Shown: positions 1-64,000 of the stretch, piece by piece
Position numbering within the stretch: position 1 is the stretch's first letter
Layout of the letters: every line of letters starts with the position of its first letter
Assembly (NCBI GenBank): GCA_040751795.1
Contig: JBFMHR010000002.1
Span: forward strand, 32,001-96,000
DNA from: Thermoplasmatota archaeon
Lineage (GTDB): Archaea > Thermoplasmatota > Thermoplasmata > UBA10834
Reading direction: 5' to 3'
Length of the DNA stretch: 64,000 bases
Made by a program: the position numbers and the translations under genes
Notes under the pieces: model-generated
The model's database searches: none
What the model was told of the DNA's origin: nothing
The model's input: only the letters and a program-made list of their open reading frames with translations

Positions 1-189
1 GACCCGAAGCGGCAGGCGGAGCTCCACGATTCGCTCGGGGACGTGGACGCGGAGCTCGAGAGGATCGCACACCACCCAGACCTCGACTCGCGCCGTCGCC
101 TGACCGAGGAGGGGCGCCGCGTGAAGGCGGCGATTGCCAAGCACGGCATAGCCTCGTCCTCGTACATCTTCGTGGTAGGCAGGAAGTAG
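1..189 (+). CDS. 3' end of a gene cut by the window edge (unknown function)
   Basis: Open frame from base 1 to TAG at 187-189 (...KHGIASSSYIFVVGRK*). Confidence 0.5.
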   Translation, partial: DPKRQAELHDSLGDVDAELERIAHHPDLDSRRRLTEEGRRVKAAIAKHGIASSSYIFVVGRK

Positions 190-249
190 CCTGGGGGCTC
201 GAACGGCTCTGCAGGGACCGTAGTCCCCTCACCGCCACGGCAGGCCTGC

Positions 250-1563
250 CTAGACAGGCGGGTTCCCGTACTGCTTCACGGTGTAGAAGTACTCCTTGAG
301 CACCTCGTCCCAGCCGGAGTCCTCGACGAAGTCCAGGCCGACCTTGTCGTAGTCCCTGTCGAACAGGTCCCAGTTGACCTCGAACGCCCCTATAGACGGG
401 CAGACGAAGACCGAGAGCCCGGTCGGGACGCCCTTCATCCTCCAGCTGGCCCAGTTGTGGATTATTGCAGCGTCCGCGGCGGCGACGAGCCCCGCGCATG
501 CGCTCGCGACCTCGGGGTAGTCCTCCGCGGTGGTCTCGCTGAGCAGAGTGAACATCGTGATTATGTCCGGGTACGTCCAGACCCCCATGTTGTTGAGCCA
601 TATCGATGGGTCGGACTGCATCGCGGCCGTCTTCAGGATGTATCCAAGGGAGTTGTCCTTGGGGATGACCGCGTCCCTGAACGCCGAGAACACGCCGGCC
701 ATGCCGCTGATGGCATCCAGGTCTATGACCGAGAGCGAGGCGAAGTCCTGCATGTACGGGTAGAGCGTCGGGTAGGTCCCGAGCGGCGCGGAGTACCAGT
801 CCTCGTAGTCGTCGACGAGCTTGCAGGCGAGGTCCAGCGGCTCTATGGTGGGGTCCTCGGACAGCCCGGTGAGCAGGGCAGCGTAGTTCATCCCGTCGAA
901 CGGGACGCCCAGCTCCGAGGCGACCAGGTACGGCGCGACCCCCCTGAGCTCGTACGCGATCTCGACCGTGCCCAGAGTGCACGCGTCGAGCGCCACGATG
1001 TCTATCTCGCCACCGGACGACTCGAGGCCGGCGCGTATGCCAGCGCCCAGGCCGTCTATCGACATCCACGCCTCGAGGGCCTCCGTGTCCGGCAGGCCCT
1101 CGTCGCAGCACAGGCCCAGGTACCCGTTCCCGTGGTCCTGGACCATGAGCATGAAGTTCTCGGACGCGAGGGACGGCTCCGTGAGAGCGTAGTCCACGAA
1201 CATCGCGAGCGTCTCGGGCGACGAGGAATTCGCCTCCCCGAGGTTCACCGTCTCGACCCACCCGTCCTCGGTGAGGATGCTGATGTTCGAGTCCACTTCC
1301 GCCCTGTCCAGGAAGACGCAGAGCCCGACGTCCTCGGTGTTGGTCAGGCTCTCCTTCCAGAGGTTCACGAAGTAGTCCGTGTACTCGTCGAGGTTGTTGT
1401 CGCTCGCCCAGAACATAGCGATCGTCCAGTCGCGCACCCCGTCGTCCTCGGATGACGGGACCTCATCGTCTTCCTCGATCGCGATCGTCATGCTGACGGT
1501 CGATGTGACCGTAACCGCAATCATAGCCACTGCCACGAGGGCGCAAAGGAGCGCCCTCCTCAT
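250..1563 (-). CDS. Secreted or membrane-anchored clostripain-like (peptidase C11) cysteine protease
   Basis: N-terminal hydrophobic stretch; WTIAMFWASDNNL, QDHGNG (catalytic His) and LDAC (catalytic Cys) motifs. Confidence 0.85.
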   Translation of the reverse strand: MRRALLCALVAVAMIAVTVTSTVSMTIAIEEDDEVPSSEDDGVRDWTIAMFWASDNNLDEYTDYFVNLWKESLTNTEDVGLCVFLDRAEVDSNISILTEDGWVETVNLGEANSSSPETLAMFVDYALTEPSLASENFMLMVQDHGNGYLGLCCDEGLPDTEALEAWMSIDGLGAGIRAGLESSGGEIDIVALDACTLGTVEIAYELRGVAPYLVASELGVPFDGMNYAALLTGLSEDPTIEPLDLACKLVDDYEDWYSAPLGTYPTLYPYMQDFASLSVIDLDAISGMAGVFSAFRDAVIPKDNSLGYILKTAAMQSDPSIWLNNMGVWTYPDIITMFTLLSETTAEDYPEVASACAGLVAAADAAIIHNWASWRMKGVPTGLSVFVCPSIGAFEVNWDLFDRDYDKVGLDFVEDSGWDEVLKEYFYTVKQYGNPPV

Positions 1564-1708
1564 GTCTTCGAACGCCAAGACCCGTTCCCCCCATGAGCGC
1601 GGCTGCGCTTCCATCGCTCGCGTTCGGGAACGACCGCGGGGTAGTTAATCCTGTTGAGAGTCAGTATGCGGCCGATGCCCATTTCTGTACACGGCAGCGG
1701 AGGCGGGC

Positions 1709-2156
1709 CTAGAGCGTTTTGACCACGATTGCGGGGAAGCAGTCCTTCCGGAACTGCGGGCAGTCCTGGCAGGTGTCCAGGTTCTTCGGCCCGCGCTCCC
1801 CGTCCCCGAGGACCCTGTACCCTATCCTCTGGTAGAACCCGGGGGCCCTCGCCTTCGCCCAGAGCTCCCTCATGCCCCTCGCCCTGGCCTCGTCCTCGAT
1901 CCTGGCGACGAGCATCGCCCCTATGCCGCGGTTCCTGAAGCTGGCATCGACGGCCACATACTCGAGGAACCGCCCGCCCTCCAGGGACTGCATGGTCGCG
2001 CAGCCGACGAGCCTCTCCCCGGCGTACGCCCCGTATGCAACGACGATCCCATCGAGCGGACCCTCCTGCATGTCCAGCCCAGCCTGGGCGCACAGCTTCC
2101 CCACGGCGTCGAGGTCGGCCGTGACCCTGATGACCAGCTCGTCTTCCCCGGACATG
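1709..2156 (-). CDS. GNAT N-acetyltransferase (short ArgA-like, C-terminal Cys cluster)
   Basis: VAVDASFRNRGIG acetyl-CoA motif, FYQRIGY, CQDCPQFRKDC tail; start trimmed to MSGEDEL. Confidence 0.8.
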
Positions 2157-2250
2157 TTCCCGGCCGCGAATGGCACCCCCTGGATAAGGAGCTGTCGATG
2201 GGACCCGCCGAAGGATTTTATCGTGTGGTCTGCCATGCCCCCCTGTTCCC

Positions 2251-2535
2251 ATGGGCGCGCGGAGGACCAAGAGCGGGCCGTTCGACGGCAAGTTGACGAG
2301 GTTCTGCACCAGCCTGATGCTCCCGGTCGACGGCGCGAGGACGGGGGAGTGCAAGGGCTGCGGCGCGTGCTGCGAGTTCCTGGTGAGGTGCCCCTTCCTG
2401 AGGCGCGACGCCTCCGGTGCCTCGAGGTGCCGCATCTACGCGGTCCGGCCCCTGCAGTGCAGGAAGTACCCGAGGACGGCCGAGGAGCAGGTCCACCAGC
2501 CGTGCGGGTACACGTTCTCGAAGGACCCGGAGTGA
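2251..2535 (+). CDS. YkgJ/UPF0153-like cysteine cluster protein
   Basis: CKGCGACC ... CPFL ... CRIYAVRPLQCRKYP pattern. Confidence 0.8.
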   Translation: MGARRTKSGPFDGKLTRFCTSLMLPVDGARTGECKGCGACCEFLVRCPFLRRDASGASRCRIYAVRPLQCRKYPRTAEEQVHQPCGYTFSKDPE

Positions 2536-2574
2536 GGCCTGTCCGGGCGTCCCAGCGGCCGACGGCTGGACATC

Positions 2575-3852
2575 CTATCTGGACTTCAGCCTCGGGAGGA
2601 ACCTCGCGAGCCCGGCCCCCTTCACGCTCCCGGTCAGCAGCCGGTCCGTGTTGAATATCCAGACCGATATGGCGACCATCGCGGCCGCGAAGGCGGCGAC
2701 ATAGGCGATCCCGCCGATGACCATGGCGTAGTTGCCGAACATCAGCTCCTTCATGGCCATCATCGGGTGCGAGAACGGTATCGCGAACAGCAGCACCTGC
2801 AGCACCGTGGGGAGAGTCGAGAAGTCCTTGAACATCGTGAGGAACATCGGGATGATCGCCAGCAGCGATATCGGCATCGTGAGGGTCTGCGCCGACTTGT
2901 AGTTCTTGGCGTAGGTGCCCAGGACCATGCACATCGAGAGCGCCGCGACCAGGCTCACGAACACGGACGCCCCGACGAGGACGTAGTCGGCCGGCCCGAG
3001 GTCGAGGCCGTACTCGGCCAGGTCGACCTCGGCGGACATCTCGAGGGAGGTCATGTAGTAGTTGAAGCCGACCATGTATATGCCGGCCATCACCAGCCCG
3101 ACCAGCGCGCTCGCGAGGAGCTTCCCGGAGACGATGGAGCTCCTGCTCACGGGCAGGGTGAGGAGGGTCTCGAGGGTCTTGTTCTCCTTCTCCAGGCCCA
3201 TCGACGATATCACCATCCCGCCGGCCATTATGATGATCATCATGATGATGAACGGGACAGCGAACGACTGGGAAGAGAGTATCGAGACGAGCAGGTCCGG
3301 GGAGACCCCTTTCATCTCCATGTCATGGAAGATGGTCGTCTCGGAGCGCTCCAGGGGGGAGAGGACCACGGCGGGGGCGGTGTCGCTCGACTCGTCGACG
3401 AGGTACGCCGAGATGCTGTACGAGACCGAGTTCAGGAGGATCTCGACCGCGGTGGACGATATCGAGTCCAGCATGCCTGCCCCCTTCATCAGCCAGTACA
3501 CCTCGACGTGGCCCCTCGCGCCCGCCAGGATGTCGGAGGTGAAGTTGGACGGGAGGTAGATCAGCGCGGCTCCTCCGGCGCCGTCCACGGCCTCCAGGCC
3601 GGCGTTGAGGTCCGTCCCGTCGTACACAATCACCGCGCTCTCGTTGAGCGTCCCGAAGGCGATGTCGGACATCAGCCCGTCGTCCATGTCGACGAGGCCG
3701 ATCACGGGCGGTGCGGTGACCTCCTCCTCGATGCCCCCCATCATGGAGCCGAGGTAGCCGAACATGAGGGCCATCAGTATGACCGGTATGATGGTGCTCT
3801 TGGTCAGCAGCTCCTTGAACTCCTTCCTCACGATGTTCGTGAGGCTGCTCAT
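2575..3852 (-). CDS. ABC-2 type exporter permease (NatB-like)
   Basis: IVRKEFKELL N-terminus, EKENKTLETLLTLP motif, several TM helices; overlaps the ATPase stop. Confidence 0.9.
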   Translation of the reverse strand: MSSLTNIVRKEFKELLTKSTIIPVILMALMFGYLGSMMGGIEEEVTAPPVIGLVDMDDGLMSDIAFGTLNESAVIVYDGTDLNAGLEAVDGAGGAALIYLPSNFTSDILAGARGHVEVYWLMKGAGMLDSISSTAVEILLNSVSYSISAYLVDESSDTAPAVVLSPLERSETTIFHDMEMKGVSPDLLVSILSSQSFAVPFIIMMIIIMAGGMVISSMGLEKENKTLETLLTLPVSRSSIVSGKLLASALVGLVMAGIYMVGFNYYMTSLEMSAEVDLAEYGLDLGPADYVLVGASVFVSLVAALSMCMVLGTYAKNYKSAQTLTMPISLLAIIPMFLTMFKDFSTLPTVLQVLLFAIPFSHPMMAMKELMFGNYAMVIGGIAYVAAFAAAMVAISVWIFNTDRLLTGSVKGAGLARFLPRLKSR

Positions 3853-4568
3853 GCGGTCACCACCCTGGTGAAGACCTCCTCGATGTTGGAGGCGCCGTGC
3901 TTGGACTTGAGCTCCGAGGGGGTCCCGAGCTCGACGATCATGCCGTCGTTGATGAGCGCGATCCGGTCGCACATGAGCTCGACCTCCAGCATGTTGTGCG
4001 AGGAGAGGAGGACGGTCGTCCCCTTCTCAGAGATGTCCTTCACGGTCCTGCGGATCTCCTGCGCGTTTATCACGTCGAGGCCGGACGTGAGCTCGTCGAG
4101 TATCGTGAGCTTCGGGTCCGTCATGAGCGCCCTGCTCACGAGGAGCCTCCTGGTCATGCCCTTGCTGTAGGTGTCGACCCGGTCGTCGATCCTGTCCTCG
4201 AGCGACGCCATCGCCACGCCTTTGCGGACCATATCGTCCGCGGCCTTCCCGCTCGAGAAGAACCGGGCAATGAATTCGAGGTACTCCCTCCCCGTGAGGT
4301 TCTTGTACGCGCCAGCATCCTCTGGCAGGTAGCTGAGGATCTTCCTGACCTCGTGCGGCTCCTTCCTGAGGTCCTTCCCGAAGATGTGCACGGAGCCGGA
4401 GGAGATGCGGAGGAGGGTCGCAAGCACCCTGAGGGTGGTGGTCTTGCCCGCCCCGTTGGGTCCTATGAGCCCGAATACCTCGCCCTCGCGAACCTCGAAA
4501 GAGATGCCCTTGACAGCCCTGAACGGGCCGTAGTCCTTGACCAGGTCCCTGACCTCGATGGCGTTCAT
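3849..4568 (-). CDS. ABC exporter ATP-binding subunit
   Basis: Walker A GPNGAGKTT, signature YSKGM, Walker B ILDE, H-loop SSH. Confidence 0.95.
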   Translation of the reverse strand: MNAIEVRDLVKDYGPFRAVKGISFEVREGEVFGLIGPNGAGKTTTLRVLATLLRISSGSVHIFGKDLRKEPHEVRKILSYLPEDAGAYKNLTGREYLEFIARFFSSGKAADDMVRKGVAMASLEDRIDDRVDTYSKGMTRRLLVSRALMTDPKLTILDELTSGLDVINAQEIRRTVKDISEKGTTVLLSSHNMLEVELMCDRIALINDGMIVELGTPSELKSKHGASNIEEVFTRVVTA

Positions 4569-4725
4569 GGTCGACACCAGGTTGCGGACGCCCTGCGTCC
4601 GGCACAAAGATGGGCCATCCGTACTTAGCGTTGTCGGAGGCAGTCTCCGGGCGCACGATACTTTCAGAATCTATTGTATTATATAATTGATGTCAAAATT
4701 AATCTTGCCGGCCGGCCCAGGGGAG

Positions 4726-5283
4726 CTACTGCCGGCCTTGAGGCTCCGGCGCGGCCCCTGGCTGCTTCGGCCTCCTGGTCTTCCTCAGGAAGCCGTACAT
4801 GGATGCGCACATCGCCGACGCCGACGCGGCGAAGACCGTCCAGAAGAGGACCGGTTCCTGCATGAGCTGGTCGATCATGCCGAGTTCCGGGACGCCCTCG
4901 TATGGCTCCTGCCACTTGGGGGGCAGCATCATGTGGGCAGGGTCTTCGAGCATGAGTATCGCGAGCGTCAACGTGGCGACCAGGCCCAGCATGAGGACGG
5001 ACGAGGTCAGGAGGATCACCACCTTCGTGTTCTCCCCCGGCGAGAGGAGGTCCCTGGACTTCCAAGAGAGGCCGTAGTAGACGAACCCGTGCTCCTCGTA
5101 CCTCTTGACGAAACCACCCTCCTCCAGCGTCTTGAGGTGGCGGTGCACCGCGGCCTTGTCGATGCCCAACGTCTCGGCTAGCTGGGTGACGGTCCTGCGC
5201 ATCGGCTGCATGGACTTGAGGATCTCGAGCCGGGAGTCGGAGGCGAGTGCGAACAGCGCCTTCTTGTCGAGCTCGACCCTCAT
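4726..5283 (-). CDS. ArsR-type winged-helix regulator with two C-terminal TM helices
   Basis: ALASDSRLEIL ... TVTQLAETLGIDKAAVHRHLKTLEEGGFV followed by hydrophobic segments. Confidence 0.8.
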   Translation of the reverse strand: MRVELDKKALFALASDSRLEILKSMQPMRRTVTQLAETLGIDKAAVHRHLKTLEEGGFVKRYEEHGFVYYGLSWKSRDLLSPGENTKVVILLTSSVLMLGLVATLTLAILMLEDPAHMMLPPKWQEPYEGVPELGMIDQLMQEPVLFWTVFAASASAMCASMYGFLRKTRRPKQPGAAPEPQGRQ

Positions 5284-5437
5284 CCTGGGTTCCCCGAACC
5301 TGATGAAGTGCCTAGCGGCCATTTAACCCCTCCTGCCCGGCGTCGCCCGCCTCGGAACCGAGCCGGAGCTGCGCCATTACCATCCAGACCACCCTACAAT
5401 AAGCCGCCGGCCCCGTTGACCGCGGAGTCAACGGCCC

Positions 5438-6334
5438 CTACTTCATGAGTATGGCCTGCAGCCTCTCCGCCACCTTCGCCGCTTCGTCGTCGAGCGGCAC
5501 GATCTCGATCTCGTCGGGGCCTGAGACGCCTATGCCCAGCTCCACCGCCCGCCTGATCTGGTCCTGCTCGAAGACCCCCCTGCCCTCGATCCTCTTCGTC
5601 GTCCCGTGCATCTTCAGGGCGGCCACGCCGACCGCGTCGAGCGCGACCCTGTCCTTGGCCGCGAAGGTGAGCCCGGCCTTCCACCTCTTCCCCGTCATGG
5701 GCCCGCCCTCGTAGAACGCCTCGACGCCGTCCATCACGAGGAGTGCGGGGGAGTACGCGACGTTCATCTCAGCGATCATGTTCCTCTGGTTGATCACAGA
5801 GGTGTGCAGCTCGGTCATGTTGCCCCCGTGCACCATCCCGGTCGTGAGCTTCAGGGACATCGTGAAGTGGCCGCCGTACTGGTGCGTCTTGAGGCAGCAG
5901 AGCCCGATGACCGCGTCCGCCTCGAGGACAGGCTTTGCGAATAGGAAGCCGTTCCTCCAGTGGCTCCCGGGAGGCGTGATGCGTGTCCACCTGTCCTTGG
6001 GCATGGTGTCGAAGACCAGGCACTCGACGCCCGTCTCCTCCCCGAGCTTGAACACGCCCTTGTCCTGGAACACCTTGGTGGTCTTCGCAGGCCCGCTCCT
6101 GTCCCCTATGGTGACCTTCCCGGGCCCCTGCTCCTTGACGAGCTCGACCATCGTCCTGAGTGTGTCGATGTGCGTCGAACCAGGGGCAGGGTCCGCGGTG
6201 TTGAAGTTGGGCTTGATCAGCACGCCCTTCCCCTTGAGGTCGGGCATCCCGAGCGCCGCCACGACCTTCCTGGTCGCGCTGGACCTGTCCGTCCCGGCCG
6301 CCAGCGCGACTCTCCCATCAGCCATCCCTGTCAC
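5438..6334 (-). CDS. DUF362 family protein
   Basis: VLIKPN, LKTH, TMSLK, GGP and D..ALD motifs. Confidence 0.8.
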   Translation of the reverse strand: MTGMADGRVALAAGTDRSSATRKVVAALGMPDLKGKGVLIKPNFNTADPAPGSTHIDTLRTMVELVKEQGPGKVTIGDRSGPAKTTKVFQDKGVFKLGEETGVECLVFDTMPKDRWTRITPPGSHWRNGFLFAKPVLEADAVIGLCCLKTHQYGGHFTMSLKLTTGMVHGGNMTELHTSVINQRNMIAEMNVAYSPALLVMDGVEAFYEGGPMTGKRWKAGLTFAAKDRVALDAVGVAALKMHGTTKRIEGRGVFEQDQIRRAVELGIGVSGPDEIEIVPLDDEAAKVAERLQAILMK

Positions 6335-6367
6335 TACCTCTTCGAGGACTACATTGCCCGCGCTAGA

Positions 6368-6853
6368 TTAGATTTGCGCAGAAACGGCCTCCATGGCCAT
6401 CCTCACGGCTTCCTTCGGGGTCTCCGCCTCGGCCAGACCGGGTATGGGCTTGTCGTAGGCGCGTTCCAGCTTCCATGTGTCAAGCCCTATGACCGTCCTG
6501 CCGAGGTTGAGCGCGTGCGCGATTTCGGACAGCGTCCCGAAGCCCCCGCCGACCGCGATGAGAGCGTCGGCGCTCTTGACGAGCATGACGTTCCTGCCTA
6601 TGCCCATGCCCGTGACTATGGGTATCTGGACGTACTTGTTGGCGTCGTCCTTGAAGTCCGAGGGTATGATGCCTATGGTGAGGCCCCCCTCGGCCCGGGC
6701 GCCCTTGCAGACGGCCTCCATGACGCCGCCCAGCCCGCCGCAGACGACGGCCGCTCCCCTCTTGGCTATCTCCCTCCCGACCTCCTCCGCGAGCTCGTAG
6801 GTGCGCCGGTCGGGCCTGCTAGCCCCTATGACCCCGACGATCTTGAACGTCAT
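6368..6853 (-). CDS. TIGR00725/LOG-like Rossmann-fold nucleotide-binding protein
   Basis: CGGLGGVMEA, GRNVM, GGGFGTLSE motifs. Confidence 0.85.
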   Translation of the reverse strand: MTFKIVGVIGASRPDRRTYELAEEVGREIAKRGAAVVCGGLGGVMEAVCKGARAEGGLTIGIIPSDFKDDANKYVQIPIVTGMGIGRNVMLVKSADALIAVGGGFGTLSEIAHALNLGRTVIGLDTWKLERAYDKPIPGLAEAETPKEAVRMAMEAVSAQI

Positions 6854-6969
6854 GCCGCAGGGTACAACGCCTCCCCCGGACTTAAATGCGAGCCAGCGTC
6901 CCGGCCATCCATCGACATGTTTATTAAGCAACTGAATCGATATTGCCGTGTTATCGGAGGCTCCCCCAG

Positions 6970-7503
6970 ATGCCAACGGATATCAGAGGCAGAGTAGAGG
7001 AAGACAGGGGTATACTGAAGAAGATCCAGACCTTCATACCTGGATTCAGAGGCTACAGGCTGAGAGAGGACCTGCGCGACGCGGACAGGATGCTCAGGTC
7101 CCAGCTTGCCCAGAAGCTCGCGCTCGAGAGGCGCGGGCTCGAGGAGTGCAGGGGCCTGGTCGTCCGGAGCTACGGCTCGAAGGAGCTCGACCAGATCGGA
7201 GGGCTCATAAGCCAGTTCAAGAGGGTCGAGGGCGCTGTCACGCACGCGGAGATGGGTTACTCCGGCTTCGCCGCGGACATCCAGATCAAGGAGACGGAGC
7301 TCGACAGGCTCTACGAGCACGACGCGAGCATGCTGGACCACCTGGTGGCCATGCACGCTAGCATCGACTCGCTCAAGAACTCCCTGATGGCCGCCGACGA
7401 GGCGTCGAGCCACAGGGACCTGATGAACATCAAGGCCAGGATCACGGACTTCGAGGACCAGTTCAACAGGCGGATGCTCGTGATCCAGGGCACGGAGGTG
7501 TGA
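6970..7503 (+). CDS. Conserved alpha-helical hypothetical protein, first gene of the SPFH operon
   Basis: IPGFRGY...REDLRDAD motif; 4 nt gap to next gene; TTTATTAAG TATA-like box upstream. Confidence 0.75.
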   Translation: MPTDIRGRVEEDRGILKKIQTFIPGFRGYRLREDLRDADRMLRSQLAQKLALERRGLEECRGLVVRSYGSKELDQIGGLISQFKRVEGAVTHAEMGYSGFAADIQIKETELDRLYEHDASMLDHLVAMHASIDSLKNSLMAADEASSHRDLMNIKARITDFEDQFNRRMLVIQGTEV

Positions 7504-7507
7504 TGAG

Positions 7508-8629
7508 ATGAGCGTCATAGGTGCGGAGACTTTCAACTGGGAGGACGCCAACAAGCGCGGGAACATAATGTTCCGCGTGCCCAGGAACATAAGGTGGAAC
7601 GACAACATCGTGGTGCGCGAGGACGAGATCGCCGTGTTCTTCAGGGACGGCAAGGCCCTCGCGTACATCGACAGGCCCGACAGGTACGCGCTCACCTCGC
7701 TGAACGCGCCCATCGTGGGGGCCATAGTCAAGTTCCTCTCGGGCGTGCAGCAGCAGGCCGAGGTCGTCTACCTCCAGAAGCGCGCGTTCGACGGGAAGTA
7801 CGGGAGCAAGCAGCCCTACCCCTTCAGGGACAAGGAGTTCGGCATGGTCAACCTGAGGGTGTTCGGCGAGTTCAGGTACAAGGTCTCGTCCCCCGCCAAC
7901 TTCGTCAACCAGTTCGTCGGCACGTTCAACTTCGCCACGAGCGCGGAGGTCGAGGAGAGGATCAAGGAGCAGATGATCATCCTCATCTACGACTCGATCG
8001 GCGACATGAAGAACGAGGGCATGGGCGTGGCGGACATCGCGGCCAACCTCACCAGCATCGAGCAGGTGGTGCTCGCCAGGACCAAGGACCACTTCGACCT
8101 GTACGGCATATCCATCGACAAGATATCCGGCCTGTACATCTCGATGCCAGAGGAGGTCCAGAAGGCCGTCGACACGCGCTCGTCGATGCAGATCCTCGGC
8201 GCGAACTACATGCAGTACCAGACCGGACAGGCCATGCGCGAGGCGGCCCAGAACCCGTCGGGCGGCGCGGCCGCCGCGGGCGTCGGGGTCGGCGCTGGCA
8301 TAGGCATGGGCTGGACGATGATGGACTCGATGCGCACGGCGCAGACGGCCCCCCCTGCGGGGACCGCCGCTGCCGCCGGCGCGGCGCTGGTGGTCTGCGC
8401 GAAATGCAACACGCAGAACCCGCCCGGCAACAAGTTCTGCGCCTCGTGCGGGGCCAAGCTGGGGCCCGCGACCGCGCCCTGCCCCAAGTGCAAGGCGCAG
8501 GTCTCGGAGGGCTCCAAGTTCTGCCCCGAGTGCGGGGGGCCCATGGCCGCGACCAAGAAGTGCGGTTCGTGCGGCGCGGATGTCGCGGCGGCGTCCAAGT
8601 TCTGCCCGGAGTGCGGGAAAGAGGCCTGA
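7508..8629 (+). CDS. SPFH/Band-7 (YdjI-like) protein with C-terminal zinc ribbons
   Basis: IVVREDEIAVFFRDGK, PFRDKEFG, LRVFGEF; AAAQNPSG-GxG linker; six CxxC pairs (KFCxxCG). Confidence 0.85.
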   Translation: MSVIGAETFNWEDANKRGNIMFRVPRNIRWNDNIVVREDEIAVFFRDGKALAYIDRPDRYALTSLNAPIVGAIVKFLSGVQQQAEVVYLQKRAFDGKYGSKQPYPFRDKEFGMVNLRVFGEFRYKVSSPANFVNQFVGTFNFATSAEVEERIKEQMIILIYDSIGDMKNEGMGVADIAANLTSIEQVVLARTKDHFDLYGISIDKISGLYISMPEEVQKAVDTRSSMQILGANYMQYQTGQAMREAAQNPSGGAAAAGVGVGAGIGMGWTMMDSMRTAQTAPPAGTAAAAGAALVVCAKCNTQNPPGNKFCASCGAKLGPATAPCPKCKAQVSEGSKFCPECGGPMAATKKCGSCGADVAAASKFCPECGKEA

Positions 8630-8654
8630 CGGAGGCTGAGGGGTACACGGAGGG

Positions 8655-9407
8655 GTGGGATACCTGGCCAGCATAAAGTGCCCGAAGTGCGCGGCGCCTG
8701 TGACCTTCGACGCGGAGACCAAGTTCGTCAAGTGCACGTACTGCAGCTCGCAGGTGTTCATAGACCGGAGCGGGGCGGGATTCTACTACGCCGCGCCCTT
8801 CATGGTCGACGAGACGAACGCCGTGGGCGTGTTCAGGCGCTGGGCGGCAGGCTCCACCAAGGCCAAGGACCTTGACAGGCTCGCCCAGGTCGCGGGGGTC
8901 AAGAAGAAGTACTTCCCCGTGTACATGTTCAAGAGGGACGTGAACGGCAAGGAGCAGGTCTTCGTGGAACCGGCCGGATCCACGACGCTGCCTGGCCTCC
9001 ACAGCCTGAAGGTCCCCGCCACCGACCTCAAGATCTTCGACGCGTCCTTCGACGTCGGGGGCGCGGAGCTGGTCAAACCCGACATAGAGATGGGCGCCTA
9101 CACCGAGAAGCTCCCCGGCACCGCCAAGGAGCAGGCCCTCGTCTTCTTCCCCATATGGAAGCTCGACTACGTCTTCAACCAGAAGCGCTACGAGGTCGTC
9201 ATCGACGCCTCGGCGGGGGAGGTGTTCTCCTCCGAGTTCCCGACGCGCAGCTCGATGGCCTACATGGCCGTCGCCGGGATAGGCTTCGTCGCCTTCGTGG
9301 CGGAGGGGCTGCTCGCTGCGGCGTCGCTCCCCCTGGCGATGGGGCTGATGGCCGTGACCGTCGCGGGCGTATTCTTCATCGCCCTGCACGTCGCGAGGAG
9401 GATGTGA
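8655..9407 (+). CDS. Zinc-ribbon membrane protein (YdjG-like)
   Basis: CPKC...CTYC N-terminus, YFPVY/FFPIW motifs, two C-terminal TM helices. Confidence 0.7.
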   Translation: MGYLASIKCPKCAAPVTFDAETKFVKCTYCSSQVFIDRSGAGFYYAAPFMVDETNAVGVFRRWAAGSTKAKDLDRLAQVAGVKKKYFPVYMFKRDVNGKEQVFVEPAGSTTLPGLHSLKVPATDLKIFDASFDVGGAELVKPDIEMGAYTEKLPGTAKEQALVFFPIWKLDYVFNQKRYEVVIDASAGEVFSSEFPTRSSMAYMAVAGIGFVAFVAEGLLAAASLPLAMGLMAVTVAGVFFIALHVARRM

Positions 9408-9411
9408 TACC

Positions 9412-10416
9412 ATGTCCGGGATATCGGTCGGCCTCAACTGCCCCGCGTGCGGGGGGGCCATATCGGTCGTGGAGGGCGAGGACACCGTCCCATGCCAGTA
9501 CTGCGGGTCGATGCTGTTCATCGAGGGCGACAAGGGCGTCACCACCATAGCCTTCAAGAGCAAGGTCCAGAACCCGAACGCCGTCGCCGCGGCGCAGGCG
9601 TGGTGGGCCCGCGGCCTGAAGGCCAGGGACCTCAGGAAGGTGGGGCAGGTCACGGAGGTGTACCCGATCTACCTCCCGTTCTGGCGCGCCCTCACCAGGG
9701 CCGCAGGGTGGATATGCGGCTACGAGGAGAGGAGGCACACGGACAAGAACGGCAGGGTCACGGTGGAGAGGATCCCCAAGGAGGTCATGGTCCTCCAGGA
9801 CTACACCTTCTCCGAGATAGCCTGCGACCCGGGCGACCTGGGCATACGCACCCTGAGGAACTTCGCCGGGGAGACCAGCTTCGCCGACTTCGAGATGATC
9901 CCCACGTTCGAGGCCACCACCAGCAAGGACGACGCGGTCACCCGGGCCAAGAACGACGCCCTCTCGAAGGCTAGGGCCGGCGCGAGGGTCCCCCATGTCA
10001 CGTTCGAGCGGCTGCACGTCCTGCCGAAGCGCCTGTCGATGGTGTACTACCCCGTCTGGGTGGTCCGCTACAAGTACCGCGACAGGATGTACATGACGAC
10101 GGTGGACGGCGTCACGGGCCAGACCATGTCCGGCAGGGCCCCGGGCGACCCGCTCTTCCAGAGCCTCGCGGTCACGGCGGGCACCTCGATAGGGGGCCTC
10201 ATCGCCGCGGCGGGGCTGATCTTCTCCGACGGCACGGCCGAGATCGCCATAGGCGGCCTGGCCGCGGGCGCGGCGGTGCTGTTCATCATGTACAGGTTCT
10301 TCAGGCACGGCTCCGAGATAGTCGAGGGCGAGTTCAAGGAGAGGAAGGGCTCGGCCAAGCAGAGCCTGAGGGAGATAGGGGACCTGGCCAAGCAGATACA
10401 GGGAGGGATGAGATGA
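9412..10416 (+). CDS. Zinc-ribbon membrane protein (YdjG-like)
   Basis: CPACGG...CQYCGS, YLPFW, YYPVW, VDGVTG, two C-terminal TM helices. Confidence 0.75.
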   Translation: MSGISVGLNCPACGGAISVVEGEDTVPCQYCGSMLFIEGDKGVTTIAFKSKVQNPNAVAAAQAWWARGLKARDLRKVGQVTEVYPIYLPFWRALTRAAGWICGYEERRHTDKNGRVTVERIPKEVMVLQDYTFSEIACDPGDLGIRTLRNFAGETSFADFEMIPTFEATTSKDDAVTRAKNDALSKARAGARVPHVTFERLHVLPKRLSMVYYPVWVVRYKYRDRMYMTTVDGVTGQTMSGRAPGDPLFQSLAVTAGTSIGGLIAAAGLIFSDGTAEIAIGGLAAGAAVLFIMYRFFRHGSEIVEGEFKERKGSAKQSLREIGDLAKQIQGGMR

Positions 10417-11000
10417 GGGTCGTACAGGTCAAGTGCCCTTCGTGCAACACCCCGATATACTCGAAGGAGCGCGACAGGCTGTTCTTCTGCGACAAGTGCA
10501 ACACGCTCCACGTCCGCGACGGCGGCGCCTCGAAGGTGGAGTACGAGGTCGCCGAGTTCAACGCCTCCGCCCAGGGCGACAAGGTCTACATGCCCTTCTG
10601 GAGGATGTACAGCTCGTTCAAGATACACTCCAAGAGCAGCGAGGGGGGCCAGCTCTTCAGGCTCTCGTCGTGGCTCAAGGGCGGCGGGGACACCGGCAGC
10701 CTGTTCATCTACCTGCCGGCCTCGGAGATGGACGCGAACTCGATGAAGTACTGGGCGACCGCATTCACCGCCAACAACCCGAGGTACGCCACGAGGCTCA
10801 ACTTCGGGGGCGTGAGGCGCCTCCCCGCGTCGATGGGCATGGAGGAGGCCAAGAGCCTCGCCGACTTCGTGGTGGTGACCATGGAGGCGGAGAAGCCCGG
10901 CGTGCTCCAGCAGCTCAACTACACGCTGACGGTCAACGACGCGAAGATCGTCTACCTGCCCTTCGTGTACGCCCAGGGCGGGATGAGGCCGGCCCTCTGA
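10413..11000 (+). CDS. Soluble zinc-ribbon protein, paralogous to the two preceding genes
   Basis: CPSC...CDKC, YMPFW and YLPF motifs; ATGA overlap. Confidence 0.7.
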   Translation: MRVVQVKCPSCNTPIYSKERDRLFFCDKCNTLHVRDGGASKVEYEVAEFNASAQGDKVYMPFWRMYSSFKIHSKSSEGGQLFRLSSWLKGGGDTGSLFIYLPASEMDANSMKYWATAFTANNPRYATRLNFGGVRRLPASMGMEEAKSLADFVVVTMEAEKPGVLQQLNYTLTVNDAKIVYLPFVYAQGGMRPAL

Positions 11001-11006
11001 GGAAGG

Positions 11007-11729
11007 CTACCTTCCCCTGCCCGCCCTCTTCCGGGAACGGAAGTCGGCGATGATGTCGGCGTGGTCGAAGGCCATCTCTGGCACACGGTCCAGGGGCACC
11101 CACTCCGCCGAGCCTGCGTCGTCGCCGGCCTTCAGGGTCCCTCCGGTCGGCCGCAGCTCGTAGACCGCTGTCACGAAGTGCCCGCGCGGGTCCCTGCCCG
11201 GCGCCGAGTAGACCCCCAGCAGCCGGACGACCTGCGTCCGCAGCCCCGTCTCCTCATGGACCTCCCTCACGACGCAGTCCTCCAGCCTCTCGCCGTACTC
11301 CACGAACCCGCCGGGGAGGGCGTGAGAGCCCTTGAACGGGTCGTTCCTCCTCCTGATGAGGACGACCCTCCCGTCCTTGTGCACTATCCCGTCGCAGGTG
11401 ACCGACGGCCTCCTCCAGTGGTTCTCGAACTGGCTCTGCAGGGACGAGGCCCGGTTGTCGTACTCCGAGAGCACCTCCTCGCCGAGCGGGGTGAGAGCCG
11501 TCTCCCCTCCCTTCCTGCCTCCCCGGGAGGAAGCGACGATGTCCCCCCCGGCGTTCTCGGCGATCCTGTGCAGCACCCCCCATGCGTGCCTGTAGGACAT
11601 GCCCATCTCCTTCGCCGCCTCGGATATGGACCTGGTCTCCTTGATCCTCCTCAGGAGGTGGGCGCGGCCGTCGCTGACTATGAACCTCCCGTCCTTGACG
11701 AGCCACATCTTGATGTCGAGGTCGTACAT
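11007..11729 (-). CDS. ModE-type winged-helix / Nudix hydrolase fusion
   Basis: SISEAAKEMGMSYRHAW...RGGRKGG (ModE N-domain) plus Nudix box GGFVEYGERLEDCVVREVHEETG. Confidence 0.85.
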   Translation of the reverse strand: MYDLDIKMWLVKDGRFIVSDGRAHLLRRIKETRSISEAAKEMGMSYRHAWGVLHRIAENAGGDIVASSRGGRKGGETALTPLGEEVLSEYDNRASSLQSQFENHWRRPSVTCDGIVHKDGRVVLIRRRNDPFKGSHALPGGFVEYGERLEDCVVREVHEETGLRTQVVRLLGVYSAPGRDPRGHFVTAVYELRPTGGTLKAGDDAGSAEWVPLDRVPEMAFDHADIIADFRSRKRAGRGR

Positions 11730-11790
11730 CGGAGCGGGTGGCGTATCTGTCCCTACAAGTGAAATACCTTTGCAGTGCCGGGGCGAGGGG

Positions 11791-13431
11791 TCACCTCAGC
11801 ATCGGCATCTTGAGCTTCCTGGACTTGGCGACCCTGACCGCCTCCTCGTACCCGGCGTCCGCGTGCCTCACGACGCCCATCCCCGGGTCGGCGGTCAGCA
11901 CCCGCGTGATCTTCTCCTCGGCCTCCTTGGTGCCGTCCGCCACGACCAGGAGCCCCGCGTGGGTCGAGTAGCCGATGCCCACGCCGCCGCCGTTGTGGAC
12001 CGCGACGAGGTCGGCGCCCGCCGACGCGTTGACCAGTGCGTTCAGCAGGGGCCAGTCGGCTATCGCGTCGCTCCCGTCCATCATGCCCTCGGTCTCCCTG
12101 TTGGGGGATGCGACCGAGCCGCAGTCGAGGTGGTCCCTCGTGATCACTATGGGCCCGGAGAGCTCCCCCGAGCCGACCATGTCGTTCATGATCCTGCCGA
12201 ACCTGGCCCTCTCTCCGTACCCGAGCCAGCACACCCTCGCCGGCAGCCCCTCGAAGGGGACCTTCGCCTCCGCGAGCCTGATCCAGTTGACCAGCTGCTC
12301 GTTCTCCTTGAACTCCCTCATCACGACCCTGTCCGTCTTGAGGATGTCCTCGGGGTCGCCGGAGACTGCTATCCACCGGAACGGCCCCCTCCCCTCGCAG
12401 AACATGGGCCTGATGTAGAGGGGGACGAAGCCCTTGAAGTCGAACGCGTCCGTCACCCCGACGCGCTGGGCCTGAGCCCTGATGTTGTTGCCGTAGTCGA
12501 ATACGACGGAGCCCTTCCGCATGAACCCGAGCATGGCCCTCACGTGCTCGCCGATGCTGTCCAGCGCCCTCCTCCTGTACTGCTCTGGGTCGGACTTCCT
12601 GAGCGCCGCGGCCTCCTCGACGGACAGCCCCTTGGGGATGTACCCGCCGAGCTCGTCGTGGGCGGAGGTCTGGTCCGTCACGAGGTCGGGCACGACGCCG
12701 CGGGACAGCAGCTCAGGGTGCGTCTCCGCACAATTGCCCACGAGGCCGATGGAGAGCGCCTTGCGGGTCCTCTTCGCGTCGAGGGCCGCCTCCAGCGCCT
12801 GGTCAAGATCGTCTGATACGGTGTCGCAGTACCCGATGCTGGCCCTGCGCTCTATCCTCTTCCTGTCCGCTTCGACGGCCAGGCACACGCCCCCGTTCAT
12901 CGTGACGGAGAGCGGCTGCGCGCCGCCCATGCCGCCGAGGCCACCCGTGAGGACGAGCCTCCCCTTGAGGGTCCCGCCGAAGTGCTTCCTCGCGCACGCG
13001 GCGAATGTCTCGTACGTGCCCTGGATGATGCCCTGGGTGCCAATGTACGCCCATCCCCCCGCGGTCATCTGGCCGTACATGATCAGCCCCTTGGCCTCGA
13101 GCCTGTAGAACTCCTCCCACGTGGACCACCTGGGCACCAGGTGGGAGTTCGCGGTCAGGACCCTCGGCGACGCCCTCGTCGTCCTGAATACCGCCACGGG
13201 CTTGCCCGACTGGACCAGCATGGTCTCGTCGTCCTCAAGGCGCTTCAGGGTCTCGACTATCGCGTCGTAGCACTCCCAGTCCCTCGCCGCCTTGCCCGTC
13301 CCGCCGTATATGATGAGCTCCTCGGGCCTCTCGGCGTTCTCGAGGTTGTTCTGGAGCATCCGGAGGATCGCCTCCTGCCTCCACCCCTTGCAGGCGAGGT
13401 CCTTCCCTCTCCTAGCCCTGACGTCCCTCAT
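11791..13431 (-). CDS. hutU: Urocanate hydratase
   Basis: [40 protein letters not shown] motifs; 546 aa. Confidence 0.97.
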
Positions 13432-13512
13432 ACTGGTCGGTCGTAAGACGGCGACCAGGGTATTAGGTTTTCGGATTCGACGCTGGGGATGCCTTTATCA
13501 TGGGGGCGGTGC

Positions 13513-14508
13513 ATGACCGCGGACGTCATGTTCGACATACCCACAGTGCTCTCGGCCGACGAGATACTGGACAAGGCCTTCAAGAAGGCGTCCAAGATAG
13601 AGCACCAGGGCGTCACCCGGCTCGAGACCGTGAGGGAGATCAACATAGCCAAGGTGAAGTCCTCCAGCGATATCATCGTCACGACCATGGGCAAGTACGT
13701 GAAGGCATTCCCGAGCATAGGGAAGCTGAGCCCGTTCTACTCAGAGCTCATAGACATGGCCGTTGGGACGGACAGGCTCCGGAAGTCCCTCGGGGCCATA
13801 GACTGGTCGAGGGGGCAGGTGGCGAAGGTCGCCAAGCAGGCCGTGAGGGACATGTCGGCCGCCGAGAGGATCGGCCACATAGACGAGATCAGGCGCGGCG
13901 CGTACGGCCGCATCTCCTCTGTCGTGAAGCAGATCTCGAAGGAGCTGGACTTCGTCGCCGCGGCGAGGAACACCATCAGGAAGTTCCCGACAGTATCTCC
14001 GGACGACCCGACCATAGTCATTGCCGGCGCCCCCAACGTCGGCAAGAGCCAGCTGATAGGTCGCATCTCCACCGCGAAGCCCCGCGTCGCCGTCTACCCG
14101 TTCACCACCCAGGAGATCTCCGTGGGCACCTTCCAGAAGAAGTACCTCAGGTACCAGGTGATAGACACGCCCGGGCTGCTGGACAGGCCCTTCGAGGAGC
14201 GCAACGCGATAGAGCTGAGGGCGATCCTCGCGCTGAGGCACCTCTCCGACGCCATCATCTTCGTCATCGACCCGTCCGAGACGTGCGGGTATCTGATGCC
14301 CCAGCAGGAGCACCTGCTCTCCGAGATCGAGAAGGAGTTCGAAGGGGTGCCCATATTCGTGGTCGAGAACAAGTCCGACCTTGTGTCCAGCGGGTCGGAC
14401 AGGATGAGGATATCCGCGGAGACGGGCGCCGGCGTCGCAGAGCTGGTGGACACGGTGGTCGCGGCCCTGAGGGAGAGGCGGGCCGCGGGGAGCCCGGGCG
14501 CCGCATAG
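13513..14508 (+). CDS. NOG1-family GTP-binding protein
   Basis: GAPNVGKS, YPFTT, DTPGLLDR, NKSD. Confidence 0.92.
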   Translation: MTADVMFDIPTVLSADEILDKAFKKASKIEHQGVTRLETVREINIAKVKSSSDIIVTTMGKYVKAFPSIGKLSPFYSELIDMAVGTDRLRKSLGAIDWSRGQVAKVAKQAVRDMSAAERIGHIDEIRRGAYGRISSVVKQISKELDFVAAARNTIRKFPTVSPDDPTIVIAGAPNVGKSQLIGRISTAKPRVAVYPFTTQEISVGTFQKKYLRYQVIDTPGLLDRPFEERNAIELRAILALRHLSDAIIFVIDPSETCGYLMPQQEHLLSEIEKEFEGVPIFVVENKSDLVSSGSDRMRISAETGAGVAELVDTVVAALRERRAAGSPGAA

Positions 14509-14652
14509 TCGTCTGGGCAACGCTTATAGTAGCACGAGGCGATTCGCCGCCGGGATAGCACCTAACCGCCCCGTCCGGACGGCCTCTCAGCCATCCAGCA
14601 GGGCGGTGCAACGGGGGAGCGCGACACGGCGGGCGTCGTCTGCAGCAGGTCA

Positions 14653-17600
14653 ATGGAGGAGTACTTCTCATCGCTCCAGCGTGAGGTGGACGAGTGCTAC
14701 GGCGTGGTCCGGCGGGCCCGCGCGAAGGGCCTCGACCCGGGGACCGACGTCGAGGTGCCCCAGGCGTCCGACCTGGCGGCGCGGGTCGAGAAGCTCCTGT
14801 ACGAGTGGGAGGTAGAGGGCGTCGCGGACCGGATAAGGGAGCTGGGGCGGGACCACAACAGGGAGGAGGTCTCCCTGCTGATCGCGAAGGAGTACGCGAG
14901 GATGCCCGCCAAGAGCGTGGAGTTCGCCATCGAGAGGGCGGTGAGGGTGGGCCTCGCAGTCCTCACCGAGGGGATACTCGTCGCGCCGCTGGAGGGGATT
15001 GCCAGCGTGTCGCTGAACAAGAACCCGGACGGCTCCGACTACCTCACCGTGTACTTCGCGGGGCCGATAAGGTCTGCCGGGGGCACCGGACAGGCCATGA
15101 GCGTGCTGATAGCGGACGTCGTCAGGCGGGAGCTGGGCATAGGCAGGTACATGCCCAGCGCGGGCGAGGTCCAGAGGCTCAAGGAGGAGATCCCCCTCTA
15201 CAAGTCCTGCCAGCACCTGCAGTACACCCCCACCAACGAGGAGATCGAGATCATCGCCCAGAACGCCCCCATATGCGTGGACGGCGAGGGGACGGAGGAC
15301 GACGAGATACAGGGGTTCAGGGACCTCCCCAGGATAGCGACGAACAAGGTGCGGGGAGGCGCGTGCCTCGTCATCGCCGAGGGGCTGTGCCTCAAGGCCC
15401 CCAAGGTGCAGAAGCACGTCAAGCGCCTCGGCATCGACGGCTGGGAGTTCATAGACCAGTTCCTGGACCTCAAGAAGAAGGGCGTCCAGGAGGGCGCCCC
15501 CGAGATATCCTCCAGCTCCAAGTTCCTCAAGGACATAATCGCCGGGAGGCCCGTGCTCTCGTACCCGTCCAGGGTCGGAGGCTTCAGGCTCAGGTACGGG
15601 AGGACGAGGGCCACGGGCCTCGCCGCGCTCGCGCTGAACCCCGCGACGATGATGGTCCTCGACGACTTCGTCGCGATAGGCACCCAGGTCAAGATAGAGC
15701 GCCCGGGGAAGGCGGGCGCGATGACCCCCTGCGGGACCATCGAGGGGCCCATAGTCCTGCTCGAGAACGGGGACGTCGTCCAGGTGGACACGCCCGAGGA
15801 AGCGAGGGCGGTCAAGGGCAGGGTCGGGGAGATCATAGACGTGGGCGAGATCCTCGTCCCGTTCGGGGAGTTCGCCGAGAACAACCACCTCCTGGTGCCG
15901 GCCGGCTACTCCCTCGAATGGCACCGCGAGGAGCTCCTCGCCAGGTGCGGCAGGCTCCCGGAGGACTGGGAGTCGCCGTCCTTCGAGCGGGCGGTCGAGA
16001 TGAGCCGCGAGCTCAAGGTCCCCCTGCACCCGAGGTACAACCTGTTCTGGTACGACCTGTCGCCCGAGGAAGTCCTCACGCTGAGGGAGAAGGTCTCGGC
16101 GGCCGGATGGAGGGACGGCCGGCTCCGCATCAGCGAGGACCAGTCGGTGAAGTCCCTCCTCGAGAGGCTGGGGGTCCCGCACAGGGTCTCGCAGGGCTCT
16201 TACGAGGTGGGCGAGTGCTCCCGCCAGCTGATGCTCTGCCTGGGGCTCGAGCCGTGCAGCGGTGGCCTCAGGGCCAACGGCAACGCGGTCCCGCAGGCCG
16301 GCAAGAGCCTGGACCTGGTCTCGTCCCTGGCGGGCATGGAGGTCAGGGCCCGCGCCGTGACAAGGATAGGCGCTCGCGTGGCCAGGCCGGAGAAGGCCCG
16401 GGAGCGCAGGATGAAGCCACCGCCGCACTGCCTGTTCCCGGTCGGCCACGCGGGAGGGCCCCAGAGGCTCATCAACGCGGCCTCCGCCGCGGGGGAGGTC
16501 AGGATCGAGCTGGGGGAGCGCGTGTGCCCGGCGTGCGGCTCGAAGGGCTTCATGCCAAGGTGCCGGTGCGGCTCCCACACGAGGCCCACGGGCGCGTCCA
16601 GCCTGCAGGCCGTGCCCTTGTCGGACATGTTCGAGACGGCCCTCGCGAACCTGCGCGAGAAGCGCGCCCCGGAGGTCAAGGGGGTCCAGGGGATGATCTC
16701 CAAGGACAAGACCCCGGAGGCGCTCGAGAAGGGGATCCTCCGGGCCAACCACGGCCTCTTCGTGTTCAAGGACGGGACGATCAGGGTCGACATGACCGAC
16801 GTGCCGCTCACCCACTTCCGCCCGGCGGAGGTCGGCATAGACGTCGAGGCCGCGAAGGCCCTCGGCTACGAGAGGGACCACCTCGGGAGGGAGCTCACCA
16901 GCCCGGACCAGCTCCTCGAGCTCAAGGTCCAGGACGTCGTGATACCGGATTCGTGCGTCGACTACCTCGTCAACACGACGAGGTTCATCGACGACCTCCT
17001 CAGGGACTTCTACGGGCTGGAGCCGTTCTACGCGGTGAGGACCAGGGGCGACCTGGTCGGCCACCTCGTCGTGGGCCTCGCCCCGCACACGTCGGGAGGG
17101 GTCCTGGCCAGGATAGTCGGCTTCACCAGGGCCCACGTCGGGTACGCCCACCCGTTCTTCCACGCGGCGAAGAGGAGGAACTGCGACGGGGACGAGGACT
17201 CCGTCATCATGCTCATGGACTGCCTCCTGAACTTCTCCCGGGCGTTCCTGCCAGAGAAGAGGGGCGGGCTGATGGACGCGCCGCTCGTGCTCACGACCAG
17301 GCTGGACCCGAACGAGATCGACAAGGAGGCGCACAACATGGACGTCTCCTCGTGCTACGGGCTGGACTTCTTCAGGGCGACGCAGAGGTACGCCCACCCG
17401 AAGGAGGTCGAGGCTTCGATGGACCTCGTCGGGGGGAGGATCGGCACCGTCCTGCAGTACGAGGGGCTCGGCTTCACGCACGAGGTCTCGGACATCTCCG
17501 ACGGCCCGGTCACGTCCGCCTACACGTCCCTGGAGTCGATGGACGAGAAGCTGGACGCGCAGATGTCCCTGGGCGTGAGGATAAGGGCCGTGGACGTCCA

Positions 17601-17931
17601 GGACGTGGCGCACAGGGTCATCACCCGGCACCTCCTCCCGGACATTCAGGGGAGCCTCAAGAGGTTCACGGGCCAGCAGCTGAGGTGCCCGAAGTGCAAC
17701 GCGAAGTACCGCAGGATACCCCTGAAAGGCGTCTGCTACTGCGGGAACAAGCTGACCCTCACCGTCCACGAGGCCGGGGTGAGCAAGTACCTGGAGAAGG
17801 CGAAGGCGATTGGCTCGAAGTACGGCGTCCCGGCCTACACGCTGCAGAGGATAGAGCTGCTCGAGAACTCGATAAACTCGCTGTTCCAGTCGGACAAGGT
17901 CAAGAACTCGAAGCTGGACGAGTTCCTGTGA
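14653..17931 (+). CDS. polC: DNA polymerase II (PolD) large subunit DP2, no intein; N-terminus may extend to 14626
   Basis: AGPIRSAGGT, GGFRLRYGR, AAKRRNCDGDED catalytic motif, C-terminal Zn finger. Confidence 0.97.
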   Translation: MEEYFSSLQREVDECYGVVRRARAKGLDPGTDVEVPQASDLAARVEKLLYEWEVEGVADRIRELGRDHNREEVSLLIAKEYARMPAKSVEFAIERAVRVGLAVLTEGILVAPLEGIASVSLNKNPDGSDYLTVYFAGPIRSAGGTGQAMSVLIADVVRRELGIGRYMPSAGEVQRLKEEIPLYKSCQHLQYTPTNEEIEIIAQNAPICVDGEGTEDDEIQGFRDLPRIATNKVRGGACLVIAEGLCLKAPKVQKHVKRLGIDGWEFIDQFLDLKKKGVQEGAPEISSSSKFLKDIIAGRPVLSYPSRVGGFRLRYGRTRATGLAALALNPATMMVLDDFVAIGTQVKIERPGKAGAMTPCGTIEGPIVLLENGDVVQVDTPEEARAVKGRVGEIIDVGEILVPFGEFAENNHLLVPAGYSLEWHREELLARCGRLPEDWESPSFERAVEMSRELKVPLHPRYNLFWYDLSPEEVLTLREKVSAAGWRDGRLRISEDQSVKSLLERLGVPHRVSQGSYEVGECSRQLMLCLGLEPCSGGLRANGNAVPQAGKSLDLVSSLAGMEVRARAVTRIGARVARPEKARERRMKPPPHCLFPVGHAGGPQRLINAASAAGEVRIELGERVCPACGSKGFMPRCRCGSHTRPTGASSLQAVPLSDMFETALANLREKRAPEVKGVQGMISKDKTPEALEKGILRANHGLFVFKDGTIRVDMTDVPLTHFRPAEVGIDVEAAKALGYERDHLGRELTSPDQLLELKVQDVVIPDSCVDYLVNTTRFIDDLLRDFYGLEPFYAVRTRGDLVGHLVVGLAPHTSGGVLARIVGFTRAHVGYAHPFFHAAKRRNCDGDEDSVIMLMDCLLNFSRAFLPEKRGGLMDAPLVLTTRLDPNEIDKEAHNMDVSSCYGLDFFRATQRYAHPKEVEASMDLVGGRIGTVLQYEGLGFTHEVSDISDGPVTSAYTSLESMDEKLDAQMSLGVRIRAVDVQDVAHRVITRHLLPDIQGSLKRFTGQQLRCPKCNAKYRRIPLKGVCYCGNKLTLTVHEAGVSKYLEKAKAIGSKYGVPAYTLQRIELLENSINSLFQSDKVKNSKLDEFL

Positions 17932-17934
17932 GGC

Positions 17935-18771
17935 TCACTCCTCGAGCTTGGATATCTGCTCCCTGATGCCCTCGAAGCGCTCCTCGAGCGTCTTCAGGCC
18001 CCTCACGAGGAGGTCCTTGGCCGTCAGTGACCCGTCGGTCTCGAACCGGAAGTACATCCTGGACGGGTCCCCCTCGACCTTGATGACCCCCGCCTCGCAG
18101 ACCTCCGTGCAGGCGCCGCAGAGGTTGCACCTCTCCGGGTGCTTGGCCACGACCTTCTTGTCCTCCTTGACGAGGACGTCCTTCGGGCAGACGTCGACGC
18201 AGCTGGCGCCGAGGTCGCACTTGTCGTGCTTGATCGTGATCTTGGCGGCGTACCTGTAGCCGGCCCCGAGCGCGGCCTGCCACTTGGCGTGCTGCCTCCC
18301 GGTGCCCAGCTCCGCGGTCGCGTACACCAGCAGGGCCTGGTCGTCCTCGAGCTTCACTATGGGTATGAGGTCGTCCTTGACCCGGAACTTGTCGCTGCCG
18401 ATTGGCTCCAGGTCGCCGGAGTAGACGGTGCAGGGCCCCTTCTTGTTGAGCGAGTACATTATGGTGCAGCTCGGGCACCCCTCGCCGTTGCAGCTGCACT
18501 TCGACCTGAAGACGAAGGTGTCCAGGTCCGTCGGGACAGGCACCAGCGAGAGCCTGTGGGAGAGTATCTCGTCGAAGAGCGGGGTGATGCTCTCGAACGC
18601 CTGGCCCCCCTCGTCCATGATCGGTCCGAGGTGGAACTCGACGTTGTCTATCGCCATCTTCGGCACGTCCGCCGTGATGGTCCTCCTGAGCGCGTTCACG
18701 AAAGTCGGGTTCGTGTCGCTGATGACGAGCTGAGCCTTCGTAGGCGTCATCTCGACTATGTCGATCTTCAT
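17935..18771 (-). CDS. rpoD: Archaeal RNA polymerase subunit D (Rpo3) with ferredoxin-like domain
   Basis: VNALRR, HRLSLVP, HAKWQ; position after rps11. Confidence 0.95.
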   Translation of the reverse strand: MKIDIVEMTPTKAQLVISDTNPTFVNALRRTITADVPKMAIDNVEFHLGPIMDEGGQAFESITPLFDEILSHRLSLVPVPTDLDTFVFRSKCSCNGEGCPSCTIMYSLNKKGPCTVYSGDLEPIGSDKFRVKDDLIPIVKLEDDQALLVYATAELGTGRQHAKWQAALGAGYRYAAKITIKHDKCDLGASCVDVCPKDVLVKEDKKVVAKHPERCNLCGACTEVCEAGVIKVEGDPSRMYFRFETDGSLTAKDLLVRGLKTLEERFEGIREQISKLEE

Positions 18772-18780
18772 CTGATACCC

Positions 18781-19164
18781 CTACACCCTCCGGCCCCTTC
18801 TGCCGCCCTTCTTCTTGGTGCCGTCGTGCGGGACCGGCGTGACGTCCTCGATCCTGCCGATCCTCAGGCCCGCCCTGGCGAGGCCCCTGATGGCCGCCTG
18901 CGCCCCCGGGCCAGGCGATGCGGACCTGTTGCCGCCGGGCGCGCGCACCTTGACATGGATGCTGTCTATGCCCTTCTCCTTGGCGATCTCGGCCACCTTC
19001 TCCGCGGCCTTCATCGCCGCGTACGGGGAGGCCTCGTCCTTGGCCGCCTTGACCACCATTCCGCCCGTGGCCTTCGTTATGGTCTCGGCCCCGGTTATGT
19101 CCGTCACAGTGATGATGATGTTGTTGTAGCTCGCGTAGACGTGAGCTATGCCCCACTTGCCCAT
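18781..19164 (-). CDS. rps11: 30S ribosomal protein S11
   Basis: [33 protein letters not shown]. Confidence 0.98.
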
Positions 19165-19165
19165 A

Positions 19166-19858
19166 TCATCCGCCCTCCTGGTCCGGGGCCTCGGGGACCG
19201 CTGCCTCGGCCTCCTTCTCCTCCTTCAGCTCCGTCTTGATGATCTTGGCCAGCTTCGGCTTGGCGACCTTGATCTCGTCCTTGTCCTCGGTCTTGGTGGC
19301 CTCGGCGGCCTCCTTGATCTTCTGCAGGTCCTCGGGCTTGGGCCTGACCGGGTGCAGCTCGTTGGAGATGGGGGACTTGACGTGGTAGTCGATCTGCTCC
19401 TCCTCTCCCCTCTTGACGTAGTACCCGGGTATCGTGACCTTCCTGCCGGAGATGGATGCGTGGCCGTGCACGATGAACTGCCTGGCCTGCTTCGGGGTGA
19501 ACGCGAGCCCCTTCCTGTATATGACCGTCTGGAACCGCCTCTGGAGCACCGCCTCGGTGTTCAGCGACAGGACGTCGTTGAGGGTCGCGCCCTCGGCCGG
19601 CAGCAGGGCCAGCCTCGCGCAGCGCTGGAGCAGCTCCTTGGTCTCGACCTCGGCCTGCCTGTCCCCCGTCCTGACGCGCGCCTGGAGCTCCCTGCTCTGG
19701 GCCCTGAGCGTCCTGACGAACGACTGGGCCCTCCAGAGCTCCCTCTTGTTCTTGAGGCCGTACTTCATGAGCAGCTCGTTCTCGGCCTTGATCCTCTCGC
19801 CCTCCCACGGGTGGGACGGCTTCTCGTACTTCCTCCTTGAGAACTTCGGGTCGCCCAT
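19166..19858 (-). CDS. rps4: 30S ribosomal protein S4
   Basis: [30 protein letters not shown]. Confidence 0.97.
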
Positions 19859-19866
19859 GGCTCACA

Positions 19867-20442
19867 CTACTCCTTCTTCTCCTCGGCTCCCGCCTGGGCC
19901 GGACCCTCCTTCTTCCTCATGACGCCCATGGTCATGCCGGTCCTGCCGTTGGACCTCGTCCTCTGGCCCCGGACCTTGTGGCCACCCTCGTGCCTGATGC
20001 CCTTGTAGCACCTGATCATCTTCATGATGTTGACGTCGTCGCGCCTGAACAGCTCGACGTCGTTGCCCACGAGGTGCATGTCGGCGCCGCTGGACCAGTC
20101 GCTCTGCCTGTTGACCATCCAGTGGGGCACCTTCTCGGAGTATTCCATGATGAGCTTCTCGAGCTCGCTGGTCTTCTCCTCAGACAGGTCGCCCATCTTG
20201 GCGCTCCTCGGGACCCCGGCCATGCGGGCGATGATCTCGGCCGTCCTGATGCCCACGCCCTTGACGGAGTTCAGGCCTATGACGACGTCCTTGTTGCCGT
20301 CGACGTCGGTGTTGACCATCCTCACGATGTACCTGAAGTTCTCGTCCCTCTTCTTGACGGGAGCCGCCGAGGGCGCGCCCTCCGCCTTCTCGGCCTGCTT
20401 TCCCTTCTGTCCCTTGGGCTTGGGCTCCTTCTGTTCTGCCAA
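19867..20442 (-). CDS. rps13: 30S ribosomal protein S13 (TTG start)
   Basis: FRYIVR, YKGIRH..G.KVRGQRTRSNGR. Confidence 0.97.
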   Translation of the reverse strand: MAEQKEPKPKGQKGKQAEKAEGAPSAAPVKKRDENFRYIVRMVNTDVDGNKDVVIGLNSVKGVGIRTAEIIARMAGVPRSAKMGDLSEEKTSELEKLIMEYSEKVPHWMVNRQSDWSSGADMHLVGNDVELFRRDDVNIMKMIRCYKGIRHEGGHKVRGQRTRSNGRTGMTMGVMRKKEGPAQAGAEEKKE

Positions 20443-20597
20443 ACGGTGACCTCCACGGCCCTGATTACAGTCAGCTCCCCCGGCGTATGATGGCTCTTGC
20501 CTGGGAAGTGATTCCCCGACACACTAAGGTGTATAAAACACTTATGCTCGGCGCCGATGCCAGGTTGGGCGCCTCCCGCGGGGTGCCAGTCCCCCCG

Positions 20598-21437
20598 TCA
20601 CCGCCCGCCGCCCCTCGCCTTAGCCCTCTCCCTCTCGATCATCCTCACCGCCTCCGCGGCCCCCTGGTCCAGGGTCACCGGGACGCCCACGGTCCCGTAC
20701 CCCATCGCACCGAGCCTCCTGAAGAGCCTGGACACCTGGGGCGGCTCGAGCCCGGCGGCGTCCAGGACGTCGTCCCTGGCCACGAGCTCGGACAGGGGCC
20801 CGTCGAACACCACAGAGCCGTTCAGGAGCACCACCCTGTCCGCGACCTCCCCCGCGGCCTCGAGGTCGTGCGTCGCTATGAGCATGGTCCTCCGCATCCC
20901 CTTCAGGATGCCTATCAGCCCGGAGCGCGAGCGAGGGTCGAGCCCTGCGGTCGGCTCGTCCAGCAGTAGGACGCCCGGCTCCATGGCCAGCACCCCCGCT
21001 ATCGCGACGCGCTTCTTCATGCCGTGGCTGAGCCTGTGCGGCCTCCTCTTGGCGAGGCCCTCCGCCGACACGCTCCTGAGGGCCCTGAGGACGCGGTCCC
21101 CGACCGAGTCCATGCCCAGGTTCACCGGCCCGAAGGCGACGTCCTCCTCGACCGTGGGCATGAAGATCTGGTCGTCGGGGTCCTGGAAGAGGAGCCCTAT
21201 GTGCCTCCTGACGCCGTCCGCGGTTCGCTCCTCCAGCGGGTCCCCCATCACCTTGACCGAGCCCTGGAACGGGAACCTGAAGCCGGCGACCAGGTGCAGG
21301 AGCGTGGACTTGCCGGCGCCGTTGGGGCCGACCACAGCGACCTTCTCCCCCTCATCGACGTCGAGGTCGACGGCCTTCAGCGCGGGCGTCCCGTCCTCGT
21401 AGGAGAACGACAGGCCCTTGACCTCGAGGGCCTTCAG
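20598..21437 (-). CDS. cbiO: ECF Ni/Co transporter ATPase (CbiO/NikO); start uncertain (CTG 21437 or ATG 21491)
   Basis: GPNGAGKST, FQDPDDQ, LSHGMKKR, LLDEP. Confidence 0.9.
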   Translation of the reverse strand: MKALEVKGLSFSYEDGTPALKAVDLDVDEGEKVAVVGPNGAGKSTLLHLVAGFRFPFQGSVKVMGDPLEERTADGVRRHIGLLFQDPDDQIFMPTVEEDVAFGPVNLGMDSVGDRVLRALRSVSAEGLAKRRPHRLSHGMKKRVAIAGVLAMEPGVLLLDEPTAGLDPRSRSGLIGILKGMRRTMLIATHDLEAAGEVADRVVLLNGSVVFDGPLSELVARDDVLDAAGLEPPQVSRLFRRLGAMGYGTVGVPVTLDQGAAEAVRMIERERAKARGGGR

Positions 21438-22189
21438 GCGACCGCCCCCAGCTGCAGTCCGACCAGCACCGTGGAAATGCACGCGAACCATGCCATGAAC
21501 GCGAGGTCGGCGGCCCTCAGGGGCGGGGCCCGCACGAGCCTCATGTCCGACCTGAACCCCCTCGCCCTCAGCGCCTCGTAGCCGTCCTCCGCCCTCGCGA
21601 CCGCCCTGACGAAGACCATCCCGGCGGTGTAGCTGATCACCCTCAGTCCCCTCGAGTCCAGGAGGCCCCTCCCGCCCCTGAAGCCCCTCGCCCTCCTGGC
21701 CGTCCTCATCCTCTCCAGCTCGTCGCCGAGGAGGAGTATGTAGCGGTAGGTGAGCATCAGCAGGGTGGAGACGAGCCTCGGCACCCTCAGCCTCCGGAGG
21801 CCGTGGAAGAGCTCGAAGGTCTCCGTGCCGCTCGCGAGCACGAGGAGGGCCACCACGCAGGAGCTGGTCCTGGCCCACATGTCGAGCCCCCGCTCGACGC
21901 CCGAGAAGAGGAAGACGGAGACGGAGGCGACGAGAATGAAAGGCAGGGCGCCGAGGTACATCGTGGCCAGGTGCCGGTACGGTACCTGGCTCATGGCCGC
22001 GAAGCACACCGAGATGAGGAGCGAGGCGATGACGAGTCCGGTGCTGGTGAGGAGGGCGGTCGCGACCACGAATGCGACGACGCCGACGATCTTGGCCCGT
22101 GCGTCCAACGCGCCCAGCCAGCTCGCCCGGGCGTGCTCGTCGAGCTCCTCAGGCCGGGTGTGGTGTCCGCGCACGTGAGCGACGATCAT
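21434..22189 (-). CDS. cbiQ: ECF transporter T component (CbiQ/NikQ)
   Basis: LDARAK, TYRYI, ARRARG and ALRARG Arg motifs. Confidence 0.9.
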   Translation of the reverse strand: MIVAHVRGHHTRPEELDEHARASWLGALDARAKIVGVVAFVVATALLTSTGLVIASLLISVCFAAMSQVPYRHLATMYLGALPFILVASVSVFLFSGVERGLDMWARTSSCVVALLVLASGTETFELFHGLRRLRVPRLVSTLLMLTYRYILLLGDELERMRTARRARGFRGGRGLLDSRGLRVISYTAGMVFVRAVARAEDGYEALRARGFRSDMRLVRAPPLRAADLAFMAWFACISTVLVGLQLGAVA

Positions 22190-22195
22190 CCGACA

Positions 22196-23188
22196 TCATT
22201 CTGCCTTCTCGCGAACGCCGAGAACCTTCATGAGCCCGAGCCCTGCCAGGGCCACGGCGACGAAGCCGAGGATCCCCGCGAAGAGGGCGGCGAAGTACGT
22301 CTCCCCGTATGAGAACGGCGATGTCAGGAGCGGATTCCCCTCCGCGACGGCCGCGTCATCCATCGTCTTCTCGAGCCCGTCGGCCCCCTCGCTGGAGTAG
22401 ACGAAGTACAGGGGGAGCGCCAGCGCGAAGGCGACGATGATGGCGGTGGTCGCATGGGCGACCCGGCTTGAGAGAATCCCTCTGAGGCCCGGAGCGGTTG
22501 CCGTCCCAGCGTCCCTGGCCTTGAACATCTCAGGCGAGACCATCAGGACGTACGCCGCGACGCCAACCGTGATGACCGCCTCCCCGACGCCTATGACCGC
22601 GTGGTAGGCCAGCATCGCTGGGATGGAGACGGTCGCGGCGATTCCGTACGCCCCTCCCGAGACCGCGTAGCTGACCGCCAGCTCGGCGGCGCAGGCGGCC
22701 GCCGCGACGAAGACGGATGCCCACGCGCCCGCCCCTATGGCGATGGCCTCGCCGGCCGTGAACGCCTTGCCAGCGGGCGCGCTGCCCCTGGAGAGGAGGG
22801 GTCTGAGCAACGAGTAGACGCCCCATCCGATCAGGGGCGCGATCACCGCCATGTTGACTGCGTTCAGGCCGAACGCGGTGAGGCCCCCGTCGCCGAACAT
22901 GAGGGCCTGGACCAGCAGGATCACCGTCATGCCGACTATGGCTACAACAGGTCCGACCATGATCGCCAGCAGGGCCCCTCCGATGAGGTGGCCCGTCGTG
23001 CCCCCGCCTACGGGGAAGTTGAGCATCTGAGCGACGAACACACCAGCGCACAGCACCGCTATCCTGGGGAGGTCCTTGTCCCTCACCCTCCTCCCGGACA
23101 GGTAGATGGCCACCGCTGCGACCACGGCGAACTCGGCCCATCCGAGCCCGGCGACCAGCGGGTCCATGAGCCCATCCGGAATGTGCAT
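22196..23188 (-). CDS. cbiM: ECF Ni/Co substrate component, NikM/CbiM fused to a PDGLE-type (NikN) domain
   Basis: MHIPDG N-terminus, GTTGH, DGGLTA, C-terminal ADGLEK. Confidence 0.9.
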   Translation of the reverse strand: MHIPDGLMDPLVAGLGWAEFAVVAAVAIYLSGRRVRDKDLPRIAVLCAGVFVAQMLNFPVGGGTTGHLIGGALLAIMVGPVVAIVGMTVILLVQALMFGDGGLTAFGLNAVNMAVIAPLIGWGVYSLLRPLLSRGSAPAGKAFTAGEAIAIGAGAWASVFVAAAACAAELAVSYAVSGGAYGIAATVSIPAMLAYHAVIGVGEAVITVGVAAYVLMVSPEMFKARDAGTATAPGLRGILSSRVAHATTAIIVAFALALPLYFVYSSEGADGLEKTMDDAAVAEGNPLLTSPFSYGETYFAALFAGILGFVAVALAGLGLMKVLGVREKAE

Positions 23189-23202
23189 CCTAGCCTCCTC
23201 GC

Positions 23203-23230
23203 GTAATACGATTGTGCGTTTTCGTAATAC
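23203..23230. promoter_or_regulatory. Putative NikR operator
   Basis: GTAATAC-N14-GTAATAC (28 bp, near-palindromic half sites) between divergent cbiM and nikR. Confidence 0.7.
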
Positions 23231-23316
23231 GACAACGCCGGCTCCGTATATATTCCCTGCGGAGGGCGCCTCCGGATGTCAGAAGGGTTATGTCGGTCCT
23301 CGCCCTTCCCACGGCC

Positions 23317-23727
23317 ATGGCGGGCAAGGCGCGCGTCTCCCTGAGCCTCCAGGAGGACCTGCTGAAGGAGTTCGACTCCGTGGCCGAGGGCCTCGGCCAC
23401 CCGACGAGGTCCAAGGCGGTGAGCGAGGCCATGAGGGAGTTCGTCTCCGCCAAGAGGTGGGACATGGCCAAGAAGGGCGTCGTCCCTGGGGTCATCCTCG
23501 TCACGTACGACCACCACGCCAGGGGGCTCAACAGGACCCTGACGGGCCTCCAGCACGACTACCACGACGTCGTCGGCGCGACCATGCACATCCACCTGAC
23601 GAAGCACACATGCCTCGAGGTGATCTCATTCGAGGGGGAGTCGGAGAGGGTCCGCTCCCTCGCGAGGACCCTGCAGTCGCAGAAGGGCGTGCTCGACCTC
23701 AAGGTGGTCACCGCCCCCTCGACGTGA
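23317..23727 (+). CDS. nikR: Nickel-responsive regulator NikR
   Basis: RVSLSL RHH domain, YDHH, HIHL...CLEV Ni ligands. Confidence 0.93.
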   Translation: MAGKARVSLSLQEDLLKEFDSVAEGLGHPTRSKAVSEAMREFVSAKRWDMAKKGVVPGVILVTYDHHARGLNRTLTGLQHDYHDVVGATMHIHLTKHTCLEVISFEGESERVRSLARTLQSQKGVLDLKVVTAPST

Positions 23728-23824
23728 GCGACGGGGCAGGTTCAATTGTAAAACAGCACATCGGAAAGAGACTTCTCGGAATTTGTGCATAAAGGGCGCG
23801 TCGTCCGGGCTCGCGTCAGCGCCC

Positions 23825-24418
23825 TCAGTGGCCGCCGATCAGTATCAGCGCGATGGCCGTCGCGAGCCCCGCGATCACGAACCGCAGCCCGGTGTAGACG
23901 ATCATCTCCTTGATGAGCGAGCCGAGGTAGGCCCCGAGCACGAAGAGGAACGCGAGGGTGATGGCCGTGCCGGTGACGACCGCCTCGTCGAGGGGCATCA
24001 GGAAGAACGGTATCAGGGGTACGAAGGCCGCGACGAGGGGCGCCACGCCGTGCGCGAGCGCGCTCACGAAGATGCTCACCCCCATGGCCTCCTTCCTGGT
24101 GCCCTCCACTGTGCAGAGCATCGCCTTCTCCAGGTTCTTGTGGCTCAGGAGGTGCTCGACCCTCTCCGCCTCGTAGGCGCCGACCGCGCTCGAGACCGCC
24201 AGGGCGACCGCGCCGGCGACGCCGGCGCCGATTATCAGCCGCTCCGCCAGCTCCGGGTGCAGGCTCGCCTCCGCGACGTACGCGCCGAGTATCACGCCAA
24301 GGATCGTGAGGGCGCCGTCGAAGGCGCCTATGACGAAGTACCTCCTGGCGATGGTGCCCGACTTGGTCAGCTCGAAGTGGAACTTCAGTCTCTTGAGGCT
24401 GTCCTTTATGCTGATCAT
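23825..24418 (-). CDS. VIT1/CCC1-like membrane transporter
   Basis: RRYFVIGAFDG, GAYEAERVE, PLIPFF. Confidence 0.75.
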   Translation of the reverse strand: MISIKDSLKRLKFHFELTKSGTIARRYFVIGAFDGALTILGVILGAYVAEASLHPELAERLIIGAGVAGAVALAVSSAVGAYEAERVEHLLSHKNLEKAMLCTVEGTRKEAMGVSIFVSALAHGVAPLVAAFVPLIPFFLMPLDEAVVTGTAITLAFLFVLGAYLGSLIKEMIVYTGLRFVIAGLATAIALILIGGH

Positions 24419-24425
24419 CTGTCGC

Positions 24426-27122
24426 TCACTCTTCACCGAGGGCCTTCCCAACGGCCTCGACCGCCGAGTCGAGGGCCTGCTCTATCCTGGCCGCGTCCGG
24501 CCCCCCGCCCTGCGCGAAGTCCGGCTTCCCCCCGCCGGAGCCGCCCACGAGCTTCATGGCCTGCGACACCGGCTCCCTGCAGTCCAGGTCGACGTCCTGG
24601 CTCCTCGCGACGACGAGCTTGGCGCCGCCCTGGTCCGAGCCGAGGACGGCCACCGTCTTGGGGTGCGCTATGAGCTGCTTCGCCAGGCTGACGAGGTGCT
24701 TCATGTCCTCCGACTGCATGTGCCTGACGACCCTGACGCCCTTGACCTGGGCCGCCTTATGGACGAGGTCCTCGACCGTCTCGCCGACGAGGCCCTTCTT
24801 GACCGAGTCGAGGTCCTTCCTCAGCTCCCTCCAGTCGGCCATGAGCTTGTCCACCGCGGGCACGAGGCCCTCCGGGGTCGTGTTTAGCTTGACGCTGACG
24901 TCGGTGACCGCGTCCCACACGGCCATCATGCGCTCCACCGCGGACATGCCCGAGGCGAACTCCAGCCTCACGACGCCGTCCTGGATGCGCTTGGTGGAGA
25001 GTATCTTGATCGCGCCGACCTCGAGGGTGTTCCTGCAGTGTATGCCTCCGCACGCCTCGACGTCGAAGTCGCCGATGCGGACGACCCTGATCTCCTTGCC
25101 GGGGACGGCGCCGCCCTGGTACAGCCTGAAGCCGTACCTCTTCTCCGCGACGTTCCGCTCCATGAAGGAGCCCTGGACCTTGATGCCCGCGAGGACCGTC
25201 TCGTTGGAGATCCGCTCTATCCTCTCGAGCTCGTCCTGGGTCAGGTCCGCGTAGTGGGTGATGTCCAGCCTCGCCAGGTCGGCCGCCTTGTGCGCGCCGG
25301 TCTGCCAGATGTGGTTGCCCAGCACCTTCCTCGCCGCGCCGTTGATGATGTGCGTGGCGGTGTGGTGCCTCTGCAGGCGCCTCCTCCGCGGCTCGTCTAT
25401 CGTGCTCGTGATGAGCTTCCCTGGCTTGGCCTGCATCTCGCCCTCGACCCTGTGGACGACCACGTTGCCCACCTTGTCGACGTGCACGACCTTCATGTCC
25501 TTCATGAAGCCGAGGTCGCTCTCCTGGCCGCCCCCCTCCGCGTAGAAGTACGACTTGTCGAGCACGACCAGGTCGCCCACGACGGCGAGGACCTTGGCCC
25601 TGAACTTGTACTTGTAGGGCTCCTTGTAGAAGAGCTGCTTGGTGGCCGGGAGCCCCTTGGGCAGCTCCGTCTTGGCCGCCTCCTCCTCGGCCTCCTTCGA
25701 CTTCGCGTGCCTCGCGGCGACCTGCTTGTAGAAGTCGTCAGGCACCTTGACGCTGGACGAGGCGAACTCCGCCACCACCTCGGGGTTCAGCCCGTGGGAG
25801 TCGTAGAGCTCGATGAGGTCCTCGTCGGAGATGGCCTTGCCCTGGTGCCTCAGGGAGTCCTCGAGCCTCTTGACCACCCCCTTCCCCTTGGTGAGCGTCT
25901 CGCCGTACTTGTCCTGTTCCACGTCCACGAGCTTGAGTATCTCGTCCCTGTTCTCCTTCAGGTCGGGGAAGTCCTTGGCGAACTGGTCGATCTGGAGGGC
26001 CACGACCTCGGAGAGCCTCCCCTGGAGGCCGAGCTGCGACATCTCCCTCAGGGACCTCCTGACCAGGAGCCTGGCGAAGTACCCCTGCCTGACGTTGGAG
26101 GGGACCACGCCGTCGCTGAGCATGAACATGAGCGCCCTGGTGTGGTCGCAGACGACGTACATGCTCTCGAACGGCCTGATGATGTCCATGAAGTCCTCCG
26201 CCTTCATGCCGAGGCGCGCGGCCGTGTCGGCCCTGAGCGCCCTGACGTCCGCGGCCGTCTCGATCTTGAGCGAGCCAGCGACCTTGGAGTACTCCGACAG
26301 GACGCGCTCGTCGGCCCTGACCCCGGCGGACTGCCTCAGCTTCTCCAGGACGGGCCCGAACACGGCCTCGTAGGCCGAGGGCGTGCCCTGCGACATCCAT
26401 GTGAGGCGCTCGAGCCCGTAGCCGGTGTCGACGACCTGCATGTCCAGCGGCCTGGTGCGGCCGTTCTCGGTCGCGTACGCCATGAACACCAGCGTTGCGA
26501 CCTCGACGCCGCCCAGGAGGACCTCGACGCACGGCCCGGCGTTGCCGCCGCCCTCCCACCACGCCTCGGAGTAGTTCACGAGCTTCGGGTCGAGGCCCTG
26601 GACCTCGGTGAGGAACTTGTGGCACAGCTCCGTCGTGCGGTCCTTCCAGTAGACCTCCTTCCCCTTCTTGTTGAAGACGTGGTGCGCCATCATCTCGAAC
26701 ATGGTGAAGTGGGAGCCCGTCTTGCCGACGTTGTCTATGTCGTTGAACCTGACGCACGTCTGGGAGATGCCGAGCGGGTTGGCGGGCGGCTCGACGACGC
26801 CCTGGATGACCCAGGGCTGGAAGCCGTAGATGCTGGCCTGGGTGAAGAAGACGTCGTCCCTCCACCTGGCGGTGATGGGGTACCGGGCGATCCTGGTGTG
26901 CCCCTCCCTCTCGAGGAAGGCCAGGAAGCTCTCGCGCATCTCGTTGACGCTGAGCTTCTCCTTGAAGAGCGGCCTCCCAATGAACGTGTACTCGACGCAG
27001 GGCGCCTCGCCGCACGTGTCTCCGTCCCCGAGGGTCCAGAAGAACTTGCCGCAGGTCCTGCACTGCTTCCGCTGGAAGCCGTTGCCCTTGAAGAACTCGA
27101 GCTCGTAATCCTTCGGGTCCAT
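24426..27122 (-). CDS. alaS: Alanine-tRNA ligase (archaeal type)
   Basis: ARWRDD, DTGYGLER, DHTR, HTATH, CGGIH editing motifs, GGGKPDFAQGGG. Confidence 0.97.
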   Translation of the reverse strand: MDPKDYELEFFKGNGFQRKQCRTCGKFFWTLGDGDTCGEAPCVEYTFIGRPLFKEKLSVNEMRESFLAFLEREGHTRIARYPITARWRDDVFFTQASIYGFQPWVIQGVVEPPANPLGISQTCVRFNDIDNVGKTGSHFTMFEMMAHHVFNKKGKEVYWKDRTTELCHKFLTEVQGLDPKLVNYSEAWWEGGGNAGPCVEVLLGGVEVATLVFMAYATENGRTRPLDMQVVDTGYGLERLTWMSQGTPSAYEAVFGPVLEKLRQSAGVRADERVLSEYSKVAGSLKIETAADVRALRADTAARLGMKAEDFMDIIRPFESMYVVCDHTRALMFMLSDGVVPSNVRQGYFARLLVRRSLREMSQLGLQGRLSEVVALQIDQFAKDFPDLKENRDEILKLVDVEQDKYGETLTKGKGVVKRLEDSLRHQGKAISDEDLIELYDSHGLNPEVVAEFASSSVKVPDDFYKQVAARHAKSKEAEEEAAKTELPKGLPATKQLFYKEPYKYKFRAKVLAVVGDLVVLDKSYFYAEGGGQESDLGFMKDMKVVHVDKVGNVVVHRVEGEMQAKPGKLITSTIDEPRRRRLQRHHTATHIINGAARKVLGNHIWQTGAHKAADLARLDITHYADLTQDELERIERISNETVLAGIKVQGSFMERNVAEKRYGFRLYQGGAVPGKEIRVVRIGDFDVEACGGIHCRNTLEVGAIKILSTKRIQDGVVRLEFASGMSAVERMMAVWDAVTDVSVKLNTTPEGLVPAVDKLMADWRELRKDLDSVKKGLVGETVEDLVHKAAQVKGVRVVRHMQSEDMKHLVSLAKQLIAHPKTVAVLGSDQGGAKLVVARSQDVDLDCREPVSQAMKLVGGSGGGKPDFAQGGGPDAARIEQALDSAVEAVGKALGEE

Positions 27123-27182
27123 CCGACTTCTCTGCATGAGTCCTCAGGATTTAACGCTTGTGCTGGGGGCGTGCCAGCATCG

Positions 27183-28397
27183 TCACGGGAAGGAGAAGCC
27201 GGGGTCGGAGAGCCTGTCCAAGTAGGCGCTGACGGGAGAGCCCTCCTTGATCGCCTTCGAGACCTTGTTGACGTCCTTCTTCGTCCCGAGCAGTATGGCA
27301 CCGATCATCTTCCCGTCCCTGACGACGAACTTCCTGTAGACGCTGCCGTCCGGGGCCAGCGCGCGGATCTCCTGGAACGTGCTCTCGGGCGGCTCGTGCT
27401 CGCTCCTCACCGTGCCTATGGAGGTGAGGTCGATGCCCATCACCTTCAGGGTGTTGGAGGGCACGGTCCCGCGGTAGTCCGGGGCCTCCTGGCCAAGGAT
27501 CTTCTTCGCGGCGACCCTGGCCTGGTCCAGCGCCGGCGGGATGATCCCCCAGGTCCTGCCGTCGAACTCCGCCACGTCCCCGACGGCGAATATATCCGGC
27601 TCGGTGGTCCTGAGGGAGGCGTCCACCACTACGCCCCTGTTGACCTTGAGCCCGGCGTCCTTGGCCAGCCCGAGATTGGGCCTGGCCCCCGCCGAGACGA
27701 CTACCATGTCCGCGTCGACGGCCCTGCCGTCCTTCAGCTGCAGGCCAGTGACGGAGGCCCCGCCCAGGACCTCTTCCGTCTCGGCCCTGGTCATGACCTT
27801 GATGCCGCCCGCCTCGACCCACCTCTGGAGTATCTCGGCGCCCTCGTGGTCCAGCTGCCTCATGAGCAGGTGCTCGGCGTACTCGAGGACCGTTATCCTC
27901 AGCCCCTTGAAGCCTGTCGCGAGGGCGCGCGCGGTCTCGAGCCCCAGCAGTCCCCCGCCGATGATGGCCACGTCCTCGGCCTTGGAGGCGGACGACATGA
28001 TCCTCTTCGCGTCGTCGAGGGTCCTCAGGGTGAACACGTCCTCCTTCGGGAGGCCCTTGAGGGGCGGGAGGAACGCGCTGGCCCCGTTGGCCAGCACCAG
28101 CCTGTCGTAGGCCACCTTCTGCCCCTTGACGGTGACGGCCCTGGCCCCCGGGTCGATGCGCTCGACCTTGGAGCCGAGGTGGAGGGCGATGCGGTTCTTC
28201 TGGTACCAGTCCAGCGGGAAGAAGGGCATCTCCCCCTCCTTGACGGAGCCAGAGATGAGGTCGATGAGCTTCGGCCTCGCGTAGTACGGCGCCGTCTCGT
28301 CCGTGTATATGGAGATGTCAACGCCCGCGTCCGCGTCCCTCAGAGCCTTCGCGACGTTCGTGCCAGCGACGTTGTTGCCGATGACCAGTACCTTCAT
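27183..28397 (-). CDS. FAD-dependent pyridine nucleotide oxidoreductase (NADH:rubredoxin reductase/NirB N-terminal-like)
   Basis: YDRLVLANG, GGGLLGLE, IFAVGDVAE. Confidence 0.85.
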   Translation of the reverse strand: MKVLVIGNNVAGTNVAKALRDADAGVDISIYTDETAPYYARPKLIDLISGSVKEGEMPFFPLDWYQKNRIALHLGSKVERIDPGARAVTVKGQKVAYDRLVLANGASAFLPPLKGLPKEDVFTLRTLDDAKRIMSSASKAEDVAIIGGGLLGLETARALATGFKGLRITVLEYAEHLLMRQLDHEGAEILQRWVEAGGIKVMTRAETEEVLGGASVTGLQLKDGRAVDADMVVVSAGARPNLGLAKDAGLKVNRGVVVDASLRTTEPDIFAVGDVAEFDGRTWGIIPPALDQARVAAKKILGQEAPDYRGTVPSNTLKVMGIDLTSIGTVRSEHEPPESTFQEIRALAPDGSVYRKFVVRDGKMIGAILLGTKKDVNKVSKAIKEGSPVSAYLDRLSDPGFSFP

Positions 28398-28547
28398 TCT
28401 CCCGCTCCCAGACCCTGCCTTCATCCCACGCCATGTTTCTGCGTCTGATTAAGGTTGCGGCGGAGGCGTTCGTGTGTGGGTGTGCCCGGAGGGGAGACCT
28501 CAGTTACCTTCATATCTGGTCCAGGCGATTATTCGCCCGGTGGATCG

Positions 28548-29186
28548 GTGGCGAGGTGCGCGTGGTGCGGAACAGACAACGCGCCCGACGGGAGCTTCTG
28601 CCTGAAGTGCGGGAAGCCCCTCCCGTGGGGGCTGGTCTCAGGCGCATGCGAGAAGTGCGGCGCGGACAACGCGCTCGGGATGACGAGGTGCGGTAGCTGC
28701 GGCGCGCCCCTCTCGGCGCCGCGGCAGGCCCCCCAGCCCCAGGCGGCTGCGCCCAGCGGCCCGGTGTGCAAGTGGTGCGGGAAGCAGGTCCCTCCCGGGA
28801 GCGACATGTGCTGGGAGTGCGCGGAAGGCCCCGGGGAGGACTACATCCCGGAGGTGGAGGGCGGGGGCCGCTCTGAGACGCTGAACGCCGCTGGCGCCAT
28901 GCTGATCATCGCGGGCGTCATCATGCTCATCCAGGGGGTCCTCTTCGTGGCCAACGTCCCCGTGCTCGGCCTGGGGGTGGGGTACCTGGTCTGCTGCGGC
29001 TTCCTCGAAGTGCTCTTCGGGGTCGGCGCCATCATGGCCGGCCTCTCTGCGACGAAGCGGGAGAACTTCGCCCTCGTGGTGGTCGGCTGCGTCCTGGCGA
29101 TTGTCGGCTTCGGCGCGGTCATCGGCACCCTGCTCGGGGTCATCGCCCTCCTGATCGTCCTTGCAGACAGGGGGGAGTTCGATTGA
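28548..29186 (+). CDS. Multi-zinc-ribbon membrane protein
   Basis: Six CxxC pairs followed by 3-4 TM helices; GTG start inferred. Confidence 0.75.
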   Translation: MARCAWCGTDNAPDGSFCLKCGKPLPWGLVSGACEKCGADNALGMTRCGSCGAPLSAPRQAPQPQAAAPSGPVCKWCGKQVPPGSDMCWECAEGPGEDYIPEVEGGGRSETLNAAGAMLIIAGVIMLIQGVLFVANVPVLGLGVGYLVCCGFLEVLFGVGAIMAGLSATKRENFALVVVGCVLAIVGFGAVIGTLLGVIALLIVLADRGEFD

Positions 29187-29563
29187 CCGCGTCGGAGGAC
29201 GCGCCCTGCGCGGACGCCCCGGGCCCCGAGGACCGGGGGAAGGTGCGCAGGGAGCTGCTGGCCGCGTCCGTGCTCCTGGCTGTGGCCGGCGTGCTCGCGA
29301 TCGTCCAGGGCGGATTCATATTCTACGTCGCAGCGGACCTCGGCAGCACCATCAACCCGCTCATAGGCCTCTGCTCGATGCTCGGCCTCCTGTTCGGGGC
29401 GATAGCGGTGATGGCTGGCTACGGCGTCCATGTCCGCTCGGGGTTCAGGTTCCTGGTGGTCTCGTGCGTCATCGCCGTGTTCGGCGTCGGCTTCTTCGCG
29501 GGGTCGGCCCTGGCCTTCGTCGCCCTGTACCTGGTCGGGAGGAACAGGGACGAGTTCCGCTGA
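29183..29563 (+). CDS. Small membrane protein, similar to the TM part of the upstream gene
   Basis: Hydrophobic helices ending in RDEFR (upstream gene ends RGEFD); TTGA overlap. Confidence 0.65.
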   Translation: MTASEDAPCADAPGPEDRGKVRRELLAASVLLAVAGVLAIVQGGFIFYVAADLGSTINPLIGLCSMLGLLFGAIAVMAGYGVHVRSGFRFLVVSCVIAVFGVGFFAGSALAFVALYLVGRNRDEFR

Positions 29564-29620
29564 GGCGGAGCTCGCGCTGACCGGTAAGGGAAATTAGAAA
29601 GGAAGGAACGCAGCAGTTCG

Positions 29621-29650
29621 CATGTGCAGCACGTATAACGGCTGAGCCGA
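29621..29650 (-). other. 3' arm of the pre-23S processing stem with bulge-helix-bulge
   Basis: Pairs with 33299-33328: 13 bp + 10 bp helices around GACG/CGUU with 3-nt bulges. Confidence 0.85.
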
Positions 29651-30620
29651 TATTGCCAGGCCAACATGTTGTTTAGCGGCTACAACTTTTAGTAGCTGCG
29701 GGCTGAATGCCTCGGCGAACCTTGGCACTTACACCCCAGCTCTATCAACGCCATCATGTAATGGCGGTTGTGAGGTGCCTCGTTTTCGGGGCGGCTTCAA
29801 GCTTAGATGCTTTCAGCTTTTATCCGCTATCGCGTGGCTGCTCAGCATTGCCCTGCCGGACAACTGATAGACTAGAGGCGACGAATCCTCGTTCCTCTCG
29901 TACTAAAGGATCCTTCCCGTCAGGCACCAAGACGCTTCCAGCAAAAAGCAACAAACCTGTCTCACGACGGTCTGAACCCAGTTCACGATCCCTTTTAATG
30001 GGCGAACAACCCCACCCTTGGCAGCTGCTGCACCACCAGGATAGGAAGAACCGACGGCGAAGTAGCAAGCCTCCAGGTCGATATGGACTCTTGCTGGAGA
30101 CGACTCAGTTATCCCCGGGGTAACTTCTCTGTAATCACTGACCCCCACTTGTGAGGTACAGTGGTTCGCTAGGCCCTGATTTCTCATCGTGGTTCGTTGT
30201 TGGGCCGAACCACGTCAAGCCGGCTTTTGCCCTTGCACTCTTCGGTAGATTTCTGACCTACCTGAGCCGACCTTAGGGCGCCCTTGTTACCTTTTTGAGG
30301 GCGTGGCGCCCCACCCAAACTGCCTACCTACCGGTGTCCATCCGAAGATGTAAGTGGTACGAGTTCAAAAGGGCGGTGTTTCATCGTCGACTCGGAACTG
30401 ACCTAGCGGCCAGCCCTGGTAACGTCTCCCGCCTACGCTACACATTCGAGCTCATATCACAACGACAGGTTGCAGTAAAGCTCCACGGGGTCTTCGCTTT
30501 CAGCTGGAAGTTGACGGACTGTGCGCCGTCATGTAGGTTTCACCGGCCTCGACGCGGGGACAGTAGAGCTCTCGTTGGGCCTTCATGCAAGTCGCCAATT
30601 AAGCGACAAGGTATTACGCT

Positions 30621-31318
30621 CACATCTGTTACTTTCGAGACCTCCGATTGCTCGGAGGCGGGACACGATTTCTCGTGGCCTCCTCATGTCGCCATGAGGG
30701 TCGGACTATATCTTCATCCATCCGGATGTTCGGCGTATAGTCTCTGAGGATTCTAGACGCAGATTCGTTTCGCCTTCTGTTCATCTCACTTGCGAGTATG
30801 GCTACTTCCCTTAGTCCTGCTGCAGTCAGATGTTGACCTCTGTCAATGATCCGGACTGCTTGCGCGAACTTCTTGAAGTCGTTCCGCTTCTTTGTCCGCA
30901 GAGGATTTCTATCAAAGAACTCCACAACCTTCTTCAGGTTGTCTAGTCCACGTACTCTGAGTTCCATCCGATCGCCGTTGTTAACGACGACCGATCCACA
31001 ATCGAAGAACGATTGCATGACTCTCAGGATGCCTATGTCTCTGCGGTGCTGTACTACGCGGAACTCTGGCAACACCTGCCAACCCATCTTCATTCGTGGT
31101 TGACGATTGATGCCTATATGGAAGCAACCTTCTCCATCGACGAACCCGACGACCCAATTCGCATCTAGCCTTTCCTGCTGATTACCTGCACCCATCACAT
31201 TGTCACCAGGCACTCGAGGCCTTCTCCTTATCTCGAGGAGTTGACCGAAAGTGCTTCGGTAGTGTGAGATACTCAGGCGTTCCAGCATATGGCCGAATTT
31301 TACTAAGGCAACGCAGTC
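30621..31318 (-). mobile_element. Group I intron in 23S rRNA at E. coli-equivalent position 1931
   Basis: Splits AAGGU^AGCG; 5' exon ends in U, intron ends in G; P1 UAAGGU/GCCUUA; P AUGCUGGAAC, Q AAUCAGCAGG, R UCAGAGACUA, S AAGAUAUAGUCC. Confidence 0.93.
30629..31195 (-). CDS. Single-motif LAGLIDADG homing endonuclease, intron-encoded
   Basis: WVVGFVDGEGCF motif, FRVVQH, PLRTKKRNDF; lower GC than host genes. Confidence 0.93.
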   Translation of the reverse strand: MGAGNQQERLDANWVVGFVDGEGCFHIGINRQPRMKMGWQVLPEFRVVQHRRDIGILRVMQSFFDCGSVVVNNGDRMELRVRGLDNLKKVVEFFDRNPLRTKKRNDFKKFAQAVRIIDRGQHLTAAGLREVAILASEMNRRRNESASRILRDYTPNIRMDEDIVRPSWRHEEATRNRVPPPSNRRSRK

Positions 31319-31352
<34 letters not shown>

Positions 31353-33298
31353 ACGGTCCTTCGTTCCCTTGTAAGGGAGTTTCAGATACCGTCACTGGGC
31401 AGGATTCAGCGGCAATACGCATCCTTTCGGACTAGCTGCCACCTTTGTTTTGGTTAAACAGTCGGGGCTCCCTTGTCACTGCGACCAGCTCATCACTGAG
31501 CTGGCACCGCTTCTCCCTAAGTTACGCGGCTAATTTGCCGAGTTCCCTCGCGTCAATTAACGCCGACAGGCCTTGGACTTCTCATCCAGGGGCACCTGTG
31601 TCGGATCTTGGTACGATCGTTCCAGTTGTTTAGCACATCCTTTTTCACGGGCACCAGGGATAGGCTGAAGGGGGCCTTCGCCCCCCTACTCGTGATTTCA
31701 CCCGGTTCTCGCCATTACGGCTCTTCCCGGGCTTATACACTTGAACAGATTGGCGCTCCTGTTCAGCATACCCCGATACGTCAGGATGTGCGCAGAGACT
31801 GGCACGGTGCAGGAATATTAACCTGCTTACCCTTTCGACGTTCTCGATTAAGGAACGCCTTAGGATCGACTAACCCTCGACTGACGAACATTGTCGAGGA
31901 ACCCTTGCCCCTACGGCCGAGCGGATTCTCACCGCTCTTTGCTGCTACTCCCACCAGGATCCTCATTCGAACGCGGTCCATTCGATCTCACGACCGAACT
32001 TCTACCCACGCACGACGCCCCCCTACCAGGTCACCTTTCGGTGCTCTCAAGTATCGGTAGCTGACTTAGCCCCGTCCATTTTCAGGGCCCTTGATCTTGA
32101 CCGGTGAGCTGTTACGCTATCTTTAAATGGTGGCTGCTTCTAAGCCCACATCCCGGTTGTCTCTGACTAAGGACTCCTTTTGCCCGTTCGCACTTAGTCA
32201 GCATTTAGGGACCTTAACTTGAGGCTGGGTTGTTCCCCTTTTGCGTATGGAGCTTACCCCTCATACGCTCACTCCCGGAGTCTAAGACGACGACAGGTTC
32301 GGAGTTTGGCAGGGCACCGAGGGATTTCTCCCCCTAAATGCCCAATCGGTCGCTCTACCCCATCGTCCGCCTCGTCCGAGATCTACCTGCGAGTAGTTTC
32401 GGGGGGGACCAGCTATATCCAGTTTAGATTGGCCTTTCACCCCTAGACGCAGATTATCCCAATGATTTGCACCTCAACACGGGTTCGGTCCTCCACCCAG
32501 GTTTCCCTGGGCTTCAACCTATCCACGCCTAGATCAACTGGCTTCGGGTCTCTCACCGATGACTTCGGGCGAGCCCACCCCGTCCCTGGCCCTTGCGGGT
32601 TGCGGACTTGTCGGTTTCCCTCCGGCTCCTTGGTTGCCCAATTAGCCTCGCCATCGATTTGAACTCCCTGGCCCGTTATTCGAAACGGATAATACGACGT
32701 CGGTCCACTCTTGCGAGTTTCTTCCCTTGCACGCCGTATAGTACTGTCACCATCTGGTTTCAGGCTCTTTGCACCTCCCGCTAAGGGTACTTTTCAGCTT
32801 TCGCTCACGCTACTACTGCACTATCGGTCTCGGGTCGTATTTAGGGTTGGAAGCAAATGGCTCCCAGATTCACGCGCGATATCCAACGCGCGGTACTCAA
32901 GATCCTCCGAATCATCTTTCCAGCTTGCCCCTACAGGGCTGTCACCCTCTATGGCGCCCCATTCCAGGGGACTTCGGGTTGGCAGGTTAAGATGTACCAG
33001 AGTCTACAACACCACATCTCCGGCCCATTTCTGGGCAGGATTCAGTTTGCCCTGTGCCGCGTTCGATCGCCTTTACTGACGGCATCTCGATTGATTTCTT
33101 TTCCTCGGGGTACTAAGATGCTTCAATCCCCCCGGTTCCCTATCCTCACGGATTGCTCCGAAGAGCAGGAAGTCCCATTCGGTGATCACCGGATCAATAG
33201 CTCCTTGCGCTTACCCGGTGCTTATCGCAGCTTGGCACGACCTTCTTCGGCGCCCGAACCGAGCCATTCCCCAGACGGTTTACTTAGCCGCTAGCATG

Positions 33299-33328
33299 TC
33301 GGCTCAGCACACGTCCGTGCTGCACATG
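33299..33328 (-). other. 5' arm of the pre-23S processing stem (BHB)
   Basis: Reverse-complementary to 29621-29650. Confidence 0.85.
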
Positions 33329-33497
33329 ATCGGTATTCACAAGAGCCCGCAGGTCCTTCCCGCCCGCTGCCCCTCTACCATCTTCCCCGGTCAGTCGATG
33401 CCCGGGTGCACGATCCCTCCCCACTATAACAGGACGCGTTTCCTTATTTAGGAATTGCCCTGCCAATGGGCTGGGGTATCCCGCTATGTATGGTCCC

Positions 33498-33505
33498 ATA
33501 TAAAA
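33498..33505 (-). promoter_or_regulatory. Probable TATA box of the 23S rRNA gene
   Basis: TTTTATAT on the minus strand about 200 nt upstream of the mature 5' end. Confidence 0.55.
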
Positions 33506-33615
33506 GCGTTGCCGTGTGAGTCGCCGAGACCAGGGGTTCCACTGGAACCGGCCCCGGGGCGGGGCCGAAATCTTGATTTGCCCACGAGCCGATTGCACCA
33601 GCTGGATGGGTGCAC

Positions 33616-34329
33616 ATGGCGTCTTCTGAAGTTCCGCCGCCCCCGGGCGACGCGAAGGCCTCCCCTCCCCCTCCGGGGCCCGCCCCGGCCGAGGAGAGGC
33701 CCGCGGAGCCCGGCGAGGAGTGGATCGAGGAGTACGAATCGGAGAAGAAGGTCAAGGAGCCGAGGAAGAAGGTCCCGCACCTCTTCGGCATGATAGCGGT
33801 CGTGGCCGTGATACTGATCCTGGTGGTCTGGACCCTCATCAGCCCGCAGGTCCTCCCCGAGGCCGGCTCGGACTACCTCGCCCCTTCGCCTTACGCGAAC
33901 CTCGGCTCCTACGCGGGGGACCTCGACATCTGGTGGCTCTTCAACGCCGTCCACGTCGCCAACACCACGTGGGGCGTCTCCGTGAGCGGGGACCCGAACG
34001 TCACCGCCGGCCAGGCCGCGACGTTCCAGGTCCTGGTCACCAAGGTCCACGAGGAGGTCAAGAACGCCTGGTTCGTGGGGACCTCCCTCTCCCTGAAGCA
34101 CGTCACCCTCATGGTCGAGGGCGGGCCCCAGGTGGGCGAGATGGTCTCGAAGTCCTCCCAGACTTACGGGCCCATCGCGGAGGTCGAGGCGACCTTCGAC
34201 GAGCCCGGGAACTACTCCTGCTCTGTGTACGTGGAGGTCACCGTCTACGGCAAGATGCTCATAGGCTACCTGCCGGTCAAGGTCCTGAGGATCACGGCCG
34301 ACCTCGACGTCGCCATAGTCGCGTCGTGA
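33616..34329 (+). CDS. Single-pass membrane protein with beta-rich extracellular domain
   Basis: Pro/acidic N-terminus, one TM helix, Ig-like pattern (FDEPGNY). Confidence 0.7.
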   Translation: MASSEVPPPPGDAKASPPPPGPAPAEERPAEPGEEWIEEYESEKKVKEPRKKVPHLFGMIAVVAVILILVVWTLISPQVLPEAGSDYLAPSPYANLGSYAGDLDIWWLFNAVHVANTTWGVSVSGDPNVTAGQAATFQVLVTKVHEEVKNAWFVGTSLSLKHVTLMVEGGPQVGEMVSKSSQTYGPIAEVEATFDEPGNYSCSVYVEVTVYGKMLIGYLPVKVLRITADLDVAIVAS

Positions 34330-34377
34330 GCGCGCCCGATAGATGATATATAGCTACACGCGCATCGCTCAGGCTGC

Positions 34378-35019
34378 ATGGCGTTCGACCTCATCCTCGT
34401 CAGGCACGGCGAGACCGACTGGAACAAGGACAAGGTGTTCCGGGGGCAGATGGACATGCGCCTCAACGCCACGGGCATCGCCCAGGCGGACGCGACGGCG
34501 GAGGCGCTCAAGGGCATCGTCTTCGAGGCGGTCTACTCCAGCCCGCTGAAGCGGGCCCTCGTCACAGCGAGGAGGATCGCCAAGCCCCACGAGATGGAGG
34601 TCAGGGCCGCGAACGGCTTCACCGACATGTTCTTCGGCTCATGGCAGGGGCTGACCGAGGCCCAGGTGGCGGAGAGGCACCCGAAGCTGCTCCAGAAGTG
34701 GAGGGAGAGCCCCACCCGCTTCAGGCCCCCGGGCGGCGAGAGCGCCTCCAAGACCTGGAAGAGGGTCAACAGCCAGCTGAGGGAGGTCATATTCACCCAC
34801 GGCACGGGCACGGTCGTCGTCGTGTCGCACCGGGTCCCGCTCAAGATGATGACCGCCTACCTCCTCAGGAGGAAGCTCGGGGACATCAGGACCATGAGGC
34901 ACGACCCCTGCGCGATATCGGTGTTCAAGGTCCACGCGAAGGACGAGTACGAGGCGGTGCGCCTCAACGACTCGAGCCACCTCAAGGGCCTCCGGCTGCC
35001 GGAGCCGGACGACTTCTGA
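34378..35019 (+). CDS. Histidine phosphatase / phosphoglycerate mutase family protein
   Basis: LVRHGETDWN, SSPLKRA, VSH. Confidence 0.9.
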   Translation: MAFDLILVRHGETDWNKDKVFRGQMDMRLNATGIAQADATAEALKGIVFEAVYSSPLKRALVTARRIAKPHEMEVRAANGFTDMFFGSWQGLTEAQVAERHPKLLQKWRESPTRFRPPGGESASKTWKRVNSQLREVIFTHGTGTVVVVSHRVPLKMMTAYLLRRKLGDIRTMRHDPCAISVFKVHAKDEYEAVRLNDSSHLKGLRLPEPDDF

Positions 35020-35716
35020 GCCTCTCCACGAGCCCTTCGATGCCTGAGAGCCCGTCCACGCGCTCGTACCCCGAGCCGTGGAACGCGCCGCGCCTGTCGA
35101 CCAGCACGGGCAGCACTCCCGCCCTCTCGGCCCCGGCCATGTCCGTCGCGGGCCGGTCCCCGAGGAACACGGACCGCCCTGGCTCCGCGCCGAGCATTCC
35201 GAGGGCGATCCGGAATATCTCAGGGTTCGGCTTCCTCACGCCGACCTCGTCGGAGATGACCACAGCGTCGAAGTGCCTCTCCATGTCCAGGTTCACCAGG
35301 ACCCTCCTGGCTAGCTCGGTCGCGTTCGACACGAGGCCGGCCCTCAGGCCCATGCGGCGCACGGCCTCGAGCGCGGGAACCGCGTCGGGGTAGGCGACCC
35401 AGCTCTCCATCCTCGTCACGACTGCCCTGAACTCGCGCCCCAGCCCCGCTGCGAAGGCACCGACGTCGGTCTCGATGCCGAGGTCGTCCAGGACGATGCC
35501 GTCGTACTCCAGCCAGTAATCGCGCTCGTCCCCTCCGCCGATCCTCGCGAACTCCCCGTCCATGAGCCGCTCCGCCTTCGCGAGCGCGGCCATCAGACGC
35601 CCTCTGTCCGTGGCGGCGCCGTGCCTCCCGAGCGCCCTCGCGAAGAGCTCCTCCACCGGCGGGTCGAGGTCCCAGAGCACCCCGCCGGCGTCGAACAGGA
35701 CCGCCTCCAGCTCCAT
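34982..35716 (-). CDS. HAD-superfamily hydrolase
   Basis: FDAGGVL, VSN, RKPNPEIF, GDRPATD. Confidence 0.88.
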   Translation of the reverse strand: MELEAVLFDAGGVLWDLDPPVEELFARALGRHGAATDRGRLMAALAKAERLMDGEFARIGGGDERDYWLEYDGIVLDDLGIETDVGAFAAGLGREFRAVVTRMESWVAYPDAVPALEAVRRMGLRAGLVSNATELARRVLVNLDMERHFDAVVISDEVGVRKPNPEIFRIALGMLGAEPGRSVFLGDRPATDMAGAERAGVLPVLVDRRGAFHGSGYERVDGLSGIEGLVERLRSRPAPAAGGP

Positions 35717-35768
35717 GTCTGTCCGGTGCCTACCGCGTCCCGGCGTATGTAATGCTATTGGCGCATGC

Positions 35769-36626
35769 TCACTTCAGCAGCTCCGGGACGTCCGTCGGGA
35801 TCCAGGCGACCCTCGCCCCCGCCGACTCGAGCGCCTTGATCTTGCTCTCGGCCGTACCCCTGCCCCTGGCTATTATGGCCCCGGCGTGGCCCATCCTCTT
35901 CCCCGGAGGGGCGGTCCGCCCCGCGATGTACGCGACCACGGGCTTGGTGACGTGGGCCTTGATGAACTCGGCTGCCTCCTCCTCGGCCGTGCCGCCGATC
36001 TCGCCGACGAGGACGATCTTCTTGGTGTCCTGGTCAGTCTGGAACTTGGCGAGCACGTCGACGAAGTTGGTGCCCGGGACCCTGTCGCCTCCGATGCCGA
36101 CGCAGGTCGACTGGCCAATCCCCTTCTCGGTCATGGCGTTCACGATCTCGTAGGTCAGGGTGCCGGACCTCGACACGACGCCCACGCTGCCCCTGGTGAA
36201 TATCTTGCTGGGCAGGATGCCGACCTTGCCCACGCCCGGCGCGGCCAGGCCCGGACAGTTCGGGCCCACGAGGGTAACGCCCCTGCTCCTCGCGACGGCG
36301 ACGAAGTGTATGGCGTCGTGGACCGGCACGTGCTCCGTGACGACCACGATGTTCCTCAGCCCCGCGTCGAGCGCCTCCATGACCGCGTCCTTCGCCCCCG
36401 GCGCGGGCACGAAGACGCAGGAGGTGTCCGCCCCGGTGATGGCCACGGCCTCGGCCACCGAGTCGAAGACGGGTATGTCGTTCACCCTCTCGCCGGCCTT
36501 CCCCGGCGTCACGCCGGCGACGACGTTGGTGCCGAAGTCGCGCATGGCCTTGGAGTGGTACGTCCCCTGGTATCCGGTTATCCCCTGGACCACGACCCTC
36601 GTGTCCCTCCCGATTATGACCGTCAT
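35769..36626 (-). CDS. sucD: Succinyl-CoA ligase alpha subunit
   Basis: QGITG, GPNCPG, SRSGTLTYE, MGHAGA. Confidence 0.96.
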   Translation of the reverse strand: MTVIIGRDTRVVVQGITGYQGTYHSKAMRDFGTNVVAGVTPGKAGERVNDIPVFDSVAEAVAITGADTSCVFVPAPGAKDAVMEALDAGLRNIVVVTEHVPVHDAIHFVAVARSRGVTLVGPNCPGLAAPGVGKVGILPSKIFTRGSVGVVSRSGTLTYEIVNAMTEKGIGQSTCVGIGGDRVPGTNFVDVLAKFQTDQDTKKIVLVGEIGGTAEEEAAEFIKAHVTKPVVAYIAGRTAPPGKRMGHAGAIIARGRGTAESKIKALESAGARVAWIPTDVPELLK

Positions 36627-36630
36627 ATTG

Positions 36631-37734
36631 TCACCTCAGCGACTCCTTCGAGGCCTTCTCGGCCGCCTCGCTCAGCCCGGACGCGGGGATCATCCCGGCC
36701 TCCTTCAGCATCTCCCTGCCCAGCTCCTCGTTGACCCCCTTGATCCGCGCGACTATCGGCGCGGATGTGGGCCTCGCCTCGATGGCCTCCAGCACGCCCT
36801 TCGCGACGGTGTCGCACTTGGTGATGCCGCCGAAGATGTTCAGGAGTATGACCTTGGGGTCGGCCTCCTCCATCAGGAGCATCGCGCTCTTGACCTTCTC
36901 CGGGTCGTCCGTGCCCCCGAGGTCCAGGAACACCCCGGCCTTGCCGCCGAAGGTGTTGAGGCTGTCGAGCGTGGCCATAGTGAGGCCCGCACCGTTCGCT
37001 ATGACCCCTATGTTGCCGTCGAGCTGGACGAACGCGATGTCGAGGTCCTTCGCCTTCGCCTCGAGCGGGGTGAGGTCCTCCTCCATGCCCTCGTACTCAG
37101 TGTGCCTGAAGAGCGCGTCCGAGTCGATGGTGACCTTCGCGTCGCCGGCGACGACCTTCCCGTCCCTGGTGATGACCAGCGGGTTGATCTCGGCGAGCTC
37201 GGCGTCCTCGGAGACCACGAGCCCGTGGAGCCTCCTGACGATGTCCGCCATCTGGCGCGCCTGCTCCTTCCCCAGGCCGAGGAAGCCGGAGACCCTCCTG
37301 CCGATGAAGCCCTGGTAGCCGATCAGGGGGTCTATGGATAGCATGAGTATCTTCTCCTCCGGCACGGACTCGATGTCCATGCCGCCGCTGGCCGAGGCCA
37401 TGAGGAGGAGGCCGCGCCTGCCCCTGTCGATGGTGATGCCCAGGTACAGCTCCTTGGCGACGTCCAGCCTGCCCTCGACGAGGACCTGCTTGGTCACATA
37501 CCCTCTGATGTTCATGCCCAGGATCGCGGAGGCGGCCCTCCTGGCCTCGTCCACGGTGTCGGCGGGCTTGATGCCGCCGGCCTTGCCCCTGCCCCCGATG
37601 AGGACCTGCGCCTTCACCATCACGGGGCCGGGCAGCCCCTTGACCTGGTCAGGGGACGTGACGACGAACCCCTCCGGGACCGGTATGCCGTGCTTCCTCA
37701 GCAGCTCCTTGGCCTTGTACTCGTACAGTTTCAT
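36631..37734 (-). CDS. sucC: Succinyl-CoA ligase beta subunit
   Basis: KAQVLIGGRGKAGG, EINPL, NGAGL, NIFGGIT.CD. Confidence 0.95.
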   Translation of the reverse strand: MKLYEYKAKELLRKHGIPVPEGFVVTSPDQVKGLPGPVMVKAQVLIGGRGKAGGIKPADTVDEARRAASAILGMNIRGYVTKQVLVEGRLDVAKELYLGITIDRGRRGLLLMASASGGMDIESVPEEKILMLSIDPLIGYQGFIGRRVSGFLGLGKEQARQMADIVRRLHGLVVSEDAELAEINPLVITRDGKVVAGDAKVTIDSDALFRHTEYEGMEEDLTPLEAKAKDLDIAFVQLDGNIGVIANGAGLTMATLDSLNTFGGKAGVFLDLGGTDDPEKVKSAMLLMEEADPKVILLNIFGGITKCDTVAKGVLEAIEARPTSAPIVARIKGVNEELGREMLKEAGMIPASGLSEAAEKASKESLR

Positions 37735-37869
37735 CCCGTCGCCTTCGGCAGTGAAGCAGGCGCGAGCATATTTAGCGGTTTTCCAGGGACAGGGGTTCGT
37801 GTTCGCGGCGTGATGTCCGGCCGCTTGTGTCGAAAGGCTTATCCGAGGGCCGTCCAATCATACAGCCCG

Positions 37870-38451
37870 ATGCAGCGGGACGTGAAGATTGAAACTCTGG
37901 TCGTCATGTCCGTGTGCGTCTTCGCCGCCCTCGCCGTCACGGCCTTCCTCGTTCCCTTCGAGGACGAGAACACGAGGTTCTTCTTCGTGGCGCTCGCGGC
38001 GGTCCTCGTGTCGATAAACGTCGCGGGCTTCTTCATGGTCTGGCAGTCGTCGCCGACCATAATAGACGAGATCTTCCTTATGACCCCGGACGGCCGCCTC
38101 CTCAAGCACTACACCAGGAGGCTGAAGCCCGACCAGGACGACGACATCCTCGCCGGGATGCTCACAGCGGTCCAGAACTTCATCAAGGAGAGCTTCGAGG
38201 AGGCCGGCGGGAAGCTCAAGGAGATAAGGTTCGAGAACTACGACATCTTCATCTCTCACTCCAAGAGCGTCGTGGTCGCGGCCATCATATCGACCAAGAA
38301 ACCGGAGAAGCTCAGGGTCCAGATGAGGCTCGTGACGGACGACATAGAGAGGCACTTCGGGCACAAGCTCGTCAACTGGTCCGGGGACAAGGCCGACCTC
38401 GCCGGCGTGGACGCCATCATGAAGAGGCTCCTCTCGGGCAAGTACCGCTGA
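37870..38451 (+). CDS. Two-TM membrane protein with C-terminal longin-like domain
   Basis: EIFLMT-DGRLL-H beta hairpin, ILAGMLTAVQNF..ESF helix, three strands, two helices. Confidence 0.7.
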   Translation: MQRDVKIETLVVMSVCVFAALAVTAFLVPFEDENTRFFFVALAAVLVSINVAGFFMVWQSSPTIIDEIFLMTPDGRLLKHYTRRLKPDQDDDILAGMLTAVQNFIKESFEEAGGKLKEIRFENYDIFISHSKSVVVAAIISTKKPEKLRVQMRLVTDDIERHFGHKLVNWSGDKADLAGVDAIMKRLLSGKYR

Positions 38452-38506
38452 GCCCGTCGGGCGCGTAAGAAGCCTTTAAGACCAACACCGCCCATCGCGC
38501 TACTGG

Positions 38507-39322
38507 ATGGAACTCAAGGAGCTCCTGAAGAAGGTCGTCATGTTGGGCGACGGCGCCGTGGGGAAGACCTCCCTCACTGCGAGGTACGTTGTGAACAAGT
38601 TCGACGACAAGTACATCGCCACGATCGGGACGAAGGTCTCGAAGAAGGACATGCAGATAACGAAGCCCAACCTCATAATCAACCTGAGGATGATGGTCTG
38701 GGACATCCTCGGGCAGAAGGAGTACTCCAAGATCAGGACCGCGAGCCTGAGCGGGGCCCAGGGGGTCATCCTCGTCGCCGACCTCTCCCGCCCGGAGACG
38801 GTCAAGAGCGTCGAGGCCTTCTGGATACCGGAGATCGAGGGCGCGGTCGGGAAGGTGCCGACCGTGCTGATAGGGAACAAGCACGACCTGGCCGAGAAGG
38901 AGTCAATGGCAGTGACGATGCTGGAGTCCATAGGCCAGAACCTCGGGTACCCGACCTTCCTCGCGAGCGCCAAGACGGGCGAGAACGTCGAGGCCGCCTT
39001 CGCGACCCTCGGGGACCTCATGGTGGCGGACGTGGTCGCCAGCAGGCCCAAGGGGGCGGAGGAGCTCCCTCAGACCCTCTCCGAGGCCGTCGACTTCATA
39101 ATCCAGGACTTCTGCGCCCAGTACGGGGACCTCGAGAAGGCGATGCTGATCGTGCAGCACCAGTTCGAGGCCGCCGGGGTGGACATCAGGAAGCCCAACA
39201 AGGACGCGGTGCTGCAGGCGCTCGACGGCCTCTCGAAGGCCGAGGAGCTCTCCCTCACGAAGACGGTCGCGGCCGTGAACCTCGAGGAGAGGCAGCGCAT
39301 GGTCGTGCTCGCGAAGGGGTGA
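38507..39322 (+). CDS. Rab-like small GTPase with C-terminal helical extension
   Basis: G1 GDGAVGKT, G2 YIATIG, G3 WDILGQ, G4 NKHD, G5 SAKT. Confidence 0.9.
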   Translation: MELKELLKKVVMLGDGAVGKTSLTARYVVNKFDDKYIATIGTKVSKKDMQITKPNLIINLRMMVWDILGQKEYSKIRTASLSGAQGVILVADLSRPETVKSVEAFWIPEIEGAVGKVPTVLIGNKHDLAEKESMAVTMLESIGQNLGYPTFLASAKTGENVEAAFATLGDLMVADVVASRPKGAEELPQTLSEAVDFIIQDFCAQYGDLEKAMLIVQHQFEAAGVDIRKPNKDAVLQALDGLSKAEELSLTKTVAAVNLEERQRMVVLAKG

Positions 39323-39406
39323 GCCAGGCGGGCCTGGCTGGCCCTCCGCCCCGGAGGGTGTGAGAGGCCAAGGTTTTATAAGGCCGGTGCTATCCGGATT
39401 CTCGGG

Positions 39407-40054
39407 ATGAAAGTCCACTACGTCGCAGGGGTGGCGTACGACAGCAACGTCTACCTCCTGGAGGATGAGGACCCCGTGCTCGTGGACTCCGGATCGGGCG
39501 CATACGCGGACGCGGCCTTGGAGGAGGTGTCTAAGATCGTCCCGCTGGACAGGATCGGGCGGGTTGTGCTCACGCACAGCCACTACGACCACATAGGCGG
39601 AGCGAAGGCCTTCCAGGAGGCCACGGGCGCGAGCCTGCTCCTCCACGAGGCCGAGGCCGCGCCGCTGATGGCGGGCGACTCGTCCATGACCCTCGCGGGC
39701 CTCTTCGGCAAGGGGCTGGAGGGAATCGAGGTGGAGCCGCTCAGGACGGGGCAGAGGCTCAGGCTCGGCGCCACGGAGCTGGAGGTCCTGCACACCCCAG
39801 GCCACTCGCCGGGATCCATTGCCCTCTACGACCCGTCCAGCAAGAGCGCGGTCGTGGGCGACACGGTGTTCTGCGACGGCGGCGTGGGCAGGTGGGACTT
39901 CCCGGGCGGGGACCTATCGGAGCTGAGGTCCTCCGTCAACAGGCTGAGGGAGCTGGGACTTAGGAACATGTACCCGGGCCACGGCTCGTACGCCGAGGGG
40001 GACGCGAAGGTCCACCTCGGGATGGCCGCGGAGTACATAGCAGAGGCGTACTGA
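39407..40054 (+). CDS. Metallo-beta-lactamase fold hydrolase (glyoxalase II-like)
   Basis: THSHYDH, HTPGHSPG, GD, PGHG. Confidence 0.9.
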   Translation: MKVHYVAGVAYDSNVYLLEDEDPVLVDSGSGAYADAALEEVSKIVPLDRIGRVVLTHSHYDHIGGAKAFQEATGASLLLHEAEAAPLMAGDSSMTLAGLFGKGLEGIEVEPLRTGQRLRLGATELEVLHTPGHSPGSIALYDPSSKSAVVGDTVFCDGGVGRWDFPGGDLSELRSSVNRLRELGLRNMYPGHGSYAEGDAKVHLGMAAEYIAEAY

Positions 40055-40695
40055 TGAAAGTGATCAAGTGTCCGGACAGGAAGGAGTGCAAGAGGTGCGA
40101 CCTAGCCGCAGGCGAGATGGACGAGGTCCTGGCCGCCCTCAAGGCGGGGGAGCTGGTAGTGTTCCCCACAGACACGCTCTACGGCCTCGGCGCCGACCCG
40201 TTCAAGGAGGCGTCGGTCAAGAAGGTCTTCGTGGCCAAGAACCGCCCCTTCGACATGCCCCTCTCCATAGCCGTCAGCAACGAGAAGATGATGGAGAGCG
40301 TGGCCGTGCTGAACGACAACGCCAGGAAGCTCATCAGGAAGTTCATGCCCGGGCCGATAACCATAATGCTCACCAAGAAGCCGACCATCCCCGACATACT
40401 CACATCGGGTTCAAACACCGTCGGGATCAGGATACCGGAGCACCCCCTGGCGCTCGCCCTGATCGAGAGGTTCGGGCCCATCACGGCGACGAGCGCGAAC
40501 CTCCACTCGCACAAGGACCCGACCGACGCCAGCCTCCCCAAGAAGGACCTGAAGGACCACGTGAAGATCTGCATCGACTGCGGGAAGACGAAGTACTCAG
40601 CGCCGTCGACCATCATCGACGTCTCGGACGGGGAGGTCGAGGTGATCAGGAAGGGCGTCGTTTCTCAGGAGGAGATCGAGGACGCCCTCCGTTAG
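40054..40695 (+). CDS. tsaC: Threonylcarbamoyl-AMP synthase (YrdC/TsaC domain only)
   Basis: PTDTLYGL, K.RP, PGP.T, TSAN, STIID. Confidence 0.9.
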   Translation: MKVIKCPDRKECKRCDLAAGEMDEVLAALKAGELVVFPTDTLYGLGADPFKEASVKKVFVAKNRPFDMPLSIAVSNEKMMESVAVLNDNARKLIRKFMPGPITIMLTKKPTIPDILTSGSNTVGIRIPEHPLALALIERFGPITATSANLHSHKDPTDASLPKKDLKDHVKICIDCGKTKYSAPSTIIDVSDGEVEVIRKGVVSQEEIEDALR

Positions 40696-41575
40696 CGAAG
40701 AGGCCCTGAAGAAGTACAGGCAGGCCGGCGCGGTCACCCGCGAGGCGAGGGAGTTCGCCGTCTCGCACGTCAAGCCCGGGATGGGCGCGCTGGCCCTGGC
40801 AGAGGCGGTCGAGGGCGCCATCCGCTCGCGGGGCGCCTCCTGCGCGTTCCCCGTCAACATCGGGGTGAACTCCGTCGCCGCCCACTACACGCCGTCGAGG
40901 ACGGACGACATCGCCCTCAGGGTGGGCGACATCGTGAAGATCGACCTCGGGGCGCACGTCGACGGGTACCCCGCCGACACGTCGGTGACGGTCGAACTGG
41001 GGACGCGCAACAACCAGAGGCTCATCGCCTGCGCGGAGGAGGCCCTCAGGATGGCGATCGAGATGGTCGCCCCGGGGACGTCCACCTCCGCCATCGGCGA
41101 CACGGTGGAGAGGGCGATAAGGTCGGCCGGCTACAGGCCGGTGGAGAACCTCACCGGCCACAGCATGGAGCGCTTCAACCTCCATGCCGGCCTGAGCGTG
41201 CCCAGCGTCAGGACGAGGGAGGACCACTCGGTCGAGGAGGGGATGGTCATAGCCATTGAGCCGTTCTCCACCACCGGCAAGGGGAAGGTCAAGGGCGCGT
41301 CGAGGGGCAACATCTACAGGCTCGTCAGGGACAGGAGGGCCCCCGCCGACATATCGGCCATGTTCTCGAAGATGCAGTCCCGCTTCGGCTCGCTCCCGTT
41401 CGCATCGAGGTGGTGCGACGAACTCCACCCCAACGCCCAGCCCCTCCTGTCCAAGATGCTCAGGATGGGGATGGTGATGAACTACCCCGTCCTGGTCGAG
41501 GTCGCGGACGGCCTTGTGGCCCAGGCGGAGCACTCGGTCCTCGTGACGAAAGACGGGTGCCTGGTCCTGACCTGA
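40682..41575 (+). CDS. map: Type II methionine aminopeptidase; N-terminus extends upstream of ATG 40781, start non-canonical
   Basis: AFPVN, AAHYTP, KIDLGAHVDG..AD, GH, AIEPF, AQAEH; in-frame EEALKKYRQAG upstream. Confidence 0.9.
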   Translation, partial: TPSVSEEALKKYRQAGAVTREAREFAVSHVKPGMGALALAEAVEGAIRSRGASCAFPVNIGVNSVAAHYTPSRTDDIALRVGDIVKIDLGAHVDGYPADTSVTVELGTRNNQRLIACAEEALRMAIEMVAPGTSTSAIGDTVERAIRSAGYRPVENLTGHSMERFNLHAGLSVPSVRTREDHSVEEGMVIAIEPFSTTGKGKVKGASRGNIYRLVRDRRAPADISAMFSKMQSRFGSLPFASRWCDELHPNAQPLLSKMLRMGMVMNYPVLVEVADGLVAQAEHSVLVTKDGCLVLT

Positions 41576-42005
41576 CGCAAGCCTCTGAGGAAGCCCTCAG
41601 GTGGTGCAGTGCGTCTTGACGTCCCTCAGGGAAGGAGCTCCCGCTGCATCATCAAAAATGTAGGGTGGAGAGGCATAACGAACACCTCTTTTGGTGAAAA
41701 AGTTGTGGGTGGTTCGAAATTCTGGAGGAAATGGCGAGGTGTGTTGGTGATGCCCCTCCATGGTGGTTACTAGCAGTCCTCTCCATGCCTGCTTGACAGT
41801 ATAATCGCGTGGCTGTTTTAATCTCTTTCGGTACGACATTAGAACAATGCCTTCCTGTTCAGGTCGTCTGCTTATATGCCGCCATCCTGCAGTAGGGGCC
41901 GTGCTACTCGGCTCGCTCCACACCTCGGGCCGAGCTATCCGTCAGGGGGACGTTGGCGCGGCGCCTGCGAATCTTTATATCCGTACGGGCTTAACAAAGG
42001 CTCAA

Positions 42006-42090
42006 GCGAGGGTAGCCAAGCCCGGTCAAAGGCGACAGACTCAAGATCTGTTCTCGCAGGGGTTCCCCGGTTCAAATCCGGGCCCTCGCA
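42006..42090 (+). tRNA. tRNA-Leu (CAA), no intron, CCA not encoded
   Basis: GCGAGGG/CCCTCGC acceptor stem, ACAGA-CTCAAGA-TCTGT anticodon arm, long variable arm, GGTTCAAATCC T-arm; TTTATAT box at 41974. Confidence 0.95.
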
Positions 42091-42170
42091 CATTTTAATG
42101 TGTCCACACGAATCAATATGCGGATTGCGGTCACAATGACATCTCATCTAGGCCGACTGCGGATGAGTGC

Positions 42171-43529
42171 TCATGTCTGAAGTAGGAGTCTCCACAGAGG
42201 GAGAATGATGATTTCGATATCACCGATGTTCATGGCTCCTTCCTTGTCTTTGGTGACGAGGAACGCCTTGTCGCAACCATGCACATCGCAGAATCTCACT
42301 AGTCCCTTGGCGTCCGATTTGTATATGCTGGTCTGATACTTCAGCTCGATGGGGATCGGAGCCCGTTTGGATGGCAGCACGATGTCCACCTCGTTCCCCT
42401 GCGGGTCTCTCCAGAAGAATGCTGGTGATGTTCTTGAGAGGTGATTGTAGGCTGCGGTCTCTGCCAGCCTGCCGAGTTCTTGACTCCCCGTCGTCTCATC
42501 CAGCCCGAGGAGGGCGCTGATCAACCCCGTGTCAGCCAGATACGCCCGTTTGGAGGACCGGGCCTGTTTGACCTGGCTCTTGGTGTAGTTGTAGCAGGTT
42601 GAGAATAACATCGCCCGTTCCAGGATTGAAAGGTACTTCGAGGCGGTCTGCGCCTTCATGCCGATGTCAGGCGCGATGTTGGCAATCTCGAACCTCTGTG
42701 AGCTCATCGAGGCGAGTATCTTCAACAGGTGCATCATGCTCGCCGGGTTCGCGATGCTCTCAGTCTCCAGGAGGTCGTGGTACACTACTCTGTCCAGGAC
42801 GGATTGTTGGATGTACCTGTGCACCTTCGAGATAGGTCGCATGTCAACCGTCTCCGGATAGCCCCCTCTCACCAGGTAACTCGTCAATGCGTTCGTGACC
42901 TCGTTCTGGACGAGCATGAACGACTCGGGGACCTTGGTGTCGGACCAGACAGGGGGGATTTTGGGCACCTCAATCCCTTTGAACGCGAGATACTCTCGGA
43001 ACGATAATGTCGGGATGGTGATGTCGAATGCCCTGCCGGCAAGGCTCTCCCCCATCCCCTTCCTCACCCCGAGCGACGATGAGCCTGAAGCGAATACCTT
43101 CACGTTTGCCCTCGTCTCGTAGATGCGCTTGAGAATTGTGGGCCAGTCTTTGATGAACTGTATCTCATCCAGGAACAGGAATGCTGGGGCCTTCTTCGTC
43201 GCTCCTTCTGGGACTACATTCTGGATGAAGTAGGACACCACGTCCTCGAGCACGGTATGTTCTCTTGATAGGACTTCGTCGAATGAGAAGTACAGAGTCC
43301 TCTTGGGGTCCACACCTCTGTCGAGCAACTGCTGAATCGTGCTCATGATTCCTGTAGTCTTTCCGGACCTCCTAGGCCCTGTGACAATCACGATCTGACG
43401 GTCGTCGGCGTAGCTGAGGAGCTCCGCAATCGAGTCCCTTGGTACAATCACATCCATGTGCTCTGCTGGGGGTCTACCGCTCCATTGGGGGTTCGATATC
43501 ACTATCTGTCTCACTAGCCTTTCGTCCAC
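42171..43529 (-). CDS. AAA+ ATPase with DUF4143 / PD-(D/E)XK-like C-terminus (COG1373 type)
   Basis: GPRRSGKT, FLDEIQ, SGSS, ESLAGR, GGYP, YLADTGL, EVD...IELK; lower GC. Confidence 0.88.
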   Translation of the reverse strand: MDERLVRQIVISNPQWSGRPPAEHMDVIVPRDSIAELLSYADDRQIVIVTGPRRSGKTTGIMSTIQQLLDRGVDPKRTLYFSFDEVLSREHTVLEDVVSYFIQNVVPEGATKKAPAFLFLDEIQFIKDWPTILKRIYETRANVKVFASGSSSLGVRKGMGESLAGRAFDITIPTLSFREYLAFKGIEVPKIPPVWSDTKVPESFMLVQNEVTNALTSYLVRGGYPETVDMRPISKVHRYIQQSVLDRVVYHDLLETESIANPASMMHLLKILASMSSQRFEIANIAPDIGMKAQTASKYLSILERAMLFSTCYNYTKSQVKQARSSKRAYLADTGLISALLGLDETTGSQELGRLAETAAYNHLSRTSPAFFWRDPQGNEVDIVLPSKRAPIPIELKYQTSIYKSDAKGLVRFCDVHGCDKAFLVTKDKEGAMNIGDIEIIILPLWRLLLQT

Positions 43530-43650
43530 GGCTAATCAATGTAATTATGAGTTTATAATGATTTCCAATATATCCAATTAGAGTGTTGTGAGGTCCCCCT
43601 CGGGTGGGTCGTAGCTCCAAGATCATTTCTTACCATCAAAGAATTCCACC

Positions 43651-43724
43651 TTGAATCTTCAAGCCTGGACATTCAAACACCATCAGATTCCGGGTCAATA
43701 TCCGGGGCCCTCGCACGTTTTAAT
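43651..43724 (+). repeat. att-like element 1: degenerate tRNA-Leu 3' end plus conserved upstream arm
   Basis: ggtcaatatccggggccctcgcacgttttaat versus tRNA ggttcaaatccgggccctcgcacattttaat. Confidence 0.8.
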
Positions 43725-43865
43725 TATCGATTGTGTATTTATGTGGATGGACACTAGCGTTCTATAGTCGGAGAACACAGCTCAAGATTGGAAATGCAGA
43801 TATAGCGGAACCGCCGCTTGTCACGTGCCTCGAGGGTGGTTCGAGGAGGAGGTGGGCCGGGAGGA

Positions 43866-44831
43866 ATGGATGATACTGACAGGAAGCTACTGCAGTTGAT
43901 ATCTGAAGATCCCAGGATGCCTCTCAAGGAGCTCGCGAAGAGGCTCGGGATTTCGAGGCAGACTGTCAGCAGGAGGCTCAATGTACTGACGAGACTTGGC
44001 ACATTCGAGTGCATCAAGGCGAAGATCTCCTACAGCTACTACGGTGTTTCGACCTTCCCTGTTGTTTGGGGCATATCAAAGGCCACATCGATCGATGATA
44101 CATTGGAGAGACTAGGAGAGAACGAATCCACATTTGCCGCAGCCCTCCTTGGAGGAGGGGTGCTACTGGTATTCGGATGCCTCACAGAGGTATCCGAGCT
44201 CGAACGGTATGTCGAATCCGTCAAGCGAGTTGCCGACATGCCTGATGCCACGGTGGGTTTGCTGTCCTATCATGATGGCGTGAATTTTGACTGTTGGTCT
44301 GAGGGAGCAACGCTCAGTGGGAACTGCAGGCAACTCTCACCTCTCGACCTGAAGATAATCGCCTCGCTCCATGACGACCCGCGCAAACCACCTAAGAAGA
44401 TAGCTGACGCCGTCGGAGTCTCGGCCAAGACTGTCAGGCGACATATCGAGCGCATGAGATCGGAGGGGTCGTTGGATTTCCGCATCCCCGTTGACTTCCC
44501 ACCTGGCGAGAGTTTCTTCACGTTGTTGTTCATCAATCTCAGGGGCGGTGCTGACAAAGTCGAAGTCGGCAGAAGAATCCTTTCCAGATATCCGCAGTGC
44601 GTGCTGATCGCCAGGCCATTCATCAACATTCCGGACTTCATTCGCGTGCTTCTCAGATCAGACAAGATGAGCGAGATACGCTGGATCATTAAAGAGGTCA
44701 GTGAAGATGAAGATGTTGTGTCCGTGAGGCCGAATCTCATCTACTTCTGGCGTGAATATGAAACGATCTGGCACAACAAGATGCTCCGAACGCTTGCGCG
44801 AACGCCAGGGGAACGAAGCGAATCTCGTTGA
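43866..44831 (+). CDS. Tandem Lrp/AsnC-type transcriptional regulator (two HTH units)
   Basis: MDDTDRKLL...ELAKRLGISRQTV and LDLKII...IADAVGVSAKTVRRH. Confidence 0.85.
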   Translation: MDDTDRKLLQLISEDPRMPLKELAKRLGISRQTVSRRLNVLTRLGTFECIKAKISYSYYGVSTFPVVWGISKATSIDDTLERLGENESTFAAALLGGGVLLVFGCLTEVSELERYVESVKRVADMPDATVGLLSYHDGVNFDCWSEGATLSGNCRQLSPLDLKIIASLHDDPRKPPKKIADAVGVSAKTVRRHIERMRSEGSLDFRIPVDFPPGESFFTLLFINLRGGADKVEVGRRILSRYPQCVLIARPFINIPDFIRVLLRSDKMSEIRWIIKEVSEDEDVVSVRPNLIYFWREYETIWHNKMLRTLARTPGERSESR

Positions 44832-45057
44832 ATATGGGCCGGGACATGATGACCCTGGCTAGGAGGCTGGCCACCATGCCTTCGTCGGAAGGTTGTCCTT
44901 CCAGTCAAGCGCAGCTTGACCGAATGGTCAGCGCGTGTTCTTCGGGTCGTCTGCTGCGTGACTCTCCCATATGACAGGGGCTGTCGATACAGTCCATCGT
45001 GTCCCGTATGAGGGATACGACGAAGCCGCAAAGGTGGCTCGAGGAGGAGAGGAGAGA

Positions 45058-45720
45058 ATGAAGATAGGAGTGATGGTCGCCTTGAGCGTCCTCATTGTGC
45101 TACTGTCTGCGCAGCCTGTTTCGGGACAGTCAGTGAGTGTTGAGTCCTTTAGTGACAAACCGAATGACCTCGGTCATCCAGCATTCTACGTTGACGACGC
45201 TGGCCTGCTTGTGCCTATGGCATATTGGCCCGATACGTCTCCTGTTTGTGATGCCGGATACCTGGACATGCTCTGGGGGGATATGAAGCTCGGTGGGAAC
45301 GGCATCATGACTGCGCGCCTGACCGTCGCCGAACCCGTAGTGACAGACGAGACTGTGCTGCCAAACAGCGTGACCGAAGTCTGGTGGACTTGGTTCTTCT
45401 ACAAGGATACTGGCTACTTCGAAGCGGACTATGCAATTCACCTCTGCTGGGACGGACAGGCGTATGAGTGTCTCGTGCTCATGAGGGGACAAGAGAGTCC
45501 AGTTGGACTCGCTGAGTCTTACAGCGTCGTAGGAGACCAGGTTGTCGTGGAGTTCGATGGAGCTCTTATTCCAGACTCAGTTGCCTGGTTCGCCGAGTCG
45601 ATATGCTGGGTGTGCTGTAATCCTCGCACGGACCTGGGATACATGCCGAGCAGTGGATGGTATGCGGCGGATCTCACAGATGGGCCGTTCCTGCCATGGC
45701 AACCGATGCCTGGATACTAG
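45058..45720 (+). CDS. Secreted hypothetical protein
   Basis: Signal-peptide-like N-terminus, Trp/Asp-rich beta pattern, SD-like GGAGAGGAG. Confidence 0.65.
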   Translation: MKIGVMVALSVLIVLLSAQPVSGQSVSVESFSDKPNDLGHPAFYVDDAGLLVPMAYWPDTSPVCDAGYLDMLWGDMKLGGNGIMTARLTVAEPVVTDETVLPNSVTEVWWTWFFYKDTGYFEADYAIHLCWDGQAYECLVLMRGQESPVGLAESYSVVGDQVVVEFDGALIPDSVAWFAESICWVCCNPRTDLGYMPSSGWYAADLTDGPFLPWQPMPGY

Positions 45721-45827
45721 AACATGATGTAGTGGATCTTCACCAAACACATTCGATTCCTTTCTCTTCATTGTAGCGTCGATGTGTCTGGTTCGCAGTG
45801 GATTATCCGCTGGCAGAGAATTGCGCT

Positions 45828-45895
45828 TTGGACCTTCAAGCCCGAACCTTCAATCGCCGGTAGATTCCAGGTCAATATCCGGGCCCTCGCACATT
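45828..45895 (+). repeat. att-like element 2: degenerate tRNA-Leu 3' end plus conserved upstream arm
   Basis: cttcaagcc...ttcaa...agattcc.ggtcaatatccgggccctcgcacatt, colinear with 43651-43724. Confidence 0.8.
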
Positions 45896-45955
45896 CCGAT
45901 TGCCGGTGTCGGACTTGAATCAAGACCATAGGGATTTCACGGGGAGGAGTCCACT

Positions 45956-46984
45956 TCAAAGTCTCCCGCCCTCATCCCTCACTGCGACCACCAGTCCTTC
46001 GGTGCAGCCGTCGACCACGCCCTCGATCGCCTTCCATGCGCATGACAGCCTCTCCTCCGGCGTGCTGCCGGAGACGACGACGTAGCGACGACCTCTCAGC
46101 GCCAGCTCATTCCTGAAGGTCTCCAGGAACTCCTGACGTCGGTCGGGACAGTCCCTCCAAAGGCTCTCGACCCATGGGATGCCAATGTCAGTCAGGAGAT
46201 GGAGGTCGTACTTCCGTGCGAACGACTCCTTGACGATCCATTCAGGGCAGCTGCCGAAGTAGTGGTTGCTCCAGATCGCCGTGGTCATCAGGTCAGTGTC
46301 GCAGATGAGGACCCTGTTCGCCACCCGCGCCGCCGCGTCCTCGGATCCGACCTGTCCTCTCGCGATCATCTCGATGTCCTCGGTCGACTTCAGGTCACTG
46401 TTCCCGTTCTTGAGGTACTCGACCGCGTACTCCGGCACCCACACGGTGTTCAGCCGCGCAGCGAGCGCAGCCGCCAGCGTCGTCTTTCCCGTCGACTCCG
46501 GCCCGACGATGCATATCCTCTTCGCGTAGTGGGCCCTCACAGGGGGCGGGATGAAGTCCCACCACTTGTACGGGTCGGCCCTGACTTTCTCGCCCGAGAT
46601 GTGGTACCTCTCCCTGCGGGGATCGACGCAGACATGCACGCATCCGAGGACCTCCGCGAGCTTGTACCCGTAGTCCTCCGACGAGAATATCACGTCCGGC
46701 CTTGGGGCGTATCTCAGGATCGCCCTCCTCCAGATGTCCCAGAAGTCCGGGTGCTCCTCCGGCTGCGACGGCAGCTCCTCGCTGACCCAGACCACGTTGG
46801 CGTCGGGGTTCATCTCCTTGACCCATTCGTACCTCATCCCGCCGGGGATGGGCTCCCAGAAGTGGGAGCAGACAAGGACGGTCAGCCTCCCGACCCTCGC
46901 CTTGCCCGTGTCGATTAGGTGCTGGTGCCCGGCGTGGATGGGCATGAACTTGCCGATGATGAGCCCTTCCTCGTAGCGATCCAT
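45956..46984 (-). CDS. nadR: NadR-like NMN adenylyltransferase / nicotinamide riboside kinase (no HTH)
   Basis: GKFMPIHAGH nucleotidyltransferase motif, SSEDYG, GPESTGKTT P-loop, CDTD. Confidence 0.9.
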   Translation of the reverse strand: MDRYEEGLIIGKFMPIHAGHQHLIDTGKARVGRLTVLVCSHFWEPIPGGMRYEWVKEMNPDANVVWVSEELPSQPEEHPDFWDIWRRAILRYAPRPDVIFSSEDYGYKLAEVLGCVHVCVDPRRERYHISGEKVRADPYKWWDFIPPPVRAHYAKRICIVGPESTGKTTLAAALAARLNTVWVPEYAVEYLKNGNSDLKSTEDIEMIARGQVGSEDAAARVANRVLICDTDLMTTAIWSNHYFGSCPEWIVKESFARKYDLHLLTDIGIPWVESLWRDCPDRRQEFLETFRNELALRGRRYVVVSGSTPEERLSCAWKAIEGVVDGCTEGLVVAVRDEGGRL

Positions 46985-47532
46985 GACTTCCTCCATTCGA
47001 TGTACCCCGCAGTCGCCAGGACAAGGAACACCGCGTACAGCCCGCTCATCAGGTAGAGTTCCTTGTAGAGGTATATTCCAGTGTCCACCACGTCGGCGGC
47101 TATCCACAGGTACCAGCTCTCGAGCTTCTTGAGGGACATCAGGTACTGCGCGATTATGCTCATGACCGTGGTTGACGAGTCCCAGTACGGGACCGACGCG
47201 TCGGTGTAGGTCGCGAGCGCAGCCCCCATGACGACGGTCCCCAGCCCCCAGGTGGCTGCGGTGCCCGCCCCGGACCTCCATGACAGCGTGGTGACGGGCA
47301 CGGAGGCCTCCCCCTTCTTCGGGTGGATCCAGTAGTACCAGCCGTAGAATGACAGTATGAGGAAGACCACCTGCAGGCCCAGGTCGGCGTAGAGCTTGAC
47401 CTGGTAGAACAGGACCATGAAGAGCAGGATGTTGACTATGCCGATGGGCCAGCAGAGCACCTTCTGCCTCACGGTGAGCCAGACGGTCAACAGGCCTGTG
47501 ACGACCCCCAGTACCTCTATCACGTTCATCAT
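46915..47532 (-). CDS. pnuC: Nicotinamide riboside transporter
   Basis: WPIGI, LYAD..LQ, YGWYYW, PYWDS, ESWYLWI..D. Confidence 0.92.
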   Translation of the reverse strand: MMNVIEVLGVVTGLLTVWLTVRQKVLCWPIGIVNILLFMVLFYQVKLYADLGLQVVFLILSFYGWYYWIHPKKGEASVPVTTLSWRSGAGTAATWGLGTVVMGAALATYTDASVPYWDSSTTVMSIIAQYLMSLKKLESWYLWIAADVVDTGIYLYKELYLMSGLYAVFLVLATAGYIEWRKSWIATRKGSSSASSCPSTPGTST

Positions 47533-48266
47533 GTCCCTCGCTCGAACCTGGGCTTCTTGAAAGTGGACGAAGGCCTCGCGTCCCTGAACTCGTAGAGCAT
47601 CGCTGGCCTGTGCCCTCCCTTCCTGTAGGCTCTTGTGGGCTTGAGGACGCCCATGGACATCATCTTCTTCCTGAAGTTGCGCTTGTCGAGGCCCTCGCCC
47701 AGTATAGTCTCATACAGGCTCTGGAGCTCTGTCAGGGTGAACTGGTCAGGAAGGAGCTCCAATCCGACGGCCGTGTACTCCAGCTTGTTCCTCAGCCTCT
47801 TGAGCGCGTATTCCAGGATTCCCCCGTGGTCGAACGCGATGCCCTCCGGAAGATCGTGCACAGGGAACCACTGGACGTCGCTGATGCCCTCCTGCCCGGT
47901 GACCCGGGGCTTGACCTTCGAGGAGTCGACGAGGGCGAAGTAGGCGACGGTGATGACCCTGGTCCTCGGGTCCCGGCCGGGGTCGCCGAACGTGTAGAGC
48001 TGTTCCAGATAGGCCCCCCCGGCGTCCACGCCCGTCTCCTCTTCCAGCTCCCTCACCGCGGCCTCCTCCAGGGCCTCGTCCATCCTCACGAAACCTCCGG
48101 GCAGAGCCCAGCACCCGGCGAACGGCTGCTGTCCTCGTCTGATGAGCAGGACCTTCAGCGAACCATCCATCACGGTGAACAAGACGAGGTCCACCGTGAC
48201 CGAGGGCCTCTCGAACTCCGAGACGTCGTAGCGCTTCAGGAACTCCTTCTGGCTCTGCCCCCTCAT
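47529..48266 (-). CDS. nrtR: Nudix-related transcriptional regulator NrtR
   Basis: Nudix (WALPGGF...RELEEETG, RDPRTR) plus wHTH (FTLTELQ...DKRNFRKK...HRPAMLY). Confidence 0.92.
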   Translation of the reverse strand: MRGQSQKEFLKRYDVSEFERPSVTVDLVLFTVMDGSLKVLLIRRGQQPFAGCWALPGGFVRMDEALEEAAVRELEEETGVDAGGAYLEQLYTFGDPGRDPRTRVITVAYFALVDSSKVKPRVTGQEGISDVQWFPVHDLPEGIAFDHGGILEYALKRLRNKLEYTAVGLELLPDQFTLTELQSLYETILGEGLDKRNFRKKMMSMGVLKPTRAYRKGGHRPAMLYEFRDARPSSTFKKPRFERGT

Positions 48267-49156
48267 CCACGTCCCCCCGTCCCTGAGCCCCCGAACGAGA
48301 CGGCGCAGACCGGGAGCCTCGAAGCCCTGACCTTGAGCACGTCCCCCCTCCTGAACTCGAACATCCTCTTTTCGAAGTCCCCGTCGAAGCTGATGCACCC
48401 GTCAACGTTCATCTTCGAGCGGACCGTCATGACCTCGCCCCTGCCCATGGTGCCCTTGGTCATCGAGTAGTCGCCAGCGAGGTTGTGTTCCCTGACTATG
48501 AACTTCAGGTCCTTGGAGGTCCGCGAGAACCTGCCGTCCGACCCAGGTATGTTCGCATACCACCCCGTCGAGCCTGCGCCGGTCGTTATCACGATGCCGC
48601 TGGACATCTGCGACTCCCTCCTGCCCCCGAGGGCGACCTCGTACCTGGCCATGGACGGGTTGTGCCTGGCCCCGACGAACACCTCGTTGAGGGCGAACAG
48701 CGTCCTCGGTCCGAAGCGCCCCTCCACCCTGGTCCATTCCTCGACCTCGTAGTCGTCCCTGACGATCCTCTCGAGGGCCTCCTCGAAGTCCTGAGCGTCT
48801 ATCTCGCAGAGGACCCCGAGGCTCCTGCGGTCCGACCTCACGGCGAGCATCGGTGTGCGGTCCATGATGTACTGCGACGAGTTCAGGACCGTCCCGTCCC
48901 CTCCCACGGATATTATCAGGTCCTTCCCCCGGAAGTCCTCGTACTCGGAGTAGGGCATGTAGGACCTCGAGAACTGGATGCCCCTGTGTGCGAGCGCTCT
49001 CCTTATCTTGTCCAGTGATGCATAATGGGCTTCGTGGCGCGCCCTTATCTCATTCAACTCCCTCTTTGGGAGAGCGTCCTCGAGGAAGTCGGTGTGCTCC
49101 TTGAAGTACTCGAGGGCGGTCTTCTTGGTGGACAGCAGCACCCTCCGGACCTTCAT
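48263..49156 (-). CDS. NAD kinase family protein
   Basis: SVGGDGT, ALNE, SSG..TGAGSTGW, FDG. Confidence 0.85.
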   Translation of the reverse strand: MKVRRVLLSTKKTALEYFKEHTDFLEDALPKRELNEIRARHEAHYASLDKIRRALAHRGIQFSRSYMPYSEYEDFRGKDLIISVGGDGTVLNSSQYIMDRTPMLAVRSDRRSLGVLCEIDAQDFEEALERIVRDDYEVEEWTRVEGRFGPRTLFALNEVFVGARHNPSMARYEVALGGRRESQMSSGIVITTGAGSTGWYANIPGSDGRFSRTSKDLKFIVREHNLAGDYSMTKGTMGRGEVMTVRSKMNVDGCISFDGDFEKRMFEFRRGDVLKVRASRLPVCAVSFGGSGTGGRG

Positions 49157-50052
49157 GCCGTCCCCCTCCCCTCCTTTCCTTCCCCGTTGAACCAGTGGAG
49201 GAACTCCTCGGTGGTCGAGTACTCCACCCCGACGTCCTTGCACACGCGCATGGCCGCGTCCCTCGACTGCTCAGGTGTCTCGAAGCCGAGGCCTATCCCC
49301 GCGAGCGGGGTCGTGGCGTCCTTCAGGTTGACGATCCTGCTGGTCTTGAACATCTGCCTGAGGCCGATCGAGGTGTGGAGCCTGCAGATCCCCTCCACGA
49401 CCCCGGTGTTCACGAATATCAGGTCGAAGGCGCTGGAGGGATACCTCTGCCTCAGGAGGGAGAACACGTTGCAGTTCATGGCTGGAATCCCTTCTCCGAC
49501 CATCCTCGGGAGCGTGTAGTCGCTCTCGAGCCTCGTGGCGTCGAAGGTGTGCTTGGGGGCCACGATGTAGTCGTAGTCACCCTCCAAGAAGTCGTCCGGC
49601 CCGATGGCGTCGGTGCCGAAGCTCCTCTCCATGTCCGAGGGGAGGAACCAGGGTACCTCTGCCCCGTCCTGGTAGTAGATCTCCTTGGGGACAATCATCC
49701 CGCGGGCGCGCCGTCTCAGGTGCCTCCCGATGTCCTCGGTCAACGCTGGGCTCATCGTCCTCCCTCCGAGTCTCATGGCCTCGCCAGCCGCCGACACGAA
49801 GTACTCGAAGTCCGGCCCTGTGGAAGAACGAAGGACCACGTTGTGGGCGGGATACAGCCCGCTGTTGATGGCGAACTCCTTCGATTGGACCGGGTGCGCG
49901 TCCGAGCTGAATATGACGAGGTCGGCGTGCTCGACCACCTTCCCCGCGTTCTCCTTCTGGTCGCGCGTCGTCCCGCAGTAGAACGAGCCGTCCTCGTCGA
50001 CGAAGGACCTCGACCAGTCGATGAGGTTGACGATCAGCACCTGCTCCTTCAT
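49153..50052 (-). CDS. Divergent, enlarged nicotinamidase (PncA)/isochorismatase-family cysteine hydrolase
   Basis: LIDW (Asp), SDAH, YPAH, PK..F (Lys), GVVEGIC (Cys), DAT; lies after pncB. Confidence 0.7.
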   Translation of the reverse strand: MKEQVLIVNLIDWSRSFVDEDGSFYCGTTRDQKENAGKVVEHADLVIFSSDAHPVQSKEFAINSGLYPAHNVVLRSSTGPDFEYFVSAAGEAMRLGGRTMSPALTEDIGRHLRRRARGMIVPKEIYYQDGAEVPWFLPSDMERSFGTDAIGPDDFLEGDYDYIVAPKHTFDATRLESDYTLPRMVGEGIPAMNCNVFSLLRQRYPSSAFDLIFVNTGVVEGICRLHTSIGLRQMFKTSRIVNLKDATTPLAGIGLGFETPEQSRDAAMRVCKDVGVEYSTTEEFLHWFNGEGKEGRGTA

Positions 50053-51422
50053 GCGGTCGCCCCCTTTATCCTGGAGACAGTCTCGCAGGTGAGCGCGTCG
50101 AGCTCGTCCGAGACCGCCACCTCGTAGACCTCTCGTCCCGCGATGTCCCTGAGGCCTTCCGGGAGCGCCATCCTGTTGCCGGTCGCATAGGCTTGGACAT
50201 CGGCGAGCCTGGGAGTGTCGGCGAGCAGCCTGCCACCGTCGACGACCTGGACGAGCAGGGGCTGGAGTTCCCCGTCGAGCTCGCCGCGCATCCCGAGGAC
50301 GTCCCTGACCGGCGTCTCCCCTTCGAGGAGCCTGTAAACCTGCTTCCTCCCGGGGAAGGTGCTCTTGTCCTTGGACAGCTTCAGCTTCGGGGTCGTCCGT
50401 CCGTCCTTCTCTATCTCGGCGAGTTTGTAGACCCCTCCGATGGAGGGGGAGTCCGCCGAGAGGACCAGCTCCGTCCCGATGCCGAAGATGTCGATCTCCG
50501 CACCGGCTTCCAGCATCTCGGCGATCTTGTACTCGTTGAGGTCGTTGGTGGCGAATATCCTGCCGTCCTTCTTGCCCGCGGCGTCCATTATGGCCCGCAC
50601 TTCCTTGCTCAGCGCGGCGATGTCCCCCGAGTCGAGCCTCACACCCTTTATCCGGCCAGGCAGCCTTGCCGCGGCTTCGGCCCCCTGGACCGTGTCATAT
50701 GTGTCGATGAGGGCGAGCGTATCCTCCCCGTAGATTTGGAAGTACGCCTTGAACGCCTCGTCCTCGGTGTCGAAGCTCATGACCCACGAGTGCGCATGGG
50801 TCCCGTACGAAGGGATCCCGAAGATCGCATCTGCAAGGACGTTCGAGGTGCCCATCGCACCGCCTATGAATGCCGCCCTCGCCGCCCTGAGGGCGGCTCC
50901 GACGTCCGTCCTCCTCATCCCGAACTCGATGATTGAGCGCCCCTTGGCCACTTCGACGCACCGGGCCGCCTTGGTGGCGATCTTCGTCTGGTGGTTGTAG
51001 CACATCAGCAGGTATGTCTCCGCCACCTGCGCCTCGATTATGGGCGCTTCGACCGTCATGAGCGGTTCGTTGCCGAATGCGATCGTCCCTTCTGGCATGG
51101 CCCAGGCATCCCCCGTGAACCTGAAGTCCGCGAGGTATTCCCAGAACGATTCCCTCGCACCCTTGAACGTGGGCTTGTCCCTCAGCAGTTCGATGTCGTC
51201 GTCCGTGAACCGGACATTGGTGAGGTAGTGAAGCGCCTGCTCCAGCCCGGCGACCATCATGTACGACCTGTTCTTCGGCAGCTTGCGGACGAATAGGTCG
51301 AACACGGCGATCTCATCCGTCCTCCCCATGGCGTGGTAGCCGTTGGCCATGGTGAGTTGGTAGAGGTCTGTGGCGATCCCGAGTCTCCCTTCAGGAACTA
51401 GCCCCGATTCCGGTCTTCGCGT
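50049..51422 (-). CDS. pncB: Nicotinate phosphoribosyltransferase; start upstream of ATG 51350
   Basis: In-frame TDLYQLTM, EFGMRR, GTSN, GTHAHS, LIDTYD, RLDSGD, GVYKL. Confidence 0.93.
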   Translation of the reverse strand, partial: TRRPESGLVPEGRLGIATDLYQLTMANGYHAMGRTDEIAVFDLFVRKLPKNRSYMMVAGLEQALHYLTNVRFTDDDIELLRDKPTFKGARESFWEYLADFRFTGDAWAMPEGTIAFGNEPLMTVEAPIIEAQVAETYLLMCYNHQTKIATKAARCVEVAKGRSIIEFGMRRTDVGAALRAARAAFIGGAMGTSNVLADAIFGIPSYGTHAHSWVMSFDTEDEAFKAYFQIYGEDTLALIDTYDTVQGAEAAARLPGRIKGVRLDSGDIAALSKEVRAIMDAAGKKDGRIFATNDLNEYKIAEMLEAGAEIDIFGIGTELVLSADSPSIGGVYKLAEIEKDGRTTPKLKLSKDKSTFPGRKQVYRLLEGETPVRDVLGMRGELDGELQPLLVQVVDGGRLLADTPRLADVQAYATGNRMALPEGLRDIAGREVYEVAVSDELDALTCETVSRIKGATA

Positions 51423-51435
51423 GTTACCACCTCCG

Positions 51436-51478
51436 TTAGTGTGTATCCTACACTTACTTAGTGTAGTGATTACACTAA
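51436..51478. promoter_or_regulatory. Two tandem 21-bp NrtR-type operators
   Basis: TTAGTGT-N7-ACACTTA (51436-51456) and TTAGTGT-N7-ACACTAA (51458-51478), between TATA-like TTGATATA and SD GGAGGTGG. Confidence 0.85.
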
Positions 51479-51712
51479 TTGTATATCAACGTTTCTAGGA
51501 TAATTCGGCCCCTGCGATTGGCACACGGAGAGATGAGGCATCATCCGTCAACCGCAGCAGCCACTTGCCATCGGAGGGTCATATTGAGCGGGGCGGCTCA
51601 CAAGGCTCTAAGACAATGGTTCCCTCATTCAATTGGGGACATGTCCCGATTGAGTATCTGGGTCCTCGCTCGTCCATGGTCTGGTCGTGAGACCTGTGCT
51701 CAGGTCATTGTC

Positions 51713-52222
51713 TCAAGACCCTGCAGTTCGCTGGTCTGCACGGCGCAAAGCGGCGGCGAACTCCTCCACTTTGCTGCGCCATCTGTCCTCCAGCGGCCCC
51801 TTGATGCCGGTGACATAGACCTTGCCCTCCGCAATCTTGCTGAGGCCCTTCGCCTCGAGGATCGCGTCCATGATCGGTATCACCCTCTGGCACTTTCCCA
51901 ACTCCTTCTCGGCGGGGGCCTCTCCTGTCGTCCTGTCAGCTTGAGGGTTCATCTCAGTGACCAGGATCGCATAGCGCGACCCCGAGGGAAGCCGCAGTTT
52001 CGTGAGGAACTTCCTCATGCTCTTGACCGGCTTCCCGAACCTCCCGGGGGAGCTGAAGATATACAGGTCCGCCAGCGGGATGTCATCGGGCTCGACGTCC
52101 TCGACATGATGCACGTTGACGTTCGTCCCGTTTGCCGCCATTATGTCCCTGAATTCCTCGGCGACCTTCGCCCCGTTCCCATGCACCGATCCGTGGTAGT
52201 ATTCGATCTTCATCGTCCTCAA
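51713..52222 (-). CDS. Flavodoxin-like protein
   Basis: YYHGSVHGNGAKVAE FMN loop, DLYIFSSP. Confidence 0.75.
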   Translation of the reverse strand: MRTMKIEYYHGSVHGNGAKVAEEFRDIMAANGTNVNVHHVEDVEPDDIPLADLYIFSSPGRFGKPVKSMRKFLTKLRLPSGSRYAILVTEMNPQADRTTGEAPAEKELGKCQRVIPIMDAILEAKGLSKIAEGKVYVTGIKGPLEDRWRSKVEEFAAALRRADQRTAGS

Positions 52223-52497
52223 ACCCCGCCTGTACGATTCCCTGCTTGGTTCTCCTCGACTGCGGCTCCCGCCCGTCTCCCGACTATGATGCCCATGGCC
52301 ACTATGATCATGCCAATCACGGCGCTTCCCAGGCTGCAGCCCTGGGCACTGGTGTAGAAGTCGTAGAGCTCAGGGTCCGCGGCCCTCTCCTCCTCGCTCA
52401 TCGCATTCGCATGGCTGGCCGCCCATGCTGTCGCTGCGATTCCGCTCAGCAGGAATATCCCGCCCACTGCCATCAACGCGATTCCAAGGCGTCTCAA
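52219..52497 (-). CDS. Small two-TM membrane protein
   Basis: Two hydrophobic helices; TTGA overlaps on both sides. Confidence 0.65.
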   Translation of the reverse strand: MRRLGIALMAVGGIFLLSGIAATAWAASHANAMSEEERAADPELYDFYTSAQGCSLGSAVIGMIIVAMGIIVGRRAGAAVEENQAGNRTGGV

Positions 52498-53081
52498 GTG
52501 TCTTCCCCCCTGGTCTGGTCATGAATTCGGCCCGCGATTCCGGGATTCTGCAAAGGGCTCGAATCCCTCCCTGGAGCGGATGCAGCCGCTGATTCCTCTT
52601 GGACGCCTGCGACGATCTGCCCCACGAAATTCCCGAGCTTCTTCTCGTAAGTCCCGGCTTTGAGGTCCCGCCTCTCCCTTATCTCGAGACACGCAATCGG
52701 CTCCATTGAGAGGATGGCCTCCATGTCCTCGAAGGCCTGGTTCTTCTTGAGCATGTGCGTAAGGAAGAATGCCGACTTCTTGATCTTGCCCTTGTTCATC
52801 GTGAGATATGTCCGTATCGGCGCGGAGACTCTACTGCTGTAGACCGGCGTTCCAATCACGACAAGATCGTACGAGGAGGGATCATTCGCTGGTCGCCCGA
52901 TCTCCGTGAGGTTCATCTTCTGAGCGTCTCTGCCAGATGTCAGCATGTGTATCCCATTCCTCTTCCGCTTGTCGACCACGGCTTCGATGTCGCACCCCAG
53001 CCTGTTCGCCAAATCCTCCGCGAGGTCTTTCGTCTTGCCCGCTCTCGAGTAATACACCACCAAAGTTCGCATGTTCTTCAT
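52494..53081 (-). CDS. Flavodoxin-like protein
   Basis: VVYYSRAGKT, YDLVVIGTPVY, AFFLT. Confidence 0.85.
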   Translation of the reverse strand: MKNMRTLVVYYSRAGKTKDLAEDLANRLGCDIEAVVDKRKRNGIHMLTSGRDAQKMNLTEIGRPANDPSSYDLVVIGTPVYSSRVSAPIRTYLTMNKGKIKKSAFFLTHMLKKNQAFEDMEAILSMEPIACLEIRERRDLKAGTYEKKLGNFVGQIVAGVQEESAAASAPGRDSSPLQNPGIAGRIHDQTRGEDT

Positions 53082-53662
53082 TCCCTCTCACCATCCTTTC
53101 TGGCCGTCACGTCGATTGCGTGATGGACGTCGGCGATCTGCATCAGTTTGGCAGAACAGGAGGGTCTGTGCATGTTCTCGGACGCAGCTCCACCTTGGTG
53201 CTTCTTCAGTCTATGGAAGTAGAATGCAGCCGTCCCAAGTGACAGGCCCCATGCGATGAACAGTGAATACCAGTAGAGTCCCCAGATTGCGTTCGGGTTT
53301 GATTCTGAGGCGAAGTACTGCTCTGATGATGCCGCTTCATTGAATGCGAGCTGAACTTGAAGGCAGAAATAGGCGACACCCCACATGGTGAGCCCTGCCG
53401 ATATGGCCAGAGCTGGAAGCGTGGACGTCCACTCTGGTAGGCGTCTCACCCAAGTAGAATGAGTGAACACTATCGCACAGATTGCAGCGAGAACGGCCAG
53501 GCCGCCGACGATCAACAGCGCACTGTTCTCGGCCGTTCCCTGGAAGTCTCCTGGATATGTCAATGATACTCCAAACCAGAACCAGAAGTGCGGAATGGCG
53601 AATACCACAGCACAGACACCGGAGACCAGGCCGGCCATTCTGACTCTCTCTTCCATCTTCAT
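53078..53662 (-). CDS. Four-TM membrane protein of unknown function
   Basis: Hydrophobic helices, PHFWFW motif; ATGA overlaps. Confidence 0.65.
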   Translation of the reverse strand: MKMEERVRMAGLVSGVCAVVFAIPHFWFWFGVSLTYPGDFQGTAENSALLIVGGLAVLAAICAIVFTHSTWVRRLPEWTSTLPALAISAGLTMWGVAYFCLQVQLAFNEAASSEQYFASESNPNAIWGLYWYSLFIAWGLSLGTAAFYFHRLKKHQGGAASENMHRPSCSAKLMQIADVHHAIDVTARKDGERE

Positions 53663-54234
53663 GCTATCTCCCCGACTGTCTCTCGAAAGCTGTCTCGTTG
53701 GGCGGCGAGCTTCGCGTATGTTCTTGTTCGTGGCAGAAGCGCCAGGATGAGTATGACCGCGCCAAGGACAGCGAAGGTCACCTGCAGGAACCGAGGGAAG
53801 CCTTCAGGAGAACCGATGTAGTAGACCTCCACGATGATCCAGGCTATGAGTATGACCCCGGTCGCCGCGGCCCCGGTCCAGGCCCAGTTCTGGCCGGTCC
53901 ACTTGTTTATGGCGTCAGTCCAGCTCCACCTCGGGAGTTTCCATAGGCCATATATGATGAGGATCGGGAGTACGCCGTAGCAGGTGACGAAGAAGAGCCC
54001 TACTAGGAGGAAGTCTCCGACCGGCGTGCCCTCGAGGATCGATGTGTCCATGTCGTGAGTCCCTCCAGATGGGTCCCTGATGAACTGCATTCCGCTGGCA
54101 AATCCGAAGAATACCAGGACTGCCTCCAACACTATCAGGGCCTTCACCGAGACCGGCATGGGCCGGTCTCCCTTCGTGGCCGCGCTCCTTCGGTCAACCT
54201 CGTCCGTCTTCCTATCAGAGTTCCTTCTGTCCAT
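53659..54234 (-). CDS. Four-TM membrane protein of unknown function
   Basis: DPSG...LEGTP..DFLL.GL, WI.VE, LQ pattern; GGAGGT upstream. Confidence 0.7.
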   Translation of the reverse strand: MDRRNSDRKTDEVDRRSAATKGDRPMPVSVKALIVLEAVLVFFGFASGMQFIRDPSGGTHDMDTSILEGTPVGDFLLVGLFFVTCYGVLPILIIYGLWKLPRWSWTDAINKWTGQNWAWTGAAATGVILIAWIIVEVYYIGSPEGFPRFLQVTFAVLGAVILILALLPRTRTYAKLAAQRDSFRETVGEIA

Positions 54235-54245
54235 TCTCATACCTC

Positions 54246-54509
54246 CTAGCATCTAGCCTTCTTGCCTCTCCTTGATCGCACAATCTTCGTCACAGCCGCG
54301 CACTCGCCTCCGATTCCATCGGCCGCTGCTTCGAGCTCGCACAGCACCCGGCATTCGTCACAGTGGCCCAGCGAGTCCCCCCTGTTGCTGAGGGTGCTGA
54401 GGATGCAGTTCATCCGGTCCAGGTCCGTCGTGCCGCGCGTCTCACCCTTCCCGTTCGGACGGCCGTCGACCCCTTTCCGCCGCACCTTCTCCGTCATGTC
54501 CCTCTTCAT
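54246..54509 (-). CDS. Small Cys-containing hypothetical protein
   Basis: 87 aa, CDECRVLC; directly upstream of the co-oriented operon. Confidence 0.45.
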   Translation of the reverse strand: MKRDMTEKVRRKGVDGRPNGKGETRGTTDLDRMNCILSTLSNRGDSLGHCDECRVLCELEAAADGIGGECAAVTKIVRSRRGKKARC

Positions 54510-54699
54510 CTGATGCCCTCAGAGGTCGTGGGAGACATAGTTCCACGTTCACAGCCCGGTTGAAGATGTGTGGCATGAGACGGGCTGAATTTGTCCGGTC
54601 CTTCACGTGCAGGGTTGCAGCAACGGACATCCCCCGAGGCACTGGCGGGGCGGAAAGGGCACATCGAGACCCGGCCTGTCATCCCCTTGTCCCGGCCTT

Positions 54700-54790
54700 C
54701 TCGTTCGACAACCGGTCTCGCCAGGTCACGGGCCGGGGTCCTAGAATTGGCGAAGAGCATCTGACAGAGCCGGGTACCTGCCCCGTCCAT
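54700..54790 (-). pseudogene. Remnant of an Lrp/AsnC-type HTH regulator
   Basis: MDGAGTRLCQMLFANSRTPARDLA resembles the start of the regulator at 43866, then similarity is lost. Confidence 0.45.
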
Positions 54791-55014
54791 CCGAATCGCG
54801 GCGCGCCGCCCGGTACACCCCTCCGGTGCCCGGATTGCCACAGACGGCTCAAGGGACTGAGGGTACTGTGGTTCGTGCCCTCGCCTTTGGAAAGGGGCAT
54901 CTCGTCGGGAGCCCTCGTGTGAGCTTGGGCTCGAGGTCCGGGCGTCGTCAGGGCTCTCATTGACTGTGCCTGCGGCGGCGATTACGGACAGTCGAGGGCG
55001 TCCATTGGGGCCGG

Positions 55015-56085
55015 TCACTCATGATTGTGCCTGTGGTGTATGTCAGGCCAGTGGTCATGATCGTGGACGGTGGCCCTGTGCGTATGTTCATGGCTGTGTG
55101 GCGCACGGGCCGGAGCAGCGTCGCAGTGGTCGTGGTCAGGGTCCCCGTGTGAGTGCATGTGAGTGTGAGTGATCTCCTCATGCTCGTGCTCATGCGCGTG
55201 CCTCTCGTATACCAGGGCCAGGACGCCGAGGACCATGAGCGCGAGGGCTGGGAACACAGTCCACCCGAGCCATTCCCTCAAGACGAGGACCGAGATGGCG
55301 GCCCCTATGAATGGGCCAAGGCTGAAGAACAGGCCCGTCCGAGATGCCCCGAGCCCTTGGAGCGCCAGGACGAAGAACACCAGGCTCGCGCCGTAGCTCA
55401 CAGCGCCCAGGAGGAGGGCCCACAGTACCCCGGGGTCGAACGGGATGCTCGGGCCCAATGCGGCCGCGATGGCCAGCGATGCGCTGCCCGCAACGCCCCC
55501 TTTCAGGAGGGCTATCTGTACGGGGTCCCGGCCGCAGATGTTCCTCGTCAGGTTGTTGTCCAGCCCCCATCCGAACCCGGCGATGACCAGTAGCAGGAAG
55601 CCGGTGAGACTCCAGTCTCCTTCGGAGGGGTCCCAGCTCAGGAGCACGCCTGCAGCGGTGACACACAACAGGGCGACAACCAGCCTCCTGCCGAGGTTCT
55701 CCCTGAACAGCATCGTTGCGATGATGGCCGTTGCGACGCCCTCCATGTTCAGGAGTAGGGAGGCGGAGAAGCCGGAGATCAGCGTGAGGCCGACCATGAG
55801 GGCCACGGGCGCAAGGATCCCGCCTGAGACGATGGCCCCTGCAAGCCATGGCATGTCGGCTCGCCGCAGGGCATTGACGGACGAGGTGGCTCCTCCGCGC
55901 ATGGCCCGGCGCAGCGCGACGTACGACCCCAGTCCGAGGAACGCCCCCAGATAGAGGAGGCCGGCCAACGCCACTGGGGGTATGTCGCCTACCAGCAGCT
56001 TTGCGAAGGGCGTGCTCAGGCCGAACAGGGCGGCGGCCAGAACTGCGAAGGTGACCGGCATGAGGCTGGGGTGAGGGACCTGCAT
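55015..56085 (-). CDS. DMT/EamA transporter with His-rich C-terminal tail
   Basis: About 10 TM helices in two EamA repeats; tail HAHEHEHE...HWPDIHHRHNH. Confidence 0.88.
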   Translation of the reverse strand: MQVPHPSLMPVTFAVLAAALFGLSTPFAKLLVGDIPPVALAGLLYLGAFLGLGSYVALRRAMRGGATSSVNALRRADMPWLAGAIVSGGILAPVALMVGLTLISGFSASLLLNMEGVATAIIATMLFRENLGRRLVVALLCVTAAGVLLSWDPSEGDWSLTGFLLLVIAGFGWGLDNNLTRNICGRDPVQIALLKGGVAGSASLAIAAALGPSIPFDPGVLWALLLGAVSYGASLVFFVLALQGLGASRTGLFFSLGPFIGAAISVLVLREWLGWTVFPALALMVLGVLALVYERHAHEHEHEEITHTHMHSHGDPDHDHCDAAPARAPHSHEHTHRATVHDHDHWPDIHHRHNHE

Positions 56086-56563
56086 GAGTGCGATCCTCGC
56101 GCTTGGAAATGCTCACGATGATTTAACTTGAGTGCCGCAAATGGAGAGATATGCGGTGCCTGAGCCTTCGGGAGGTCTGAAGGGCAGGAGACGCGAGGGG
56201 GCCGGTCTGATGCAGCGGACATGTCCTCTCCGTCCCCATGCCAGAGGTGGCTGTTCAGATAGGCCCGTATCTCTCGTGGTTGATACGGTTGTCTTGGGGG
56301 CAGGGGCCGAGCTCTGGTCCATACGCCCGCGCACCCTCGAGGATTCATGGCAATCCGTTGGGGAGAGACTGATGGAAGGCCTGAGGCGCAAGCGACTCTT
56401 GCAGCCTTCCATTGACCATCCCGGATGCTCGGGCTCCTCCACACAACGGAGTCGTTGTCCCAGGGATTCCGCTGGCAGCATCCTCCGTGTATGGTCCGCG
56501 TCTGCGCACGTCATCACCCCACTGTGGTCCCCAGGAATCAGATCCCTCTAGCCTCAGGGATGG

Positions 56564-57277
56564 CTATCCATCTGTATCGTGGCTGCCCCGCCTTGGGGGT
56601 CCACCTCGAGCGCGGTCGTGAGGGGGTAGTTGAATCGTCCCCTCCGGCCCGCGCAAGACAGCGGCGACGTGCATGGCAGCATGAGAACCTACCACTGCGA
56701 TCGGGTTTCCGGTCAACAGGTAGCCCGCGGACCCAATCACAAGGGCGAAGACCGGCAGTATGAGAGAGCGGTTCCTGAACTCAGGATAGCCCAGGTGATA
56801 GACCGCCGTGACCAATGCGCTCGATGCCAGAGCCATCGCCCCCACGAGGAGGTCGCTGCCGATGCTCGATCCCCACCCAAGCTCGCCGAAGAAATCCCTA
56901 ATGGCCAGCACGGGAAGCACGGAGAGGAGGGCGCTGTCGACCACGCCGTAGATGACTCCTGACCAGACCATGTCCGCCACAAGCCTCATCCCTCTCAGCC
57001 TTGGAGAGGCTGGCTGTCTCATCACGCTGAACACCAGGAATGCCCCTATCAGCGCGGCAGCGACCAGGCCTAGCGCCAGGTTGTGCATCAAGGACTCATC
57101 GATGCGGACCTCGCTCCACAGGAGGTAGCCGCCAAACAATGCGGAAGAGAGGGCTACATAGGGAACCAGATAAGACCGTCTCCGCATGCCCCGGACCCCT
57201 GCGAAGTACCATGCGACCGAATACCCGAGTCCCGCAGCAGCGAGAATCCAGAGTATGTGGAGCCAACCGCCCTCCAT
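56564..57277 (-). CDS. Multi-TM membrane protein, CPBP/Abi-like
   Basis: YHLGYPEF and H.AMH motifs. Confidence 0.6.
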   Translation of the reverse strand: MEGGWLHILWILAAAGLGYSVAWYFAGVRGMRRRSYLVPYVALSSALFGGYLLWSEVRIDESLMHNLALGLVAAALIGAFLVFSVMRQPASPRLRGMRLVADMVWSGVIYGVVDSALLSVLPVLAIRDFFGELGWGSSIGSDLLVGAMALASSALVTAVYHLGYPEFRNRSLILPVFALVIGSAGYLLTGNPIAVVGSHAAMHVAAVLRGPEGTIQLPPHDRARGGPPRRGSHDTDG

Positions 57278-57593
57278 CAACCCGCCAGCCCCCTGAATCC
57301 TCCATCGAGATGGTGATGAATCATGCGCACGCAACAGTCAAGGGTCCAGCGCCTAAGGGATTTTTCCTCTGACAACTCACGTTGTCGCCCCGGGGCCAGC
57401 AGCCGTGCCTGAGGGAGGCCGGGCCGGGGCTTATATAACGACGCGCCTTACGGCCGCCAAGATTGCCATGAATGCTGGTTGAAGGAGAGAAAACGCCATC
57501 TTCTGTGGCCGACGAAGTTTTATGATTCGCAGCCCGCTCGCGCCACGTCGGCGCACCTACAGATGCCTGTCAGGTGGGCGAGAGGGAGACACC

Positions 57594-58367
57594 ATGCACA
57601 TCAAGGAGATTGCACGAAGTGAATTGGCGGAATTCCTCAAGGTCAGGTGGAAGCCGGAGAGGGACCTGCTGATCGTGTTGTGCTCGTATATTGCACTGGT
57701 AGCCACGATGTTCACAGCGTTCGAGATAGTGACGAGCGACAACGTCGCGCCGTACTTCATCCTTTACGGGTTCGTCACGATTCTCCTGATCGGGGTGGTC
57801 GTCCCCCTGGCCTACACCGTGCTCGTCCGGAAGAGGCCTCTGTCAGAGGTCGGCATCACCAAGAAGTACTGGATAGCGAGCCTGGTGCTGGGCGCCATCC
57901 TCGGCCTCGTCACGTATCAGGGGACCCTCGCGCAGGACGAGCTGCCCGTGTTCGAGGAGCTGATGCCGCTGGTGATGGTGGCGTTCACCGTGGGACTCTT
58001 TGAGGCGGTGTTCTTCAGAGGCTGGGCCCAGCTCGCCTTCGAGAGGTCGTTCGGAGCGATGCCGGCGGTGCTCATCGGCTCGGCCATGTACTCCCTCTAC
58101 CACATCGGGTACGGGATGGAGGCATCCGAGCTTATGTTCCTGTTCGTCCTCGGCGTGACCTTCGCGCTGGCATTCAGAGCCACCAGGAACGTGCTCGTGC
58201 TCTGGCCTCTCTACACATGGGTCGGCGGGCTGCATAACAACGTCGCGGAGGGGCTCACGATGGATTTCGGCGCGGTCTATGGCTTCACCATAGTGCTCGT
58301 GCTGATACTCATGTCGATTGCGGCCATCTCCCGGAGGGGCAGGAAACTGGCGGCGGGGTCCTCCTAG
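57594..58367 (+). CDS. CPBP (CAAX/Abi) intramembrane protease family protein
   Basis: FEAVFFRG, YSLYH, RATRN motifs. Confidence 0.8.
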   Translation: MHIKEIARSELAEFLKVRWKPERDLLIVLCSYIALVATMFTAFEIVTSDNVAPYFILYGFVTILLIGVVVPLAYTVLVRKRPLSEVGITKKYWIASLVLGAILGLVTYQGTLAQDELPVFEELMPLVMVAFTVGLFEAVFFRGWAQLAFERSFGAMPAVLIGSAMYSLYHIGYGMEASELMFLFVLGVTFALAFRATRNVLVLWPLYTWVGGLHNNVAEGLTMDFGAVYGFTIVLVLILMSIAAISRRGRKLAAGSS

Positions 58368-58660
58368 GATGCGGGGTCCGAAGGCGCGCGAGCTCAGGCC
58401 AACCGCCCCGCCTGAGCGGCTGATGGCGTCCGGTCAGGAGCGTGTCCGGGGAGAGGGCGACCGCACCCGGGCGGGCTCGGTCGGGCCGGGCGCCCTCTGC
58501 AGGGAGGCCCTGAGGCCGGAGCGAGGAATGGGGAGATGCCTATGACCGGCCTGCTCCTGATGTCCTTGCGCATCTCATCTGCACCTGTCTCCGACCCAGT
58601 AGCGAACGTGGGCGCATCGTCACCCGGACGGTCCCCGTGCGCCGACCCCGGCGGTCGACG

Positions 58661-60208
58661 TCAGGGCGACAACGGCGGGGCGCGCACCAGTGCCTTGCGG
58701 AACAGCAGGACGATCTTCGTCCCCTGGGTCTGGTCCCCCGGGACCCGGTCCTCGATCCGCAGCATCCCGCCGATGTGCTCTGCGACCAGGGACAAGAAGG
58801 GGAGCGAGGTCGCTATGCCCCGTCTCATGCGGTTCTCCGGTTCGAACACCTCGACCATCAGCCCTCTCTTCGCATCATCCGGGATGCCGGGCCCGTTGTC
58901 GGAGATCTCCACCCTCCAGTAGCGGTTGCTGTCGGACTTGCCCGCGGGCGATATCCTCACCCATATCTTGACCGCGTCCTTGCCGCTGTGCTTCACCGCG
59001 TTCTCCAGCACCTCATCGACTATGTCCTGGACGTAGCAGCCGCCGACCGCCCCGATCCCGGCATCGGGCGGCAGGCTGTGGTCGAATTCAAGCCGCTTGT
59101 TCGCATGTCTGTTCCTGAGGTCCCCCTCCTTCGCCTCGATGATCTGCCGGAGGTCGGCTATCTCGCACTTCTCGCGCGAATCCGTCTCCGACCCCGAGAG
59201 CCGCCTAGTGTTCCTCACGAAAGCGGCCGCTCGCTCGATCTGCCTGACCACCTTGCCCGCGGTGTCCCTCACCCATGGGCTCGACGTCGGGTCTGTCGAG
59301 ATCATCTCTGAGTACATCATGATGGGGCTCAGTATGTTCGTCATGTCATGGGCTATGAAGTCGAGGTACGTCTGGGCCTTGATTGCGGACGCCTCGCACT
59401 CATCCCTGCTGATCCGGAGCTCGGTCTCCGCCTTCCGCTTCTCGGTGATATCGCGGTCCGCGCCCTGAAATCCGGTCAACGCCCCGGACGAATCGATGCA
59501 CGGTACGGCGGTGCTCTCGAGGTAGCGGAGGGAGCCGTCCCCATGGGTCCAGACCGAGATGCACCCGAGCCACCCCTCCTTCGCCTCCACATGGTTCCTC
59601 AGCTCGTCCCTCTCACGCCCCCTCTCGTCCTCGGGCATGAGTTCGATGTACGAGACGTCGATCAGCTCTTCGGGGGAGTAGCCGAGGATGTCCTTCACGG
59701 CGGGGTTGCTGTACGTGATCTTCCCCTCTGGGTCGATCATCCAGATCCACTCCTTCGTCGTCTCCACGATGCTCCGGAACCGCTCCTCGCTGTCGCGGAG
59801 CCCCCTCTCAACCCTCTCCTTCTCCCGCCTGGTGGCCGCGTCCCGCAGCTCCCTGTCTATGGCTGGGACAAGGCGGGAGAGGTCGTCCTTGTTGACCCAG
59901 TCGTCCGCCCCGTCCTTCAGCAGCCTGACCGCCATCTCGGCGCTTATCCTCCCGGAGACGATGATGAACGGTATGTCTCCTCCGTGCTCGGTCAACACGT
60001 TCAGGGCCATGGGGGCGCTGAACTCCGGCATCGCGTGGTCCGCGATGACGATGTCCCAGCTGCGGGACTTCAGCGCATCCGCCATCGTTGCGGCGGTCTG
60101 GACGCGCTCGAACTCGACGTCGTACCCATTGCGTTCGAGCAGGCGGACCATCAATAGGGCGTCGCTCTCGGAATCCTCGACAATCAGGGCTCGCAGCAGG
60201 GTGCTCAT
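58661..60208 (-). CDS. Hybrid REC-PAS-histidine kinase
   Basis: LIVED..D receiver, PAS, AHDMTN H-box, ENAVKH, DNGPGI. Confidence 0.88.
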   Translation of the reverse strand: MSTLLRALIVEDSESDALLMVRLLERNGYDVEFERVQTAATMADALKSRSWDIVIADHAMPEFSAPMALNVLTEHGGDIPFIIVSGRISAEMAVRLLKDGADDWVNKDDLSRLVPAIDRELRDAATRREKERVERGLRDSEERFRSIVETTKEWIWMIDPEGKITYSNPAVKDILGYSPEELIDVSYIELMPEDERGRERDELRNHVEAKEGWLGCISVWTHGDGSLRYLESTAVPCIDSSGALTGFQGADRDITEKRKAETELRISRDECEASAIKAQTYLDFIAHDMTNILSPIMMYSEMISTDPTSSPWVRDTAGKVVRQIERAAAFVRNTRRLSGSETDSREKCEIADLRQIIEAKEGDLRNRHANKRLEFDHSLPPDAGIGAVGGCYVQDIVDEVLENAVKHSGKDAVKIWVRISPAGKSDSNRYWRVEISDNGPGIPDDAKRGLMVEVFEPENRMRRGIATSLPFLSLVAEHIGGMLRIEDRVPGDQTQGTKIVLLFRKALVRAPPLSP

Positions 60209-60211
60209 GCT

Positions 60212-60655
60212 TCACCTGTGGACCGGTGGGGGTTCGTTCAGGACGAGCCAGTACAGTCCGAGCTTCTGGGCGGCGTCCGTGAACTGCTCGAAGTCCACCG
60301 GCTTCCGGACATAGCTGTTCGCGCCCAGGCTGTATCCGGTGACGAGGTCCTGCTGCTCCTTCGAGGACGTGAGGATCACGACCGGGAGCATCTTCGTCCG
60401 CTCCTCCGCCCTGATCCTGCGGAGCACCTCGAACCCATCGATCTTGGGGAGCTTCAGGTCCAGGAGAACCACCGCGGGGTTCTCGTGCTCCCTGTCCGCG
60501 AACGCGCCCCTGCAGAACAGGTAGTCCAACGCCTCCTCGCCGTCCCGGACCACCGCCACTTCGTTCAGGATGCGGTTCTTCCTGAACGCCCTGAGCGTGA
60601 GCTCAACGTCGTCCGGGTTGTCCTCCACCAGCAGAATCCTTGCCTCGCCCATCAT
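60212..60655 (-). CDS. Single-domain response regulator (Rcp1-like)
   Basis: LLVEDNPDD, LLDLKLP, LTSS, GANSYVRKP. Confidence 0.93.
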   Translation of the reverse strand: MMGEARILLVEDNPDDVELTLRAFRKNRILNEVAVVRDGEEALDYLFCRGAFADREHENPAVVLLDLKLPKIDGFEVLRRIRAEERTKMLPVVILTSSKEQQDLVTGYSLGANSYVRKPVDFEQFTDAAQKLGLYWLVLNEPPPVHR

Positions 60656-60696
60656 CCATCACTCTCCTCCCGATGCTTGTCTGTGTGCCGTCTGAA

Positions 60697-62517
60697 TCAC
60701 TTCCTTCCAGATAGCGTGAATCGGAAGACTGCGCCTTCGCCCGCGACACCTTCCGCCCATATCCTGCCCCCGTGTCTGGCCAATATCCTCTGCGCGGTGG
60801 CGAGCCCGATGCCGGTCCCAGGGAAGTCCTCCGTGGAGTGGAGCCTCTGGAACGGCAGGAACAGCTTCTCGGAGTAGGCCATGTCGAACCCCGCGCCGTT
60901 GTCACGCACATAGAAGACGTCCTCGTCCCCCTCCGGCTCCGTTCCGAACTGGATCTTCGCCGATGGCTTCTTCGAGGTGAACTTCCAGGCGTTGCCGATG
61001 AGGTTGTCCAAGGCTATCCGGATCAGCCTCGGGTCCGCGTGCGCGTGCAGGCCGTCCTCGATCTCGAAGAGGACTTCCCTGTCCGGGTTCGTCCTCTTCA
61101 GGTCCGAGGCCACAGAGCGGGCGATCGCACTGAGGCTGATGTCCTCGCACTTCATCTCGGACCTGGCAACCCGGGAAAGTATCAGTATGTCATCTATCAG
61201 GACCCCCATCCGCTGGCACGCCCCCCTTATCCTCGTCAGGTAGTCCTTCGCGGCGGGGTCCAGCTTGTCTCCGTAGTCCTCGAGGACGGCGAGGCTGAAC
61301 CCGTCCGCGACGCGGAGGGGGGCGCGCAGGTCGTGAGACACCGAGTAGCTGAACGAGTCTAGCTCCTGGTTCGTCCTGACGAGCTCCCGGTTGGCCTCTC
61401 TGAGGGCCGCCTCATCCTCAATCTGACGAGTCACATCCCTGGCGATGGCAAGCACGACGCCCTCTTCGACTATCGGGTAGGAGCTCCACGACAGCCATTT
61501 GTAGGAGCCGTCGGCGCAGCGATACCGGTTGACAAACCCTGTCACCGGCAGCCCCTTGGCGAGGTCGCTGGCAGCAGCCATCGTGCGCTCCCGGTCGTCT
61601 GGGTGGACATACTCGATGTACGGCCTTGCGGACAGGTCCTTGTCGTTCCATCCGAGCGACCTGTTCCATGCGGGGTTCAGCTGCTTGAAGTAGCCGTCGA
61701 ACCCGGCGAAGCAGATCATGTCTATCGACAGGTTGAAGAGGCGGTTGCGTTGCTCCTCCGCTCGCCTCCTGAGCGATGTATCGTGCGCGGTGGACGAGGC
61801 GCCCGTGACCCTCCCCGCCCGGTCGACTATCGGGGAGACGGTGATCGACACATGGATGCTTCCGCCGTTCTTCGCGGTCCTCACGGTCTCGAAGTTGTCC
61901 ACGCGCTCCCCGTCCCTTATCCTCTCCAGGATGAGGGACAGTTCCTTCCTCCTCTCGGCGGGGATGATTGCCTCGATGGAACGTCCGACCATCTCGCTCG
62001 CAGTGTAGCCGTAGAGCCGCTCCGCGCTCTTGTTCCAGCTCGTCACGATGCCGTCCAGCGACTTGCCTATGATGGCATCGCTGGACCAGCTCACGATCGA
62101 CGCGAGCCTGTCTCCCTGCTCCGCGGTCCTCAGCTGATACACGGCCACGAGGGCGATCGCCCATACCGCGACAAGGGCCATCACGTGGTTCGCGATCGCG
62201 ATATCGATGTCTGTCGAGGGATGCGTCGCTGCGGCTACGGCGATGAGGGGGGAGGATATCACCGCGAGCACCAGGGGCACGTTCTGTCTGTTGCTGAAGA
62301 CGCTCAGGCCCACGGGCAGGACATAGAGAATGCTGACGGTCGCCTCGAAGTCCACGAGGCTGTCCGCCAGGAAGACGACCCCGAGGATGATGAGCGCGCC
62401 CCCCGTCACAGCTGCCTGCTTCCTCCGCAACTCCCGACGGCTTGCGGGGTCGTCTGAAAGGACCTCTTCTGCGTGCGAGGATTCTTGCGCGGACCTATCC
62501 TCCAAGCCCGAACTCAT
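60697..62517 (-). CDS. Membrane sensor histidine kinase with two PAS domains
   Basis: N-terminal TMs, 2 PAS, SVSHDLRAPL, NAWKFT, DNGAGF, GTGIGL. Confidence 0.93.
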   Translation of the reverse strand: MSSGLEDRSAQESSHAEEVLSDDPASRRELRRKQAAVTGGALIILGVVFLADSLVDFEATVSILYVLPVGLSVFSNRQNVPLVLAVISSPLIAVAAATHPSTDIDIAIANHVMALVAVWAIALVAVYQLRTAEQGDRLASIVSWSSDAIIGKSLDGIVTSWNKSAERLYGYTASEMVGRSIEAIIPAERRKELSLILERIRDGERVDNFETVRTAKNGGSIHVSITVSPIVDRAGRVTGASSTAHDTSLRRRAEEQRNRLFNLSIDMICFAGFDGYFKQLNPAWNRSLGWNDKDLSARPYIEYVHPDDRERTMAAASDLAKGLPVTGFVNRYRCADGSYKWLSWSSYPIVEEGVVLAIARDVTRQIEDEAALREANRELVRTNQELDSFSYSVSHDLRAPLRVADGFSLAVLEDYGDKLDPAAKDYLTRIRGACQRMGVLIDDILILSRVARSEMKCEDISLSAIARSVASDLKRTNPDREVLFEIEDGLHAHADPRLIRIALDNLIGNAWKFTSKKPSAKIQFGTEPEGDEDVFYVRDNGAGFDMAYSEKLFLPFQRLHSTEDFPGTGIGLATAQRILARHGGRIWAEGVAGEGAVFRFTLSGRK

Positions 62518-62963
62518 GTCATTCCACCGCGAGTTCGGAGACCTGAGCGTCACCGGCGAAGTGCTCCCTAGGTAGGGCGGGGGTATTGGCTATCTCAGGA
62601 CTCCTCCAGATCCGTCCTGGTGGGTCGCGTGCGCGATCCCAACGCTCTCCTGTGAACGTTGTCATCGGCCTGTGCATCTTTATACATTGTGGTGCGCAGC
62701 ATCATGACGTGCCCCTGGTCTTCCGTCACCGACGAGTCCCGTTCCACCCCCCTCGCGTGCCCTCCCCCGCTCGTTCGAGCCGGGTTCTCACCCGGCCCCC
62801 TCTCCATCGCTGGGAGGGCCGCCCCGCCTCTCCCCGTCCGCCATGTTCCCTGTGATTCAAATGGGCGCTCTCTGCCCATGGACCGCACATGCGCGGAGAC
62901 ATGCAATCCGTGCCAGGCGGAGCGCGATCGCCGTCCCATGCCGCCCGCGTCCCCCGGACCGGT

Positions 62964-63338
62964 TCAGTCCGCCTGCCCCTTCGCGAGGTTCTGGACCGCC
63001 GCGAGCAGTTCGGCTATCCCGAAGGGCTTCGGGAGGAACCCTGCCGCGCCAGCGGCGATCGCCGCATTCCTCGCAGCCGTGTCGGCGCTGACGAACAGCA
63101 CGCGCACGGACGGCGCGGCCCTGATGATCTCCGCCATGACATCGATGCCGTTCATGACCGGCAGCCAGTAGTCCATGATGACCACGTCGGGGGGCGGCGA
63201 GATCTCCTTGAACCTGCTCAGCGCGTCCCCGCCGTCGTACACGTATCCCGCTATCTCAACCCCGCCCATCTCGAGCACGGCCTTCAGCGCCCCGACTATC
63301 GCCGGGTCGTCGTCCACGATGAACACCCTCGTCGCCAT
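62964..63338 (-). CDS. Single-domain response regulator
   Basis: IVDDD, IMDYWLPVMNG, FVSA, KPF. Confidence 0.9.
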   Translation of the reverse strand: MATRVFIVDDDPAIVGALKAVLEMGGVEIAGYVYDGGDALSRFKEISPPPDVVIMDYWLPVMNGIDVMAEIIRAAPSVRVLFVSADTAARNAAIAAGAAGFLPKPFGIAELLAAVQNLAKGQAD

Positions 63339-63339
63339 T

Positions 63340-64000
63340 TCAGACACCTCCCGTCGTCGCGAATGTATCGACCGCGGGCAGCTCTATGGTGACCACCCGG
63401 CTCGGTACCCCGTTGTCGCCCTGGGAGTTCTCTATGCCCAGCTCCCCCCCGAAGTGGCTCACTATCGAGGAGTAGAACGCATAGCTGGACGCGATCCCTC
63501 TGCCGAACCCACGCTTCGGGTCGTAGATCATCTTAGCCTCCGCCAGGGTCTCCTGGGGGAAGGTGCTCCCCGCCGTCGTGATGCTCATCTGCCACCTGCC
63601 CCTGCCCCGCTGGTCCCTCGCCTTGCGGATGGCGATCGACAGCCTGACCGAGTCCCCCGGGGAGTCGTCGACGGCGTCCTTCAGTATCAAGTATATGACA
63701 TTCTCGATGTGCTCGCCCCCGGGGACTATCGCCACGGCTCCGGACGGAATCGACTTGGTCATCGATATCGTCTTCTTGCCGCGGGCGGACTGGACGAAGT
63801 CCTCCATCGCCTGGAGAGCCATCACCAGGTCCAGGGCCACGAACGATTCCTTGGGGACCGCCTCCGCGGCCGCCAGCCTCCTGAGGTTGGACACGAAGAC
63901 CCCGCCCTTGCGCGCCTGTCTGTGGATGATCTCGAGGCTCCTCCTCTGCTTGGGCGTGAGGTTCTCGTCCATCATGAGCATCTCGGAGTACGAGACTATG
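63340..64000 (-). CDS. C-terminal part of a degenerate histidine kinase-like protein, cut by the window edge
   Basis: Colinear with the kinase domain of 58661-60208 but N and G1 boxes are eroded. Confidence 0.65.
   Translation of the reverse strand, partial: IVSYSEMLMMDENLTPKQRRSLEIIHRQARKGGVFVSNLRRLAAAEAVPKESFVALDLVMALQAMEDFVQSARGKKTISMTKSIPSGAVAIVPGGEHIENVIYLILKDAVDDSPGDSVRLSIAIRKARDQRGRGRWQMSITTAGSTFPQETLAEAKMIYDPKRGFGRGIASSYAFYSSIVSHFGGELGIENSQGDNGVPSRVVTIELPAVDTFATTGGV

Follow-up and report, generated by a model that had tools for sequence, protein, structure and literature searches.

A very probable mobile group I intron of the L1931 family in the single 23S rRNA gene of an uncultured Thermoplasmata archaeon

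Archaeal rRNA introns of the bulge-helix-bulge (BHB) type that carry LAGLIDADG genes are known from the I-DmoI and I-PorI type, raising the question whether a 698-nt insertion that we encountered in an archaeal 23S rRNA gene, likewise equipped with a LAGLIDADG gene, is such a protein-spliced intron or a group I ribozyme with its own homing endonuclease. The insertion lies in a 64-kb stretch of DNA (64,000 nucleotides, the whole of which we call the window) from the genome bin of an uncultured Thermoplasmata archaeon of sediment or soil. We conclude that the element is, with high confidence, a mobile intron of group I, belonging to the widespread L1931 family and residing in the single 23S gene of this host. 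Directly observed are the sequence and its insertion site, its compatibility with the fold, the covariation, the intact ORF, the pattern of selection and the patchy distribution; from these we infer catalysis, translation, cleavage and mobility of the element.

The host gene was identified by an Rfam search of the 64 kb, in which tRNA was the sole family matched besides LSU, with no SSU or 5S rRNA linked to the 23S gene. An own-genome search of the 2.05-Mb bin (53 contigs, completeness 92.8%) found only this one 23S copy, and a covariance-model search likewise found one intron copy in the whole genome. The LSU alignment exhibited one break only, of ~699 nt, between ...CCCUCUUAAGGU and AGCGUAAUACCUUG. 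Gene and insertion were delineated as follows:

29671..33296, minus strand: archaeal 23S (LSU) rRNA host gene (Rfam RF02540, 2690 bits, model positions 1-2987)
30621..31318, minus strand: group I intron of 698 nt, directly 3' of the base that corresponds to U1931 of E. coli (defined by the gap in genomes of the same genus that have no intron; numbering from E. coli)

To define the junctions, the genomes of 40 relatives were searched with the region and the junctions extracted by script. The flanks abut in five genomes of the same genus (G001, G002, G004, G005, G009), each being without exactly 698 nt, which fixes the insertion at the limits given above. The exon sequence reads ...CUUAAGGU on the upstream side of the intron and AGCGUAAU... 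on the downstream side, and the junction cannot slide because the flanking bases differ (exon -1, U; intron 1, G; intron 698, G; exon +1, A). In E. coli K-12 rrlH the corresponding flank motif, CCTAAGGT followed by AGCG, occupies positions 2183-2204 of locus L156, where rrlH starts at 260, and therefore the T before the junction is 23S position 1931. The archaeal flanks align to this motif, placing the insertion directly after the U1931 homologue. A first-pass annotation of this DNA, made from the letters alone, had put a 698-nt insertion between AAGGU and AGCG at site L1931; its length, limits, site and coordinates are exact, and it is only the strand that needs correcting, the feature being on the minus strand of the window.

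We analyzed the family membership of the insertion with covariance models. Against Rfam RF00028 (Intron_gpI, gathering score 50 bits) the window obtained 39.9 bits (E 1.5e-8), with a convincing alignment in the R, S and P9 part (3' half) only; this score remains under the threshold because ~400 nt of ORF split the model. The group I call hence rests on two other results. The ORF-less homologue of the same-genus genome G006 (locus L006), which was the one homologue scanned with RF00028, reached 64.1 bits (E 5.7e-16) over the full model including the exon P1. Furthermore, a custom covariance model, R1, built from nine ORF-less introns with the window excluded, yielded exactly two matches in the 64 kb, corresponding to the two halves of the intron, and these are also the sole two in the 2.05-Mb genome. 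The match to the 3' half covers 30611-30903 with 136 bits (E 1.7e-40), and that to the 5' half 31328-31092 with 93 bits (E 2.4e-27) and good alignment to about 31165.

The helices of the group I fold could be located in the window's own sequence, from the 5' exon through the intron to the 3' exon:

31319..31325, minus strand: UUAAGGU, the strand that the 5' exon contributes to P1 (pairs 7/7 with intron nt 10-16; invariant in 9 homologues)
31303..31314, minus strand: internal guide, with GCGUU (intron 5-9) for P10 and then GCCUUAG (intron 10-16) for P1
31161..31297, minus strand: ribozyme 5' half (pairs all form; R1 match; covariation in P5a, P5b and P6a)
31297-31292, 31286-31282, 31277-31274 and 31268-31262, minus strand: 5' strands of P3, P4, P5 and P5a
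31261-31199, minus strand: expanded P5b arm
31198-31191, 31188-31185 and 31181-31177, minus strand: 3' strands of P5a, P5 and P4 (Q)
31176-31173 and 31168-31161, minus strand: 5' strands of P6 and P6a
30761..31160, minus strand: P6a loop (intron 159-558), containing the body of the endonuclease gene and missing from the ORF-less homologues of 250-283 nt
30621..30760, minus strand: ribozyme 3' half (R1 match; Rfam RF00028 alignment of R, S and P9; pairs verified)
30760-30753, 30750-30747, 30742-30737 and 30734-30729, minus strand: P6a', P6', P7 (R) and P3'
30728-30715 and 30709-30704, minus strand: P8 hairpin and P7' (S)
30699-30682, 30680-30661 and 30659-30640, minus strand: P9 (GCGA loop), P9a (GAAA loop) and P9b (GCAA loop)
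30621, minus strand: terminal G
30616..30620, minus strand: AGCGU, the strand that the 3' exon contributes to P10 (pairs 5/5 with intron 5-9)

Across P3, P4, P5, P5a, P6, P6a, P7, P8, P9, P9a and P9b, 67 of 68 pairs form in the window, and inclusion of P1 (7/7) and P10 (5/5, two of these GCGUU/AGCGU pairs being wobbles) brings the count to 79 of 80. P6a comprises 8 bp and P7 6 bp, P9, P9a and P9b are each capped by a GNRA loop, and P2 is absent, J1/3 (UAAAA) running directly into P3. The last U of UUAAGGU provides the U of the U.G pair at the 5' splice site, which is kept in 9/9 homologues. At the other end, the intron terminates in GUG in all 13 extracted homologues, nucleotide 698 of the window's intron being the G.

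Covariation among relatives was assessed on the nine short introns, for which RNAalifold gave 81 pairs, 24 of them compensatory, covering P1, P3-P6, P5a, P5b, P6a, P8, P9, P9a and P9b. The structure tested was this fold minus two spurious stems, plus the P7 pseudoknot added by hand. Of the 689 cells in the nine-sequence alignment, 98.3% are paired, and compensatory changes are seen at 22 of the 77 pairs. As controls, structures slid by 1-3 columns retained 0-3 compensatory pairs, and none of 500 shuffles reached the observed value. P7 itself contributes one compensatory pair, A-U to G-C, in two of the nine homologues. Together, the homologue's Rfam score, the R1 matches to both halves, the covariation and the pairing bear out the group I identity proposed at first pass, along with the P1 helix, its U.G pair, the terminal G and the P/Q/R/S core elements then described; a covariance-model match exists, with the reservation that the window's own Rfam score falls short of the gathering score. 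Judged by its sequence, the intron is a well-preserved, probably still functional member of the cosmopolitan L1931 family.

The protein encoded within the intron was characterized in the same way:

30629..31195, minus strand: LAGLIDADG ORF of 188 aa plus TAA stop, with the single motif VVGFVDGEG (ORF list; Pfam; PDB match; alignment)

Beginning at an in-frame ATG further upstream (31288), the longest ATG-initiated frame covers 30629-31288 (219 aa), and the conserved start is the ATG at 31195, yielding the 188-aa product (MGAGNQQERLD...). This ORF matched Pfam LAGLIDADG_1 (PF00961) in one stretch with 87.9 bits against a cut-off of 23.1 (E 9.5e-25), and a search of NCBIfam with the ORF gave no match. 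The closest solved structure was PDB 5gkk_A, a 170-aa 'putative homing endonuclease' (E 3.6e-49), followed among structures by the two-domain I-PanMI, I-OnuI and I-SmaMI group. The motif residues G17, F18, D20, G21, E22 and G23 (G-F-x-D-G-E-G) are invariant in 18 aligned sequences. At E <= 1e-10 the protein has 6127 relatives, the best of which is 96% identical and lies on a contig of another assembly.

Gene and ribozyme share a considerable number of bases. Located immediately 5' of P5'/P4' (Q), the ATG is made up of the bulged A in the 3' strand of P5a and the two bases after it. Codons 1-10 run from P5a' through P5', P4' (Q) and P6 to where P6a begins, the P6a loop is filled by codons 11-146, and codons 147-188 pass through P6a', P6', J6/7, P7 (R), P3', P8, P7' (S), P9, P9a and P9b; the last 42-43 codons of the ORF are encoded by the ribozyme 3' half, and the TAA stop is found 8 nt upstream of the terminal G and the 3' splice site. 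The earlier description of an intact 188-aa LAGLIDADG frame that starts across Q and reads through R and S was accurate on both counts.

The two parts of the frame differ in how they vary. In the 136-codon body, differences at codon positions 1/2/3 amounted to 32/19/56 versus G010 and 37/19/71 versus L023, a third-position excess of the pattern typical of purifying selection, whereas the ribozyme-encoded tail gave 6/9/7 and 3/4/4, respectively. Many relatives, of about 161 aa, end inside the variable P8 hairpin, others read on, and the ORF of relative P0003 continues into the 3' exon. An AlphaFold2 monomer model based on the 18-sequence alignment (mean pLDDT 67) was confident for residues 23-141, and from residue 142 to the end showed pLDDT <50 and no secondary structure. 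Residues 1-22, comprising the LAGLIDADG interface helix, were also of low confidence, which is unsurprising because this is a monomer model of a presumed dimer. A functional role for the C-terminal tail is unsupported, as relatives stop in P8, codon-position bias is missing and disorder is predicted; from sequence and model the tail appears to be a by-product of the RNA and not a selected part of the protein. Candidate pseudo-palindromes in the target are weak, with 6 matches in 11 positions both at offset 0 and at offset +4 versus about 2.75 expected, and the idea of a palindromic target was dropped.

We then placed the endonuclease among its relatives in a tree of 25 rows, obtained from 28 intron ORFs of >=100 aa after dropping two without a match and one below 80 bits; the window and G010 were labelled as Archaea from their own 23S. 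All ten archaeal endonucleases are found on one side of a branch (support 89/76, not starred), and the window's endonuclease pairs with that of G010 (95/91) and then with that of the Thermoplasmata MAG L023. Of the initial suggestion that the element had moved across domains, a recent move is unsupported, the endonuclease nesting in an all-archaeal group beside Thermoplasmata copies. Any domain switch would be an old event at most, and this copy of the intron seems to have spread within Archaea.

The distribution of the intron is patchy. A match to the region was obtained in 25 of the 40 relatives' genomes, in the following states:

Full ORF-containing L1931 intron (n=1): G010
Short ORF-less L1931 intron (n=7): G006, G012, G015, G018, G021, G022, G027
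Empty L1931 site (n=13): G001, G002, G004, G005, G009, G016, G028, G032, G033, G037, G038, G039, G040
A different intron of ~735 nt at L1923, 8 nt upstream (n=1): G026
Uninformative, contig ends (n=3): G013, G020, G034

The full copy in G010, an independent bin of the same genus, is a 704-nt homologue with the same junctions and 83% identity over the region. The ORF-less introns measure 250-283 nt (254 nt in G006, of the same genus) and also occur in the Thermoplasmata MAGs L032 and L033. Within the genus the site is assembled in seven of 11 relatives, of which five are empty, one is ORF-less and one full. As a side observation, the contig of G013 stops 27 nt into an intron whose 5' end is identical. 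In an even sample across the class, R1 matched 15 of 151 genomes (own included) at E <= 1e-6, from families f1, f15, f23, f25 and f27, and the two-piece R1 pattern of the ORF-containing copy was exhibited by G000, G010 and G079 only among the 15; these class counts are lower bounds, many bins being without an assembled 23S. Far beyond the class, the L1931 5' signature (exon TAAGGT, 3-30 nt, then GCCTTAKTAAAAT) is present in the genomes of at least 120 species, among the matches listed 101 bacterial species from more than 20 phyla and 19 archaeal ones (Nitrososphaerota, Woese-, Nano-, Aenigmat-, Hermod- and Promethearchaeota, Thermoproteota).

A run search for the region returned holders among sediment, soil and wetland metagenomes and metatranscriptomes, and the contigs of four runs (metatranscriptomes X3 and X8, DNA runs X1 and X2) were aligned to the whole 23S. 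Intron contigs, 97-99% alike, were present in 4/4 runs at a depth of 3-12 versus roughly 30-320 for the exons; in the two metatranscriptomes the values were 3-7 versus about 90-200, and the exon:intron depth ratio was alike in RNA and DNA runs. The joint that skips the intron (30620 to 31319, skipping 698) was found as a contig in DNA run X1. With an intron-less joint in DNA and like ratios, spliced RNA is indistinguishable from intron-less relatives in these reads. The same run also holds a 716-nt contig covering 30606-31321, which extends only 15 and 3 nt past the junctions.

Could the insertion nevertheless be a classical archaeal intron, cut by EndA at a BHB and merely carrying a LAGLIDADG gene, as archaeal rRNA introns with LAGLIDADG genes usually are (PMC6125680)? 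We scanned 32 geometries around the fixed junctions (two topologies x 4 x 4 cut positions) for two 3-nt bulges with cuts at the same relative position, a 4-bp helix between them and at least one further flanking helix, and among these 32 none provided a BHB motif fitting the junctions. One geometry does have a 4-bp central helix, but it is the P10 pairing, with asymmetric cuts, an outer helix of 2 bp and an inner helix of 0 bp, and about 0.6 such geometries are expected by chance in 32 trials by our estimate. The full, covarying group I core accounts for the junctions instead, making the BHB explanation barely tenable; an internal BHB control from tRNA introns was not to be had in the window, both of its tRNAs being without an intron. 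Even less credit, next to none, goes to an assembly chimera or a bacterial or organellar contaminant in an archaeal bin. Such an artefact might be suspected in a metagenome bin of 53 contigs, and in the DNA runs exon depth is far above intron depth. Yet the flanks on either side are archaeal and run without a break into a full archaeal 23S, whose contig continues past both ends of the 64-kb window, the independent bin G010 shares the element and its junctions, the 716-nt contig from run X1 reaches beyond both of them, the endonuclease groups with archaeal copies, and its 96%-identical counterpart is encoded on another assembly's contig. The same junctions recur in independent assemblies and contigs.

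The remaining alternatives accept the ribozyme and concern what it does. The intron might stay in the rRNA, or be removed without ligation, leaving a fragmented 23S. The four runs yielded no evidence of splicing, and an L1931 intron of Chlamydiales is reportedly unspliced (Everett et al. 1999, by its title), therefore an intact-looking core is no guarantee of splicing. Against this, P1, P10, P7 and the terminal G are intact here and conserved or covarying in relatives, the pattern predicted by selection for exon ligation. Moreover, the region around position 1931 is a functionally central part of 23S domain IV, and we consider an unspliced intron very unlikely. Less easily set aside, albeit still unlikely, is an intact ribozyme in an immobile element, with the endonuclease inactive or unexpressed, inheritance only vertical and the ORF on its way to being lost. 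ORF-less derivatives dominate, the split ORF-containing pattern being confined to three of the 15 R1-matching class genomes, the start codon lies hidden within helix P5a, and the passages of Haugen et al. (PMC1995217) on Thermotoga and cyanobacteria infer vertical descent of L1931 introns. This is countered by a full-length ORF with an invariant catalytic motif, by the third-codon-position excess of changes, typical of purifying selection, by the 96%-identical copy in another assembly and by the coexistence of empty, ORF-less and full alleles in one genus.

For the mobile group I intron that we favour, the following course can be proposed. The pre-rRNA would fold into a P1-P10 ribozyme, in which an external guanosine would attack directly 3' of the U that forms the U.G pair in P1; docking of the terminal G in P7 would follow, and with the 3' exon aligned by P10 the exons would be ligated to an intact 23S rRNA. 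The LAGLIDADG product of the P6a loop would act as a homodimer and cut intron-less 23S alleles around position 1931, upon which the intron would be copied into them by repair (homing). The endonuclease may also aid folding, as reported for the Thermotoga L1931 protein. One sediment Thermoplasmata genus would hereby hold all three stages of the homing cycle, empty, ORF-less and full. That the intron is currently active in both self-splicing and homing is a tentative proposal, to which we give somewhat less than an even chance; the endonuclease would in that case belong to a clade specific to Archaea, fitted to the archaeal version of the L1931 target, and be kept under purifying selection. If so, the genus would offer a natural system in which group I splicing and homing could be demonstrated at the bench for the first time in Archaea, and the start codon buried in P5a together with the disordered, ribozyme-encoded tail would couple translation to RNA folding. 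A phrase search of the literature on archaeal group I introns found no bench demonstration of group I splicing or homing in Archaea, and a literature search for such introns in Thermoplasmata turned up no paper about this host. Independently of present activity, the clean within-genus series of empty site, ORF-less ribozyme and full element could serve tests of self-splicing and homing in Archaea, and the element could serve the characterisation of an L1931 meganuclease with an archaeal target.

Introns of this kind were already catalogued in 2018, and what is new is the archaeal host class, Thermoplasmata. Nawrocki, Jones and Eddy (NAR 46:7970, PMC6125680) listed 39 archaeal group I introns, all from metagenomic assemblies, 14 of them IB4 introns at LSU/1931 and 21 with LAGLIDADG ORFs. 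From the coordinates in their Table 1, the archaeal LSU/1931 introns fall at about 250-460 nt and 680-745 nt, so the present intron and its ORF-less relatives agree with them in domain, gene, insertion site and the two size classes. The hosts named in that table are Thaum-, Woese-, Pace-, Nanohalo-, Micr-, Aig- and Aenigmarchaeota ('Aenigm-') and 'Euryarchaeota', with no Thermoplasmata named; the copy described here adds this class to the catalogued hosts, as well as polymorphism within a genus. The subtype label depends on the authors, IB4 in Nawrocki et al. versus IC1-like without P2 in the relevant passages of Haugen et al.

Our understanding of intron biology is unchanged, as the size, the missing P2, the single-motif endonuclease and the overlap of ORF and core are textbook for the L1931 family. 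In their account of bacterial L1931 introns, Haugen et al. 2007 (PMC1995217) give 654-700 nt with single-motif proteins of 143-167 aa (698-700 nt and 162 aa in Thermotoga), no P2, a complex P5 and ORFs extending into the core, the overlap being exemplified by an L1917 intron. The LAGLIDADG-bearing kin named there are from Thermotoga spp., Simkania, Synechococcus C1/C9, green-algal organelles and Acanthamoeba mitochondria. The present intron resembles these in size, absence of P2, complex P5, one motif and an ORF running from a peripheral loop into the core, and shares with the bacterial and organellar introns the 5' signature of exon TAAGGT, internal guide GCCUUAK and then UAAAAU. It differs in its host exon, which is archaeal (CUCUUAAGGU before and AGCGUAAUACC after the junction, versus bacterial GGUCCUAAGGU and AGCGAAAUUCC), in its endonuclease, which belongs to a separate all-archaeal group, and, relative to the bacterial introns in that account, in the longer reach of its ORF, which ends 8 nt short of the 3' splice site. 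Overlap of ORF and core is drawn as a general class in the relevant section of Hausner et al. 2014, where the 23S intron protein of Thermotoga neapolitana is also cited as having maturase-like activity. For CPR bacteria, the part of Tsurumaki et al. 2024 (PMC11270868) on 23S introns reports LAGLIDADG_1 at position 1931 across the group; those CPR/Patescibacteria insertions share with ours the site, the Pfam family and single-domain proteins of about 180 aa, but are bacterial and often accompanied by several introns per gene, in contrast to one intron in an archaeal gene here.

At the protein level, the 5gkk match spans residues 41-198 of the 219-aa frame, including the DED-V-P tail encoded by the S element. 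I-OnuI, I-PanMI and I-SmaMI are two-domain monomers, whereas the present protein has one domain and would need to dimerise. Finally, introns of the I-DmoI and I-PorI type resemble the present one in their archaeal 23S host and LAGLIDADG homing gene, but they are spliced by proteins at a BHB and have no ribozyme core, whereas the junctions here fit no BHB and belong to a full group I core.

The 23S rRNA gene that carries the intron is solitary in the window, as Rfam found neither 16S nor 5S rRNA within positions 1–64000. In Thermoplasmata, rRNA genes are typically unlinked.

The endonuclease start codon of the intron lies in the 3′ strand of ribozyme helix P5a, and four ORF-less introns among the extracted loci (L032, L033, L005, L016) keep this start region, ATG-RGT-GCA-GG, at the same place. 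Such retention fits a loss of the ORF from a full element, although P5a also requires these bases. For the ORF-less introns of the type found in genome G006, the endonuclease ATG is gone. The adjacent helix P5b also differs in size between introns, the arm of the window's intron being the following:

31199–31261 (intron nucleotides 58–120), minus strand: expanded P5b arm, ~63 nt.

Folded alone, this arm forms a long hairpin of −24.5 kcal/mol. It is likewise enlarged in G010, a relative with a full ORF-containing intron, and in locus L023, and spans only 10–45 nt in the ORF-less introns. At the other end of the ORF, the endonuclease frame of the relative P0003 (213 aa, NCBI source) has no stop ahead of the 3′ splice site and continues for ~17 codons into the 3′ exon.

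Within the same family, a contig of genome G013 (locus L011, G013:C22:1-159) stops 27 nt inside an L1931 intron. These 27 nt are the same as the first bases of the window's intron, and the G013 intron probably broke the assembly. Additional strong matches to R1, the covariance model built from nine ORF-less L1931 introns with the window excluded, were obtained in the same class at 123–132 bits (G096:C29, G162:C20, G118:C22, G040:C32). These contigs are distinct from those bearing the L1931 site, and related group I introns therefore exist elsewhere in these four genomes.

A different, ORF-sized intron was detected in the same order on contig G026:C4 (locus L022), where ~735 nt separate the exon matches. 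It is located at L1923, between GACCCU and CUUAAGGU, 8 nt upstream of L1931, and matches R1 weakly with 25 and 22 bits. Two further contigs of the same class, G150:C90:12837-13379 and G118:C45:18998-19547, each contain two full-length R1 matches arranged head to tail with an overlap of ~10 nt. Each pair has the appearance of twin introns, one at L1923 and one at L1931, with an 8-nt micro-exon between them, an arrangement resembling the KP308720 entries of Nawrocki et al. 2018 (PMC6125680).
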